64,000 nucleotides of DNA from Eledone cirrhosa (lineage: Eukaryota), in contig OZ024741.1 in the NCBI GenBank assembly GCA_964016885.1, forward strand, positions 293,198,001 through 293,262,000, written 5' to 3'. A model generated the notes under the pieces. The model was not told where the DNA came from and ran no database searches. It saw nothing but the letters and a program-made list of their open reading frames with translations. Positions 1 to 64,000 of this stretch are shown one piece after another (the stretch's first letter is position 1; every line of letters begins with the position of its first letter). The position numbers were made by a program, and so were the translations under genes.

Positions 1-812
1 TTTTCAAGAATTCAACTGAACTCAAATTTTTAAAAATTTCATTCTTCTTTTTATTCCTCTTTTCTTGCTTCCTTTCTTTTTCCTTTTCTATTTCTCCTTC
101 TGTGTTTCTTTCTTTCTTTCTCCTTCTATTTGTAAATCAATGGCAATAAATCTATTTACAAATAAAATCATAATTATTTTCCAATTCCCAGACATGCTAA
201 AAAAAACAAAAGAATAATTTTTTTCCGAAAAGAAAAAAAGACAAAGGAGTATAAAAATGGTTTAGATTTAAGTTAATATGTCAATTAATTTGAAACATTA
301 AAACATAAATTAGCTGTTAGGAATTTTAATGTAAATGATAGATGTTAGTACTAGTGTCATAACTCTGTAAAGTGGTAGTGTTGCTACCATGATAAACTGT
401 TTCCATTACACTCTGTAAAATGTTTGGCATTAAGAATGGCATTTCGCCATATGAGCATGATGTGGTTTGCCTGAATCTTCAAGTCTCAACCATGTCCAAC
501 CCATGCTAGGGTGGAAGCAGATGTAAAGTGATGATGTAACAAAACGTATTATATGCACCCATTTTTGATAGTAAAGAGAAACAATGTCCCATGGGTTAAA
601 TACTGTCTCTTGAAGTTTACACACACATCCTATATATGATATAGGGCAGTGTATCTTAACTATTTCATAAATGTATTTCTAATAAAATACACACTCTTTT
701 AATTAATTAATGACAAATGTTTTAGTGATTTACTGAATGTATTTATTATTTTATTTCTAAAGTAGTAACTTCACATATGTTTCTCATATAAAATTATGTT
801 GGAACATTTAGT

Positions 813-1007
813 TTTAACCCTTTACTATTATATTTTTATAGTAAAGACTTCACCTCACATAATCTCCAATCTATGAGATTTTGATATTATTTATTTTGAG
901 AACAATACCTTAACAGCAGTATGAGCAGCTGTTTACAGCCAGTTTGAACAGAAAGAGATGAAAGAATTCTGGCTGGATATGGCTGGTTTAAATGCTAAAG
1001 TGTTAAA
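813..1007. mobile_element. Possible piggyBac-like MITE (TTAA-CCC type ends), degenerate
   Basis: Begins ttaaccctttacta and ends tgctaaagtgttaa, an imperfect inverted pair with TTAA at both ends. Related termini occur at about 48110-48128, 48367 and 51437. Confidence 0.35.
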
Positions 1008-1279
1008 TAGGAATCAATTAAAATTGAAGGGCTTGTTTCATAGAACTCGAACCAGTTTTGGGAAGGCTGGCATAAAATGGGTTAGACTGGGTGCTTCGAG
1101 GCATTGTGATGTCAGAAAGGTCATAAATTGTCAAAAAGATTCTATAAGCTGTGCTAGTTATTTAAAGGAGCGGTGATTTTTTAAAAAATGACAATATTTA
1201 AATTAGGTATAATACTTATGTTTTAAACATACTTTCAAAAATAAGCTTTGATAGGAATAAGTTTGATATGGTATGGTGT

Positions 1280-1565
1280 GTAACACCTGCTGTATTGATA
1301 TACATACATTGGGCATTTAAGCCTGGTGGAGCCCATCTCCTATACAGGTCTGAGTACAGCAGATTTCTTCCAGAAAAGAATAGAAAGTGAGAAAGAGATA
1401 TAGAGGAAGAATGGACTCCAGTCCTTGACTGGTACTTTTTTTATCAACCTCAAAAGGAGGAAAGTCAAAGTTGACCTCGGCAGGAGTTGAAGTCAGAGAA
1501 CAGAGAGCTGGAACAAATACCACAAAGCATTCTGATAGTCTCGTGATTCTGCTAAATTGCCACCT
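1280..1565 (-). mobile_element. tRNA-derived SINE with extended 3' region
   Basis: Reverse complement matches the SINE at 9160 (box B-like gacttcaactcc, aactttgactttcctcc..gaggttgataaa). It shares the 3' extension tcctctatatctctttctcac...ctggaagaaat...aaatgccc with the copies at 8103 and 25497. Confidence 0.65.
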
Positions 1566-1649
1566 TTGATTGGATTAGAACCTATGTAAAACATATCTAC
1601 AAAGAAACACATACAGGATGGTGTAGTAGAAGAGAATATAGAGAATAAA

Positions 1650-2400
1650 CCATTGTGTAAAATTAACATCTGTTTAATTGAAATAATCTGATGTCTGTTT
1701 TTTTATTTTTGCTAAACATAGTGAAAGAGGATGGTTGTAAATTGCCGTTTGATGAAAGGGGACACTGGGCTACAAAAAATTGGGAACTTCTGACGTAGTG
1801 TGTTGAATGTCTCCTTGGAACTTCTCCCTGGGACTGACATTGTAGCCTGGCAGATTACTGATTCTGCTTGGCATAAATTGTGACAAGAGCATAACTCTTT
1901 ATCATTTTGGCAGGTGCAGTTATCTTCACTGTTACCAGGGTTCATAGAATTACTTTAGCTGACTGCCTATAGAATTGGGGTCCAGGTTTTGGGGGACATA
2001 ATAAATAATTTTGGATGATATTCCCTAAAATTAGTCATAAGGCAGTAACAAACTTTTAGGATTTGTTGATTAAATATTTTGGAAGATGTTTGTCCCATGA
2101 GGAAATATTTACTGTTTAGAATTAGGGAGCTCTTGGTAATATTCTATTTGACACACACATGTTAGTGTATGTGCACATGTAAGTATGCATGATTTTACAA
2201 CCTGGCCAATATGCACGTTTTGATATTCATAAGGTAAAGCACATATATTGCGTGGCTGAATGAAAAATATTTTCTCATTGCAAGAAAATTCCCCGGATGA
2301 TGAGTGTCATCCCTTCCTGATAGCAATTGCCATGATAAGTTAAAATAATTGATTTTGGTCTAAGGGTTTGAAACTACAGTAAGGGAATTTTGATGTGAGT
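1650..2400 (-). pseudogene. Degenerate Penelope-like element remnant (RT linker and Cys-rich start of GIY-YIG region)
   Basis: ORF 1712-1945 CTCQNDKELCSCHNLCQAESVICQAT resembles the CxC..C..C..SVIYQAT motif of Penelope endonucleases. Upstream frames give KYFP..IFN..ILKVCY, like KHFP..KIFN..KVSY. Confidence 0.5.
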
Positions 2401-2669
2401 ATTAGTTTATTCTACTCTGGATATATTTGGCTAATATCGCCCATTTATGAATATATACATCTAACCCATGCAAGCTTGGAAAAATGGATGTTAAATGGCG
2501 ATGATATATATATATATATATATGTATCATTATCTCACCCTTGCAAGCAGGGAAAAGCGGCCCTTCCAAACACCAACCCCATTTACAGTGTGCGCTGGGT
2601 GCTTTTTTTTTTTTTTCCGTGGCACCTCCATGACCACTTTGCAGTGGAATGATATATATATATATCTAT

Positions 2670-3330
2670 CTAGGGCGGATAAAATTCCCAAGATCCATGG
2701 ACGAGTTATCTCCAGCGGTCTCTGTCCCTTATTATCGTTGCCATGTCCTGCATCTCCAACAGACCAGTGTCTGACCTTAGGGCATCAACATATATTAACC
2801 TTGGTCTTCCTCTTCCAGTGTGTCATGCAGGGGCTCCCACAGGAACACTGAGTGCAGTGTCAACTCTGGATGTCGGTGAGCATGTCCAGCCAACCTCAGT
2901 CTCCTCTGTGTCACTTTCCAGCTGACTTTTGGGAGGCTGCCATACAGCTCTGAGTTTTTCCTCCTCAGTGTATACTGATTAATGTTCAGAGCCATCCTCA
3001 GCATTCTCGGGTAGCACCCATCCACCATCTGGGTGAGTTTCTTGGTCAATGTCCAAGTATCAGACCCGTACAGGAGCACAGACTCCACTACAGCAATGAA
3101 GAGGCGGATCTTCAGGTATTCACGGAGGTCCAACTTCCACAACAATCTCAAACTGTGGCATGGCACCCAGGCTTTGCTCTTCCTCTCAACCACATCATCT
3201 TCCGTATACGGTAATTCCTCAACTAATTCCAGCGGCTTCCCGCCTGTATTAGTAATCCCCTCTGGCTTCTCAACATTCTCTACCAGACATTTGATGCAGG
3301 AAGTTGAGACTGTTTCGATGAGTGTGGGGC
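2670..3330 (-). mobile_element. RTE-like LINE 3' fragment (RT C-terminal part), family distinct from the main RTE
   Basis: ORF 2795-3193 [24 protein letters not shown]...RMLRMALNI...RRLRLAGH is typical RTE-type RT C-terminal sequence. Confidence 0.75.
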
Positions 3331-3347
3331 TGAGAATGAATGGGACA

Positions 3348-4036
<689 letters not shown>

Positions 4037-4690
4037 ATCATCATCATCATCATCAACGTTTAACGTCCGTGTTCCACGCTTGCATGGGTTTGGACGGGGG
4101 TAGTCCCACTTGAGGCAAGAGTGATTGTCTTGCTCGCATAGGACTGTCTGGCAGGTTTTCTACAGTTGGATGCCCTTCCTAACACCAACCACATTTACAG
4201 TGTGGGTCTGGGAGGTTTTTACCGTGTTGCCTACACGGCCACATTACAGCGTGGACTGTGTGTTTTTTTGTCGTGACACCTACACGATCTCATTTGTTTC
4301 GGCCTCGATGGCGCGGCACCAACATAACTTTACATAGAACGGGGTGGTGTGGATGGGGTGGGGGTGGTGGTGGTGGGACGGGGTGTATTTTGTTAGAGAT
4401 GCCTACTGGCTGGAGTAGGTTTTACTATATATTTAGGTAAGGCGAGTCTTCTCTGTTACTGAGTACCGCCAAAGGTCTCGGTCCAGTGACATTGTCTTGG
4501 AGAGGTGTAAGTGTGTGATGTCGGAGTTTATCAGCTCGTCCCAGGTTTTTCTAGGTCTGCCTATTCCGTGACTACCGTCTATCTTTATTGCCCTGCACTT
4601 TGTTATACAGCTATCGACTTTCATGTGCATCACGTGTCCATACCAACGTAGCCTTCTCTCGAGTAAACAACATCTGATCCCTCTTATCTT
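4037..4690 (-). mobile_element. RTE LINE, 5'-truncated 3' end with (GAT)n tail
   Basis: Encodes IRGIRCCLLERRLRWYGHV...GRPRKTW. Its 3' UTR is nearly identical to the copies at 44329 and 54463, and it is flanked by (TA)n. Confidence 0.9.
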
Positions 4691-4722
4691 GTATATATAT
4701 ATGTATATGTATATATATATAT

Positions 4723-4939
4723 CGACCACTATCTGTGCAATGGAATGAGCTAGTATTTTGTGGGCACTTGCTGCTACTTATTGCACCAGAGCACCAGCCA
4801 CATATAAAATCTATATTCTTAATTAGCTTACCTGTGGTCCCACTACATCTTTTATGCACCCATACTTTGCATTTGGGACATAAAATGGAGTTTCTGCCTA
4901 CTCATTTCCTACATATATATATATATATGTATGCATATG

Positions 4940-4987
<48 letters not shown>

Positions 4988-5435
4988 CATATGTATATGT
5001 ATATATATATATAAGACTAAAGTTCTAGTTTGTAGGAAGGAAAATAGGGCACCGGTCCCCTCTAGGAAATGGCTATGCTCAGTGTGTAGGAAATGAGTAG
5101 GAAGAAACTCCATTTTATGTCCCAAATGCAAAGTATGGGTGCATAAAAGATGTAGTGGGACCACAGGTAAGCTAACTAAGAATATAGATTTTATATGTGG
5201 CCAGTGCTCAGGTGCAATAAGTAGCAGCAAGTGCCCACAGAATACTAGCTCATTCCATTGCACAGATAGTGGTTGTGGAGGTGCCACGGAAAAAAAAAAG
5301 CACCCAGCACTCACTGTAAATGAGGTTGGTGTTTGGAAGGGCATCCAGCTGTAGAAATCAAGCCAGAATCAGTTCCCGTCCCACCCTCGCAAGCAGGGAG
5401 AAGCAGACGTAAAATGATGATGATGATGATGATGA
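4723..5435. mobile_element. RTE fragment fused to a SINE tail (5013-5435, +) with an inverted partial copy (4723-4912)
   Basis: 5013-5265 encodes the RTE zinc-finger region (WVHKRCSG...ICGQC) and then switches to SINE tail sequence. 4723-4912 is the reverse complement of about 5087-5274. Confidence 0.8.
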
Positions 5436-5447
5436 TGTATATATATA

Positions 5448-5522
<75 letters not shown>

Positions 5523-5524
<2 letters not shown>

Positions 5525-6170
5525 CATCATCATCATCATCATCCTCGTTTAACGTCCATATTCCACGCTTGCATGAGTTTGGACGGGAGTTTTCCCACTT
5601 GAGGCAAGAGTGGTTGTCTTGCTCGCATAGGACTGTCTGGCGGGTTTTCTATGGCTGTATGCCCCTCCTAACACCAACCACATTTACAGTGTGGAACTGG
5701 GAGGTTTTTACCATGTTACCTACACGGCCACATTACAGCGTGGACTGTGTGTTTTTTTTGTCGTGACACCTACACGACCTCATTTGTTTCGGCCTGGATG
5801 TTGTGGTACCAACATAACTTTACATTGAAAGGGGCGGTGTGGATGGGGTGGGGGCAGTGGGACAGGGGTGTATTTTGTTAGAGGTGCCTACTGACTGTAG
5901 TAGGTTTTACTTTGTATTTAGATAAGGCGGGTCTTCTCTATTACTGAGTACCGCCAAAGATCTCGGTCCAGTGACATTGTCTTGGAGAGGTGTAAGTGTG
6001 TGAGGTCGGAATTTATCAAGTCGTCCCAGGTTTTTCTGGATGTGGCTACTCCGTGGCTACCGTCTATTTTTATTCCCCTGCACTTTGTTATACAGCTGTC
6101 GTCTTTCATGCGCATCACGTGACCATACCAACGTAGCCTTCTCTCGAGTAAACAACATCTGATCCCTCAT
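5523..6170 (-). mobile_element. RTE LINE 3' fragment with (GAT)n tail
   Basis: ORF 5918-6118 matches the RTE C-terminus. The 3' UTR is homologous to 4037-4430. Confidence 0.88.
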
Positions 6171-6219
6171 AAAAAATATATATATATATGTGTATGTAAA
6201 AACATATGTATTCATATGC

Positions 6220-6261
<42 letters not shown>

Positions 6262-6499
6262 ATTCTTTGTGTGTGAATGTGCAGATAAATATATAAATAT
6301 CGCCATTCCTTCATACATAGACAGATACATCAATATACATATTCAACTTTCAATTTATGTTTTATGATGGATATATTTGATGTAATGTCAGCAAAACAAT
6401 TTGTGGAATTCACCATTCTTTTCTCCTCTCATTTTCCATTCAATTCAAACACTATTTTCTTTAATTTATACATTATTTACATATATATATACATTTTTT

Positions 6500-6546
6500 T
6501 AATATATAAATGTTATGTGTATATATATATATATATATACATTATA

Positions 6547-6643
<97 letters not shown>

Positions 6644-6732
6644 ATATATATATATAATCATCGTCATCATCATTTTACGTCCACTTTTCCCTGCTTGCAA
6701 GGGTGGGACGTATATATAATATATATATATAC

Positions 6733-6775
<43 letters not shown>

Positions 6776-6870
6776 TATATATATATATATACATTATATA
6801 TACATTATATATATATACATTATATATATATATACATTATATATATATATACATTATATATATATATTGC
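6500..6870. repeat. (TA)n-rich tract containing a short SINE 3' tail (6657-6710)
   Basis: TA/TACAT repeats. The internal catcattttacgtccacttttccctgcttgcaagggtgggacg matches the SINE tail at 60525. Confidence 0.85.
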
Positions 6871-7272
6871 TGTAATGTCTCTTGTCTATTGCCCACTCCC
6901 AACATCCATTAACAACAATAACATCATCATCATCTTTTGTTGACATCAGTCTACCTTTTCCTCTCTTTTATCATATTCTAACACATAATTTCTATACCTA
7001 TATTTCAATATAAATCTCCTTTTCTCCTTACTTGACAGTGTTACTCTTTCCTTACTTTCTTTCATGCCCCCACCCCACATCATTCTTCACTCTCTTCCTC
7101 TTTTCTTTCCTGCTTTTTTTTCCTTCTTCTTTTCTATTATTCATTCTGTCTGGATTCCTGAACTTTTCAATCTGTTTTCACTATCTTTAGCTGAATTTTG
7201 TCCCCCACCCAACACCATCTATTTCTGCTCCCACACACTCTTATTCTAATGTATCTTGTATATTCATGTATG

Positions 7273-7328
<56 letters not shown>

Positions 7329-8102
7329 CATATACACACACATAATTATATATATTCACATATATATATACACTCACCCATCTTTTCCTTGTATTAATGA
7401 ATATATTTATGTCTGTATGTGTACATGAGTACACATGAGTTTGTGTATATTATGCATTCATATTTATAAACATGACCATATTATTTTTTGCTGCTATTTC
7501 TATCAGTTCAAATGACTACTTAGGCACATACTTCTAGATTAGCTTCTGTTTCTTGGTAGGGTTCTGGTCTTGACTCAAATATAAGATAATCAGGCTGACC
7601 TATGATCTAAGGTATTCATAGAATGACTGTCCCATCATTTTAGAGCTATATAGGAGAACTACATTGTCCAATGTTTTTCCCTTACTTAATACAACCAATG
7701 AGTGATTTGAGATAATTTGACTGTTAGTTCTAGTGTGTTGAATGACCACATAGAGGTTATTATTTTGGTTTGGCAACTTGGTTGCTTTTATTGCTTGTAG
7801 ACATTGACTGTATGTGCTTCCTTGTCAGTAAATATACAACACAAGTGTTTAATGGCTATTTTTTCTTTACTAAACAGGGATTAGATTTGTAGATCAAATG
7901 ACAGGCTTCATACTCATCATAATCTCCCTTTTCAGGCAGTGTTCTATGACTGGATGCACTTCCTGGCACCAACCCTTGTATGACATGCACTGATACAGTG
8001 TGGCTCTTCTAAACCCGACACACACAGCATCCTGTTAGACAAAATTTGTGGTTCAGTTAAAGGCTATTTTTTCCATAATTTCACAGTCACATTAATACAG
8101 TT

Positions 8103-8420
8103 TAGGCAGCGAATTGGCAGAATCATTAGGACGATGGATAGAATGCTTAGCAGTATTCATTTCAGCTCTCTGCTCTTTGAGTTCAAATCCTGCCAAGGTC
8201 AACTCTCAACCATTTGAGGTCAATAAAAAAGTAGCAGTCATTTACTAGGGTCGATGTTTCCTCTATATCTCTTTCTCACTTCCTTTCTCTCACTTTTATC
8301 CTTCTCTGGAAGAAATGTGTTGTATTCAGACCTGGAAAGAAGATTGGTTTTGCCAGATTTAAAAATGCCCTACAAACACCATATTTCAATACAGCACCCC
8401 CAGGAGTTATGGGACCATGT
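8103..8420 (+). mobile_element. tRNA-derived SINE with extended 3' region
   Basis: Head ggcagcgaattggcagaatc, box B gagttcaaatcc, gaggtcaataaa motif, and the 3' extension shared with 1280 and 25497. Confidence 0.7.
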
Positions 8421-8719
8421 ATGTAATGTAAAATTAATACAGTTTAACCCCTGGTCATTTCTGATTAAGACATAGTGTATCTTGCACTACATTTTCTTAT
8501 TACTTAACTTATTCTGGTGGAAAAAGTAGTACTCATGATCCTTTTAAGGCTCTTTGAGATTGGTAGTAGGGTGATGGGAAAGTTATACTTGAACTAAAAA
8601 CCTGATTTGAATTCTTTGAATAAAGTGGACTTTGCTAAGCCATCCAAAAGCCATTCTAGGTCTCATTAGCATTAAGCAACTGTGATTATCTGACTCCAAC
8701 CTGTTTTGGGACAGGACAA

Positions 8720-8860
8720 TAGTCCAGCTGCTGCTACTATTTTCAGCTGAATGAACTAGAACAACACAGAATGAAATGTTTTACTAAATGACACAATATT
8801 CAGAGAATCAAACCCACGATCTTATGGCTGAATGGTCTTGCACACTCACCACTAGGCCAT
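8720..8860 (-). mobile_element. Degenerate tRNA-derived SINE (second family)
   Basis: Reverse complement begins tggcctagtggtgag...cgtgggtttgattc and resembles the head and body of the copies at 20488 and 52205. Confidence 0.5.
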
Positions 8861-9159
8861 TCACCTTTGCATTGGTAAGATACACTCAGGAGAGCTGGAC
8901 AGCAGAAGGTCTTCAAAGAAGAAACCCCACACCCTCAAGCAAGTGTTTCAGCCCTTAACTTCACATTATATATATATAATTATGGACTAGATGCTATATT
9001 GTTTCTGCAACCTGCTTTCATAGTCAACAATTCAAGACCAGAAATTCAACAACAAACCACATAACATAAATCAAACCAAATAAGCAAATCTCTTACACAG
9101 CAGACAAGCAATTATTTTGGTACAAAACATTTTATTTCTTTCTATTATTACACATAATA

Positions 9160-9380
9160 AGGTGGATTAGCAGTATCGGTAGAGGGTCGGACGCCATGCT
9201 TTGCAGCATAGAGTTACGGCTCTTTATGATCTGAGCTCAAATCCCGCTGAGGTTAACTTTGCCTTTCATTCTTATGGGGTCGATAAAATAAAGTATCAGT
9301 CATGCACTGGGATCGATTTAATCGGCTTTCCCCTCCCCCAAATTACTGGCCTTGTGCCGAAATAAGAAACCATTATTACT
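9160..9380 (+). mobile_element. tRNA-derived SINE, well preserved, MetaSINE-like central domain
   Basis: Box A-like tagcagtatcgg, box B-like gctcaaatcc, central aactttgcctttcattc..ggggtcgataaa, and an (att) tail. Copies at 13014, 43353, 61325 and 62457. The MetaSINE label is from recall. Confidence 0.8.
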
Positions 9381-10184
9381 CATAATTCTCTTTGTTTACT
9401 TTTTAGTATTGGTGTTGTTTTTATTATTACTTTTATTATGTTTTTTAGCAGTGGTATTATTATTTTAATTATTTTATTTACTTTTTGTGTTGTTTTTATT
9501 GTTGTTGTTGTTGTTAAGAGTTGTGGATGATGGAAGAGAGAAATTTGTAAATCCCATTTGTTGCTAAATAAATCAAATAAGATAATTTAATATAGAATTT
9601 CTGAAAATTTCTACTTTCATTCAGTGTGTCTGAATGATGTAGAAATTCATTAACTAAATGAGTTTTCACTGTGGCATTTTTTGTTTGTTACATTATATAT
9701 ATATATATATATATTTATATGTATGTGTATATATGTGTGTGTGTGTGTGTACTCACATACACATATGTATGTATGCATGTGTATGTGTGTGTGTATGTAT
9801 ATATGTATATATATTTACACACTATCCAGTTAATGAGCAGTGTTTGGTAACATGGTATTTTAAAATAGTCACTTATTGTTTCCACAAATAAGTAGCTTAC
9901 TGTGTTACTGTGCCTTTTTGTTGTTTTACTATGTCTAGTCTTTTATTTCTTTCCTAAATGTTTTTCTTCTGTAAAGCATGTTCTTGTTCTTATGTTCTTT
10001 ATTGTTCTAGCATATAGTATATATGGTACACATATCGACACATGCATACATATAGACACATACACTCACACAATATGTTTCCTAGCCTAAGTATACATAT
10101 ATATACGTTTGTATGTATCTATATATATATATATGAGAATAAACGTGCTGCGTGGTTGCAAATGGGTTACATATGAATAAAGTG

Positions 10185-10285
10185 GTCCTCATCAGTGATC
10201 TTCCAACCATCACAGGTATTTCTTCGCTTTAAAGACCATATACCTCCGGTTGGTGCGAGCAACGGCTAAAAAAAGTCATTGGGAC
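10185..10285 (-). ncRNA. Candidate non-circularly permuted hammerhead ribozyme (copy A1)
   Basis: Reverse complement of the motif at 10663-10764, with intact CTGATGA and GAAA. Confidence 0.6.
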
Positions 10286-10662
10286 ACGTAAATAAAGGGG
10301 ACAGCGAGAGTGTAAAGAAACAAAGATGGTGAAGCAACGAAAAATGAGGAAGAACGAGTCAAGTCCCAAATTTCCATGAGTATAAGTTCGGTGAAATCAT
10401 TGACGAGAGAGAATAAAGACCATCAAATCTGGTTGGAATGTGAGCAAGGAAGGAATTCCGTACAGGTCTAACGGGAGGAAGAAGGAATCTAGTCTGTGAA
10501 TTCGGTGAACATAAATTCTGTGAAATCGTAGACGAGAGAGAGAAAAAAGGCGAACCAGCCTAACCAAGCGTGCGAAAGAAAAGAATTACGCACAGGTTAA
10601 ACGGGAAGAAGGAGTTCACCATCTTTGTTTCTTTACACTCTCGCTGTCCCCTTTATTTACGT

Positions 10663-10764
10663 GTCCCAACGACTTTTTTTTAGCCGTTGCTCGCACCAAC
10701 CGGAGGTATATGGTCTTTAAAGCGAAGAAATACCTGTGATGGTTGGAAGATCACTGATGAGGAC
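10663..10764 (+). ncRNA. Candidate non-circularly permuted hammerhead ribozyme (copy A2)
   Basis: AGGTAT(10704-09)-A-TGGTCTT(10711-17), then GAA-ATACCT(10727-35), then AAGATCA(10747-53)-CTGATGA(10754-60). Stem III is 6 bp and stem I is 7 bp. Extra helices are CCAACC/GGTTGG and GTCC/GGAC. Confidence 0.65.
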
Positions 10765-11295
10765 CACTTTATTCATATGTAACCCATTTGCAACCACGCA
10801 GCTCGTTTATTCTCATATTTACACATATTTTTTCCCCCGCTGTGACCGGTCTATTTCCTTCTTACTGTTTCCTCTGTCTCTGTATCTTTACCCTCTCTAA
10901 CAGTCACTCTCTCTGTTAGCCTCTTCCTCACCCTTCACTCACTCTCTGTTACTACTTCTCCTCCTCCTCCTTCTTCCCGTTTGACCTGTGCGTAATTCTT
11001 TTCCTTCGCACGCTTGGTCAGGCTGGTTCGCCTTTTTTCTCTCTCTCGTCTACGATTTCACAGAACTTATGTTCACCGAATTCACAGACTAGATTCCTTT
11101 TTCCTCCCGTTAGACCTGTACGGAATTCCTTCCTCGCTCACATTCCAACCAGGTTTGATGGTCTTTATTCTCTCTCATTCACGATTTCACCGAACTTATA
11201 TTCATGGAAATTTGGAACTTGACTCGTTCTTCCTCACCTTTCGTTGCTTCACCATCTTTGTTTCTTTACACTCTCGCTGTCCCCTTTATTTACGT

Positions 11296-11396
11296 GTCCC
11301 AACGACTTTTTTTAGCCGTTGCTCGCACCAACCGGAGGTATATGGTCTTTAAAGTGAATAAATACCTGTGATGGTTGGAAGATCACTGATGAGGAC
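11296..11396 (+). ncRNA. Permuted hammerhead candidate, copy A3 (GAAA mutated to TAAA)
   Basis: Tandem copy of 10663-10764 with a core substitution at 11359. Confidence 0.5.
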
Positions 11397-11403
11397 CACT
11401 TTA

Positions 11404-12032
<629 letters not shown>

Positions 12033-12443
12033 TGATTTATATACTTCCATTATATCTTTTCTTTTTCTTTCCACACTTACCTAATTCAATACACTTTCTA
12101 TACTACTATACTTGATACATTAATAAATATTACCATCTTTATATTACATTCCACCACATAATACAATACTTCACCTAAACTATATGAACACGAACACTTG
12201 GTTGATCTCAAAATTAAAATTTACATCTAGAACTTATTTTCCTTTGTTGTATTACGTTTTCCTTTGTAAATATACATTCTTAGCAAAATTTACTTTTAAT
12301 AGTATCTTATAAACTTGTATTAGTACCTGAAGAAAGGTCACAATTTTAATGCCTCTCTTTTTTTTTTTTTTTTTTGAGGTATGGTCAAATTTGGTCCATG
12401 CAGTCTTGAGTAGTGCCTTTGTTCCGGGTATGAATATAAATAA

Positions 12444-12504
<61 letters not shown>

Positions 12505-12511
<7 letters not shown>

Positions 12512-12995
12512 TTAGAAGAGACAAGGTGCTGTGTGGTTACTAAAAACGAGTGTTTAAAAATATAAGGAAAACACAAAGGACAGATCCCCTCTTCAGTTGT
12601 CTACTGTGGGTCTTGGATGTTTCAATGTATCAAAGACTATATGTCTATCCACAGTGCGTCAATAACTGGAAAGTTATTGGGGAAAGAAAAGAAAAGGAGA
12701 TGATGGCAAAGAGAAAGAAAATAAACAAACAGAAGAAAGAAACACAGAAAACATATCAACAGAGAGGGGGAAACACAAGGAGTAGCTCATGAATGTAACA
12801 GTAACCAAAAGGAGAGAGGGGAAGAAGTTAAACCGGTGGGTGGGCGTAAGCCATGGGACCTTATTAACAGCAAGATGGAGAGTGAAAAAAAATATGTCTA
12901 TTCGTGGAGAGAACAGGTGTAAAGAGGGAGAGACAAAGGAAAACAGAAGTAGTAAGAGAGAGAAAAACAAAGAAAGAGGGAGAAAAGGAGGAAGG
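12505..12995 (-). mobile_element. Diverged relative of the 10.1 kb element (subfamily C) carrying a permuted hammerhead candidate at 12585-12683
   Basis: Minus strand has the CCCAATAACT hairpin, GAAA, AGACAA-CTGAAGA and a downstream gtaaccacacagcac motif shared with the 10.1, 36.8 and 59.6 kb elements. Confidence 0.6.
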
Positions 12996-13013
12996 AAATG
13001 AGTTAATAATAAT

Positions 13014-13195
13014 TGTTTCTATTTTTGGCACAAGGCCAGCAATTATCCCAGTGTATTACTGGTACTTTATTTTATCGACCCCATAAGGATGAAAGGCAAA
13101 GTTAACCTCGGGATTTGAACTCAGATCATAAAGGGCTGTAATTCTTTGCTACAAAGCATTGCGTCAGACCCTCTACTGATACTGCCAATCCACCA
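13014..13195 (-). mobile_element. tRNA-derived SINE with 18-bp target site duplication
   Basis: Homologous to 9160-9380. aaatgagttaataataat occurs at both 12996-13013 and 13196-13213. Confidence 0.88.
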
Positions 13196-15259
13196 AAATG
13201 AGTTAATAATAATAAGAGGCGAGATAGAGAGAATAGAATGAAGGTCACAGCAATAAATTAATATAGAACAACTCATGTCTGTTTTGTTTTCCAGTCTTCT
13301 GTGTATAATTTACTTTATTCTGTTCTTTTATTTATTTATTAGTCCCAGTCATTTGACTGTGGCCATGCTGAAGCATCTCCTGGATCTAGTCAATTGTGTC
13401 AACCCCAGTATTTTTTCAATTCTTTCACATATTTTATCAATTACTTTTTGTCAAACCTCTAGTTGCAAGAAAAAGACAGAAACACACACACTCACACACA
13501 TATATATATTAATATATATGATAGTCTTCTACAGATTCTGTGTTGCAATTTCCACTCAGAAGGCATTGATAGAAGACACATTTCCAAGGTACAAGGCAGT
13601 TAGTGTGTGCCCCAAACTTTGTGGTTATGAAGTGAACTCTTGATGTTGCATATGTATATCTATGTATATCGTTTATACATCTCTGCACTAGGGTTTGATT
13701 AAGCCATTTACAACCCCTAAACAATGAAAAGATTGTTTTCATCATAGACTTTATAAAGAAAAAAATATCCCATATACTTTCCTGGAAAAAAAATTGTATG
13801 CGGCCCTTCTTTCCTTGACACTGTAAACATGTACTTATTTTGCTTAATGTTTAATTCAAAGCTGATTTGCACCTATGAATGCCATCCTCACCATCATATC
13901 ATCCACACTACACTACCTACTTCTCTGTCTACCAAGGGCCACAATATTGGTACATCGATGTATCCACCCACTTCTATGGTTCACATGTGAATATGTGAGG
14001 CTTCTTCAGAGTTTCTATTCTTGAAATTCTCTAAACTAATTTATTACAGCCTTTGGTCAACCTAAGTTTGTGAATGAATCATATAGAGAGAAACTGTACA
14101 AAACCCATCATATATGAATATATGTGTGTGTGTTGTATTTCTCTCTTCCACCTTTTCACATTCGACATAAAACCTTCATTACATTCCATGTAAATAAATA
14201 TCTCACTGCTCAGTGGTTACATGTGCAAATATCTGTACATTACTTACAAAACAGGTTATTTGGTATCAGGAAGATCATTTGGCCATATAATTCTGCCTCA
14301 AAAATGTCTCACTCAGCCTTTGCCGGCATTGAAATACAGACCTATAATTATGGTTTTGCTGATGATAACTCTAGTGGTGGTAATCATTTGGTGATAATGA
14401 TGATGGTGATGGGGGTGATGGTGGTTGGGGTGGTGTTGATGATCTTAAATTTTTGGCGACTCATCATTTTTCTTGTTTTTCCAGTTTTCTCTCTGTTTCT
14501 TTTTTAATTTCTTTTTTCTTTATTTTCATTAAATCATTCAATATTTATTTGGCTTTCTTATGAAATAGAATAAATTGTAAGCAAACAAATAAAATAAATT
14601 AAATTAAAGATTAAACATTTATCCTAGCAAATTGAAATTTTCTACAATTTTTTTACACAAATGAAAAATGTCAAGAAAGAAGCTATTTATGTCATTTTTG
14701 TTTTTATATTCAATATTTTGTTTGTTTATATTTTACTGCTTTACATACAATGTTTTTTGTGTATACATGATGTGGGAAGGAGGGATCTACACTGAATTGT
14801 TTTTATTGCTAGGAGGTGAATTGGCAGCATCATTAGGATATTGGAAAGAACGCTTTGTGGTACTTGTTTTGAATTTGTGTATGTGCTCTAATTTAAAATC
14901 CTGCTGATGACAGCTTTGTTTTTCATTATTTTGGGAACAACTCTTCATTTGTGTTATGGACATGACTCACTTTCTAGTGCTGGTGTCATGATAAAATCCA
15001 CTCAGCAGAATGTGGGAATGGTTTGCAAGTAAGAAGCGACTCCTTGCCTGATCAAGCACCTGGTAGAAAGTGGGAGCATAAGTAACTGAGATCCAGACCC
15101 CCAACCCATCAGAGAGGCCAGTAGCATTGCTTGAGTTCTGATTCAGTATGTGACAACTCATATAACCCTTGCTAGCAGGGAAAATGGACTTAAAATGTTA
15201 ATTATCATAATGACTGTTTTTTGTAACTCTGTTTCTTTTTATATATTTATCTCATTTTC

Positions 15260-15289
<30 letters not shown>

Positions 15290-15290
<1 letters not shown>

Positions 15291-15612
15291 ACACCCGTGG
15301 GCATGCCCACAAAGTCAGAAAACAGCACAGTTCCCATGACTTTCGGAAACATTTTTTAACACTCAGAGTTGCTGAAGCATGGAACAAACTACCTGCATCA
15401 ATTGTTAGCTGTCGAGACACTGCATCCTTTAAAATCTCCATGCTTCCCGAGATTCGGAAATACTACACCTAATGTTCCCCCTCCATACACATACACACAT
15501 GTATATCATGACTCATACACTATTCACTTCCCTGACATTTGTATATTATTCTATGTAGTATACATGCACCTTTGATGAGTTGTAGTGCTCCTGAGCACTT
15601 TACACAATCATT

Positions 15613-15653
<41 letters not shown>

Positions 15654-15663
15654 GTTATTGTTA
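15290..15663 (+). mobile_element. CR1-clade LINE 3' fragment with (TTA)n tail
   Basis: TRGHAHKVRKQ...RKHFLTLRVAEAWNKLP is the classic CR1 ORF2 C-terminus. Homologous to 25130 and 49915. Confidence 0.85.
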
Positions 15664-18600
15664 TTCCTTGAATCTCAGTCATTGATGTTGGTTAACTGGA
15701 AAGTCCGTTGGATTGAATATCAAGCCACTACCTGCAGCCTCAGATATTCAGGACGTATCGGAGGGTTCTTGCCGTTCCAAGCAAGCATGCCTTTTGAAGC
15801 GTTCCAAAAAGCGTGAAGGGGCCGATTTTCTTTAACCATCCCTGGAAACCTTTGGAGATAGTCCCCAGTGCGCCTATGACAATCGGGATCACTTTGACTT
15901 CATGGCAGTTCCAAATCCTTTTCACCTCCCACTTTAGGTCCTGGTATCGGTTAATTTTCTCCCTCTCCTTCTCTTGCACTCTCGTGTCGAACGGGCAGGC
16001 CACATCCACAATCAGGCACGATCTTTTTTCTTTGTCCACAACCACCAGGTCAGGTCTATTGTGTTCCAGTTTTTTGTCCGTCTGTATCCTAAAATCCCAC
16101 AGCACCTTCACCTGACTGTTCTCCATCACCGCCTCTGGCCTATGCTCATACCATTTCTCAGAATGTGGTAGATTGTTTACTTTGCACAGGTGCCAGTGGA
16201 TCACCCTGCCCATCACATCGTGTCTCCAGCCCTTATAGTGGGTCTGGGCTAGGTGTTTACACTCGGACACAATGTGAGCCACAGTCTCCTCTCTCTCTCC
16301 ACAGATCCTGCACAGTGGGCTAGCCTCCTCCTTGTAGATATGGTGCTTCAACCACTTCGTTTTGAGGGCCTGCTCCTGCGCAGCCATTAGCATTCCTTCT
16401 GTAGCCTTTTTGAGGTCTCCTCTTCTCAACCAGTTCCATGTCTGTGGATCTCTAAATTCAGTTTTCTCAAAGAAGGTACTATGAAGGGATTTTCCCTTAA
16501 GGCTGCTCTTCCTCCTTGATGTTATTTCCTCCTTGGGTATCCCCTGGCCTACTGTCCCCTCCTTCAGTACAGCTCTGAGCATTGGCTCCTTACTATAGGT
16601 CACGTATTTGTATAGGTTGTTTTTCTCCATCTGAACACAGTCCTCTATGCTGATAAGACCTCTTCCACCCTCAGATCTCCTTAGGTAGAGTCTATCGACA
16701 TCACTCCTCTTGTGGAACATGTTGTAGATAGTCAATAGCTTCCTAGTCTTCCTATCCATTTCTTTTTGTTCAGCAACATTCCATCTCAGAATTCCCGCAC
16801 TGTACCTAATAATAGACACAGCTCGGGAATTTACTGCGCTTATGGCATTTCTGCTGTTCAGATGTGACTTCAATACGCTCCTTACTCTCCGAATGTATTC
16901 AGTTCTTAACAATTCCTTCATTTTTTTGTTCTTTATGCCATCAGCCTCCAGAACGCCCAAATACTTGTATCCTTCCTCAGAGTCAATTTCCTTTATCATC
17001 TCACCTGTTGGTATCTGGATCCCGTTACTTCTGCTCAACCTACCCCTCCTCATCACAATGACTCCACATTTACCAATACCAAACTGCATACATATATCAC
17101 TGCTGAAAATACGGACAGTGTCAACAAGCACATCCAACTCCTTCTCACTTTTCCCGAAGAGCTTAAGATCGTCCATGAAGAGGAGGTGATTGATGGTAAG
17201 CTCTCCCCTTCCCAACTTGTATCCTGCTCTCACTTTTCGCAGCATAATGGTCAAGGGCATCAGGGCAAGGACAAACAACAGAGGGGACAGGCTATCTCCC
17301 TGGAAGATACCTCTCTTGATCTTCACGCTTCCCAAGGATACTCCAGTTGATGTCAACTCTGTCTCCCAGGACCCCATACTCCTGCCCAGCAACTGTCTGA
17401 TGTTATCTGCCACCCTGAAGATCTCCAGGCTTTTGGTGATCCAGGAATGAGGCACCATGTCAAATGCCTTTCTGTAGTCTATCCATCCCATGGCAAGATC
17501 AGTGTGTCTCCTCCTGCAATTCCCCATTACCATCTTATCAATAAGCAACTGGTCCTTTGTACCACGTGACTTCTTTCGGCATCCTTTCTGTTCGTCCGGC
17601 AACAAGTTGTTTGTGTGGAGGTGATGGTAGATTTCCTCAGACACAATGCTCGTCAACAGTTTCCACATTACGGGCAGACATGTGATAGGTCTATAGTTGG
17701 TAACATCATTACCCTTGATTCGGTCTTTCATTATCAGAACTGTGGTACCTTTTGTCAACCACTCTGGCACCTCACCCGACACCAAGCAGTCATTGAACAT
17801 GGCCGTCAGCTTCGGGTGGAGGGATGTTAAATGTTTAATCCAATACCCCTGCACACCATCTGGGCCTGATGATTTCCAGTTGGTTAGTTTTTTGGCTTGC
17901 CCCTTAAGAGTTTCAACTGTGATACTCAAATCAGTCTGTTGCTGTGCCTGCTCACCGATCTCCCTCTGTACTGTCTCAATCCACCCTGCCTGGGCATTGT
18001 GTCTAACATCCTGCTCCCATATTCCTCTCCAGAATGTTTTAGCTTGTTCCGCCCCAGGGATCAAGTCGTTGCCTCTTTCTTTCCCCTCAAGCTGTCCAAA
18101 CAGCATCTTCTGGTTGTTGTCGAACATGCGGTTCTGTTTATACTGACTGACTCTGTTCTCGTATCGCCTGATTTTGGCACTCTTTGCTACAATGCGTTGC
18201 TTCAATTCCTCTATGATAATATTTAGCTTTTTACTCCTAGTTTTGTATTTTATTTCCAGTCTATTTTTAGTGCCTATGTTTTTTAGTGTCCCATTCAGTA
18301 GTGACTCAAGCTTTCCTATGTCATTTCTCATTTCCCCGATTTGCCCACTCAGTCGCTTCTTCCACCACGGCTCTGCTCTTTCTTGTCTGTTGTTTCCTCT
18401 CGCTTTTATACCAAGTAGTTTCCTCACCGTATTTGCTGTTGCTTTGAGGATATTGTTGTACTGGTGAAGACTCCTCGCCTCAAGGTATGGGATGACTTTG
18501 TTTACCTTAGCTGTTGTTTCTTTTAACTTTTTCCTGTCTACAAATCTTAGGTTCATAGGTCTCCCACTATCATTGTTCAACTCATCTACCACTAAATTTA

Positions 18601-20187
18601 GGATGTCAACCGAATCTTGTCCTAGCCCGTCAGCATTCATCTCCTCAGTGGCCGTATCTCTGTTCCAGGTATTATTTATCTCAGTATTCAGATCATTGTC
18701 TGCTTCGGGTGGTTCCTCCGTTCTCAGGACCTCCTCACCTTCATTTCCCGCCGGCTCGCTTGTCTGGCATACTACACCCGCCATCTCCAAGCCATTCTCT
18801 CTGCTCAGTTCCTCCAGTTCCAGCTCGCTTATCCACCCATTAGTTCTTATTACCCGAGCCTGCCCGGCCAATTTTTGTTCATCTAATTTAAATAAACCAA
18901 TCTCGTTCCAGATGTTATGCATCCGTCTCCTGTAGCCCCTCTCCTTGGGGTTACTTTTCAGGTAGCATTGCATAACAGTTCTATTCAATTCTTTCGTCCA
19001 GTTGGTTCTGGCCCCTTCCCTTCTTCTTCTTCCTCCAACATCACCAGTATTTGGTTGACAGTCAGGTTCCTGCTGCTGAGCCAGGGGGCACCTGTTGGGT
19101 GAGAGTCTGTCACATGACGTTCTAGTCTCCATTTCACCGTTATTCGAACTGTTTATGTTCGATATTTAAACACTCTTATCGAGGATTGGCGAATGTATGT
19201 TTACATAGCCATCTGTGGATCCGCCATCCCACTTGGCCCTTGTGTGGCATTATCACCACGCTGTATACGGACACACATAAACAAACAAACACACGGGCAG
19301 AAAGGGCCCCAAAAATGAATAAGCATAAGTTTCATTGTAATGTAGTATTCGAATGTCTGACTTAGTTTTTGTTTTTTAAGTTTTACTTTTTCCCCCCTCT
19401 TCTCTGTCCGTCCGCCTGCTTCTCTCTTCATTCTTATTTTCTTTACGTTTTTGGGGTTTCTTTTTTTGTTTTTGTTTTTCTCTGTTTTTCTCGTTTTTTA
19501 CTGTTGTTGCTGTGCTGCTTTTGTTGTTTGTTTTTTCTTTTTTCTTTTGAGTCTATCTATATATTTTGATGCCTTCCTCTTTGTTAGTAGTAGGAATTCT
19601 ATAATGTGGAAGTGGTAGCCAGCAGAGACTGGCGGCGTTGGCGATACTGAGACAGTGGTGGTGGTGATGTCGATACCGAGGCAGTGGTGGCGGTGATGCG
19701 ACCGTATTACTGTAGTGATGGTGCTGTAGCGGTGGCAGCAGCAGTGAAGGAGTCAAGGGGTGGTGGCGGCGGTGATGGGATAGTGGTGGTAATGATGGCC
19801 GTAGTGAGCGGTGGCGGTGAAGGTGAAAATGCTGTTGTGTTTAGTGTACACAGATGATGGGGTGGGTGGTGTATCTAGTTTCTGGTGTTGGTGAGTTTAG
19901 CTGTCCTATATAGTGTAGCCAGAGGAGAGGAGGGGGGGGGTTCTTCTTCTTCCATTTATAGCCATTTTTTTTTGGATATACAGTGTACAATACAAAGTTG
20001 AATATTTGAATATTTGAGCCTTATAACAATATATTTTGGGTCCGAATTTTTTTGGGGCTCAAGCCGGGTGCTTTACGTAGCATTTGTACTAAGAGTTGTT
20101 ATTTCACAAATGATTTAAATATGTTAAAAATTCAAAATTTACGGGAGCGATTTCATGACCTCCGTCACCTCGTGCGTCTTCTTCCCT
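15664..20187 (-). mobile_element. Apparently full-length R4/Dong-clade non-LTR retrotransposon inserted in (TAA)n
   Basis: Single intact ORF, short 3' UTR, about 1 kb putative 5' UTR, and (TTA)n tracts directly on both sides (15614-15663 and 20188-20244). Confidence 0.8.
15740..19132 (-). CDS. Reverse transcriptase plus CCHC knuckle plus restriction-like endonuclease (R4/Dong type), 1130 aa
   Basis: RT motifs SGPDG, NYRPITCL, DYRKAFD, GIFQGDSLSPLLF, FMDD and YKYLG. CCHC knuckle CRICGEREETVAHIVSEC. Endonuclease motifs RHD, PDLVVVD...IVDVACP and EKINRY. Confidence 0.95.
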   Translation of the reverse strand: METRTSCDRLSPNRCPLAQQQEPDCQPNTGDVGGRRRREGARTNWTKELNRTVMQCYLKSNPKERGYRRRMHNIWNEIGLFKLDEQKLAGQARVIRTNGWISELELEELSRENGLEMAGVVCQTSEPAGNEGEEVLRTEEPPEADNDLNTEINNTWNRDTATEEMNADGLGQDSVDILNLVVDELNNDSGRPMNLRFVDRKKLKETTAKVNKVIPYLEARSLHQYNNILKATANTVRKLLGIKARGNNRQERAEPWWKKRLSGQIGEMRNDIGKLESLLNGTLKNIGTKNRLEIKYKTRSKKLNIIIEELKQRIVAKSAKIRRYENRVSQYKQNRMFDNNQKMLFGQLEGKERGNDLIPGAEQAKTFWRGIWEQDVRHNAQAGWIETVQREIGEQAQQQTDLSITVETLKGQAKKLTNWKSSGPDGVQGYWIKHLTSLHPKLTAMFNDCLVSGEVPEWLTKGTTVLIMKDRIKGNDVTNYRPITCLPVMWKLLTSIVSEEIYHHLHTNNLLPDEQKGCRKKSRGTKDQLLIDKMVMGNCRRRHTDLAMGWIDYRKAFDMVPHSWITKSLEIFRVADNIRQLLGRSMGSWETELTSTGVSLGSVKIKRGIFQGDSLSPLLFVLALMPLTIMLRKVRAGYKLGRGELTINHLLFMDDLKLFGKSEKELDVLVDTVRIFSSDICMQFGIGKCGVIVMRRGRLSRSNGIQIPTGEMIKEIDSEEGYKYLGVLEADGIKNKKMKELLRTEYIRRVRSVLKSHLNSRNAISAVNSRAVSIIRYSAGILRWNVAEQKEMDRKTRKLLTIYNMFHKRSDVDRLYLRRSEGGRGLISIEDCVQMEKNNLYKYVTYSKEPMLRAVLKEGTVGQGIPKEEITSRRKSSLKGKSLHSTFFEKTEFRDPQTWNWLRRGDLKKATEGMLMAAQEQALKTKWLKHHIYKEEASPLCRICGEREETVAHIVSECKHLAQTHYKGWRHDVMGRVIHWHLCKVNNLPHSEKWYEHRPEAVMENSQVKVLWDFRIQTDKKLEHNRPDLVVVDKEKRSCLIVDVACPFDTRVQEKEREKINRYQDLKWEVKRIWNCHEVKVIPIVIGALGTISKGFQGWLKKIGPFTLFGTLQKACLLGTARTLRYVLNI

Positions 20188-20202
20188 TTATTATTATTAT
20201 TA

Positions 20203-20290
<88 letters not shown>

Positions 20291-20300
20291 ATCTATCTAT

Positions 20301-20458
20301 CTAATATATTTTTAATTTTTTTTTTATTTTTAGGTAAGTGGACAATTTTGGTTTGTCTCTGGCTTCCAAGATGGCTTCTGTTGTTTGAAACTGTCAATGT
20401 CAGCCAGTCATTCTATTGTTGCTAAAAGCTACCAACCTTACAGTATTTCAAGGTAATG
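20301..20458 (+). promoter_or_regulatory. Candidate recursive splice site or 119-nt exon (20334-20452)
   Basis: ctaat branch-like motif, a long T tract, TAG|GTAAGT at 20333/20334, and a downstream donor AAG|GTAATG at 20452/20453. Confidence 0.4.
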
Positions 20459-20487
20459 TCTTGTGTGTATATACCTCTGTGCGTAAA

Positions 20488-20790
20488 GGCATGTGGCTTA
20501 GTGGTTAGGGCTCACGATCATAAAATCATGGTTTTGATTCCTACTAGTGTGTTTTGTCCTTTGAGCAAGACACTTTATTTCATGTTGCTCCAGTCCACAT
20601 GGCTAGAAAAAATTAGCTGTCCCTGTGATTCAAATGGCACACCTGTCATGTTGAATCTCCCTGAGAACTACACTGAAGGTACATGTGTCTGTGGAATGCT
20701 CAGTCACTTGCACCTTATTTTCCCAAGCAGGCTAGTTGATTGAACAACTAACTGAAACACTTGCCATCAGCACTGACAGAATTCCAACAC
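20488..20790 (+). mobile_element. tRNA-derived SINE (second family)
   Basis: tggcttagtggtt box A, ggttttgattcc box B-like, and a ttgagcaagacacttta body. The tail is homologous to 48735-48900. Confidence 0.7.
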
Positions 20791-22199
20791 GATTTTCTAT
20801 GTATGTTTGTTTGTGTATGTGTGTTGTTTTTTTTCTTTGTTATCTCCCTCTCCCACTTTTATATGGTTTCTCCAACAATAGACAGCAGGGAATTGAATTT
20901 AGAATACAATGCTATACAATTTTATATTTTACCTTCACTGATCATCCCAGCCCCATGGACTAAACTCAAAAATCTTTACAAATTTTGTTTCCACTTGTTG
21001 TAAATAAATAAAGGAAATAGAGAAAAAAATGTTAGAATTATGCTTAAAAGACAATAAAATAAATGAAAATAGTGAAGTGAAAATGTAGGTTCATAGAATT
21101 TGGAAATGATAACTGTAGTGAAATTGCTAAAAATATCCAATGAAAGATGTTAGGTGGGGAGTAGAGATATCATTCAGTTGAGAGAATTATGTAGAGATGC
21201 TAACACACATATATACACTTTAATTATACACTTGTTATATACTTCTAAATACTCATTCTTTTGGTGAATTGAGGTGTAATTTGAAATAATTTCATCTGTA
21301 CTATAATCAGAAGTTTGTGAAACAAATAGAATAGATTCATGTTCAGTTTGAATGTGTATTTTGTAAATTGTAGACACGTATATATGTACAGAGATCTACA
21401 CATACATACTTATATGCATTCATATATACTTATATGCATACACACATGCATACATTTATACAGGCATGCATACATACATACATGTATGTATGGATGCATA
21501 CATATATATGATAATTATTGGTTTACTTGCTATGCTAGTAAATGCGTAAGTAATAATTAGGAAAAGCCAGTGTTTTGTGTCCAGGAAATTAATCAACTAA
21601 CACACAGTTTAAAATATGGCGTATAAGTGGAACAGTAAAACTATGGAAGACTTTTCTAAAGTTAACGTTTTTGTTATTCAAATTCTAGCAATGGAGCATG
21701 ATTCTTTTTTCAGAAAGTAATTCTTTCCTTAGTGGAAGATTTCAAATAATTTAAGAAAGAAATATATAAACATACATGCACATATATCTATGTTTGTATG
21801 TTTCATTAGAACAGTCACTTGAACAAAAGTCATTTTTAAGGAAGCTGTCCTGATTTTAAACAACAACAATATTTCTGCATACAAATATCATTGATCATAG
21901 CTATTCTCTCACTCTCCATACAAATATTAAACAATTTTGCCATATACAAGAAATGGGAACATTGAAACCGAGCTAGGAGGAATAAATTATTTAAAATTTC
22001 ATTTAGTTTTCACCGTCTATTAATAGTGAATACACTTTAGTGACCCTCTACTTTTTTCTTCTTCTTCTCCCCATTAAACTGAAGCAGAATCCCTTGATGA
22101 ATATTTTAAATACTCTCTCCTATTGGTTGAAATATGGAAGAATATGTACACCATTATCATCAACATTCAATGATGCTGTATTTTGCAAGTAACTTCCTC

Positions 22200-22530
22200 T
22201 GAAACTGCATGTTGAAATTAAAGCAATTATTTGTGGAATGAAACTCTATTGCAAGTATGATTCACAGATAAAATTATTTACAGTAGGAAGTAGAGAACAT
22301 AACAATCTCCAAAATGACTGATTGAATACATCTGTTTTTTTGTTTTTTATTTTTGACACCTTCCTGTTCTCACTCTTTATCTTTCTATTGTACCTTTTAT
22401 TTCTAATTCTATCTTCTGACGAAGAACTAATGTCTGAAACGTTCAGACTCTTTTCCTATTATTTCAAGCATTAAACTACTATATTTCCCTAATGAACTGT
22501 GGTGTTTGGTTTGTTATTTTTGTTTGTGTT
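22200..22530 (+). mobile_element. Degenerate Penelope-like 3' end with a decayed minimal hammerhead (22411-22450)
   Basis: CTGACGA-AGAACTAATGTCT-GAAACGTTC. Stem I pairing is poor. Confidence 0.4.
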
Positions 22531-22545
22531 TTATATATATATATA

Positions 22546-23422
22546 TCATCATCATCATCATCATCATCACCGTTTTACGTCCGTTCTTCCACGCTAGCAT
22601 GGGTTAGACAGGTTGTCCTGTTGTGGGCAGTGTCTGGTTGGCTGACCATGCCTTGCTCATACAGGAACTGATCTGGCTTGATTTCTACAGCTGGATGCCC
22701 TTCCTAACACCAACCTCATTTACAGTGAGTGCTGGGTGCTTTTTCATGGTGCCTACACGTCCACTTTACAGTGTGGGCTGGGTGCTTTTTTGCCGTGGCA
22801 CCTCCACGACCACCTTGTGGTGGGGGATGTGGGGGCATATTGTCTATATGCTTCAGCTTGTACCCATGGGAGGTCGGGTACTCTGTATTACTGCGTGACG
22901 CCAGAAGTCACGGTCATGTGTCATTGCCTTTGAGAGGTGTAATTGGGTAAGGTCGGCTTTTATCACCTCATCCCAGGTCATCTTTGGTCTCCCCACTCCG
23001 CGGTTCCCATCAACTTCTAGTGCTCTGCACCTTTTTATGCAGCTGTCATCCTTCATACGCATCACATGTCCATACCAGCGCAACCGCCTCTCCTGTACAC
23101 AGCATTTGATTCCTCTTATGCCCAGTCTCTCTCTCAATTCATTTATGCTTTGTCGTTCACGTATATTACTGTTACACATCCATCGGAGCATGCAGGCTTC
23201 GTTTCTCTCTAATCTATGTAAGTCTTCCACCTTCAGCACCCAGGTCTCACTACCATGCAACATTGCTGTTCGGATACACGCATCATACAGTCTGCCTTTC
23301 ATTCTGAGGGAGAAGCCTTTTGCAGCTAGCAGTGGTAGTAGTTCCCTAAACTTCTTCCATTCCGTTCTTACCCTAGTTATTGTACTTTCTGAACACCCAC
23401 CTCTGCTGCTAATTCGGTCACC
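22546..23422 (-). mobile_element. RTE LINE 3' fragment with (GAT)n tail (second subfamily)
   Basis: ORF 22853-23533 contains GDRISSRGGC...MLHGSETW...RRLRWYGHV...GRPKMTW. Confidence 0.92.
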
Positions 23423-23464
23423 TATATATATATATATATACACACACTCACGTGCACACACACA

Positions 23465-23512
<48 letters not shown>

Positions 23513-23518
<6 letters not shown>

Positions 23519-24360
23519 GTTAAAGATGTACATCCATATATGTATACTGAAATACTAGTATGTATATGAATACACACACGTATACATATGTAGATGTACC
23601 AAGTTTTTTCACTGGTCACTTTACTGTGAGTGGCCAGCTATTCTGTATGTAAACACACAGACAAACCGGTTTTTAGAGTCATACTGGTTTTTGAGGAAAC
23701 ACCTTTCCTCTATTCTCCAGAAAGCCAGACAAGGAATATTGAACTAGTTTCGTTGTTGTTACAACTCATCAGCAATATTTACCTATCTTCCGGCCTCTCT
23801 AGAGAATCGTAAAAGCACATATCGTTATATGCTTTTTCTATGAAAATTAGTAGTGGGCAGACTAATTTGCATAGAGTGTGAGTAAGTACCGGTTCAACGG
23901 AGACGATAAAAACAAATAACGAAACGAAATTAAATTTCGTTTCGTTTGTAACTCACTTTTGTATGACTGACGCTTAAACAATTAAGTTAAAGATGTACAT
24001 CCATATATGTATACTGAAATACTAGTATGTATATGAATACACACACGTATACATATGTAGATGTCCTTGTCTGGCTTTCTGGAGAATAGAGGAAAGGTGT
24101 TTCCTCAAAAACCAGTATGACTCTAAAAACCGGTTTGTCTGTGTGTTTACATACAGAATAGCTGGCCACTCACAGTAAAGTGACCAGTGAAAAAACTTGG
24201 TACATCTACATATGTATACGTGTGTGTATTCATATACATACTAGTATTTCAGTATACATATATGGATGTACATCTTTAACTTAATTGTTTAAGCGTCAGT
24301 CATACAAAAGTGAGTTACAAACGAAACGAAATTTAATTTCGTTTCGTTATTTGTTTTTAT
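23513..24360. mobile_element. Retrozyme-like non-coding element: 467-bp unit, partial tandem plus inverted copy
   Basis: aattaagttaaagatg recurs at 23513 and 23980. 24065-24360 is the reverse complement of the circularly joined unit. It is flanked by (TA)n. Confidence 0.8.
23735..23779 (-). ncRNA. Minimal type I hammerhead ribozyme
   Basis: AATATTG-CTGATGA-GTTGT aaca ACAAC-GAAA-CTAG-TT^CAATATT: full core, 7-bp stem I, 5-bp stem II, palindromic stem III, GUU site. Confidence 0.88.
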
Positions 24361-24384
24361 ATATATATATATATATATATATAA

Positions 24385-24900
24385 ATGATAAACTCAGAGA
24401 TACAAAAACAATTAGTGTTATTAGATTCATGCTTTGTATGAAAGTGAGAAAAGAAGTTCAATGTATCTGTCATTAGACCTTCATCAGGAAAATACAATAA
24501 TTTAGAGATTAGAAAATAAAAAATAGAAAAGGGGGAATGTGTCTTTGTTTGTGTGTGATTTTTAATTTGTTGTGTGTATCAGCATTGGTAGAATAGGTTT
24601 TACATACTTTGAGATGGTGTCTAAGTGTGTCTGGCTGTATTAACATTGTATATGTGTTAGTTTGTCTGTGTATGTATCAAATATAAAAGAATTTATCAGT
24701 GACAGATATTTATCTGTTAATATATACAACTATACCCTGAATTAATATATAGTGGGGAGTGATTTTATTATGTAATTGTGCAAAGAAGAGAATTTTATTA
24801 AGGTTAGAATTAAATAGACAATGTGTGGTTTATGGGTCTCACAGAATTTCACTGAAGGGCTGAGGATGCATGTGAAATGTTTGAGATTATGTGAGAGAGA
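24385..24900 (-). mobile_element. Degenerate Penelope-like terminus with decayed hammerhead (about 24455-24490)
   Basis: Minus strand CTGATGA-AGGTC taat GACA-GATAC-ATTG, with GAAA mutated. Confidence 0.35.
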
Positions 24901-25129
24901 GTGTATTTATGAACATACATGATGTTATGTATGTGTGTGTGAACATGCATGATGCTATGTATGTGTGTGAACATGCATGATGCTGTGTGTGTTAACATGC
25001 TTGATACTATGTGTGAGAGAGTGGAAAATGTGGAGAAAGTTACTGTATGCAGGGAAAGAGTACCCTTAAGATTTAGATCTTTTCTTTTATTCTGTAAATT
25101 GTAAGTACATCATATACATGATATGTACT

Positions 25130-25455
25130 TGTGTATGCCTCTAACTTTTTGATTTCCATGTGTCTAACACACGTGGACATGCCCACAAAGTAAGAAAACA
25201 GCACAGTTCCCATGACTTTCGGAAACATTTTTTTGCGCTCAGAGTTGCTGAAGCATGGAACAAACTACCTGCATCAGTTGTTAGCTGTCGAGACACTGCA
25301 TCCTTTAAGGCCTCCATGCTTCCCGAGATCCGCCAACACTACATCTAACACATACACACATGTACTTCCCTGACATTTGTGTATTATTCTATGTACTATA
25401 CATACACCTTTGTTGCACCTGAGCACTTTACACAATAATTTCATTATTATTATTT
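25130..25455 (+). mobile_element. CR1 LINE 3' fragment
   Basis: ORF 25160-25348 NTRGHAHK...RVAEAWNKLP, with a (TTA) tail. Confidence 0.85.
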
Positions 25456-25496
25456 AACCCATACATAAATCATATGTATTTAGTACAAGTTACTAA

Positions 25497-25800
25497 CGGC
25501 AGCAAATTACCAGAGTTGTTATAACATCAAATAGATTGCTTTGTGGTATTTGATCTGGCCCTCTGCTCTCTGTGTTTAAATTCCCTCAAGATCCCCTTTG
25601 CCTTTCATCATTTTGAGGTCAATAAAAAAGGTACCAGTCTAATTCTGGGGTTAACTCTTCCTCTTTATCTCTTTGTATCCTTCTCTGGAAGAAATATTCT
25701 GTATTCAGGCCTGGAGTTGGGTGGACTCATCTAGGCTTGAAATGCCAAAGAAATGCTGTATGTCAATAAGGTGCCCCAACCATACCATATACCACAAAAG
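25497..25800 (+). mobile_element. Degenerate tRNA-derived SINE with extended 3' region
   Basis: Homologous to 8103-8420. Confidence 0.6.
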
Positions 25801-26466
25801 TACTGAAATAGTTTCAAATGAAGACTATATTTTGCATATGGCCTTTGTCTATTAACACATCTGTCTGGGCTTATTACAAACTTGGGGAGGAGGGGGAGTT
25901 GCATTCTACATCTAACCAGCCTTGGAGAGACAAAATTGCACATCTGGATTGAGTTTACTGTGAGCTTTGAGCACCTACACAATATATGTAGGTAACTAGG
26001 TATGTATAGAGGAACCTTTGTACACAAGTATGTAGATAGCAGGGAGGATATTCGATAGGTTAATACAATCTGTTGCACATATAATTCAAATTATCTTCAT
26101 TTAATAACATTTAAGATCTAAATGAGATATTCTCTGTACTAACAGTGATCAGGTGCACTTTTATTGATAGTACATCTGTTATAACATTGTAGCAATGTTA
26201 CTCAGAGTATTTCAGTTATAGACAATACTGTAATAACAGTGTAGTAATGTTACCCAAAATATTTCAACCAATTTGTTTCCTTATATCATTAATTTGCTTT
26301 TATTTTTCCCTTTGTTAGTTGTTTTACTTTTAGACTTTTCACTTATCTTTTTCGTGCCTCTCTCTTTCTCTGTATATATATATATACATATATATATATG
26401 ATGGCCTCTTCCATTGTATATCAACATAAGAGGGTGAATATGTATGCATATATATATATATATATA

Positions 26467-26965
26467 GTATAAAAACGAAAAATCAGTGATACATCTGGAC
26501 TCAGTTTATTGCGTGTTACAATTGTTTTGCCGGCAGATAGCTCGAGACATGATCACTGTATGGATCTGGCTGATTCTATGGCTGCAGGTTCCTTCGGACA
26601 CATGCAATTCTTTCGGAGCAAATTTTCTCAAAGGGGTGTTATCATCACAAAACACCTTCAAAAAACATCTTCCACTCTTGTCATGCCATTGGCTGTTGTT
26701 TTTCTACGTCATGACGTAGAAAATTTGCTCCGAAAGAATTGCATGTGTCCGAAGGAACCTGCAGCCATAGAATCAGCCAGATCCATACAGTGATCATGTC
26801 TCGAGCTACCTGCCGGCAAAACAATTGTAACATGCAATAAACTGAGTCCAGATGCATCACTGATTTTTCGTTTTTTATACTATTCACACTCTGCTCTGTA
26901 AGAATATTGAGTGCTAATTTTGGCATACCGCCTATGGAAGCACCATAGCTACCATTATTCACATG
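26467..26965. mobile_element. Non-coding inverted-repeat element (family E) with hammerhead-like motif
   Basis: Arms 26467-26628 and 26718-26880 are near-perfect inverted copies. Homologous to 53372-53730 and flanked by (TA)n. Confidence 0.75.
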
Positions 26966-27142
26966 TATATATATATATACACACACACATACACAGCATA
27001 TTTACACTCATATGTTGATGGTTTGCTGTTACAATAACACTGGATTGGTGAGCCATCCTCAAATCAAATCGGCCGTCTATTTTCTATTCTCTGTTTGCGT
27101 TTGCTGTAATCCTGTTATATTATGGAATTAATATTCCAATTA

Positions 27143-27215
27143 TCACCTGATGAAATCACCTTAGTCTTGCATCATGATCGGATGATGAAGACGGGCCATC
27201 GAAGTATGTACAGAA
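27143..27215 (+). ncRNA. Decayed hammerhead-like motif
   Basis: CTGATGA, then hairpin GTCTT.CATCAT/ATGATG.AAGAC, then GAAG-TATGTA. Stem I and the base of stem II are weak. Confidence 0.25.
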
Positions 27216-28099
27216 TTTATATTCTAAAGAAAGTTTCCAGTCCCACCTTCTATTGATTTTATTGAATATCTAACTCCGTTCCTGCACCAGCCACAGGATA
27301 TCACATCTACGATAGAAGATTTGCATAATAGTCAGTGCTTTAATTTATTGCATAATTGTTTACTAACTGGAATCACCAGTTCTACCCATAGGTAAAAACA
27401 TAAATTAATATTTTTCTTAATTTCCCACCAGAAAGGGACCTGTGACAGGTAGGCTGACCCCCCCCCCCTTCACACGTATGTATTTTTATATACACACTCT
27501 CACATGTACACTCACACTCTCTAAAACCATATTCCAAAAATAGAATTTCTTTTATAACCCTACTATTGCCAATCCCATAGAATTTATCTCTAGCTAACAA
27601 TCCCCCATCTGAACTCTTGACCAGTCCATTTAACACAATTGAGATACACACACATATTTACAGAATATTTCCTTTGTCCCTAAAAACAATTTTGTTCTAT
27701 GTGAAAAAACACACCTACGACCACTGCTGTTGCTACTTCATGACTACACCTCTCTCTATATACACAAGAGTTCATTTTACAGTCTCCTTCTCAACAAGGA
27801 AGATGAAAAAAACTTGCCTCAACACTTAATTTTAAATCTTTAATTTTTAGTATTTAATTCTTATTAATTCTCTTTAATTGTAATACTCAACATTTGATAA
27901 GATGAATTTTACTAATACATCGAAACCGGTTATACTTTATATACTTCATATACATTATAAAATTCTTTTTTAAAAGAATTGTCCCTCTCATCTTTTCAAT
28001 AATGTCACTTTGACGAATCAAAGAAAGGAAAAAAGAGAAAAACAGACCCATAGATATATTTTCCGTGCTATTTTCAATCTCACCTTCTCTTTCTCTTTC

Positions 28100-28133
<34 letters not shown>

Positions 28134-29569
28134 TATATAAATCCATCCTAAATTTTCACAAGTATACTACACAGTAAAATATATGAAATCTTAAAATAAA
28201 TTCTTTTTAACTAATGTTAATGTGATGTGGTGTATATGTATGTTTCCTTGAATGTGTGTGTGTTCTTATATATATATATGTGTGTGTGTGTGAAATAAAC
28301 AGTAACAACATTTTAGAATATAGTATTACAAAATGTTTTGAAAAGTCAGGAAATAAACACAGAATTGTAAATAAGCTGTAAATTGCCAGCCCTAGCAAGT
28401 ATTGAACCATATAAGTAGCTGAAAATCAGTTGGAATTAGTGGCAGAGAAATTCTACGGGAAGTAACTCTAGCTACTTCCCTTTGTCTAGAGAGCGCTACA
28501 AATACATTGTAGAATACCACAGCTGAAAAAATAGAAACTGGAATTATGCAAAGGATAAAAAATTCACAAATGAAATCAGTTTTAAAAAGAGAGCAAACTA
28601 ACATATAACAAAAGGCATGAACACTTTAGCTGTATCAGAACAATAGCATGTGAATACAATATAAAGAACTCAAAACAAAATGAGCAAAATAATGCTACAG
28701 CAAGCAAATTGTTTTTGTGAACATGTATTTCTGAGGGCAAGATGACTTATATTTTTCTGTTATTACTAGATAACTCTCATCCATCCATAAACTTGGTGCA
28801 TAAACTCCTATATTTTATGTCTCTATTTTCTTGTGTTTTAATTCAGCAAAACTACAGTGAACAGATTTACATACATTGCTCAAGCGCATAATAGGGTACT
28901 TGAAAGAAAATTGCAATATCTTTGGTTGACATATTGTACTCAGGATGTATACATTTAGTCCACATTTAAATATATATATTTATATATATATTAAGACAGG
29001 GGGGGGAAGAAAAAAATGGCTTCACTTGTGCTTTCAACAAATTTATTTTCTTCACAAAATCCAAAAAGAATTTTTTTCCGGATTAGAAAAAATAAAAAAA
29101 AAAAATTTTTTTTTATAAATTGAGTCGTTGGTTGTTGGTTAGATCTTAGAAGTTCTTGGTTAACGTAGGAGGTATTGTTTCGTTTTTAGAAAGACCTTTC
29201 ACGCTGAGGTGCGCTTGTCAAACTGATGTGTATGTGGCGTGTTGTTCTATATATAGGGATTCAACATGTTTGTGGTGCGGTGGGGGTTTTTTCTCCCCCT
29301 TTAATAAGTGTAGGAGTGTAGGTGTGTTGAAAAAATGTTAATAGCAGTAATGAGTTGAGACAGTGAGTAGGGTTGGGTGGGGAGAAATGTAGCAAGCGCG
29401 GCCTGCCCCGGTCATTCTCGAAACATTCCTTTATTCAGGGGAAAAAGCTTTTAGTATTCCTTTGTATCGAAAATGGTCACAGGCAAACCGCAGCTGCCAA
29501 GCTTGTAAACAATTTTTTTTTCTGAAGAATTTTTCCACGTCCTTCCCAAAATGAGTCCTTTGTTCAACA

Positions 29570-29974
29570 CACACATATGTGCGTATATACGTACATACAA
29601 ACACAGGCATATGTAGGAACACATAGGCACACACCATCAATCACACACCCATGTACATATACATCCACATACATACATAAAAACATATATAAAGACACAT
29701 ATAAAAACACATATACACATACGTACACACACGAATATGTACTCATACCTCCACATGGGTATATATATATATATATATACATACATATACATATATATAC
29801 ACACATAAAGATACATAACTAAATATACATATATACACACACACACCCACACACGTGTACACACACGCACACACACACACACACATATACATATGTCCGT
29901 ATATATACATCCGTTCACACATACATGCATACACACACACACATACACACACATATATATATATAGAGAGGCAT

Positions 29975-30019
<45 letters not shown>

Positions 30020-30089
30020 AACACATACAGACACATACACACATATACATATATATACACACACATATATATTTATATATATATATATG

Positions 30090-30154
<65 letters not shown>

Positions 30155-30298
30155 GAGAGGTATAGAGATTGTTTTAGCAAGAAGCTAACGGCATTCTATA
30201 ACATATATGCGACTATAACGTCAAGATGGGAAAAGTAGTTAACGAAAGATTTAGGAAAAATAACTCAAACTCATCTCAAAAGAGAATCAGGATATGTG

Positions 30299-30344
<46 letters not shown>

Positions 30345-30381
30345 CACATACAAACACATACACACACACATACACATACAT

Positions 30382-30430
<49 letters not shown>

Positions 30431-30445
30431 CATACATATATTCAT
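29570..30445. repeat. (CA)n/(TA)n compound microsatellite region
   Basis: Long CA/TA/CATA tracts with a short unique insert at 30152-30290. Confidence 0.9.
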
Positions 30446-30506
30446 GTGTACACATAAGAAGAGGGGGGGGGGGTAGTGAAATGGAATTTTACCTCCGAGT
30501 GTTAAT

Positions 30507-31148
30507 TCATTTTTTCGTGTTCAGTAGTGGTTTAAATTTTTCAATGAAGAATTCTTCTTTATATCTGCGGAAATGTTCGTTATGCGACCATATCTTGAAG
30601 AAAGGGAAGATTGTGAATTTTCCCTTCCCGCATGATGCAAAGTGTGCGCTACATGTGGTATTTCTGACTGTGGTGTCTTTAATTTGTTGTTTATGTACCC
30701 GGACTCTATCATGTAGTCCCGTTCCGGTTTCCCCAATGTATACTCTTTACACTGTGGACATGTTGCGCAATGTATTAGGTTTTTCGTTTTGCAGTTCATG
30801 TTTGCATTGACCTTGAAATTATCATGGTTTTTGAAGGACAACTGTTTGCCCTCTTCGATGAGTTCACAGGTTCCACATCTAGGGTCCTCGCATTTCGTCA
30901 CTTCATTGATTCCATGTTGGTCGTAAATTTTGCCTTGGTAATTAGTTTTTTAAGGTTGGGTGCTTGGCGTCTGCTATAAATTATCTGTGTGTTTTTTAAG
31001 AGTGCATTCATTTTGGTAGATTGCTGTAGAATCGGGAGATACTGATTAGCAGTTTTCACAATGTTGATGTTCCCTGGGTTGTGAGTGATGACAAAAGAGA
31101 TAGCAGGGTTTTCTTTTTTATGTTGTGGGTTTGGTTTTCTCAGTGTTG
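30507..31148 (-). pseudogene. Penelope-like element GIY-YIG endonuclease region (frameshifted)
   Basis: Linker FVITHNP...YSRRQAPNLKKLI, then CEDPRCGTC...CKTKNLIHCATCPQC, then after a frameshift YIGETG..LHDRVRVH...KEEFFIEKFKPLLN*. Confidence 0.88.
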
Positions 31149-31420
31149 ATATATATATGTATATATATGTATATATATATAATGTGTGTGTGTACTGTAT
31201 ATATATGCATATGTATATATATTCTTCTTGAATCTGTTGGATGTGAAGCATTCATTTCTAATGGCTAGGATATTAGTGGCTTGCCACACTAACATATATA
31301 CATATTCATATATACTTGGATTTACTAATACTCTACACGAATAGCATGAGATATTCTATGTCATTTATATATATGTGTGCATGTATATATACATATATAC
31401 ATACATGCACACATATATAT

Positions 31421-33735
31421 AAATGACATAGAATATCTCAAATAACTTACTAAAGGCAATGGACGAGATCTGTGGTTGGAGCAAGACCACAGGGAGGAGG
31501 AGAGTGACTTGGTGGTGGAACAATAAGGTAGATGAAGCAGTTAAGGCTAAGAGACAGGCATGGAAAGAATGGAAGAACGTGGGGAGCAGGGTACATTACA
31601 TAGAGACCAAGAGGGAAGCTAGGCGACAAGTATACTTAGCTAGGAGGGAAGCAGAGGATAGAAAATTCAAGCATGTTTTGCAACATGAGGACCAGAAACA
31701 GGTGTTCAAGATTGCAAGGCAGTGTGTCAGAGAGAATTGTGATGTCATTGGAGGGAAGTGTATCCGGAATGATAAAGGTGAGCTTGCCCTCTCAAGTGCT
31801 GAGAAGAAAGATGTGTGGAAGAGCCATTATGAAAGATTACTAAATGAGGAGAATGCATGGGAAGAAGAGACCCTACCCCAAGTAGACCCTATAGAGGGAC
31901 CAGCAGTACAAGTCAGCAGCAGCGTAGTAAGTAAGGCAATCAAAATTATGAAGATGGGGAAGGCAACCGGTCCATCGGGTATAGCTGCCGAGATGCTGAA
32001 GGCATCTGGGTCGGTAGGGCATACCATAACCACATGTATTGTTAACCAGGTAATACTAGAGGGTGTTATACCAAAGGACTGGCACAGCAGCATCATTGTC
32101 AACTGCTACAAAGGTAAGGGTGATGCACTAGATAGAGGGAACTATAGAGGTATAAAGGTGACGGACCAGGTCATGAAAGTAACGAAAAGAATTATAGCAA
32201 AGTTGATTAGGGACCGGGTAAAACTAGATGAGATGCAATTTGGGTTTGTACCAGGAAAAGTACCTTGCTAAAAGTAAGCCGCTCTACCTGGAATTTGTCG
32301 ATCTGGAAAAAGCCTTCGACAGAGTCCCCCATGCTATAATCTGGTGGGCTCTTAGAAAACTAGGAGTAGATGAATGGCTTGTGAAAGCTGCCCAAGCCAT
32401 GTATAGAGGAGCGGTCAGCAAAGTTAGGGTTAGCAATGACTATAGCGAAGAATTTAGCATACAGATTCTATATACGGATGATCTCGCACTTATGGCTGAA
32501 TCTATGGTGGAACTAGAGAAGAAATTCCAAACATGGAAGCAGGGACTAGGAAGAAAGGGTCACAAAGTCAACCTGACAAAGACTAAGGTCCTTGTAAGTA
32601 AACGAGAAAACAGAACCCAGATCCCCTCAGGAAAATGGCCTTCTCAGTATGTAGGAAATGTGTAGGTAGGAACTCCATCATCTGCCCAAAATGCAAACAA
32701 TGGGTATACATGAGATGTGGTGGAATCTCAGGAAGCTTAACTAAGAATGTAGGCTTCACATGTAGCAGCTGTGCTGAGACAGCAAGCAGCAAACGACCAC
32801 AGGAAATAAGCACCACCACACTCTGGGAGGGCTCTGTAGGAACAGTAGACAGCTTCTGATCCCTAGGTGACCAAATTAGCAGTAGAGGTGTGTGTTCAGA
32901 AAGTACAATAACTAGAGTAAGATGGGATGGAAGAAGGTCAGGGAACTACTGCCACTGCTAGCTGCAAAAGGCTTTTGCCTCAAAATGAAAGGCAGACTGT
33001 ATGATGCATGTATACGAACAGCAATGTTACATGGTAGTGAGACCTGGGTGCTGTCTGTAGAAGACTTGCGTAGATTAGAAAGAAACGAAGCTTGCATGCT
33101 CCGGGGGATGTGTAATAGTAATATACGCGAATGGCAAAGCATAAAGAGAGAGACTGAGCATAATTGGAATCAAATGCTGTGTGCAGGAGAGGTGGTTGCA
33201 TTGGTATAGACATGTGATGCATATGAATGATGACAGCTGCATAAAAAGGTGCAGAGCACTAGAAGTCGATGGAAGCCGTGGAGTGGGGAGACAATAAGAC
33301 CTGGGATGAGGTGATAAAAGCCGACCTTACCCAATTGTACCTCTCAAGGGTGATGACACACGACCGCTACCTCTGGCGTCACACAGTAATACAAAAGACC
33401 CAACTTCCCACGGGTACATGCCAAAGCTGAAGCATATAGACAATATGCCCATACGCCCTCCCACTGCAAAGTGGTCATGGAGGTGCCATGGAAAAAAAGC
33501 ACCCAGCCCACACTGTAAAGTGGACGTGTAGGCGCAATGGAAAAAAAGCACCCAGCACTCACTGTAAATGAGGTTGGTGTTAGGAAGGGCATCCATCTGT
33601 AGAAATCAAGCCAGAATCAGTTGCCGTATGAACAAGACAATGTCAGCCGACTGGACACTGCCCACAACAGGGCAACCCGTCTAACCCATGCTAGCATGGA
33701 AGAACGGATGTAAAACAGTGATGATAATGATGATA
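31421..33735 (+). mobile_element. RTE LINE, 5'-truncated, with internal deletions and stops
   Basis: ORFs 31459-32271, 32228-32665, 32635-32859 and 32922-33209 tile the RTE RT. One deletion falls at the microhomology caggaaaagtac (about 32260). Ends in a (GAT)n tail. Confidence 0.92.
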
Positions 33736-33774
33736 TATATGTGTAAATATATATATATAATATACAAATGGCTT

Positions 33775-34440
33775 CTACAGGATATATAACTTTGATAGGT
33801 TTGGGCCAGTATTGGTCCAGGCCATGTCTAACTTAATAGCACCACCTGGTGAAGTCTTTCAAATCAGGCTTTGGACACCATGGCCCACTCAAGAAGGCAG
33901 TTATTGTTTGCGGAGACATATCTGGGTGCAGGATGTTTATTTGGGATTTCTTGAAGGAATGAATTTGTCCAAAGACTTCTTGAATTTTATTGGGTCTTTT
34001 TCTGTTTTTATTTGTTTTGGTGAAATATTAAAGAGAGCGGGGCCAACTGAGGTGAAATAATTGTGCCATATTGTTGTTATGAGATGCAAGTTTCATTTTT
34101 GTTGTGTGCAGATAGCACAGGGCCTAAGCCCTGGGTTTAGTTTAAAGGTGATGCCAACATCATTTGGGCAATGATGATGGAATAATTTCCACATCATGCA
34201 GATAATGTAGCTCTCACGGCGGTGTTGAAGATAGTAAAGTTTGAACTTTTCTAGTCGACCCTAATAGTTTAGGCCTGACATGCCATCTTTCTTTTTCGTG
34301 ATTGACCTTTGAGGAGCTTCAATTTACATGATACTTTGATTAATGTGGGGAGACCACAGTGGACAAGAATATTCAAAGTGGGGTTGTTATTTTACATTGA
34401 GCTATTCTCATACTTGTAGTTGGATAATATTCAATATTAC
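33775..34440 (-). pseudogene. Old CR1/L2-group LINE 3' remnant
   Basis: Minus frames give PHFEYSCPLWSPH and KLYYLQHRRESYII, similar to PHLEYCxxxWSP and LYSLxxRRERY. Confidence 0.55.
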
Positions 34441-34524
34441 CCACATTATGTTATATATATATATATTTATTTATATACATACACACAGCCCGAGAATGAT
34501 AGAAGGAGGGTTTCTGTGATATTT

Positions 34525-34920
34525 CATAGCACAAGAGGTCACGGTCCTGTGTCATTGCCTTAGTAAAGTGGAATAGAACAAATTCAGCTCTTTTAACCTC
34601 ATCCATAGTCTTCCTAAGCCTGCATACTCATTGGTTACCAACATCTTTGAGCGCACTGCACATTTTTATACAGCTGTCATCCTTCATAGACATCACATGT
34701 CCATACCAACGCTATCTCCCTCCCTGCACACAACATCTGATCCCTCTTATGCCTAATTTCTCACGTAGTTCATTTATGCTTTGCTGTTCACTTATATTGC
34801 TATAGCACATCCATCAAAGCCTGGAGGCTTCATTTATTTCCAATGTACACAGGTCTTCTGCTTCCAGAGCCCAGGTCTCATTGCTGTGCAACATAGTTGC
34901 TCTTATACAGTCTGCTTTTC
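34525..34920 (-). pseudogene. Old degenerate RTE 3' remnant
   Basis: Homologous to 22900-23300 (catcacatgtccatacca, tccctcttatgcc). Confidence 0.7.
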
Positions 34921-34992
34921 AAACATATATACATATATATATATATATGTATATGTATATATACGAAAGGCAAACTGTATTTATACATGTAC

Positions 34993-35032
<40 letters not shown>

Positions 35033-35320
35033 TCGTGTTTATATATGAAAGAATAAAGCCAAAAACATTAAAGTTTAATGTGAGTATATCTATGACATAG
35101 GTATGTGTATTAAAATCCTATTACCAAGACAATCTCCCACACATTGTCGGGCTTTCAAATATTTAAACTTATTTTCTAGTTAAATTTATATAAGCATGTG
35201 TGTGTGTTTATGTATATATATATGTATGTATACATATGTATCAAAGGTATATATTGAGTTAGAAACTCAAAATAGTCTCTTATAATTAAATAGCTCAAAG
35301 AAAGAATTTTTCTGAGCCGT

Positions 35321-35642
35321 GTAATATAATTGAATATACAAGAGAGATAAACACAAATATAAACATACATGTGTTCAAATTGTAAGGGACCAAGTTCGCT
35401 AGGGTGAAAAAAATACTAACTATAACAATATGGTTTGCCAGACTCAATTTAAAGTAATAAAGAAGAAAAAGAAAAAGAAACCTATATTGGACAACTGCCT
35501 GATCACCCAGAAACCTTTGGTAGCTGTTTCACAATTTTTAGCAAAGGAAATTTTTTTTTACCCTAGCAAACTTGGTCCCTTACAATTTGAACACATCTAT
35601 ATTTATATTTGTATTTATCTCTCTTGTATATTCAATTATATA
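35321..35642. repeat. Inverted repeat with about 92-bp arms (MITE-like or fold-back)
   Basis: 35321-35412 pairs with 35551-35642 with a few mismatches. Confidence 0.7.
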
Positions 35643-35719
35643 TATATATTTGTATGTATGTATATATATATATGAATGTGTGTATATATGTATATATATA
35701 TATGTATGTATATATATAA

Positions 35720-36675
35720 ATAAAAATGTAGCGAGAATGGCATTTCGGCGGGTAGAAATTAGCGAAACACAAATTCTATATTGTGCAGACAAGTGCTCCA
35801 TGGATATGAAGAAGATACCAGAGCTATAAACATAAGTTAAAATGGTCATACACGCTGAGACGATGGTTAACCACCATAGCCAAAAAAGCGAACAAGCTAA
35901 ACGGGTCAAACAAAATGAGATATGATTGAAATATTTACCCGGACTCTCGGGGAAGATGGAATACTCCGAAATTGGGTTTCTGCAACACCTAAATCAATAA
36001 TACTGTCTGCTTATAAAAAATAAGCTTTTGGTATAATGATCGAACAAAGCATCGCTTTCTCAACAGGTTTTTGTTCTTCTTACGCTAGAATCTCGCAGGT
36101 TATGAAAGCACATGTGACATTCTAAGAGGAGAAAACCCCTATTTTGGCCAGTGAATTCAGCATGTGTAGTTATTGCAAAAATTTGCAAAAACCGCACAAA
36201 ACGAATTAAGCTCTCTACCGAGTTGTTTATAAAATAAACTTAAGCAATTAATCAGTCAATAGAATTAACTAAAAAGCAAAAAAATATTTAACTGGTTAAT
36301 CGCTTGACTTGGGAAATTAATACAAATATAAATTTAGCAAGAATTGCATTTCGGCGGGTAGAAATTAGCGAGACGCAATTTCCATATTGTGCAGACAAGC
36401 GCTCCATGGATATGAAGAAGATACCAGAGCTATAAACATAAGTTAAAATGGTCATACACGCTGAGACGATGGTTAAGAAGCCATTAACCACCATAGCCAA
36501 AAAAGCGAACAAGCTAAACGGGTCAAACAAAATGAGATATGATTGAAATATTTACCCGGACCCTCGGGGAAGATGGAATACTCCGAAATTGGGTTTCTGC
36601 AACACCTAAATCAATAATACTGTCTGCTTATAAAAATTAAGCTTTTGGTATAATGATCGAACAAGGCATCGCTTT
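35720..36675. mobile_element. Partial tandem repeat element (family F), 606-bp period
   Basis: catttcggcgggtag occurs at 35741 and 36347. A diverged inverted homologue lies at 47290-47510. Flanked by (TA)n. Confidence 0.8.
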
Positions 36676-36716
36676 GTATGTGTGTATATATGTATATATA
36701 TATGTGAATATATATA

Positions 36717-36773
<57 letters not shown>

Positions 36774-36829
36774 ATATATATATATATATATACACATATG
36801 TATGTATATATATATATATATATATATAG

Positions 36830-37300
36830 TAAAATATATGGAAAATAGGATTGGCTGTGTAGTTGCTAGTTAAGTTAGGTTTAAAAATGGAATGAGAATA
36901 TGAGAATAAGAAGAAAGCAAGAACGGGGGGGGGGGGGTTCTCATCAGTTGTCTACTGGGGGTCTCGGATATTTCAATGCTGGGGGTAGATATATCTACCC
37001 CCAGAGCGTTCAATAACTGGATAAGTTATTGGGAAAACGGATGAGGGAGGGAAGGAAAATAGAAGGGAAAAGGAAAAGAGAGAAGAAAGGAGAAAACAGC
37101 ACAAAAAACAACAAACCAGGGAATGTGCGAGCAACTTAAGGTAAGAAAATTCAAGACCACAGCGGTAACAGAACTTAAGTTCGAGAGCCTGTGGGCAAAG
37201 GAAAAGACACGACTGACCCCAGAGAGTGTAAGTGAGAAAAGGACTGCTAGATGATCAGGTGAGGGAAACAATGAGGTGGCTGGAAGAGAGTGAGGCTGTT
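36830..37300 (-). mobile_element. Subfamily D element with rearranged permuted-hammerhead motif (36937-37038)
   Basis: Homologous to 12505-12995. Minus strand has the CAATAACT hairpin, GAAATATCC and AGACAA-CTGATGA. Confidence 0.6.
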
Positions 37301-37424
37301 ATATTATTATTAATATTTGAAAAACTCAGATTACAACTATTGTATTCAGCCATGTAGAGCGATAAATTAAAAAAATGTTTTTATTTTATTTTAAAAAATT
37401 ATTTTTAATTTATATGAATATATA

Positions 37425-38775
37425 TCATCATCACCGTTTTACGCCCGTTCCTCCACGCTAGCATGGGTTAGACAGGTTGTGGGCAGTGTCTAGTTGGCTG
37501 ACCTTGTCTTGCTCTCATACAGGAACTGATTCTGGCTTGATTTCTACAGCTGGATGCCCTTCCTAACATCAACCTCATTTACAGTGAGTGCTGGGTGCTT
37601 TTTTTCCGTGGCGCCTACACGTCCATTTTAGAGTGTGGGCTGGGTGCTTTTTTTCCGTGGCACCTCCACAACCACATTTGCAGTGGGAGGGTGTGGGGGC
37701 ATATTGTTTATATGCTTCAGCTTTACACATCCATTGGAGCATGCAAGCTTCATTTCTTTCTAATCTGCGCAAGTCTTCTAAAGACCGCGCCCAGGTTTCA
37801 CTACCATGTAACATTGCTCTTCATATACACGCATAGTTGCTGAGATGCTGAAGGCATCAGGGGACGTAGGCACTAAACTGGTTGCACGCATCATCATTCA
37901 GGCTACATATGGCGGTCTCATACCCAAAGACAGGTGCAACAGTATTCTAAAAGATAAAGGAGATGTTCTGGAGAGGAGCAATTATAAGGGCATAACACTG
38001 ATGGACCAGGTTATGAAAGTGGCAGAAAGGATATTAGCGTAACTAATTAGAGAAGGGGTCAAACTAGATGAGATGTAGTTTGGTTTTGTGCCTGGGAAAA
38101 GTACAACAGTGCCCTCCTCTTTGTGAGACAACTACAAAAGATGTTCTTAGAGAAAAATCAGCCACTATAATTAGCCTTTGTTGACCTAGAGAAGGCCTTT
38201 GATAAGGTGCCTCTGTCTGTCATCTGGTGGTTCTTAAGGAAACTAGGTGTTGAGGAATGGCTTGTGAGGACAGTGCAAGTTTTGTACAGAGGTGCTGTCA
38301 GTAAAGTGAGGGTAGGAATGGAGTTTAGTGAGGAATTCCAGATACAAGTAGGAGTACAGCAGGGTTTGGTCCTCAGCCCGCTCTTGTTCATTATAGTCCT
38401 CCAAGCCATAACAGAGGAGTTTAAGACTGGCTGTCCATGGGAACTCCTCTGTGCTGACGATCTGGTTCTTATAGCAGAATCAGTAGAAGAGCTAGAGAAT
38501 AAATTCTGGCTATGGAAACAGCAGTTGGAAGCAAGAGGACTGAGGGTGAACCTAGCTAAGACAAAAGTGTTGATGAGTAGAAAAGAGGACAAAACTCTGA
38601 TTCCATCAGGGAAATGGCCATGTTTGATATGCAGAAAAGGAACTGACATAAATTCTATAAAATGTACACAATGCAGATCTTGGGTACACAAAAGATGTAG
38701 TGGGATAGCAGGCAAACTAACAGGTATGGAGAAATATGTATGCAGTAGGTGTACAGTGAAATTTGACAGTAGAAG
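37425..38775. mobile_element. RTE insertion with inverted 5' part (3' end minus 37425-37835; RT core plus 37836-38775)
   Basis: ORF 38207-38839 contains GVQQGLVLSPLLF, CADD and the zinc finger. The minus piece carries MLHGSETW, the 3' UTR and the tail. Confidence 0.8.
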
Positions 38776-39027
38776 TCGCATTGATAGACACATTTTAATC
38801 ACTACTCAATGGACTTGTGAAGCAAAAAGTATATTCTAAATGACACTGAAAACATTTTAAATATCAAAATATTAAACCTTTATACATATATTCTACAGTC
38901 ATGACAATTTCAAAACAACACAATTTAAACATGCTGGTTTAGATCTTTTGCCTATTTCGTAGACATAAAATAAAGGGTGGATTATAATAGATTATATATA
39001 TATGTTCAAAATTATTTTAAAAATTCA

Positions 39028-39158
39028 AAGATGTGAAATTATAATTTATTCTTACATTTCTACACACATTTTAATATGGCTAAAATATCCCATGGGATAT
39101 TTTAATCGTATTGGAAGATGTGTAGAAATGTAAGAATAATAAATAATTTCATATTCTT
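39028..39158. repeat. Imperfect palindrome centred on taaaatatcccatgggatatttta
   Basis: ttattcttacatttctacaca pairs with tgtgtagaaatgtaagaataa, and the centre has no spacer. Confidence 0.8.
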
Positions 39159-39778
39159 GGCTCTTTTATAATTTTGAAGTTTAAACAACACCATATCGTT
39201 ACTGTCGATATTTTAATCGTCCAGTTTGTACGCCTGAGAAACTGAGGACGGTAATGTGCATTGAGCTTCTCTCGTCTTATCAAAGAAAATAGTGAATTAC
39301 TACACTATCTTTCAATTTGTTGAAAATATTCTTTCCTAACTCTAGCTTACAGCACGCATGTGTATGCTTGTTTAGTGCCATTTAATGCATGTTTGTCAAT
39401 CATTTGCTGCTACACTACAGTTGTAGTGATTAATTATAATTATGTCAGCTCCTATTTTTATGTTATTTTTCATATTCATACAATCACATCACTTGTGGTA
39501 TATCGAGATATTTCATAATATATAGATCCTAAGTGAAATCAGTGGGAAACCACAGTAAATAAGGTACTCAATACATTAGTAGAGTGTAAACAACAAAATA
39601 TAATCGAGAAATGGCTTTTACAGAACTAGAACTGTTTCAGTCATATAAAATTATCAATAATTTCATACAAATGAAACACTTCAGGTCCTGTAGAAGCAAT
39701 TTCTGTATTAAATGTTGTTGTATGTATATACACACATATATATATATATATATACATACACATATATATATATATATA

Positions 39779-39829
<51 letters not shown>

Positions 39830-40764
39830 GTATATGCATGTGTCAAAACAGCCGGAGTTCAGCCGTCGGGGTCTTGACTCTTTTCCTTTGGCATCAGGAA
39901 GGGCATCCAGCTACAGAAAACCAGCCAGAAACACCCGTATATGAACGAGACATGGTCATCCGATACAACTTGCCTCAAAATGGGGCCTGCCAAACCCATG
40001 CTAGCGTGGAAGATGGATGTTAATCGATGATGATGATGATGATATATATATATATTTATTTATTTATTGCCATGATCAGTGTTTGTTGTTCAATGTCATC
40101 AGACAAGTGTTTAAATGTAAATAAAGTTTTATTTTTATTTTTCATATGCTGGTCATTGAAGAGATGGTGATATTTCTGTTTCAGTCATATCATTGGCAGG
40201 CATATCAAAAACAACAACAAAAAAACACTATTTACATTTAAACACCTGATTGATGACATTGCATCAAATAACTGTTGTGTTTCTTCCACTTCTCACTCTC
40301 CTGTATCTTTCTATTTCAAATACTGCTACTTTAAAAAATGTTTATGAAGAAACAACTGACATCATAGTTATTTTGACAACACAGGAAATCTACAAAGAGT
40401 CAAAGTGTAATTTTGTGTTATGTTTGTGTGACTGGTTTTGCGTGAATGCTGTAGTAGTCGAAAAAGACGCATGGAATTAACCTTTGTTGGAATTGAATGG
40501 TAGTCTTACTGACCGAAAGGACAACGAAAGGATCAAAATTAGTCTCTATTTGCAACTACATTATCTGGGTTGGTGGAACAAACTGAACTGGACTGACTGT
40601 TGGACAGTATCATACATAGGAAATCACTTATATCTGAACCTAGAGGCCAGTGCCTGTGATAATATGATTAATTGTACCAACCTTAACCTTGGAGAACAAT
40701 AGTTCAAATCTCACTGTCTAGATTTTGCTACACACACGCGCGCGTGCGCACACACACTCATATA

Positions 40765-40980
40765 TATCATCATCATCATCATCTTCGTTTAACGTCCATC
40801 TTCCACGCTAGCATGGGTTAGACGGGAGTTGTCCCGCTTGAGGCAAGGTTGGTCGGGTGACTATCTGGCAGGTTTTCTACGGCTGGATGCCCTTTCTAAC
40901 ACCAACCACATTTACAGTGTGAAACTGGGAACTTTTTACTGTGTTACCTACACAACCACATTACAGCGTGGACTGTGTAT
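40765..40980 (-). mobile_element. RTE 3' UTR fragment with (GAT)n tail
   Basis: Homologous to 5523-5750. Confidence 0.8.
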
Positions 40981-40982
40981 TT

Positions 40983-41237
40983 GAGAATTCATCGGTTTCC
41001 AATCAAGTAGCGTGAAGAAATTTGGCTTAGTGTTAGAGGTCATTACCTCCCTCCCTCAGCATGCCTCTTCGTCAGTCACCAGCGTTTCTCAGTGATAGAG
41101 GTCATCACCACCCTCCCCCCGCATGGCCTGTGTGTGGCCATAGATGAGTCATCGAGAAGCAGTCGCTAAGATCAACACCTTTTCATGAAAGCAGATATTA
41201 TTTTACCTACCCAGGCAACGCTGGGTACTGCTGCTAG
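40983..41237 (+). mobile_element. Non-autonomous Helitron 3' end
   Basis: Hairpin TACCCAG-gcaacg-CTGGGTA (41208-41227), followed after 6 nt by CTAG and then T. The 5' boundary is uncertain. Confidence 0.65.
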
Positions 41238-41322
41238 TATATACATATATATGTGTGTATGTGTGTGTGTGTGTGTGTGTGCGTATGTGCATATGTATAT
41301 GTGTGTATATATATATATATAT

Positions 41323-42473
41323 GTTTCTTTTATTTGCCACTAGGGCATCAAAAGTGGGACAAGTACAAAGGGGGAGTTTACACAAAAAGGCGTCCTCAAT
41401 AAGGAGGAGGCAATAACAAAATATAAAAATAAAATAAGATATAACAAAAAATAAAATTTTTAACAAAATCCTCAATAGAGAGGAGGCGCCTTGGGGGGTC
41501 GCACACACCCCCGAAAAAAGTGTGCAACCCTTCTCCTCAGGAGCACAGAGAAGGGGTGCTCCCTTGGTCTTTCATCTTCCTCACCTATAGTCTGATGTAG
41601 AGTGAAGGCCCATTCACACGGGCCATTCTCGCCACTTTCACCCATCTTTCATAGAAACGGCTGGGGTGCAGCACCTCTCTCTCCATCCTGATCCTTCTTC
41701 CGAAATGATATCGGAAGAAACGGACCAGTTGTTGGCCAGAGAGAAAGGTGCCTGACCTCAGTCCTTTCAGACGCGTCCACCATACAACCTCTTTCGCCAT
41801 GGCTATTACGCACAGAAACACCGCCTCTGCTTCATCTTTGAAGGGGGGAGGCGGCTTGATCATTACAATAGACTCGGTGGTCAACCGGATCGGTCCCACC
41901 CTTGACAGCAGTTGTTCGACATAGCCCCACAGATCGGCTATGCCCGAGCAGTGTACCAATGCGTGTGCAACGGTTTCCTCGTCGCACACGCATCTGGGAC
42001 AGATCTTTTTGGCGGGGTCCCTACCCGGGCGCCCGTGTCTGTAGAGCCTTTCTCGAACGGGTAAAGCCCCTCGGTAGCACTGCCAGGCCAGGGACTTCTG
42101 GAAGTTGTCCATAGGTCCCGGGCTGAATGTCCTACCGAACAGGCTGGCCAGTTCGTCCTCCTCCATGTCTAGGGCTTCTCCGAGGGCGTCGTCGCACCTG
42201 CTGCGTACCAGCCCTCTATAGAATGTTGCGGTGGAGTCTCCACTGATAACTGAATCCGCCTGCCAGAGGGCGGTGAGCGCCTGGGCACACTCAGTGTGCC
42301 AGGCGCCCAGTTTTCTCGGTCTTTGCTTGACCCAGGATTGCAGCTCGGTGAGTGAGATGAGTCTGGGAAAGGTTCGCCTCACAAACGAGGCCCACACCGG
42401 TTGTCCGGTGAGGAATACGTAGAGGTGCCGTAGCCTTAATGCGTGTTTACGCATCATTAGCCACGGCATCCCC
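41323..42473 (-). mobile_element. L1/Tx1-clade LINE 3' fragment with target site duplication
   Basis: ORF 41585-42475 has AWQCYRGALPVRERL and CPRCVCDEETVAHALVHC (zf-RVT-like). The 3' end has AATAAA, and atatgtgtgt(at)n occurs on both sides. Confidence 0.85.
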
Positions 42474-42505
<32 letters not shown>

Positions 42506-42859
42506 GATTATATTGATGAGTATGCTGTATTGTAACTATAATTGCTTTGCCAGTTTCCTATCGTCTCTGTTTTGTTTGCTAATATAATAGTACTTGTTCT
42601 CACTATCTGTCTGTTTGCATATTCAATTTGATTTTTTTTCTTGGACTGCTTAGAAAATTATTTTTCTGTACTCATGTAAATATATCTTCATTTTGTTTTA
42701 TTTTCATTTTTGTTGTTATTATTAATATTCATGTTTGTCTTGATTTTGAGTCCTTTTTTTGGAATTTTGTTTTGGAATTTTATTTTTGTACTTCATATTT
42801 TTACTTGTATTTCTGAAAAATTTATATGCACTATATAATAATATTTTATCTTTGTTTCT

Positions 42860-43860
42860 ATTGTCATCATCATCGTCATTATTTATGTTATTATTGACTC
42901 TCTAATCTGTTATTGTAATCTTTGATATTATTATTCATAGTCTGGTTAAAATTATGATTATCATCATTATTATTATAATTGTTATTGTTGTTATTATTAT
43001 CATTATTATTATGGTCATTATTATCACTATTATCGTTGTTATTATTCTCATCTTGTTTTTTTTTGTGTTATCATCTGCACTACCATCACCCCTACCCCCA
43101 ATTATCACCACCATCACCATTATTACCATTATCATCACCACTTATACTACCATCACTGTCATGATCATCATCCCCATCATAACAACCAGCATCATTATCC
43201 CCACAACAACCACCATGACGACCACCACCATCACCATTATTACCATCATCATCACCACTCATACTACCATCACTGTCATCATCATCATCCCCATCACCAT
43301 CATAACAACCAATTTCATTATCCCCACAACAACCACCACCATCAATTACCATTGGTGGATTGGCAGTATTGGTAGAGGGTCGGACGCCATACTTTGCAGC
43401 ATAGAGTTACCTCCCTGTATGATCTGAGTTCAAATCCCGCCGAGGTTAACTTTGCCTTTCATCCTTACGGGGTCGATAAAATAAAGTACCAGTAATATAC
43501 TGGGTAATTGCTGGCCTTGTGCCAAAAGTAGAAACAATTATTACCATCATCCCCATCATAACAACCAACATCATTACCACCACAACAACCACTACCATCA
43601 TCATCATCATATACATCATCGCTTATCAGATCAAAGTCTTCAGTATTCCTGCTCCTACAAAAAATATTAACTCGACTTTTGTTACATCCTCTATGTTAGT
43701 ATCTCTTCTCAATTAGATTAATTCCAATAGATATATTTTTGTTGCTTTCTGTTGTTGTTGTCATTGTTGTTACAGTGTTTTTGTTGTTGTTGTTGTCACC
43801 ATTTTTGGTGTTGTTGTTGTTGTTATTGTTGTTGCTTTTGTTTTTTATCAATGTTATTTT
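42860..43860. repeat. Trinucleotide low-complexity region (ATT/ATC/ACC/GTT) with about 117-bp internal duplications, interrupted by a SINE
   Basis: The block atactaccatcactgtcat...ataacaacc...ccacaacaaccac repeats at about 43107, 43224 and 43540. Confidence 0.85.
43353..43540 (+). mobile_element. tRNA-derived SINE
   Basis: Close homologue of 9160 and 13014, with box B gagttcaaatcc. Confidence 0.88.
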
Positions 43861-44020
43861 TAATGTTGAAGTGTATAGAGGCATAAAAGTGTGAACAGTG
43901 ATTGGAATAGTATATTCTATAGATTTACAAATTTACATTTTCTGTTTGAATTTGGTCATACATTTTATACATATATGGCTATTCATGTGTATATCTATGT
44001 TTGGTGTTGGAGTATATAAA

Positions 44021-44080
<60 letters not shown>

Positions 44081-44231
44081 ATGTGTTTAGAATCCCGATG
44101 TAAATAGAGAGGCAAGCACTGTTAAAAAAATGGTTCTTAACATGTTAGAGTATAGGCAGAACTGTTTCTTTCATAAGAAATCACCAGGATAGTTCTGTAG
44201 AAGTCATTTCTATAATAAAATTATATATATA

Positions 44232-44310
44232 CAGGGTGTCTCCCAAAAATATATACACACTTCAACAGCATTCGAATGAATATATGTATACACTTTGGGG
44301 GGACACCCTA
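44232..44310. mobile_element. Tc1/mariner-type mini-MITE
   Basis: TA-cagggtgtctcccaaa...tttggggggacaccct, with about 25-bp imperfect TIRs in a TA context. Confidence 0.65.
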
Positions 44311-44328
44311 TATATATATATATATATA

Positions 44329-46912
44329 TCATCATCATCATCATCATCAACGTTTAACGTCCGTGTTCCACGCTTGCATGGGTTTGGACGGGGGTAGTCC
44401 CACTTGAGGCAAGAGTGATTGTCTTGCTCGCATAGGACTGTCTGGCAGGTTTTCTACAGTTGGATGCCCTTCCTAACACCAACCACATTTACAGTGTGGG
44501 TCTGGGAGGTTTTTACCGTGTTGCCTACACGGCCACATTACAGCGTGGACTGTGTGTTTTTTTGTCGTGACACCTACACGATCTCATTTGTTTCGGCCTG
44601 GATGGCGCGGCACCAACATAACTTTACATAGAACGGGGTGGTGTGGATGGGGTGGGGGTGGTGGTGGTGGGACGGGGTGTATTTTGTTAGAGATGCCTAC
44701 TGGCAAGGCAGGTCTTCTATATTACTGAGTACCGCCAAAGGTCTCGGTCCAGTGACATTGTCTTGGTGAGGTGTAAGTGTGTGAGGTCGGAGTTTATCAG
44801 CTCGTCCCAGGTTTTTCTGGGTCTGCCTATTCCGTGGCTACCGTCTATCTTTATTGCCCTGCACTTTGTTATACAGCTATCATCCTTCATGCGCATCACG
44901 TGACCATACCAACGTAGCCTTCTCTCTAGTAAACAACATCTGATCCCTCTTATTTCTAATTTTTTCCTTAGTTCGTTTATGCTTTGTCGTTCACGTATAT
45001 TACTATTATACATCCAGCGGAGCATGCAAGCTTCGTTTCTCTCTAGTCTGCGTATATCCTCTGCACACAATGCCCAGGTCTCACTGCCATGCAACATTGC
45101 TGTTCGTATGCAGGCATCGTACAGCCTGCCTTTCATTTTTAGGGAGAACCCTTTAGCGGCTAATAGTGGTATAAGCTCTCTGAACTTTTTCCACCCAGTT
45201 CTGACTCTAGCTACTGTACTTTCAGAGCACCCTCCCCCACTGCTGATTTTGTCACCCAGGTAACGGAAGCTGTCCACTATTTCTATAGAACCCTCTGCGC
45301 AGTTGAAAGAGCTAGTATTTTCTGGGCACTTGCTGCTACTTATATCCCCAGAACACCGGCCACATGTAAAATCTATGTTCTTAGTTAGCTTACCTGTGAT
45401 CCCACTACATCTTTTATGCACCCAAACTTTGCATTTGGGACACAAAATGGAATTTCTACCTACGCCTTTCCTACACTCTGCGCATGGCCACTTCCCGGAG
45501 GGGACCGCCGCCTTATTTTCTTTCTTACAAACTAGAACTTTAGTCTTAGCTAGGTTAATTTTAAGGCCTTTTGATTCTAGGCCGTGCTTCCATGTTTGGA
45601 ATTTCTTCTCTAGCTCGCCATTGATTCAGCTATGAGCGTTAGATCATCTGCGTATAGGAGTTCCCATGGGCAGCCGGTCTTGAACTCCACTGTTATAGCC
45701 TGGAGGGCAATAATAAATAGTAGGGGGCTAAGAACAGAGCCCTGATGAACACCAACTTTTACACTAAACTCTTCACTATATTCGTTGTTAATTCTAACCT
45801 TGCTAACTGTTTCTTTATACATGGCTTGTATAGCTCTCACAAGCCATTCATCAACACCTAGTTTTCTAAGAGCCCACCAGATAATGGAACGGGGGACTCT
45901 GTCGAAGGCCTTCTCCAAGTCGATGAAAGCTAAGTATAGGGGTTTTCTTTTAGCTAGGTACTTCTCCTGTAGTTGTCGTACAATGAAAAGAGCGTCTGTG
46001 GTACTTTTTCCTGACACAAACCCGAACTGCATTTCATCTAGATCAATTCGCTCTCTGATTAGTTGCGCTATAACTTTTTCCGTGACCTTCATGACCTGGT
46101 CGATTAATTTAATGCCTCTATAGTTACTCCTATCTAGGGCATCTCCTTTACCCTTATAACAGTTAACGATAATGCTGCTGCGCCAGTCCTTCGGAACAAC
46201 CCCATTCTGTATGACTTGGTTGACTATCCGGGTGACCATGGTGTGTCCCACCGTACCAGATGCCTTCAGCATCTCGGCAACTATTTCCGAAGGCCCAGCC
46301 GCCTTGCCTGTCTTCATATCTTTGATTGCCTTACTTATTATACTACCCTCAACTAACACTGCTGGTCCCTCTATTGGATCGATGTGGGGGAGACTGTCTT
46401 TCTCCCATTTATTCTCCTCATTTAGTAGCCTTTCATAGTGACACTTCCAAGCTACCTTCTTATCGGCGTCGGTGATGGCAAGTATGCCGTCATCGTTAAG
46501 TACACACTTCTCCCCGACAATATCACTGTTTTCCTTGACACATTGCCTAGCAATCCTGAACACCTCACGTTTTTGGTCATCGCGTTGTAGAACATGCTTG
46601 AACTTTCTTTCCTCTGCTTCCCTGCTTGCGAAGTACACTTGTCTCCTAGCTTCCCTCCTGGCCACTTGATAGTCTTCTCTGCTTCCCCCATCCCGCCATA
46701 CTTTCCAAGCCTGCTTTTTGGCCTTAATTGACCCCTCCACCTTACTGTTCCACCACCATGTTACTCTCCTCCTGCCTACAGGCCTGCTCCAGCCACAGAC
46801 TTCGTCTGCCGCCGTCAGCAGGTCTGCTTTCAGGAATTCCCACTGTTCCTCTACCTTGTACGTCTCTAATTGCTCTTCCTCACTGTCGAAAGCATCAAGT
46901 AATATGCTTTGG

Positions 46913-46915
<3 letters not shown>
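44329..46915 (-). mobile_element. RTE LINE, 2.6-kb 5'-truncated young copy with one frameshift
   Basis: ORFs 45610-46740 (NYRGIKL, DLEKAFD, GVHQGSVLSPLLF, YADD) and 44717-45445, with a frameshift near 45615. It has a (GAT)n tail and (TA)n on both sides. Confidence 0.95.
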
Positions 46916-46985
<70 letters not shown>

Positions 46986-47092
46986 CATACGTACATATAT
47001 ATATATATGTGTGCATGTATGTATATATATACATACTACTGTACGTCTGTACACATATATGTATGTACGTATAAATACTTATATATATATAT

Positions 47093-47260
47093 ATAGTAAT
47101 AATAATAAATTTGAAGACTAAAATCCAAAGAGGGCTCGATAAGGATAAATATATATCAAATATATAAGAACCGTAGAGCAAATATTTTTCTTGTAGAGCA
47201 AATGAGTTTCAGAAGTCCCTTTAAGGGTAAAAGCATCGATTCTTTGCTTAAACTTTAATC
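47093..47260. repeat. Short interspersed element end, also present at 60298-60385
   Basis: About 85 bp tagtaataataataaatttgaagac...gtagagc is nearly identical at both sites, and each follows (TA)n. Confidence 0.7.
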
Positions 47261-47289
47261 TGTTATTTTAATAAATATATATATATATA

Positions 47290-47510
47290 TTTTTCAATCA
47301 TATTTTTTTATTTGTTTGACCCAAATTACTTGGTCGTTTCTATGGCTGTGCGGATAATGGTTGAACCATCATCTCAGTGTGTTTGGCTTTTTAACGTATG
47401 TTGTAGCTCTGGTTCGTTAGAATCTATTGAGCGCTTGTCGCACATCTCGGAAGTTGTTTTTTGCTAATTTCCAATAGCCGAAATACAATTCTCGCTAATT
47501 TATATTTGTA
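47290..47510. mobile_element. Diverged family F copy
   Basis: Aligns to the reverse complement of 36320-36550 (ttgtttgaccc...tagctctggt...gagcgcttgtc...gccgaaat...ttctcgcta). Confidence 0.7.
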
Positions 47511-49374
47511 TATATATATATATATATAGTTGATAGATTTATAATATAGCCCAACTTAGCACCATCACCTGGTTCTTTTATGCTTTTAGCGGATACCAAG
47601 TCTCCAATTTCAGTGTAAGTTCCTGTCACTAGTCTCTGAGGACCTAAAAATATCAAGAGTCATTGGTACTTCCCTTGACTAAACAGTAAAATAATCCTAT
47701 GTATATATTGATGTTTTTATATTTATCGTTAAGTGTTTGTTCATACGGGGAACACATTTTCTTTCAAACAAGGTGTATTAACTTTTTTCGTTACTGTATT
47801 TCTGCCAGGAGTTGCTACTGGTAGATAGTATCAGCAATGGAAAAACCTATAGAAACATTGTTTCCTTGGTCTGATTTGATGATTTCCATCCAACTCAGTA
47901 AGCGTGTGAGGTCTGGCATCTAGTCAATCAAACTTTAGGCTATGTTATTGCTAATTAAATGCTTCGCATTTTAATTAATAATGAAGAATTTGGTAAGGAC
48001 TTACTAAAACTATAATTTCATTAAGATAATATTTGTAACATTAAATTTTCTTATATAAAATTATCCTAGAATGTTTTAGATTTAAGTAGGGTGATTTGTT
48101 GTAGACAGTTCAATATCAAAAGGGTTAAAGATACAATTCTGAGTTGAAAGCTTTTCATAAAAGATTTTCCACATGTATATCAGTCCTATATGTTTTGTTT
48201 GTTTAGTTTAGAAAAATTGTGATACTAATTTCTATGAATATTTCTATAGCTTCTCAATCTCATCAATAAAATAAAAAGGTACCAATATTGATGTGTTGTT
48301 TGTGTTTTACATAAGACTTCAAATGCTCATAGAAATTCTATAAGTGATCAATCACCAATGTTAGATTTAACCCATTTGATACCAAATCACCTGTAACTGC
48401 TCCTGGTTCTATGATACAAAGCTGTTTATTTTACAGTGTTTATATTTATCAATAACACCTTCCATCACAACATTAGGAAATAAAATTTATGCTCCAAACA
48501 CTAAGTATATGAGAAAGATAAATGTTACTAAATCCATCCAAATATTTGATTATATTCAAAATTTCTTGAAAATCATAGTCAGTGTCTTTTATTAGAATTA
48601 TTGTCATAAAAGTGTTAAAATCATTCAATGGTTATCTCTTGGCAGATTTCATGGCTTATTTAACGTACATTGCGGACACATTATTGGAAGCTTGTCTGAT
48701 GGATTGTACCTGTAATTCAATAAGCCATTCTTATCACACACTCTGTCATGTTGAATCACCCTGAGAATTATCTCATGGATCCATGTGTCCTTAGAATAAT
48801 CAGTTACTTGCATGTTAATTTAAATAGTAGGCAGGTCGCACCATTGAGCCAACAACTGCAACACTCAACGTTGAAACTGGCAGAGATCCAATCCGTGTAT
48901 CAGTGGGTTGAATTTCGTTTGTATTTAGGCATGAATATAGTTTCCAGAGCTTATTTATCCATCATTTCATGGAATTCTACACAGAATGGTAGTGTTGTAA
49001 AATATTTTTTCTATATGATTTGATTTTGTATACACTATTATGATATAATGTGATGGCTTCTTGTTATAAATGCATTGGCACTTGTTGAGAAATTGTTGTT
49101 TGTGTTTCTGATGTAACAGTCATGAAGTTTGCAAATTGCATTGCATGCATATATCTATATGTATTTACACACACACATATATATAACCAAAATGGAAATA
49201 TTTGGATATATATATATATAGAGAGAGAGGGGGGGGGGGTGAATGTATAGATTTATATGACCTTTTATCTTTCTTTAATGAGATGTGATTTATGTTGGAA
49301 ACTTGCTAACTTTAGAAATCTTTGTTATTTGTATTTATCTCTATGTATACATGTATTTAGTTATGTATGTGTGC

Positions 49375-49446
<72 letters not shown>

Positions 49447-49688
49447 ATATGTATGTGTGTGTGTGTGAGAGAGTGTGTGTGTGTGTGAGAGTGTGTGTTT
49501 CTGTATACAATTTTGTATGTATGTATATTTAAATCTGTAAATAGTCAAAATATATCAGAGTAATAATATATAACCAGAACCAAGCATCACAATGTCTTTT
49601 GAAGTTTAAATCTCACCTTCCAATAAATTTGCTAAATCAAAGTGTGTGTGTATGCATACAAACATCATACACACACACATACGTACAT

Positions 49689-49740
<52 letters not shown>

Positions 49741-49914
49741 TAAGAGAGTTTGGTGCAGGCATGGTTATGTGGTTAACAAGTTCATTTTGCAATCATGTTA
49801 ACCATGGACACTATTAGTGGTCCATGGCAGAGACAAATGATACCTGTCGAAGGTGATTTTCGTATTTTCTGTTCGTTAAACATGTACAAAGAATAGCCAC
49901 AATATGAGGCTGCA

Positions 49915-51085
49915 ATAATAATAATAATAATAATTATGAAATTATTGTGTACAGTGCTCAGGTGCACTACAATTCATCAAAGGTACATGTATAGTACATA
50001 GAATAATGTACAAATGTCAGGAGAGTAAAAAGTGTATGAGACATGATACATATTTGTGGATGTGTATAGAGGGGGGAATATCAGGAGTAGTGTTGGCGAA
50101 TTTCAGGAAGCATTGAGACTTTAAAGGATGCAGTGTCCTGGCAGCTAACAAGTGATGCAGGTAGCAACTCTGATCATGAAAATAATGTTTCTGAAAGTCA
50201 TGGGAGCAGTGTTGTTTTCTGACTTTGTAGGCGTACCCACTGGTGTTAGACACATGGAATTCAAAATGTTACTCAAGGTTTTTGTTGGCAAAAGGGTTAA
50301 TAATTTTGTGGGTTTCTACCAAGTCATTTGCCAGACGTCAGAGCTTCATTGTATTCATGCCCAGGGAAGCAAGACATTCAGAATATGGTAGATGCCTGAT
50401 GGAGGGTATTTGCTTGGTTGCGCATCCCTGAAGAGTTTCCAGAAGGTCAATATTCTGAGCAAGATAGGGGATCCAGACAGGTGATGTAAATTTTAAGTGT
50501 GGCTGCATCATAGATATATACAGCTTTAAATAGAGCAGCAGACAAAGGTCTTGCTGAGTGATGCCAAGACACCCTTGGCCTTCTTGACAATTTTAGAGAT
50601 GTGATTTGTCCAATGCAAATCACTGCTGACAATAATACCAAGGTCATATTCACAAGAATACTTCTTGATATTAGTGTTGTGGAGGGAGTATGTGGACACT
50701 GGGTTTTTCCTCTCAAAATGCATGGTGGTACACTTGTCCACAGCCAGCTTGAGTTGCCAGTCCATGATCCATTGCTGCATTGTGTCCAGGTCAGATTGCA
50801 GGAAAGATCTATAGTGTTCAGGATCTGTCCTTTTAATCTCAAGGTACAGCTTGATGTAATCTGCATATTTCAGCACTGTGGCATTCTTTAAGTTGGCATC
50901 TATGTCATTAATATATGCAACAAACAAAAGGGGACCAAGAACAGATCGCTGTGTACACCCGATGACATCTCATAGGGTGAAGAATGATGTCCTAGAACCC
51001 TGACTACCTCTTTTTGACTGAGAATGAATGACTTCAACCAGTTATAAAGATCATCTCTCACACCCATTGCAGAGAGTTTTGAACT
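49915..51085 (-). mobile_element. CR1 LINE 3' fragment, degenerate RT
   Basis: ORF 50526-50927 YINDI...KYADYIKL...LQSDLD...DLGIIVSSDLHW. The 3' end is homologous to 15290, with a (TTA)n tail. Confidence 0.88.
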
Positions 51086-51599
51086 AATGATTATACACTA
51101 TCAGTAGTTCAGCCAACATTTTACTCTCACAGCCCTCAGACTTACTTTTGGGTATAGATATTGTTGCTATTAAAAATGCAGCATTGATACTCTATCATTC
51201 TAAGGCCATATTTACTGTTAATGCATGGCTTAGCCATGAGAGCTCTATAATGAGCTTCATACTTATCATGGAGTCCTTTTGTGGCAATGTTTTATAGCTA
51301 GATCTCATTCCTGACACCAACACTTTTAGTCATTTCCTGCAATATGTAGGGTTACAGTCTACTTATTGTAAACAAGAAACATACTGCATGTGTCAGTAAT
51401 TAATGAATAAAAATATTTATATAAATTTATATAAATTTAACCCTTTTGATACTAAACTGCCTGGAATGGCCCCTGGCGCTCTATGTTGGAAAAAACATTA
51501 GTTTATTTTATAGTGTCTATATTTATCTAAATTACTTCTGTAATAATTTAATGTTAAATTATGCTCCCAGCACCAACTTAATCATTTTTTAAAAATTTA

Positions 51600-52190
51600 A
51601 TTATTGATTTAACGACAAAATGGAAGAAAACACATGACATTGAGTGCTTAAATGAGAGGAAAAAGAGGAAAATGGCTAGGATTGTTAAGCAACAGAAAAA
51701 AGGGGAAAAGGGAGATGGTGACTGTCTCTACACCTACATCTGTGTGGTGCTTTGGCTGTGCCTTGCAAACAAAATGTCAAAGGCATTGCTATGGACAATG
51801 GCCGGCGACACTGGCTGCAACAGCCACCCCACCTCGTGGGGCTTCTTCCTCAGATAGGCTGCTGTCGTTCCAATTTTATGGAGGAGGTCAGCTGTATGAG
51901 GTCCAAGGACGCCTGAGGTCTTGATAGAGACTGGTGCAAAGATGAAGCACCTGGACAAGCCCTGGTATTTGCTTATCTTTGTGTCCTCTGCATTGCAACC
52001 TACAGTACCAATGGTTTGTGGGTGAAGCAATAATGTTGGAGCTGGAGAATGTGTCGCATCCCAGATATGTGATTTACCTCCCTTGAATTGGAAGAGGGTA
52101 ATTCCGTTTGAGCACTTACCATCTCAACTTCCAAGTCGTATAGCTACCAAACAGCGGTGATATAGGGAGGGGACATGTGCCTAGGTGGGG
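51600..52190 (-). pseudogene. CRE-clade non-LTR retrotransposon endonuclease remnant
   Basis: DGKCSNGITL...GKSHIWDAT and AEDTKISKY...FAPVSIKTSGVLG...SPAIVHSNA resemble DGKRPDG...WDAT and K..KY...ET.G..G...RGNA. Confidence 0.7.
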
Positions 52191-52204
52191 AACTTTATAT
52201 GTAT

Positions 52205-52432
52205 GTATATATAAGGAACGATCGACTTTCGTCAAATCGGACCGAGGGAACAATGTTTCCGTTGGTCTTTCCAATTGCTAATACTATGTATCGGTCGCAA
52301 CTCCAGGTAGAAGGAGCAGCGTGAAATAAAGTGTCTTGCTCAAGGACATAACGCATCGCCTGGTCCAGGAATCGAACTCACAACCTTACCATTGCGAATC
52401 CAATTCTCTAACCACTCAGCCACATGCCTTCG
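52205..52432 (-). mobile_element. tRNA-derived SINE (second family)
   Basis: Minus strand tggctgagtggtt box A, gagttcgattcc box B, and tgtccttgagcaagacacttta. Confidence 0.85.
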
Positions 52433-52883
52433 CTGTATGTATATATATATATATATATATGTATATATAAGTATTTGTATGTGAGTGTGTATTAGTGAAG
52501 TGAGGATTGACCACAATTTCAGGCAGTTTTGGCTAGTTACCTCAATGTGTGTGTCCGTATATATATATATATATGTGTGTGTGTGTTTGTGTGCGCGTGT
52601 CTGTGCATGTATGTATATATAATTATGTGTATATGTATCTATACAGATGTATGTATATATATATATATATATTTATTTGTGTATCATTTGTCTGTATATA
52701 TATGTACATGATAGTTAATGTGAGGAGTGTGAGTGGTGGATGGGTGTATGTGTGGTGGGTGTGGATTCCTTTACAAATCTGTAGTTTATTAATTTTGCAC
52801 TGACCTAAGAAGTCAACAATCATTTGTTGTGTAATGTTGTGAGAAATCTACTGAAGCAGAGTTTATTACAAAGTAATGGGTTT

Positions 52884-52892
52884 AAACATGAT

Positions 52893-52963
<71 letters not shown>

Positions 52964-53025
52964 TACATATATATATATACATATATATATACATATATAT
53001 ATATGTATGTATGTATACAGATATA

Positions 53026-53083
<58 letters not shown>

Positions 53084-53151
53084 TGTATACATATATATAT
53101 ATATATCTATATATATCTATATATATATATATGTATGTATGTATACAGATA

Positions 53152-53182
<31 letters not shown>

Positions 53183-53209
53183 GTATGTATGTATATTTGT
53201 ATACAGATA

Positions 53210-53240
<31 letters not shown>

Positions 53241-53371
53241 GTATGTATGTATCTATGTATGTATGTATGTATGTATACAGATATACATATATATATATAT
53301 ATATATATACACACACTTATATATTCACACGAACACGCATATATGTATATATATATATATGTATATATATG
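52884..53371. repeat. (TA)n/(TATG)n microsatellite
   Basis: About 490 bp of simple repeat. Confidence 0.95.
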
Positions 53372-53724
53372 TAGAAAAGAAAACGAAAAATCAGTGATGC
53401 ATCTGAACTCAATTTATTGTGTGCTACAATTGTTTCGCCGGCGGATAGCTCAAGACGTAATCGTTGTGTGGATCTGTTTGATTCTGGACCCGCAGGTTCG
53501 ACGGACACGTCTCATGATTTTGGAACATTGCGGGTCCAGAATCAGACAGATCCACACAATGATCACGTCTTGAGCTGTCCGCATGCAAAACAATTGTAAC
53601 ACACAATAAAGTGAGTTCAGATGCATCACTGATTTTTTGTTTTCTATTATATCATACTCTGCTCTGTAAGAGAATAGAGTGCTCAACCGGCTTACTGCCG
53701 ATGGAAGCATCTTAGCTACCATCA

Positions 53725-53730
<6 letters not shown>
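53372..53730. mobile_element. Family E inverted-repeat element, second locus
   Basis: Arms 53379-53494 and 53529-53645. Homologous to 26467-26965, including the tail ctctgctctgtaaga...atggaagca...agctaccat. Confidence 0.75.
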
Positions 53731-53761
<31 letters not shown>

Positions 53762-53766
<5 letters not shown>

Positions 53767-53891
53767 AGTAAGTAAGACCCCGACGGCTGAGCTCAAGCCG
53801 TTTCGACGGCTAATTCTGTACGTATAATTGAGTACAGAATTAGCCGTCGAAACGGCTTGAGCTCAGCCATCGGGGTCTTACTTACTCCTAT
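53762..53891. repeat. 60-bp-arm hairpin with one mismatch and a 10-nt loop
   Basis: 53762-53821 is the reverse complement of 53832-53891. Confidence 0.92.
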
Positions 53892-53985
53892 TACCCACTC
53901 TACTACCCTAAGTATTGAGTACTTTGGTGCGTTATGGTCCACCTGGTTCCTTACCACTTTTCCCTCGCTATATATATATATATAA

Positions 53986-54039
<54 letters not shown>

Positions 54040-54042
<3 letters not shown>

Positions 54043-54172
54043 TATATATGCAAAAGTTTTATATAAAATTGTTGGGTTACAACAAGTAAATATTTTATAA
54101 CTGATATAAAGCACTCAACAAGTTTTGGAGTAGATATACGATATCGTATAAATATATATATATATCGTATAA

Positions 54173-54204
<32 letters not shown>

Positions 54205-54390
54205 GTATATATATATATCTGTATGGATATATATATATTTATATATAGATATATATGTATGTATATATATATATATATATAAATATATATGCGAAAGTTC
54301 TATTTAAAATTGTTGGGATACAACAAGTAAATATTTTATAACTGATATAAAGCACTCGACAAGTTTTTGGAGTAGATATACGATATTAAT
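54040..54390. repeat. About 100-bp direct duplication separated by (TA)n
   Basis: aaaattgttggg.tacaacaagtaaatattttataactgatataaagcactc occurs at about 54066 and 54306. Confidence 0.8.
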
Positions 54391-54462
54391 AAATGGAAAT
54401 TATATTTATAAAACCATATTTATTTCATTACACATATTTTATATATATATATATATTTATAT

Positions 54463-56197
54463 CATCATCATCATCATCATCAACGTTTAACGTCCGTGTT
54501 CCACGCTTGCATGGGTTTGGGCGGGGGTAGTCCCACTTGAGGCAAGAGTGATTGTCTTGCTCGCATAGGACTGTCTGGCAGGTTTCCTACAGTTGGATGC
54601 CCTTCCTAACACCAACCACATTTACAGTGTGGGTCTGGGAGGTTTTTACCGTGTTGCCTACACGGCCACATTACAGCGTGGACTGTGTGTTTTTTTGTCG
54701 TGACACCTACACGATCTCATTTGTTTCGGCCTGGATGGCGCGGCACCAACATAACTTTACATAGAACGGGGTGGTGTGGATGGGTGGGGGTGGTGGCGGG
54801 ACGGGGTGTATTTTGTTAGAGATGCCTACTGGCAAGGCGGGTCTTCTCTGTTACTGAGTACCGCCAAAGGTCTCGGTCCAGTGACATTGTCTTGGAGAGG
54901 TGTAAGTGTGTGAGGTCGGAGTTTATCAGCTCGTCCCAGGTTTTTCTAGGTCTGCCTATTCCGTGGCTACCGTCTATCTTTATTGCCCTGTACTTTGTTA
55001 TACAGCTATCGACTTTCATGCGCATCACGTGTCCATACCAACGTAGCCTTCTCTCGAGTAAACAACATCTGATCCCTCTTATCTCTAATTTTTTCCTTAG
55101 TTCGTTTATGCTTTGCCGTTCACGTATATTACTGTTACACATCCAGCGGAGCATGCAAGCTTCGTTCCTCTCTAGTCTGCGTATATCCTCTGCACACAAT
55201 GCCCAGGTCTCACTGCCATGCAACATTGCTGTTCGTATGCAGGCATCGTACAACCTGCCTTTCATTTTTAGGGAGAACCCTTTAGCAGCTAATAGTGGTA
55301 TAAGCTCTCTGAACTTTTTCCAACCAGTTCTGACTCTAGCTACAGTACTTTCAGAGCACCCTCCCCCACTGCTGATTTTATCGCCCAGGTAACGGAAGCT
55401 GTCCACTATTTCTATAGAACCCTCTGCACAATTGAAAGAGCTAGTATTTTGTGGGCACTTGCTGCTACTTATTGCACCAGAACACCGGCCACATGTAAAA
55501 TCTATGTTCTTAGTTAGCTTACCTGTGATCCCACTACATCTTTTATGCACCCATACTTTGCATTTAGGACATAAAATGGAGTTTCTACCTACGCCTTTCC
55601 TACACACCGAGCACGACCATTTCCCAGAAGGGACCGCCGCCTTGTTTTCTTTCCTACAAACTAGTACTTTGGTCTTAGCCAGGTTAATTTTAAGTCCTTT
55701 TGACTCTAGGCCGTGCTTCCATGTTTGGAATTTCTTCTCTAGCTCGGCCATTGATTCCGCTATGAGTGTCAGGTCGTCTGCGTATAGGAGTTCCCACGGG
55801 CAGCCTGTCTTGAACTCCTCTGTTATAGCCTGAAGGGCAATAATAAATAGTAGGGGGCTGAGAACAGAGCCCTGATGGACGCCAACTTTTACGCTAAACT
55901 CTTCACTATATTCGTTGTTAATTCTAACCTTGCTGACTGTTTTTTTATACATGGCTTGTATAGCCCTCACAAGCCATTCGTCAACGCCTAGTTTTCTAAG
56001 AGACCACCAGATAATGGAGCGGGGGACTCTGTCGAAGGCTTTCTCCAGGTCGACAAAAGCTAAGTAGAGGGGTTTACCTTTAGCTAGGTACTTCTCCTGT
56101 AGTTGTCGTACTATGAAAAGAGCGTCTGTGGTGCTTTTGCCTGACACAAACCCAAACTGCATTTCATCTAGGTCAATTCTCTCTCTGATTAGTTGCG
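54463..56197 (-). mobile_element. RTE LINE, 1.7-kb 5'-truncated young copy with uninterrupted 448-aa RT C-terminal ORF (54816-56162)
   Basis: DLEKAFD, GVHQGSVLSPLLF, YADD, C4HC3 finger, FRYLG, HGSETW and GRPRKTW. It has a (GAT)n tail and TA flanks. Confidence 0.95.
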
Positions 56198-56255
56198 TAT
56201 ATATATATATTAATTCAAAATATTAACAAAAATAGACATTCGTGTGATCAAGGAT

Positions 56256-56320
56256 ATTTTATTATACATATTTCAGAGGTACTGAGCTATCTTCAACAGT
56301 ACGTCCTCATCAGATAAAAT
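56256..56320 (-). ncRNA. Minimal type I hammerhead ribozyme
   Basis: ATTTTAT-CTGATGA-GGACGTACTG..CAGTACCTCT-GAA-ATATGTAT-A^ATAAAAT. Stem III is self-complementary using G-U pairs. Confidence 0.75.
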
Positions 56321-56522
56321 AATGATTTATTGATTTATTGATTTACTCATTGAACCTTGTTTAACCTTTAAATATATTTATATATATATGTATATATTTA
56401 TATATATATATATATATATATGTGTGTATATATATATATATATGTATATATATGTATATATTTACACATATATATGTGTATATATATATATGTATATATA
56501 TGTATATATATGTATATATATG

Positions 56523-56553
<31 letters not shown>

Positions 56554-56554
56554 G

Positions 56555-56586
<32 letters not shown>

Positions 56587-56649
56587 TGTATATATATGTA
56601 TATATATATATATATGTACATATATAATGTATAATAAACAATACAATAT

Positions 56650-56727
56650 AATTACCTCATTACCAGAGGTTTCCTGAATAAGACGAATACAAGAAACGTC
56701 CTCATTCGTTCGTCAGACAAGGCAATT
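56650..56727 (-). ncRNA. Type I hammerhead ribozyme candidate
   Basis: AATTGCCTTGT-CTGACGA-[GAATGA.GACG/CGTC.TTATTC]-GAA-ACC tct GGT-A^ATGAGGTAATT. Stem I is 11 bp including G-U pairs, and the base of stem II is mismatched. Confidence 0.6.
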
Positions 56728-57194
56728 TAAAACATAGTGAAATATTTGAAAAATCTCCTCAAGAAAGGCAAAAATTTAACGGACCCCAAAAATATATAAA
56801 TAAAAGTAATGTAAGAGATATATAAAAATAAAATAAGGAAATATAGTTAGGGTATGTGTATAAATGTGTGTATATTCACTCACAAATGTACATATGTGTG
56901 TATGTACAAATACATGCGTATAGTGAAAAAATGTGTGCGTAAGTACATATATGAGGGAAATCATATCAGTGTATGTGTGACCACAAATACGTATATAATA
57001 TATGTTGAAAAAGAAATTGTAAGATAATAGAGTTAATGTACATCCAGACTCAGGTACTAAGGATTGAAATATATACACATGCAAGTATGAAAGCACGCGT
57101 ATAAACACACACACGCGCGTGCGACCACATACATGCGAGTGATGTATACAGGGAAGGGAGTGTATCAGTCAAAGCAGTGTCAGTCTGAAGGTCG

Positions 57195-57510
<316 letters not shown>

Positions 57511-57703
57511 ATTTAGGTTTGTTGGTTCACCACTGGATAGAACTGGGCATTCCATATGGTCAATCTTGATGTAATATTATGGAGAGCACTCAACGTAATG
57601 CAACTCACCTGTCATTCTTTGTGTAGTTGGTGGTGCGAGTACAGAGTTAACTATTATAAAATAACAGCAGGCTGGACTGGTGTATATCCTTGAAAGGTTT
57701 ATT

Positions 57704-57761
57704 ATACAATGATCATTTCAATTGACGGGTTCAGTATAAATCCGGTGGCATCATCAGGTAT
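57704..57761 (-). ncRNA. Degenerate minimal hammerhead within a short inverted-repeat element (57654-57920)
   Basis: ATAC-CTGATGA...GAA-ATGATCAT-T^GTAT with palindromic stem III and weak stem II. A hairpin at 57841-57909 lies nearby. Confidence 0.5.
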
Positions 57762-57942
57762 TCAAAATATAACAAAAGAATATAACAGATAAAATCCATG
57801 AGGCTGAAAATCATAGACAAGAAGACGACCGACTATTTAGCAGCTTCTACCTCAGTCAGCCGCCCTCGAGTCGGCCACACTCGAGGGTGGCCAACTGAGG
57901 TAGAAGCTGTTATTTTATAATACATATATATGTGTATATATA

Positions 57943-58270
57943 TCATCATCATCATCATTTTACATCCGCTTTTCCCTGCTTGCAAGGGTGGGATGGGAAC
58001 TGATTCTGGCTTGATTTCTACAGCTGGATGCCCTTCCTGACACCAACCTCATTTACAGTGAGTGCTGGGTGCTTTTTTTGTCGTGGCACCTCCACGATCA
58101 CTTAGCAGTGGAATGATAGGGACCCCAGTGCCTATCATCTCGTTTCTACAGCTGAGTAAACTGGAGCAATGTGAAATAAAGTGTCTTGCTCAAGGAAACA
58201 ACACATCACCCGGTCTGAGAATTAAACTCACAACCTTTCGATTGCAAGGCCAATGCTGTAACCACTTGCA
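57943..58270 (-). mobile_element. tRNA-derived SINE with RTE-like 3' tail and (GAT)n end
   Basis: The head and body match the SINE at 52205. The 3' part matches the RTE 3' UTR (cactcactgtaaatgaggttggtg..aggaagggcatccagctgtagaaatcaagcc). Confidence 0.8.
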
Positions 58271-58324
58271 ATGTACATATATATACATATGTATATATAT
58301 ATATATTTATATATGAATAAAATC

Positions 58325-59566
58325 AGATAAAATCAAAAGGCCTTAAAATTAACCTGGCTAAGACTAAAGTTCTAGTTTGTAGGAAGGAAAATAGGGCACT
58401 GGTCCCATCTGGGAAATGGCCATGCTCAGTGTGTAGGAAAGGAGTAGGCAGAAACTCCATTTTATGTTCCAAATGCAAATTATGGGTGCATAAAAGATGT
58501 AGTGGGATCACAGGTAAGCTAACTAAGAATATAGATTTTATATGTGGCCGGTGCTGAGGTGCAATAAGTAGCAGCAAGTGCCCACAGAATACTAGCTCAT
58601 TCCATTGCACAGATGTTTCTATAGAAATAGTGGACACCTTCTGTTACCTGGGTGACAAAATCAGCAGTGGTGGAGGGTGCTCTGAAAGTACAGTAGCTAG
58701 AGTCAGAACGGGATGGAAAAAGTTCAGAGAGCTGATACCACTATTGGCCGCTAAAGGGTTCTCTCTAATAATGAAAGGCAGGCTGTATGATGCCTGCATA
58801 CGAAAAACAAAGTTACATGGCAGTGAGACTTTGGCATTGTGTGCAGAGGATATATGCAGACTGGAGAGGAACGAAGCTTGCATGCTCCGTTGGATGTGTA
58901 ATAGTAATATACGTGAACGGCAAAGCATAAATGAACTAAGGCAGAAATTAGAAATAAGAGGAATCAGATGTTGTTTACTCGAGTGAAGACTACGTTGGTA
59001 TGGTCACGTGATGCACATGAAAGACGACAGCTATATAAAAAAGTGCAGGGTGATAAAAATAGACGGTATACACGGAGTAGGCAGACCCAGAAAAACCTGG
59101 GACGGCTTGATAAATTCCGTCCTCATACACTTACACCTCTCCAAGACAATGTCACTGGACCGAGATCTTTGGCGCTACACAGTAATACAGAAGACCCGCC
59201 TTGCCTACAAGGCGGGTCTTCTGTACAAAAATACACCCGTGATCCACCACCCCACCCCATCCACACCACCCCTTTTGATGTAAAGTTATGTTGGTACCAC
59301 AACACCCAGTCCGAAATGAGGTCGTGCAGGTGTCACGAAAAAATAACACACAGTCCACGCTGTAATGTGGCCATGTAGGTAACACGGTAAAAACCTCCCA
59401 GTCCACACTGTAAACGTGGTTGGTGTTAGGAAGGGCATCCAGCCGTAGAAAACCCGCCAGACAGTCCTATATGAGCAAGACAACCAATCTTGCCTCAAGT
59501 GGGAAAATTCCCGTCCAAACCCAGGCAAGCGTGGAAGATGGACGTTAAACAATGATGATGATGATG
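58325..59566 (+). mobile_element. RTE LINE 3' fragment with stops
   Basis: ORFs 58630-58986 and 59008-59283, followed by the 3' UTR and a (GAT)n tail. Confidence 0.92.
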
Positions 59567-59569
59567 AAT

Positions 59570-60230
59570 AAAATTAGACCTTCACCAGTGATCTTCTAAC
59601 CTTCATTGGTATTTCATCGCTTTAAAAATCATATACCTCTAGTTGGTGCGAGCAACAAGTAAATAAAGTTATTGGGACAAGTAAAATAGGGTGAAACGAG
59701 CGAGACATGTAAACAAACAAAGATGGTATTGCAACGGAAAGATAGGAAGAGACAAGTACATGATATCTATAAGCTTAAGCTTGGTGAAATCATGGACGAG
59801 AGATACAGACCATCCAACCTGGGTGAGATGTGAGCGAGAAAAGGATTTCACAAAAGTCAAACGGGAGGAAGTGAGAGAGGGAGAAGCAGAGAGTGAGTGA
59901 GTGGAAGTGTGAGGAAGAGGCCAGCTGAGAGAGAGTGTGACTGGCAGAGTGGCTAAAAAGAAGGTGAGAGGTACAGAGAGAGGGGAAGCAGTAAGAAAGC
60001 AACATACAGGTCGCAGCTGAGGAAAAAAATATAAATATAAGAAAAATGGAGTGCTGCATGGTTGCAATACCATCTTTGATTGTTTACATGTCTCGCTCGT
60101 TTCACCCTATTTTACTTGTCCCAATAACTTTATTTACTTGTTGCTCGCACCAACTAGAGGTATATGATTTTTAAAGCGATGAAATACCAATGAAAGTTGG
60201 AAGATCAATGATGAAGGACTAATTATATTT
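59570..60230. mobile_element. Subfamily B non-coding element with inverted duplication and two permuted-hammerhead copies (59577-59678 minus, 60118-60219 plus)
   Basis: 59572-59735 is inverted at 60061-60225. Homologous to the 10.1 kb element. Confidence 0.75.
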
Positions 60231-60266
60231 ATATATATATATATATATATATGGATATATATATGA

Positions 60267-60302
<36 letters not shown>

Positions 60303-60384
60303 ATAATAATAAATTTGAAGACTAAAATCCAAACAGGGCTCGATAAGGATAAATATATATCAAATATATAAGAACTGTAGAGCG

Positions 60385-60463
<79 letters not shown>

Positions 60464-60524
60464 GTATATATATGTATATATATGTATGTATATGTATATA
60501 TATGTATATATATATGTATATGTA

Positions 60525-60830
60525 TCATCATCATCATCATTTCATTTTACGTCCGCTTTTTCCCTGCTTGCAAGGGTGGGACGGGAACTGATGATGGCTT
60601 GATTTCTACAGCTGGATGCCCTTCCTAACACCAACCTCATTTACAGTGAGTGCTGGGTGCTTTTTTGCCGTGGCACCTCCACGACCACTTTGCAGTGGAA
60701 TGATATGGACCCCAGTCCCCATCATCTCATTTCTACAGCTGAGTAAACTGGAGCAATGTGAAATAAAGTGTCTTGCTCAAGGAAACAACACATCACCCAG
60801 TCTGAGAATTGAACTCACAACCTTTCGATT
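60525..60830 (-). mobile_element. tRNA-derived SINE with RTE-like tail
   Basis: Close copy of 57943-58270. Confidence 0.82.
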
Positions 60831-61180
60831 ATATATGTATATATATGTATATGTATATATACGTATATATATATGTATAAGTATATGTATATATATATGT
60901 ATATGTATCTATATATATATATATATATGTATAAGTATATGTATATATATATATATGTATATGTATATATATGTATATACTTTTCAAGTCACTGGCTGGA
61001 CTAAAAAGTCACACTTGTTCAGCGCATCGGTAGGGGTTCTCCTACATGGATGTAAAGTAGTGGCCGTACTCGAAAACGAGTTGGCAGCCACCATATATAT
61101 ATATATATATATGTATATACGTATGTATATATGTATATATATATGTATATATATATATATGTATATATTTATATATATAT

Positions 61181-61215
<35 letters not shown>

Positions 61216-62456
61216 GTATATATATATGTATATATTTATATATTATATATATATATTTATATATATATATGTGTATGTGGTGTGTGTGTGTTTGTGGTTG
61301 GAGATTTATTTGTGTAAGACAATGAAATGCTAGAATCTTTGTGTCAGATAGAATGCCTTGCAAGATTCATTCTAGCTTTTTTTGCTCTGAAATCAAATCC
61401 AGCCAAAGTCAATTTTTCTTTCTTTCTAGATTGTAACAGTAATTCAATGGTCCAACCTTGTCAAATGTACTCTGGAATACTTAATTATTATCATGTTAAT
61501 CTACTAAGTAATCCCTTTGGTTTAAGTATGGCTCTTTGATTTAGGAATTTGAATTATTTCCATTTATTTGCCCTAACTGGATATGTATGTTTCTAGATGA
61601 TCATCAATACAAGTGGCCGAAATGGAAATCCTCTGAAGGGTCTTTGAAGTAAAATTACTTGAAATATTGCAAAGCTCGGAGGTCAGAGTGTCACTCCAGT
61701 TAGAGCTGCTACTTCTCTGAATTGAGAGATCATCCTTTATGGGAAAAATGGCTAGATAACACCCATGAGCTCAGCTGATCTCACTTAGGGATCCAGGAAG
61801 ATCTGCTGGAAATGGTTGCTTTTGACAGGACCTGCTGGAAGGAGTGTTTAAGGATTCTACCCTCATGACCCTCTCAGGATAAGTGTGTAAAGAAGATGTA
61901 TGTATGTGCAACTTATGTGTGTGTATGTTTGTTTGTGTGTGAACATGTTATTTATATTTAGAAAGTTTATCTGCAACTGTGTGCATCGGAGCATGTGGGT
62001 GTTTGTATGTAGGAATCTGTATGTGTATATGTAAGTGGATGCTTCTCTATGTATGTGTGTGTATATATATATACATATATATATATATGTATATATATAC
62101 ACACATGATGTGTGTGTTAAACCGGGCGATGGATTAAGTCTACCAAAGCAGTGAAAACATCTCTGAAGTAGAAAAAGATTGTCTAGAAGTGTTTGAAAAG
62201 ATTCTGTGTCATTCAGATTATCAAATGTTGCGTGAAATCAAATAACTGTTGAGAAAAGATATAGAGAATATAATTTGAAAGGTGATTTAGTGAGGGTTTT
62301 TTTTTTTGCTGTTGCTGGTATTAGCTTTTCTTTTTTTTTTAATTTTACATCTTTTCAATTATCTATTACTAAACATCGCATCAGTAGTTTCTTTAAATCA
62401 TTATATAACATGAGGATGGTTGAGTTGCTCTTTTAGTGTTGGTTGATAATATACCA

Positions 62457-62590
62457 AGGTGGGGAATTGGCAGAGTTATTAGAGTGGCAGATTAAATACG
62501 ATTCTATGTAATGTTGGTTCCAGTTCATTGTGTTTTGAGTTCAACTCTTATCATGGTCAGCTTTGCTTTTCATCTTTTCTGATGTTAAGA
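62457..62590 (+). mobile_element. Degenerate tRNA-derived SINE
   Basis: ggtggggaattggcagag head, gagttcaactc, and ctttgcttttcatc. Confidence 0.55.
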
Positions 62591-63065
62591 ATAGTTCTTG
62601 TTCTTGTCTCAGAGATCAAATCCTGGCTCATGTCACAAGATAAACCATAATACGTTTGACAAAACTTTCAACACTCCAGACGGACTCAGTAATGATTCTA
62701 TGGTCAAATGAATGGAAAATATTCCCTTCCTTGAATCTAGAAATTGACTCTCTTCCTTCCTCTTTATCCTAATAATATATTCAATTTCTCTTTAACTTTA
62801 TATATATATATATATGTGTGTGTGCATAAACTTGACATGTGTGAACATGAACTTTGCCAATTGGCAGAGTTCTTAAAGCATCAGATTAAATGTAGTTTTT
62901 TCAGCTCACCATGATCTGATTTTAAATGCTATCTGTTCAAGCCAGTGAAATAGAGGAATAGTTACTGTTGGACTTATGGCCCTTTGTATTCTCAGTTCAC
63001 CTGTAATGTCACTGGTGCCAAGCTGTCTTGACAACATTGTTATGTGTGTGTATATATATATATTC

Positions 63066-63194
63066 ATTTTATTATAGAAATGACATCTACAGGAGTAGAG
63101 CTGTTTCATTTGTAAGAAATTCTCAGCTCTTTCCTGATGATTTCTTACAAATGAAACAATTTTAGTCATGTAGAAGTCATCTCTATAATAAAAT
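63066..63194. repeat. Nested inverted-repeat element with decayed hammerhead-like core
   Basis: Outer arms attttattatagaaatgacatctaca/tgtagaagtcatctctataataaaat and inner arms tgtttcatttgtaagaaat/atttcttacaaatgaaaca. CTGATGA is at 63134. A related end lies at 44155-44222. Confidence 0.65.
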
Positions 63195-63655
63195 TAATAC
63201 ATATATACACCACTGATATATTGAGTGACTGTTTTGACAGTGGTCACCTCATGATTTACATCAAGATCTTACTTATTATATATATACATAGATGTGTGTG
63301 TGTGAGTATAGTCTGAAGTCAGTTATTTAACACCTACAACAACCTAGATGCTGTGCTATCATCGTATTTTAGCCACCAATAGTCTTTAAAAGATTCTGAA
63401 ATGACTTGTTGCCACTATGTTGTCTCCTCTGACTCCTCCATGAAGGAAAATATAAGAGTGTTAATAATAGTAGAGCAGCGATCTTCAAAATATTTAGAGC
63501 ATTGACTTCATTATGGAATCCTTGACTCCTCATTGACTCCAGGCATGTACAAATATATATATATACATATATATATGTATATATATATATGTATATATAT
63601 ATGATGGCTGCCCCCTCGTTCTCGAGTATGGCTATTGCACGAGAAAAAAGAAAAC

Positions 63656-63689
<34 letters not shown>

Positions 63690-64000
63690 CAATAATAATG
63701 CTTTCTTTATTAACCACAAGGGTTTACATAAAGTAGACATTAAGGACAGTACAGGACAATACAGAACGGTACAAATGGGCATTTCTGCGTGTAAAAAACA
63801 AGAAACGGAGGATGTAATAATAGAACAATGATAACAACAATAATAATAACGACAACAACAACAATAATAATATACATATATATATATATATATACGCACA
63901 CACATAAACATATCTATACACACACAATAGCAATTAACAGCGCTGTGATCGAATGTGGCTTTTTAGCCCAGCCAATGATCTAAAATGTCTTGCACAGAGT

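What the first reader, a model, noticed from the sequence alone, without database searches (positions are those of the whole stretch)
10663..10764. Hammerhead ribozyme candidate with scrambled (non-circularly permuted) strand order
Seen: all three hammerhead core strands are present and pair correctly. Stem III is AGGTAT/ATACCT with GAA before it and an AUA triplet (predicted cut after 10710). Stem I is TGGTCTT/AAGATCA directly before CTGATGA. The order is [III-UH-I], [GAAA-III], [I-CUGANGA]. Established: types I, II and III are the three circular orders, and this is none of them, so standard searches would miss it. Extra helices brace the fold and covary across subfamilies in this window: CCAACC/GGTTGG here, CCAACT/AGTTGG at 60.1 kb, ACTGTGG/CCACAGT at 12.6 kb and CTGGGGGT/ACCCCCAG at 36.9 kb. 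There is also a closing helix (GTCC/GGAC, TCCCC/GGGGA) and a CAATAACT/AGTTATTG hairpin. Weak point: stem II is at most 1-2 bp and is a G-A mismatch in this copy. I recall a published report of natural non-circular hammerhead permutations, so novelty must be checked against it.
Basis: partly seen in the sequence, partly recalled or inferred. Interest (0 to 1): 0.9.

Follow-up and report, generated by a model that had tools for sequence, protein, structure and literature searches.

The report
Scrambled hammerhead ribozyme of Naiad retrotransposons
A predicted self-cutting RNA (hammerhead ribozyme) whose three core strands lie in a scrambled order sits in an estimated twenty thousand jumping-gene copies in this animal genome, and the same predicted fold lies at the ends of published Naiad retrotransposons that were thought to lack such ribozymes.

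Summary
The strand order is type SGC, a non-circular permutation published in 2023 from metatranscriptomes and, by that paper's statement, not found in the genome of any known organism. Here it sits in 490-646-nt non-coding repeats with Penelope-like insertion anatomy. Across 9 subfamilies (240 of 245 copies), 0 of 11 core positions change against 80 of 109 others, and every helix covaries. Stem II is thus replaced by a four-way junction with at most one true stem II pair, which breaks the block rule of the published permutations. Read by eye, 7 of 38 published Naiad 3' ends (corals, hydrozoan, box jellyfish, acanthocephalan, octopuses) show this fold, 1 shows classical SGC and 6 (nematodes, spider) show type CSG. 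Naiads were reported to lack canonical hammerheads. Cleavage is untested: no RNA run was listed, and a pile-up of insertion 5' ends at the cut site did not replicate. This copy's sub-lineage has a mismatch at 10.1-11.1. Verdict: new variant of a known kind, high interest.

The parts
10663..10764 (+). Whole predicted ribozyme: leader - S block - G block - C block (type SGC order, stem II replaced by a four-way junction)
10663..10666 (+). Helix IIa 5' strand; pairs with 10761-10764 directly after the core
   Evidence: 2 of 4 pairs change on both sides; weakest helix (80-86% of cells paired)
10667..10689 (+). Junction hairpin (10667-10673 with 10683-10689)
   Evidence: best of 5460 placements; 3 of 7 pairs change on both sides
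10691..10694 (+).
   Evidence: first pair is U-A in 7 and A-U in 2 of 9 subfamilies
10696..10701 (+). Interaction helix 5' strand; pairs with 10741-10746 and joins the far ends of stems I and IIb
   Evidence: all subfamily cells paired, 5 of 6 pairs change on both sides, best of 5671 placements
10704..10717 (+). S block: stem III 3' strand (U16.1 = 10709), H17 = A10710, predicted cut 10710/10711, stem I 3' strand
   Evidence: H17 is A in 7 and C in 2 of 9 subfamilies, never G
10718..10735 (+). 4-nt linker, IIb 3' strand, position 11.1 (A10726), G block (G12 = 10727) and stem III 5' strand
10747..10764 (+). C block: stem I 5' strand, CUGAUGA 10754-10760, IIa 3' strand
10620..11413 (+). Host element: one 632-nt non-coding unit plus a partial second unit ending in (TA)n; the second ribozyme copy (core 11386) has G12 changed
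10121..10614 (-). Inverted, 5'-truncated copy of the same element with an intact ribozyme (core 10195), ending in (TA)n about 45 nt further out
12578..12686 (-). Ribozyme copy of subfamily B
36930..37038 (-). Ribozyme copy of subfamily C, stem I strand replaced by a local fold-back
59570..59681 (-). Ribozyme copy of subfamily D (core damaged), inverted partner of the next
60115..60226 (+). Ribozyme copy of subfamily D (C3 changed), ends in (TA)n

Best explanation
This is a predicted self-cleaving hammerhead ribozyme with its three core strands in the non-circular S-G-C order, carried by short non-coding repeats that likely descend from Naiad-type Penelope-like retrotransposons. Shown: the order; invariance of the core; covariation of stems I and III, the interaction helix and the junction helices; the Penelope-like insertion anatomy. 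Inferred fold: stem III closes a loop holding the cut site and the GAAA strand. The later C block pairs back into that loop (stem I). The interaction helix ties the far ends of stems I and IIb together, as in published type SGC. Unlike published SGC, the strand that should follow CUGAUGA as stem II sits at the 5' end instead. It is clamped to the C block by helix IIa and a hairpin, giving a four-way junction with zero or one true stem II pair. In effect the two ends of an SGC ribozyme are joined and new ends are opened inside stem II. Inferred role: it cuts after H17 (10710 here) and releases unit-length RNA from tandem read-through transcripts. That RNA, linear or circularised, is copied by a Penelope-like reverse transcriptase supplied in trans, starting 20-65 nt downstream of the core, into (TA)n targets. 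Odds that the lineage's ribozyme cleaves: about 0.85; that this very copy cleaves well: about 0.5.
For: Core: 0 of 11 core columns differ among 9 subfamilies against 80 of 109 other columns (p=2e-6); 0 of 11 against 53 of 91 in the five subfamilies collected without any core-letter pattern (p=1.6e-4). The free positions behave as hammerhead rules predict: N7 is U or A, H17 is A or C. Helices: 89% of cells paired and 22 of 36 pairs with two-sided change in 40 hand-picked copies, against 32-47% when partners are slid. On a subfamily tree there are 37 minimum changes of pair state over 29 pairs, with 3 non-pairing states. The 10.1-11.1 position is A-U, U-A, G-U or G-C in 8 of 9 subfamilies. Precedent: five natural SGC ribozymes cleaved at the predicted site and needed all four stems (PMC10085705); the short I-II linker and the interaction helix match. 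Host: partial tandems, inverted truncated copies, two 3' ends about 45 nt apart and (TA)n flanks are the features described for Penelope-like elements (PMC8557442; PMC11167929). By eye, the same seven-helix fold in unrelated letters lies in 7 of 38 published Naiad 3' ends, three lineages of them with no 10.1-11.1 pair at all.
Against: No cleavage or expression data. In this copy's subfamily 50 of 57 copies have a mismatch at 10.1-11.1. This copy's nested minimum-energy fold is a competing structure and no better than shuffles (z=-1.05); 3 of 6 sequences folded had z below -2.4, and the program cannot form pseudoknots. Subfamilies are related, so the changes are fewer independent events than cells; R-scape was not available. 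The pile-up of insertion 5' ends at the cut site (12 of 25) failed to replicate in a window fixed beforehand (1 of 14). No coding element carrying this ribozyme was found in the genome. The abundant intact Penelope-like family has a canonical type I hammerhead and shares no sequence with these units. The genome's Naiad remnants carry a different S-G-C-ordered motif. In the one Penelope-like element tested in vitro, hammerhead cleavage was not needed for insertion (PMC11167929). The Naiad readings are by eye, from the last 450-600 nt of consensus sequences, and most names were assigned from the order of records.
Confidence: 0.8

Rival explanations
1. The strands work in trans or across tandem units: S and C blocks of one unit with the G block of the next would give a formally circular (type III-like) or dimeric hammerhead, as for minimal Penelope-like hammerheads.
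For: The elements occur in tandems. Animal Penelope-like hammerheads are reported to work as dimers (PMC4209133).
Against: Stem III (5-6 bp closing a 20-nt loop) and the interaction helix are local and covary within one unit. Dimeric forms arise from an unstable, palindromic stem III, which is not the case here. The same arrangement lies in 3-4 kb Naiads. Monomeric SGC ribozymes cleave in cis (PMC10085705).
Confidence: 0.07
2. A fossil or protein-binding structure: the fold descends from a ribozyme but is now kept as a recognition signal for the reverse transcriptase, and cleavage is slow or irrelevant, at least in this copy's subfamily.
For: Mismatch at 10.1-11.1 in 50 of 57 subfamily A copies. 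15 of 42 upstream copies extend more than 250 nt past the cut site. The 5'-end signal did not replicate. Cleavage was dispensable in vitro for one Penelope-like element.
Against: All 11 catalytic positions are fixed across subfamilies as little as 56% alike, H17 avoids G, and the same core is kept across phyla; a binding signal need not follow catalytic rules. Read-through past the site is also expected from circular or partly cleaved templates.
Confidence: 0.11
3. Chance arrangement of short motifs in a repeat, with apparent covariation from shared ancestry.
For: Only 9 subfamilies, with one deep split (B and C against the rest). CTGATGA alone is barely enriched in the window (16 against 10.3 expected).
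Against: The descriptor averages 0.013 hits per shuffled window. Each main helix is the best or near-best of 5,460-5,886 placements. Compensatory changes also occur on shallow branches (subfamilies F, H, G). The same fold appears in unrelated letters in cnidarian and acanthocephalan Naiads.
Confidence: 0.02

Closest known systems
Type-SGC hammerhead ribozymes (HRIMA-1 and variants; Eckert et al. 2023, PMC10085705)
   Same: Block order S-G-C; short linker from stem I to stem II (4 nt here, typically 3 there); a helix joining the other sides of stems I and II; full core.
   Different: There, stem II is formed directly between blocks G and C, and by my reading of the text the interaction strand follows it at the 3' end. 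Here that strand is at the 5' end and stem II is a four-way junction with zero or one pair. [quoted passage not shown]
Naiad Penelope-like elements (Craig et al. 2021, PMC8557442)
   Same: (TA)n targets, partial tandems, inverted truncated copies, a 3' tail. By eye, the same ribozyme fold in 7 of 38 consensus 3' ends; the two Octopus Naiads also share short sequence words in the hairpin loop and after the core.
   Different: The window's elements are 490-646 nt and have no reading frame. The paper reports that Naiads lack canonical hammerheads and flags only 'core' or 'half-core' matches.
Non-LTR retrozymes (as defined in bioRxiv 10.64898/2026.07.22.740005)
   Same: Non-autonomous tandem repeats with one hammerhead per unit, proposed to derive from the terminal repeats of Penelope-like elements.
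   Different: Those carry type I hammerheads; these carry a non-circular permutation that descriptors for types I-III cannot match.
Minimal type I hammerheads of Penelope-like elements (Cervera and de la Pena 2014, PMC4209133)
   Same: Position near the 3' repeat of the element; same core.
   Different: Those are circular-order with a vestigial stem III and act as dimers; here stem III is 5-6 bp and stem II is the reduced arm.

Membership tests
Hammerhead ribozyme | Conserved core CUGANGA, GAAA, UH | tested here: met
   0 of 11 core columns vary among 9 subfamilies
Hammerhead ribozyme | Stems I and III flank the cut site | tested here: met
   5 of 7 and 3 of 6 pairs change on both sides; 90% and 93% of subfamily cells paired
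Hammerhead ribozyme | Stem II closed by a 10.1-11.1 pair next to the core | tested here: inconclusive
   Paired in 8 of 9 subfamilies, mismatched in this copy and in 50 of 57 of its subfamily; absent by eye in coral, hydrozoan and acanthocephalan Naiads
Hammerhead ribozyme | Self-cleavage after H17 | not testable with these tools
   No RNA holder listed; genomic 5'-end test inconclusive
Types I-III (Rfam hammerhead models) | Circular order of the three blocks | tested here: not met
   Order is S-G-C; no hammerhead model matches 10550-10900 up to E=10
Type SGC (Eckert 2023) | Block order S, G, C | tested here: met
Type SGC (Eckert 2023) | Short stem I-to-II linker and an interaction helix joining the other sides of stems I and II | tested here: met
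   4-nt linker; helix 10696-10701 / 10741-10746 fully paired in 9 of 9 subfamilies
Type SGC (Eckert 2023) | Uninterrupted block C whose 3' part forms stem II with block G | tested here: not met
   The strand before GAAA pairs with the 5' leader, and the strand after CUGAUGA pairs with the 5' end
Non-LTR retrozyme | Tandem non-coding units with one hammerhead each | tested here: met
   Spacing 625-646 nt in 18 of 20 A pairs, 490-516 nt in 8 of 9 D pairs
Non-LTR retrozyme | Type I hammerhead | tested here: not met
Non-LTR retrozyme | Circular RNA form | not testable with these tools
   No RNA reads available
Non-autonomous Naiad-type Penelope-like element | Partial tandems, inverted 5'-truncated copy, 3' tail, (TA)n target | tested here: met
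Non-autonomous Naiad-type Penelope-like element | 3' end shared with a coding Naiad in the same genome | tested here: inconclusive
   No model hit tied to a Naiad in 36 remnant loci; the remnants carry a different S-G-C motif; the link rests on published Octopus Naiads read by eye

The most novel reading that the evidence does not exclude
Non-circularly permuted hammerheads are the missing ribozymes of Naiad retrotransposons across invertebrate phyla: SGC with a four-way junction in place of stem II in cnidarians, acanthocephalans and cephalopods, CSG in nematodes and a spider. The junction form is a seventh hammerhead topology, opened inside stem II, and it has been amplified to some twenty thousand copies in one animal genome. 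SGC and CSG are circular permutations of each other, so tandem terminal repeats would explain how one became the other.
Probability: 0.7. Interest if true: 0.9.

Novelty: new variant of a known kind. Interest (0 to 1): 0.82.

Why it matters
Non-circular permutations of a natural RNA were known from one study, in sequences of unknown host, and were thought rare. If these cleave, they are among the most abundant ribozymes in some animal genomes and are invisible to standard descriptors and to Rfam. They would answer a stated puzzle, why the highly successful Naiad elements seem to lack the hammerhead found in other Penelope-like elements, and undercut the suggestion drawn from that absence that hammerheads merely parasitise these elements. 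They would give type CSG (two known sequences) and type SGC a host and a likely job. They would also show that stem II can be replaced by a four-way junction, which the published block model excludes. Each claim is testable with 110-nt transcripts.

Tried and rejected
Expression: no RNA holder listed. The three runs laid were contigs of unrecorded kind from one sample and cannot show ends. They show only, by a crude depth sum, that U is commoner than A at position 11.1 among relatives at least 88% alike (82-86% of depth).

In-vivo cut signal: 5' ends of insertions lay within -10..+16 of the cut in 12 of 25 breakpoints of upstream copies against 3 of 32 of terminal copies (window chosen after seeing the data). 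On 77 new loci with the window fixed, the counts were 1 of 14 against 2 of 12; pooled 13 of 39 against 4 of 43, p=0.013. Three further new ends lay just outside (-13, -12, +17). Copies chosen by BLAST with the whole ribozyme, copies at locus edges and copies starting more than 250 nt upstream were left out. A scan-corrected test of the pooled histogram without TA-microhomology junctions gave p=0.20. Treated as inconclusive.

Autonomous partner: the abundant 1240-aa Penelope-like family was rejected as the source, because it has a type I hammerhead and no BLAST match to the units; it remains a candidate helper. Two short motifs from the Octopus Naiad ribozyme found 0 and 4 places, none with a model hit below E=0.26.

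The genome could not be searched with the covariance model, so copy number is an extrapolation from one pattern. The published Naiad sequences were not aligned, folded or searched by tool, which leaves those readings unquantified. Single-sequence folding did not recover the pseudoknotted fold. No earlier scan findings were returned.

Full report
1. Observation. A descriptor for the order site-GAAA-CUGANGA with stems I and III finds 3 sites in the window (10754+, 10195-, and 29522+, which I take as chance) against a mean of 0.013 in 150 shuffles. Rfam gives no hammerhead match in 10550-10900 up to E=10. A covariance model built from 40 copies finds 7 copies in the window at 83-115 bits and two weak matches.

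2. Host element. The motif lies in a 632-nt non-coding unit. In the window one unit and a partial second run into (TA)n on the plus strand, and a 5'-truncated inverted copy runs into (TA)n on the minus strand. The 3-Gb genome gave 1250-2359 first-look candidates for each of six subfamily queries, of which 40 each were scored. Tandem spacing is 625-646 nt in 18 of 20 subfamily A pairs and 490-516 nt in 8 of 9 D pairs. (TA)n begins 15-24 nt after the core in 12, and 60-74 nt after it in 20, of 60 A copies; in 25 none lies within 200 nt. Partial tandems, inverted truncated copies, an optional tail and (TA)n targets are described for Penelope-like elements (PMC8557442, passages), and the tail reflects two internal start sites of reverse transcription (PMC11167929, passages). 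A pattern for the G and C blocks at this spacing matches 33,554 times against 724 for the reversed control. Of the first 100 listed, I count by eye 68 of this family, 30 chance matches in the repeat of another element and 2 unrelated, which extrapolates to roughly 22,000 copies.

3. Structure. From loci L001-L285 I collected 245 distinct full-length copies; 240 fall in 9 subfamilies of at least 5 copies, 56-90% alike. None of the 11 core columns differs among them, against 80 of 109 other columns (p=2e-6). In the five subfamilies collected without any core-letter pattern the figures are 0 of 11 against 53 of 91 (p=1.6e-4). Within subfamilies the core decays nearly as fast as the rest (3.0% against 4.1%), as expected for copies that are dead once inserted. 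N7 is U or A; H17 is A or C. Stem I, stem III, the CCAACC/GGTTGG helix and the hairpin are each the best or near-best of 5,460-5,671 placements of their length, and the few equals are other helices of the model. The GTCC/GGAC helix is weaker (20 of 6105 placements as good). On 40 hand-picked copies 89% of cells pair and 22 of 36 pairs change on both sides, against 32-47% paired when partners are slid. On a tree of the 9 subfamilies there are at least 37 changes of pair state over 29 pairs, with 3 non-pairing states. These are related sequences and no R-scape test was possible.

4. Stem II. The strand before GAAA pairs with the 5' leader (IIb), the strand after CUGAUGA pairs with the 5' end (IIa), and the hairpin lies between them: a four-way junction on top of the core. 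A single 10.1-11.1 pair is present in 8 of 9 subfamilies in four types (A-U, U-A, G-U, G-C). It is a mismatch in 50 of 57 copies of subfamily A, this copy included, and the A sample is biased towards the window's own variant. This copy's nested minimum-energy fold is a competing structure (z=-1.05).

5. Known permutations. Eckert et al. 2023 (PMC10085705; I read the abstract, parts 2-4 of 8 of the text, section 16, part 1 of 2 of the Discussion, and passages; not the supplements, which hold the alignments and could bear on how close their variants come) define blocks C, G and S and name this order SGC. Five natural SGC RNAs cleaved at the predicted site, all four stems were needed, and rates were 0.007-0.19 per min. 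Type CSG rested on two sequences. [quoted passage not shown] It assumes that CUGANGA and its adjacent stem strands cannot be interrupted. The present RNA keeps the short I-II linker and the interaction helix but breaks that assumption. It reads as an SGC ribozyme whose ends were joined by a 2-nt linker and reopened inside stem II (inference).

6. Naiads. Craig et al. 2021 (PMC8557442; passages, the metadata sheet, and excerpts of the consensus file) report that Naiads lack canonical hammerheads, although some have a core that fits no descriptor. I read by eye 38 of the 54 consensus 3' ends: three in part 24 of the file and the last 450-600 nt of the others. Names were assigned mostly from the order of the sheet. 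Seven show the full fold described here in different letters: Ovul, Obim, 2_Movir, 3_Chem, Plae, Amil and Anas, which is five lineages. One (Lpol) shows classical SGC. Four show partial or uncertain S-G-C arrangements (Esco, Bfor, Ptep, Sdum). Six show complete type CSG with an interaction helix (1_Nbra, 2_Nbra, 3_Nbra, Hcon, Hpol, Smim). Twenty show nothing in the stretch seen. The Octopus Naiads also share short words with subfamily E in the hairpin loop and after the core.

7. Partner in this genome. An abundant Penelope-like family with frames up to 1257 aa and a C-terminal endonuclease (recognised by recalled motifs; Pfam gave no match) carries a minimal type I hammerhead and has no BLAST match to the units. 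A reverse-transcriptase motif found 3 places, no more than its control, yet all three translate as broken Naiad-like genes. One of them retrieves 166 candidates; the 40 scored are mostly 70-81% alike. The model finds no hit tied to these remnants in 36 loci. Their aligned 3' regions show a different S-G-C-ordered motif with a GUC site, a 7-bp stem I and the core UUGANAA in 8 of 16 rows; the U3-A8 core is a reported natural variant (PMC4209133, passages). So the Naiad origin is likely but not shown, and the enzyme that moved the young subfamilies (up to 96% within-family identity) is unknown.

8. Does it cut in vivo? No RNA run was listed. If templates begin at the cut, insertion 5' ends should gather there in copies followed by another unit but not in terminal copies. 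The first sample showed this (12 of 25 against 3 of 32). A replication on 77 new loci with the window fixed did not (1 of 14 against 2 of 12; pooled p=0.013). I count it as inconclusive. Of 42 upstream copies, 15 extend over 250 nt past the site, so uncut or circular templates are used too.

9. Mechanism and novelty. Most likely the RNA folds as a monomer, cuts after H17 and frees unit-length RNA from tandem read-through transcripts, which a Penelope-like protein copies in trans. The fold is supported by covariation; the cut and the role are inferred. Nine full-text searches returned no paper that places non-circular hammerheads in animals or in Naiads. A 2026 preprint linking retrozymes to Penelope-like elements (10.64898/2026.07.22.740005; abstract and passages) treats only types I and III, and a 2026 paper (PMC13725137; passages) cites only Eckert and two others for alternative forms. 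Subscription papers outside the library were not searched. Verdict: a new variant of a known kind, interest 0.82.

Noticed in passing
window 23719-23790 (-): Canonical-order minimal type I hammerhead with a short palindromic stem III; Rfam HH9 match at E=6e-6, below the gathering score.
   Followed up: partly
window 11436-12030: Near-perfect long inverted repeat centred on a (CA)n(TA)n(TG)n microsatellite, directly after the element's 3' end; gives spurious miRNA matches.
   Followed up: no
window 15743-19165 (-): 1141-aa open frame of a non-LTR retrotransposon (Pfam RVT_1, E=6e-23).
   Followed up: partly
window 30500-30950 (-): Frameshifted C-terminal GIY-YIG endonuclease fragment of a Penelope-like element, between (TA)n tracts (motif recognised from recall, no Pfam match).
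   Followed up: partly
window 36975-37000 (-): A 26-nt perfect palindrome made by fold-back inside the subfamily C ribozyme copy, replacing the stem I strand right at the predicted cut site.
   Followed up: partly
L151-L162 (G000): Abundant Penelope-like family with 1000-1257-aa frames, about 90% alike in protein, with partial tandems, (TA)n targets and a type I hammerhead in the repeat; no Pfam match for the L151 protein. Candidate helper enzyme.
   Followed up: partly
L170-L205 (G000), about 1.0-1.7 kb into the oriented stretches: Decayed Naiad-like family whose 3' region holds an S-G-C-ordered hammerhead-like motif with a U3-A8 core and a hairpin just before GAAA, a second architecture.
   Followed up: partly
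PMC8557442 File S5, ends before Naiad_Sglo, Naiad_Tgra, Naiad_Pmar, Naiad-2_Skow, Naiad-2_Pfla, Naiad-2_Chem, Naiad-3_Chem: Bivalve, hemichordate and two hydrozoan Naiads without a hammerhead share a different conserved, structured 3' motif that may be another ribozyme; class unknown (by eye).
   Followed up: no
PMC8557442 File S5, ends before Naiad-2_Movir and Naiad-1_Nbra: One end resembles a twister ribozyme and the other an HDV-like ribozyme (both from recalled motifs, untested), suggesting that Naiads swap ribozyme classes.
   Followed up: no
L003, L008, L017, L027 (G000:C6:48.38-48.40 Mb): A long head-to-tail array of subfamily A units, at least five per 3-kb locus, 91-94% alike to the window unit.
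   Followed up: no
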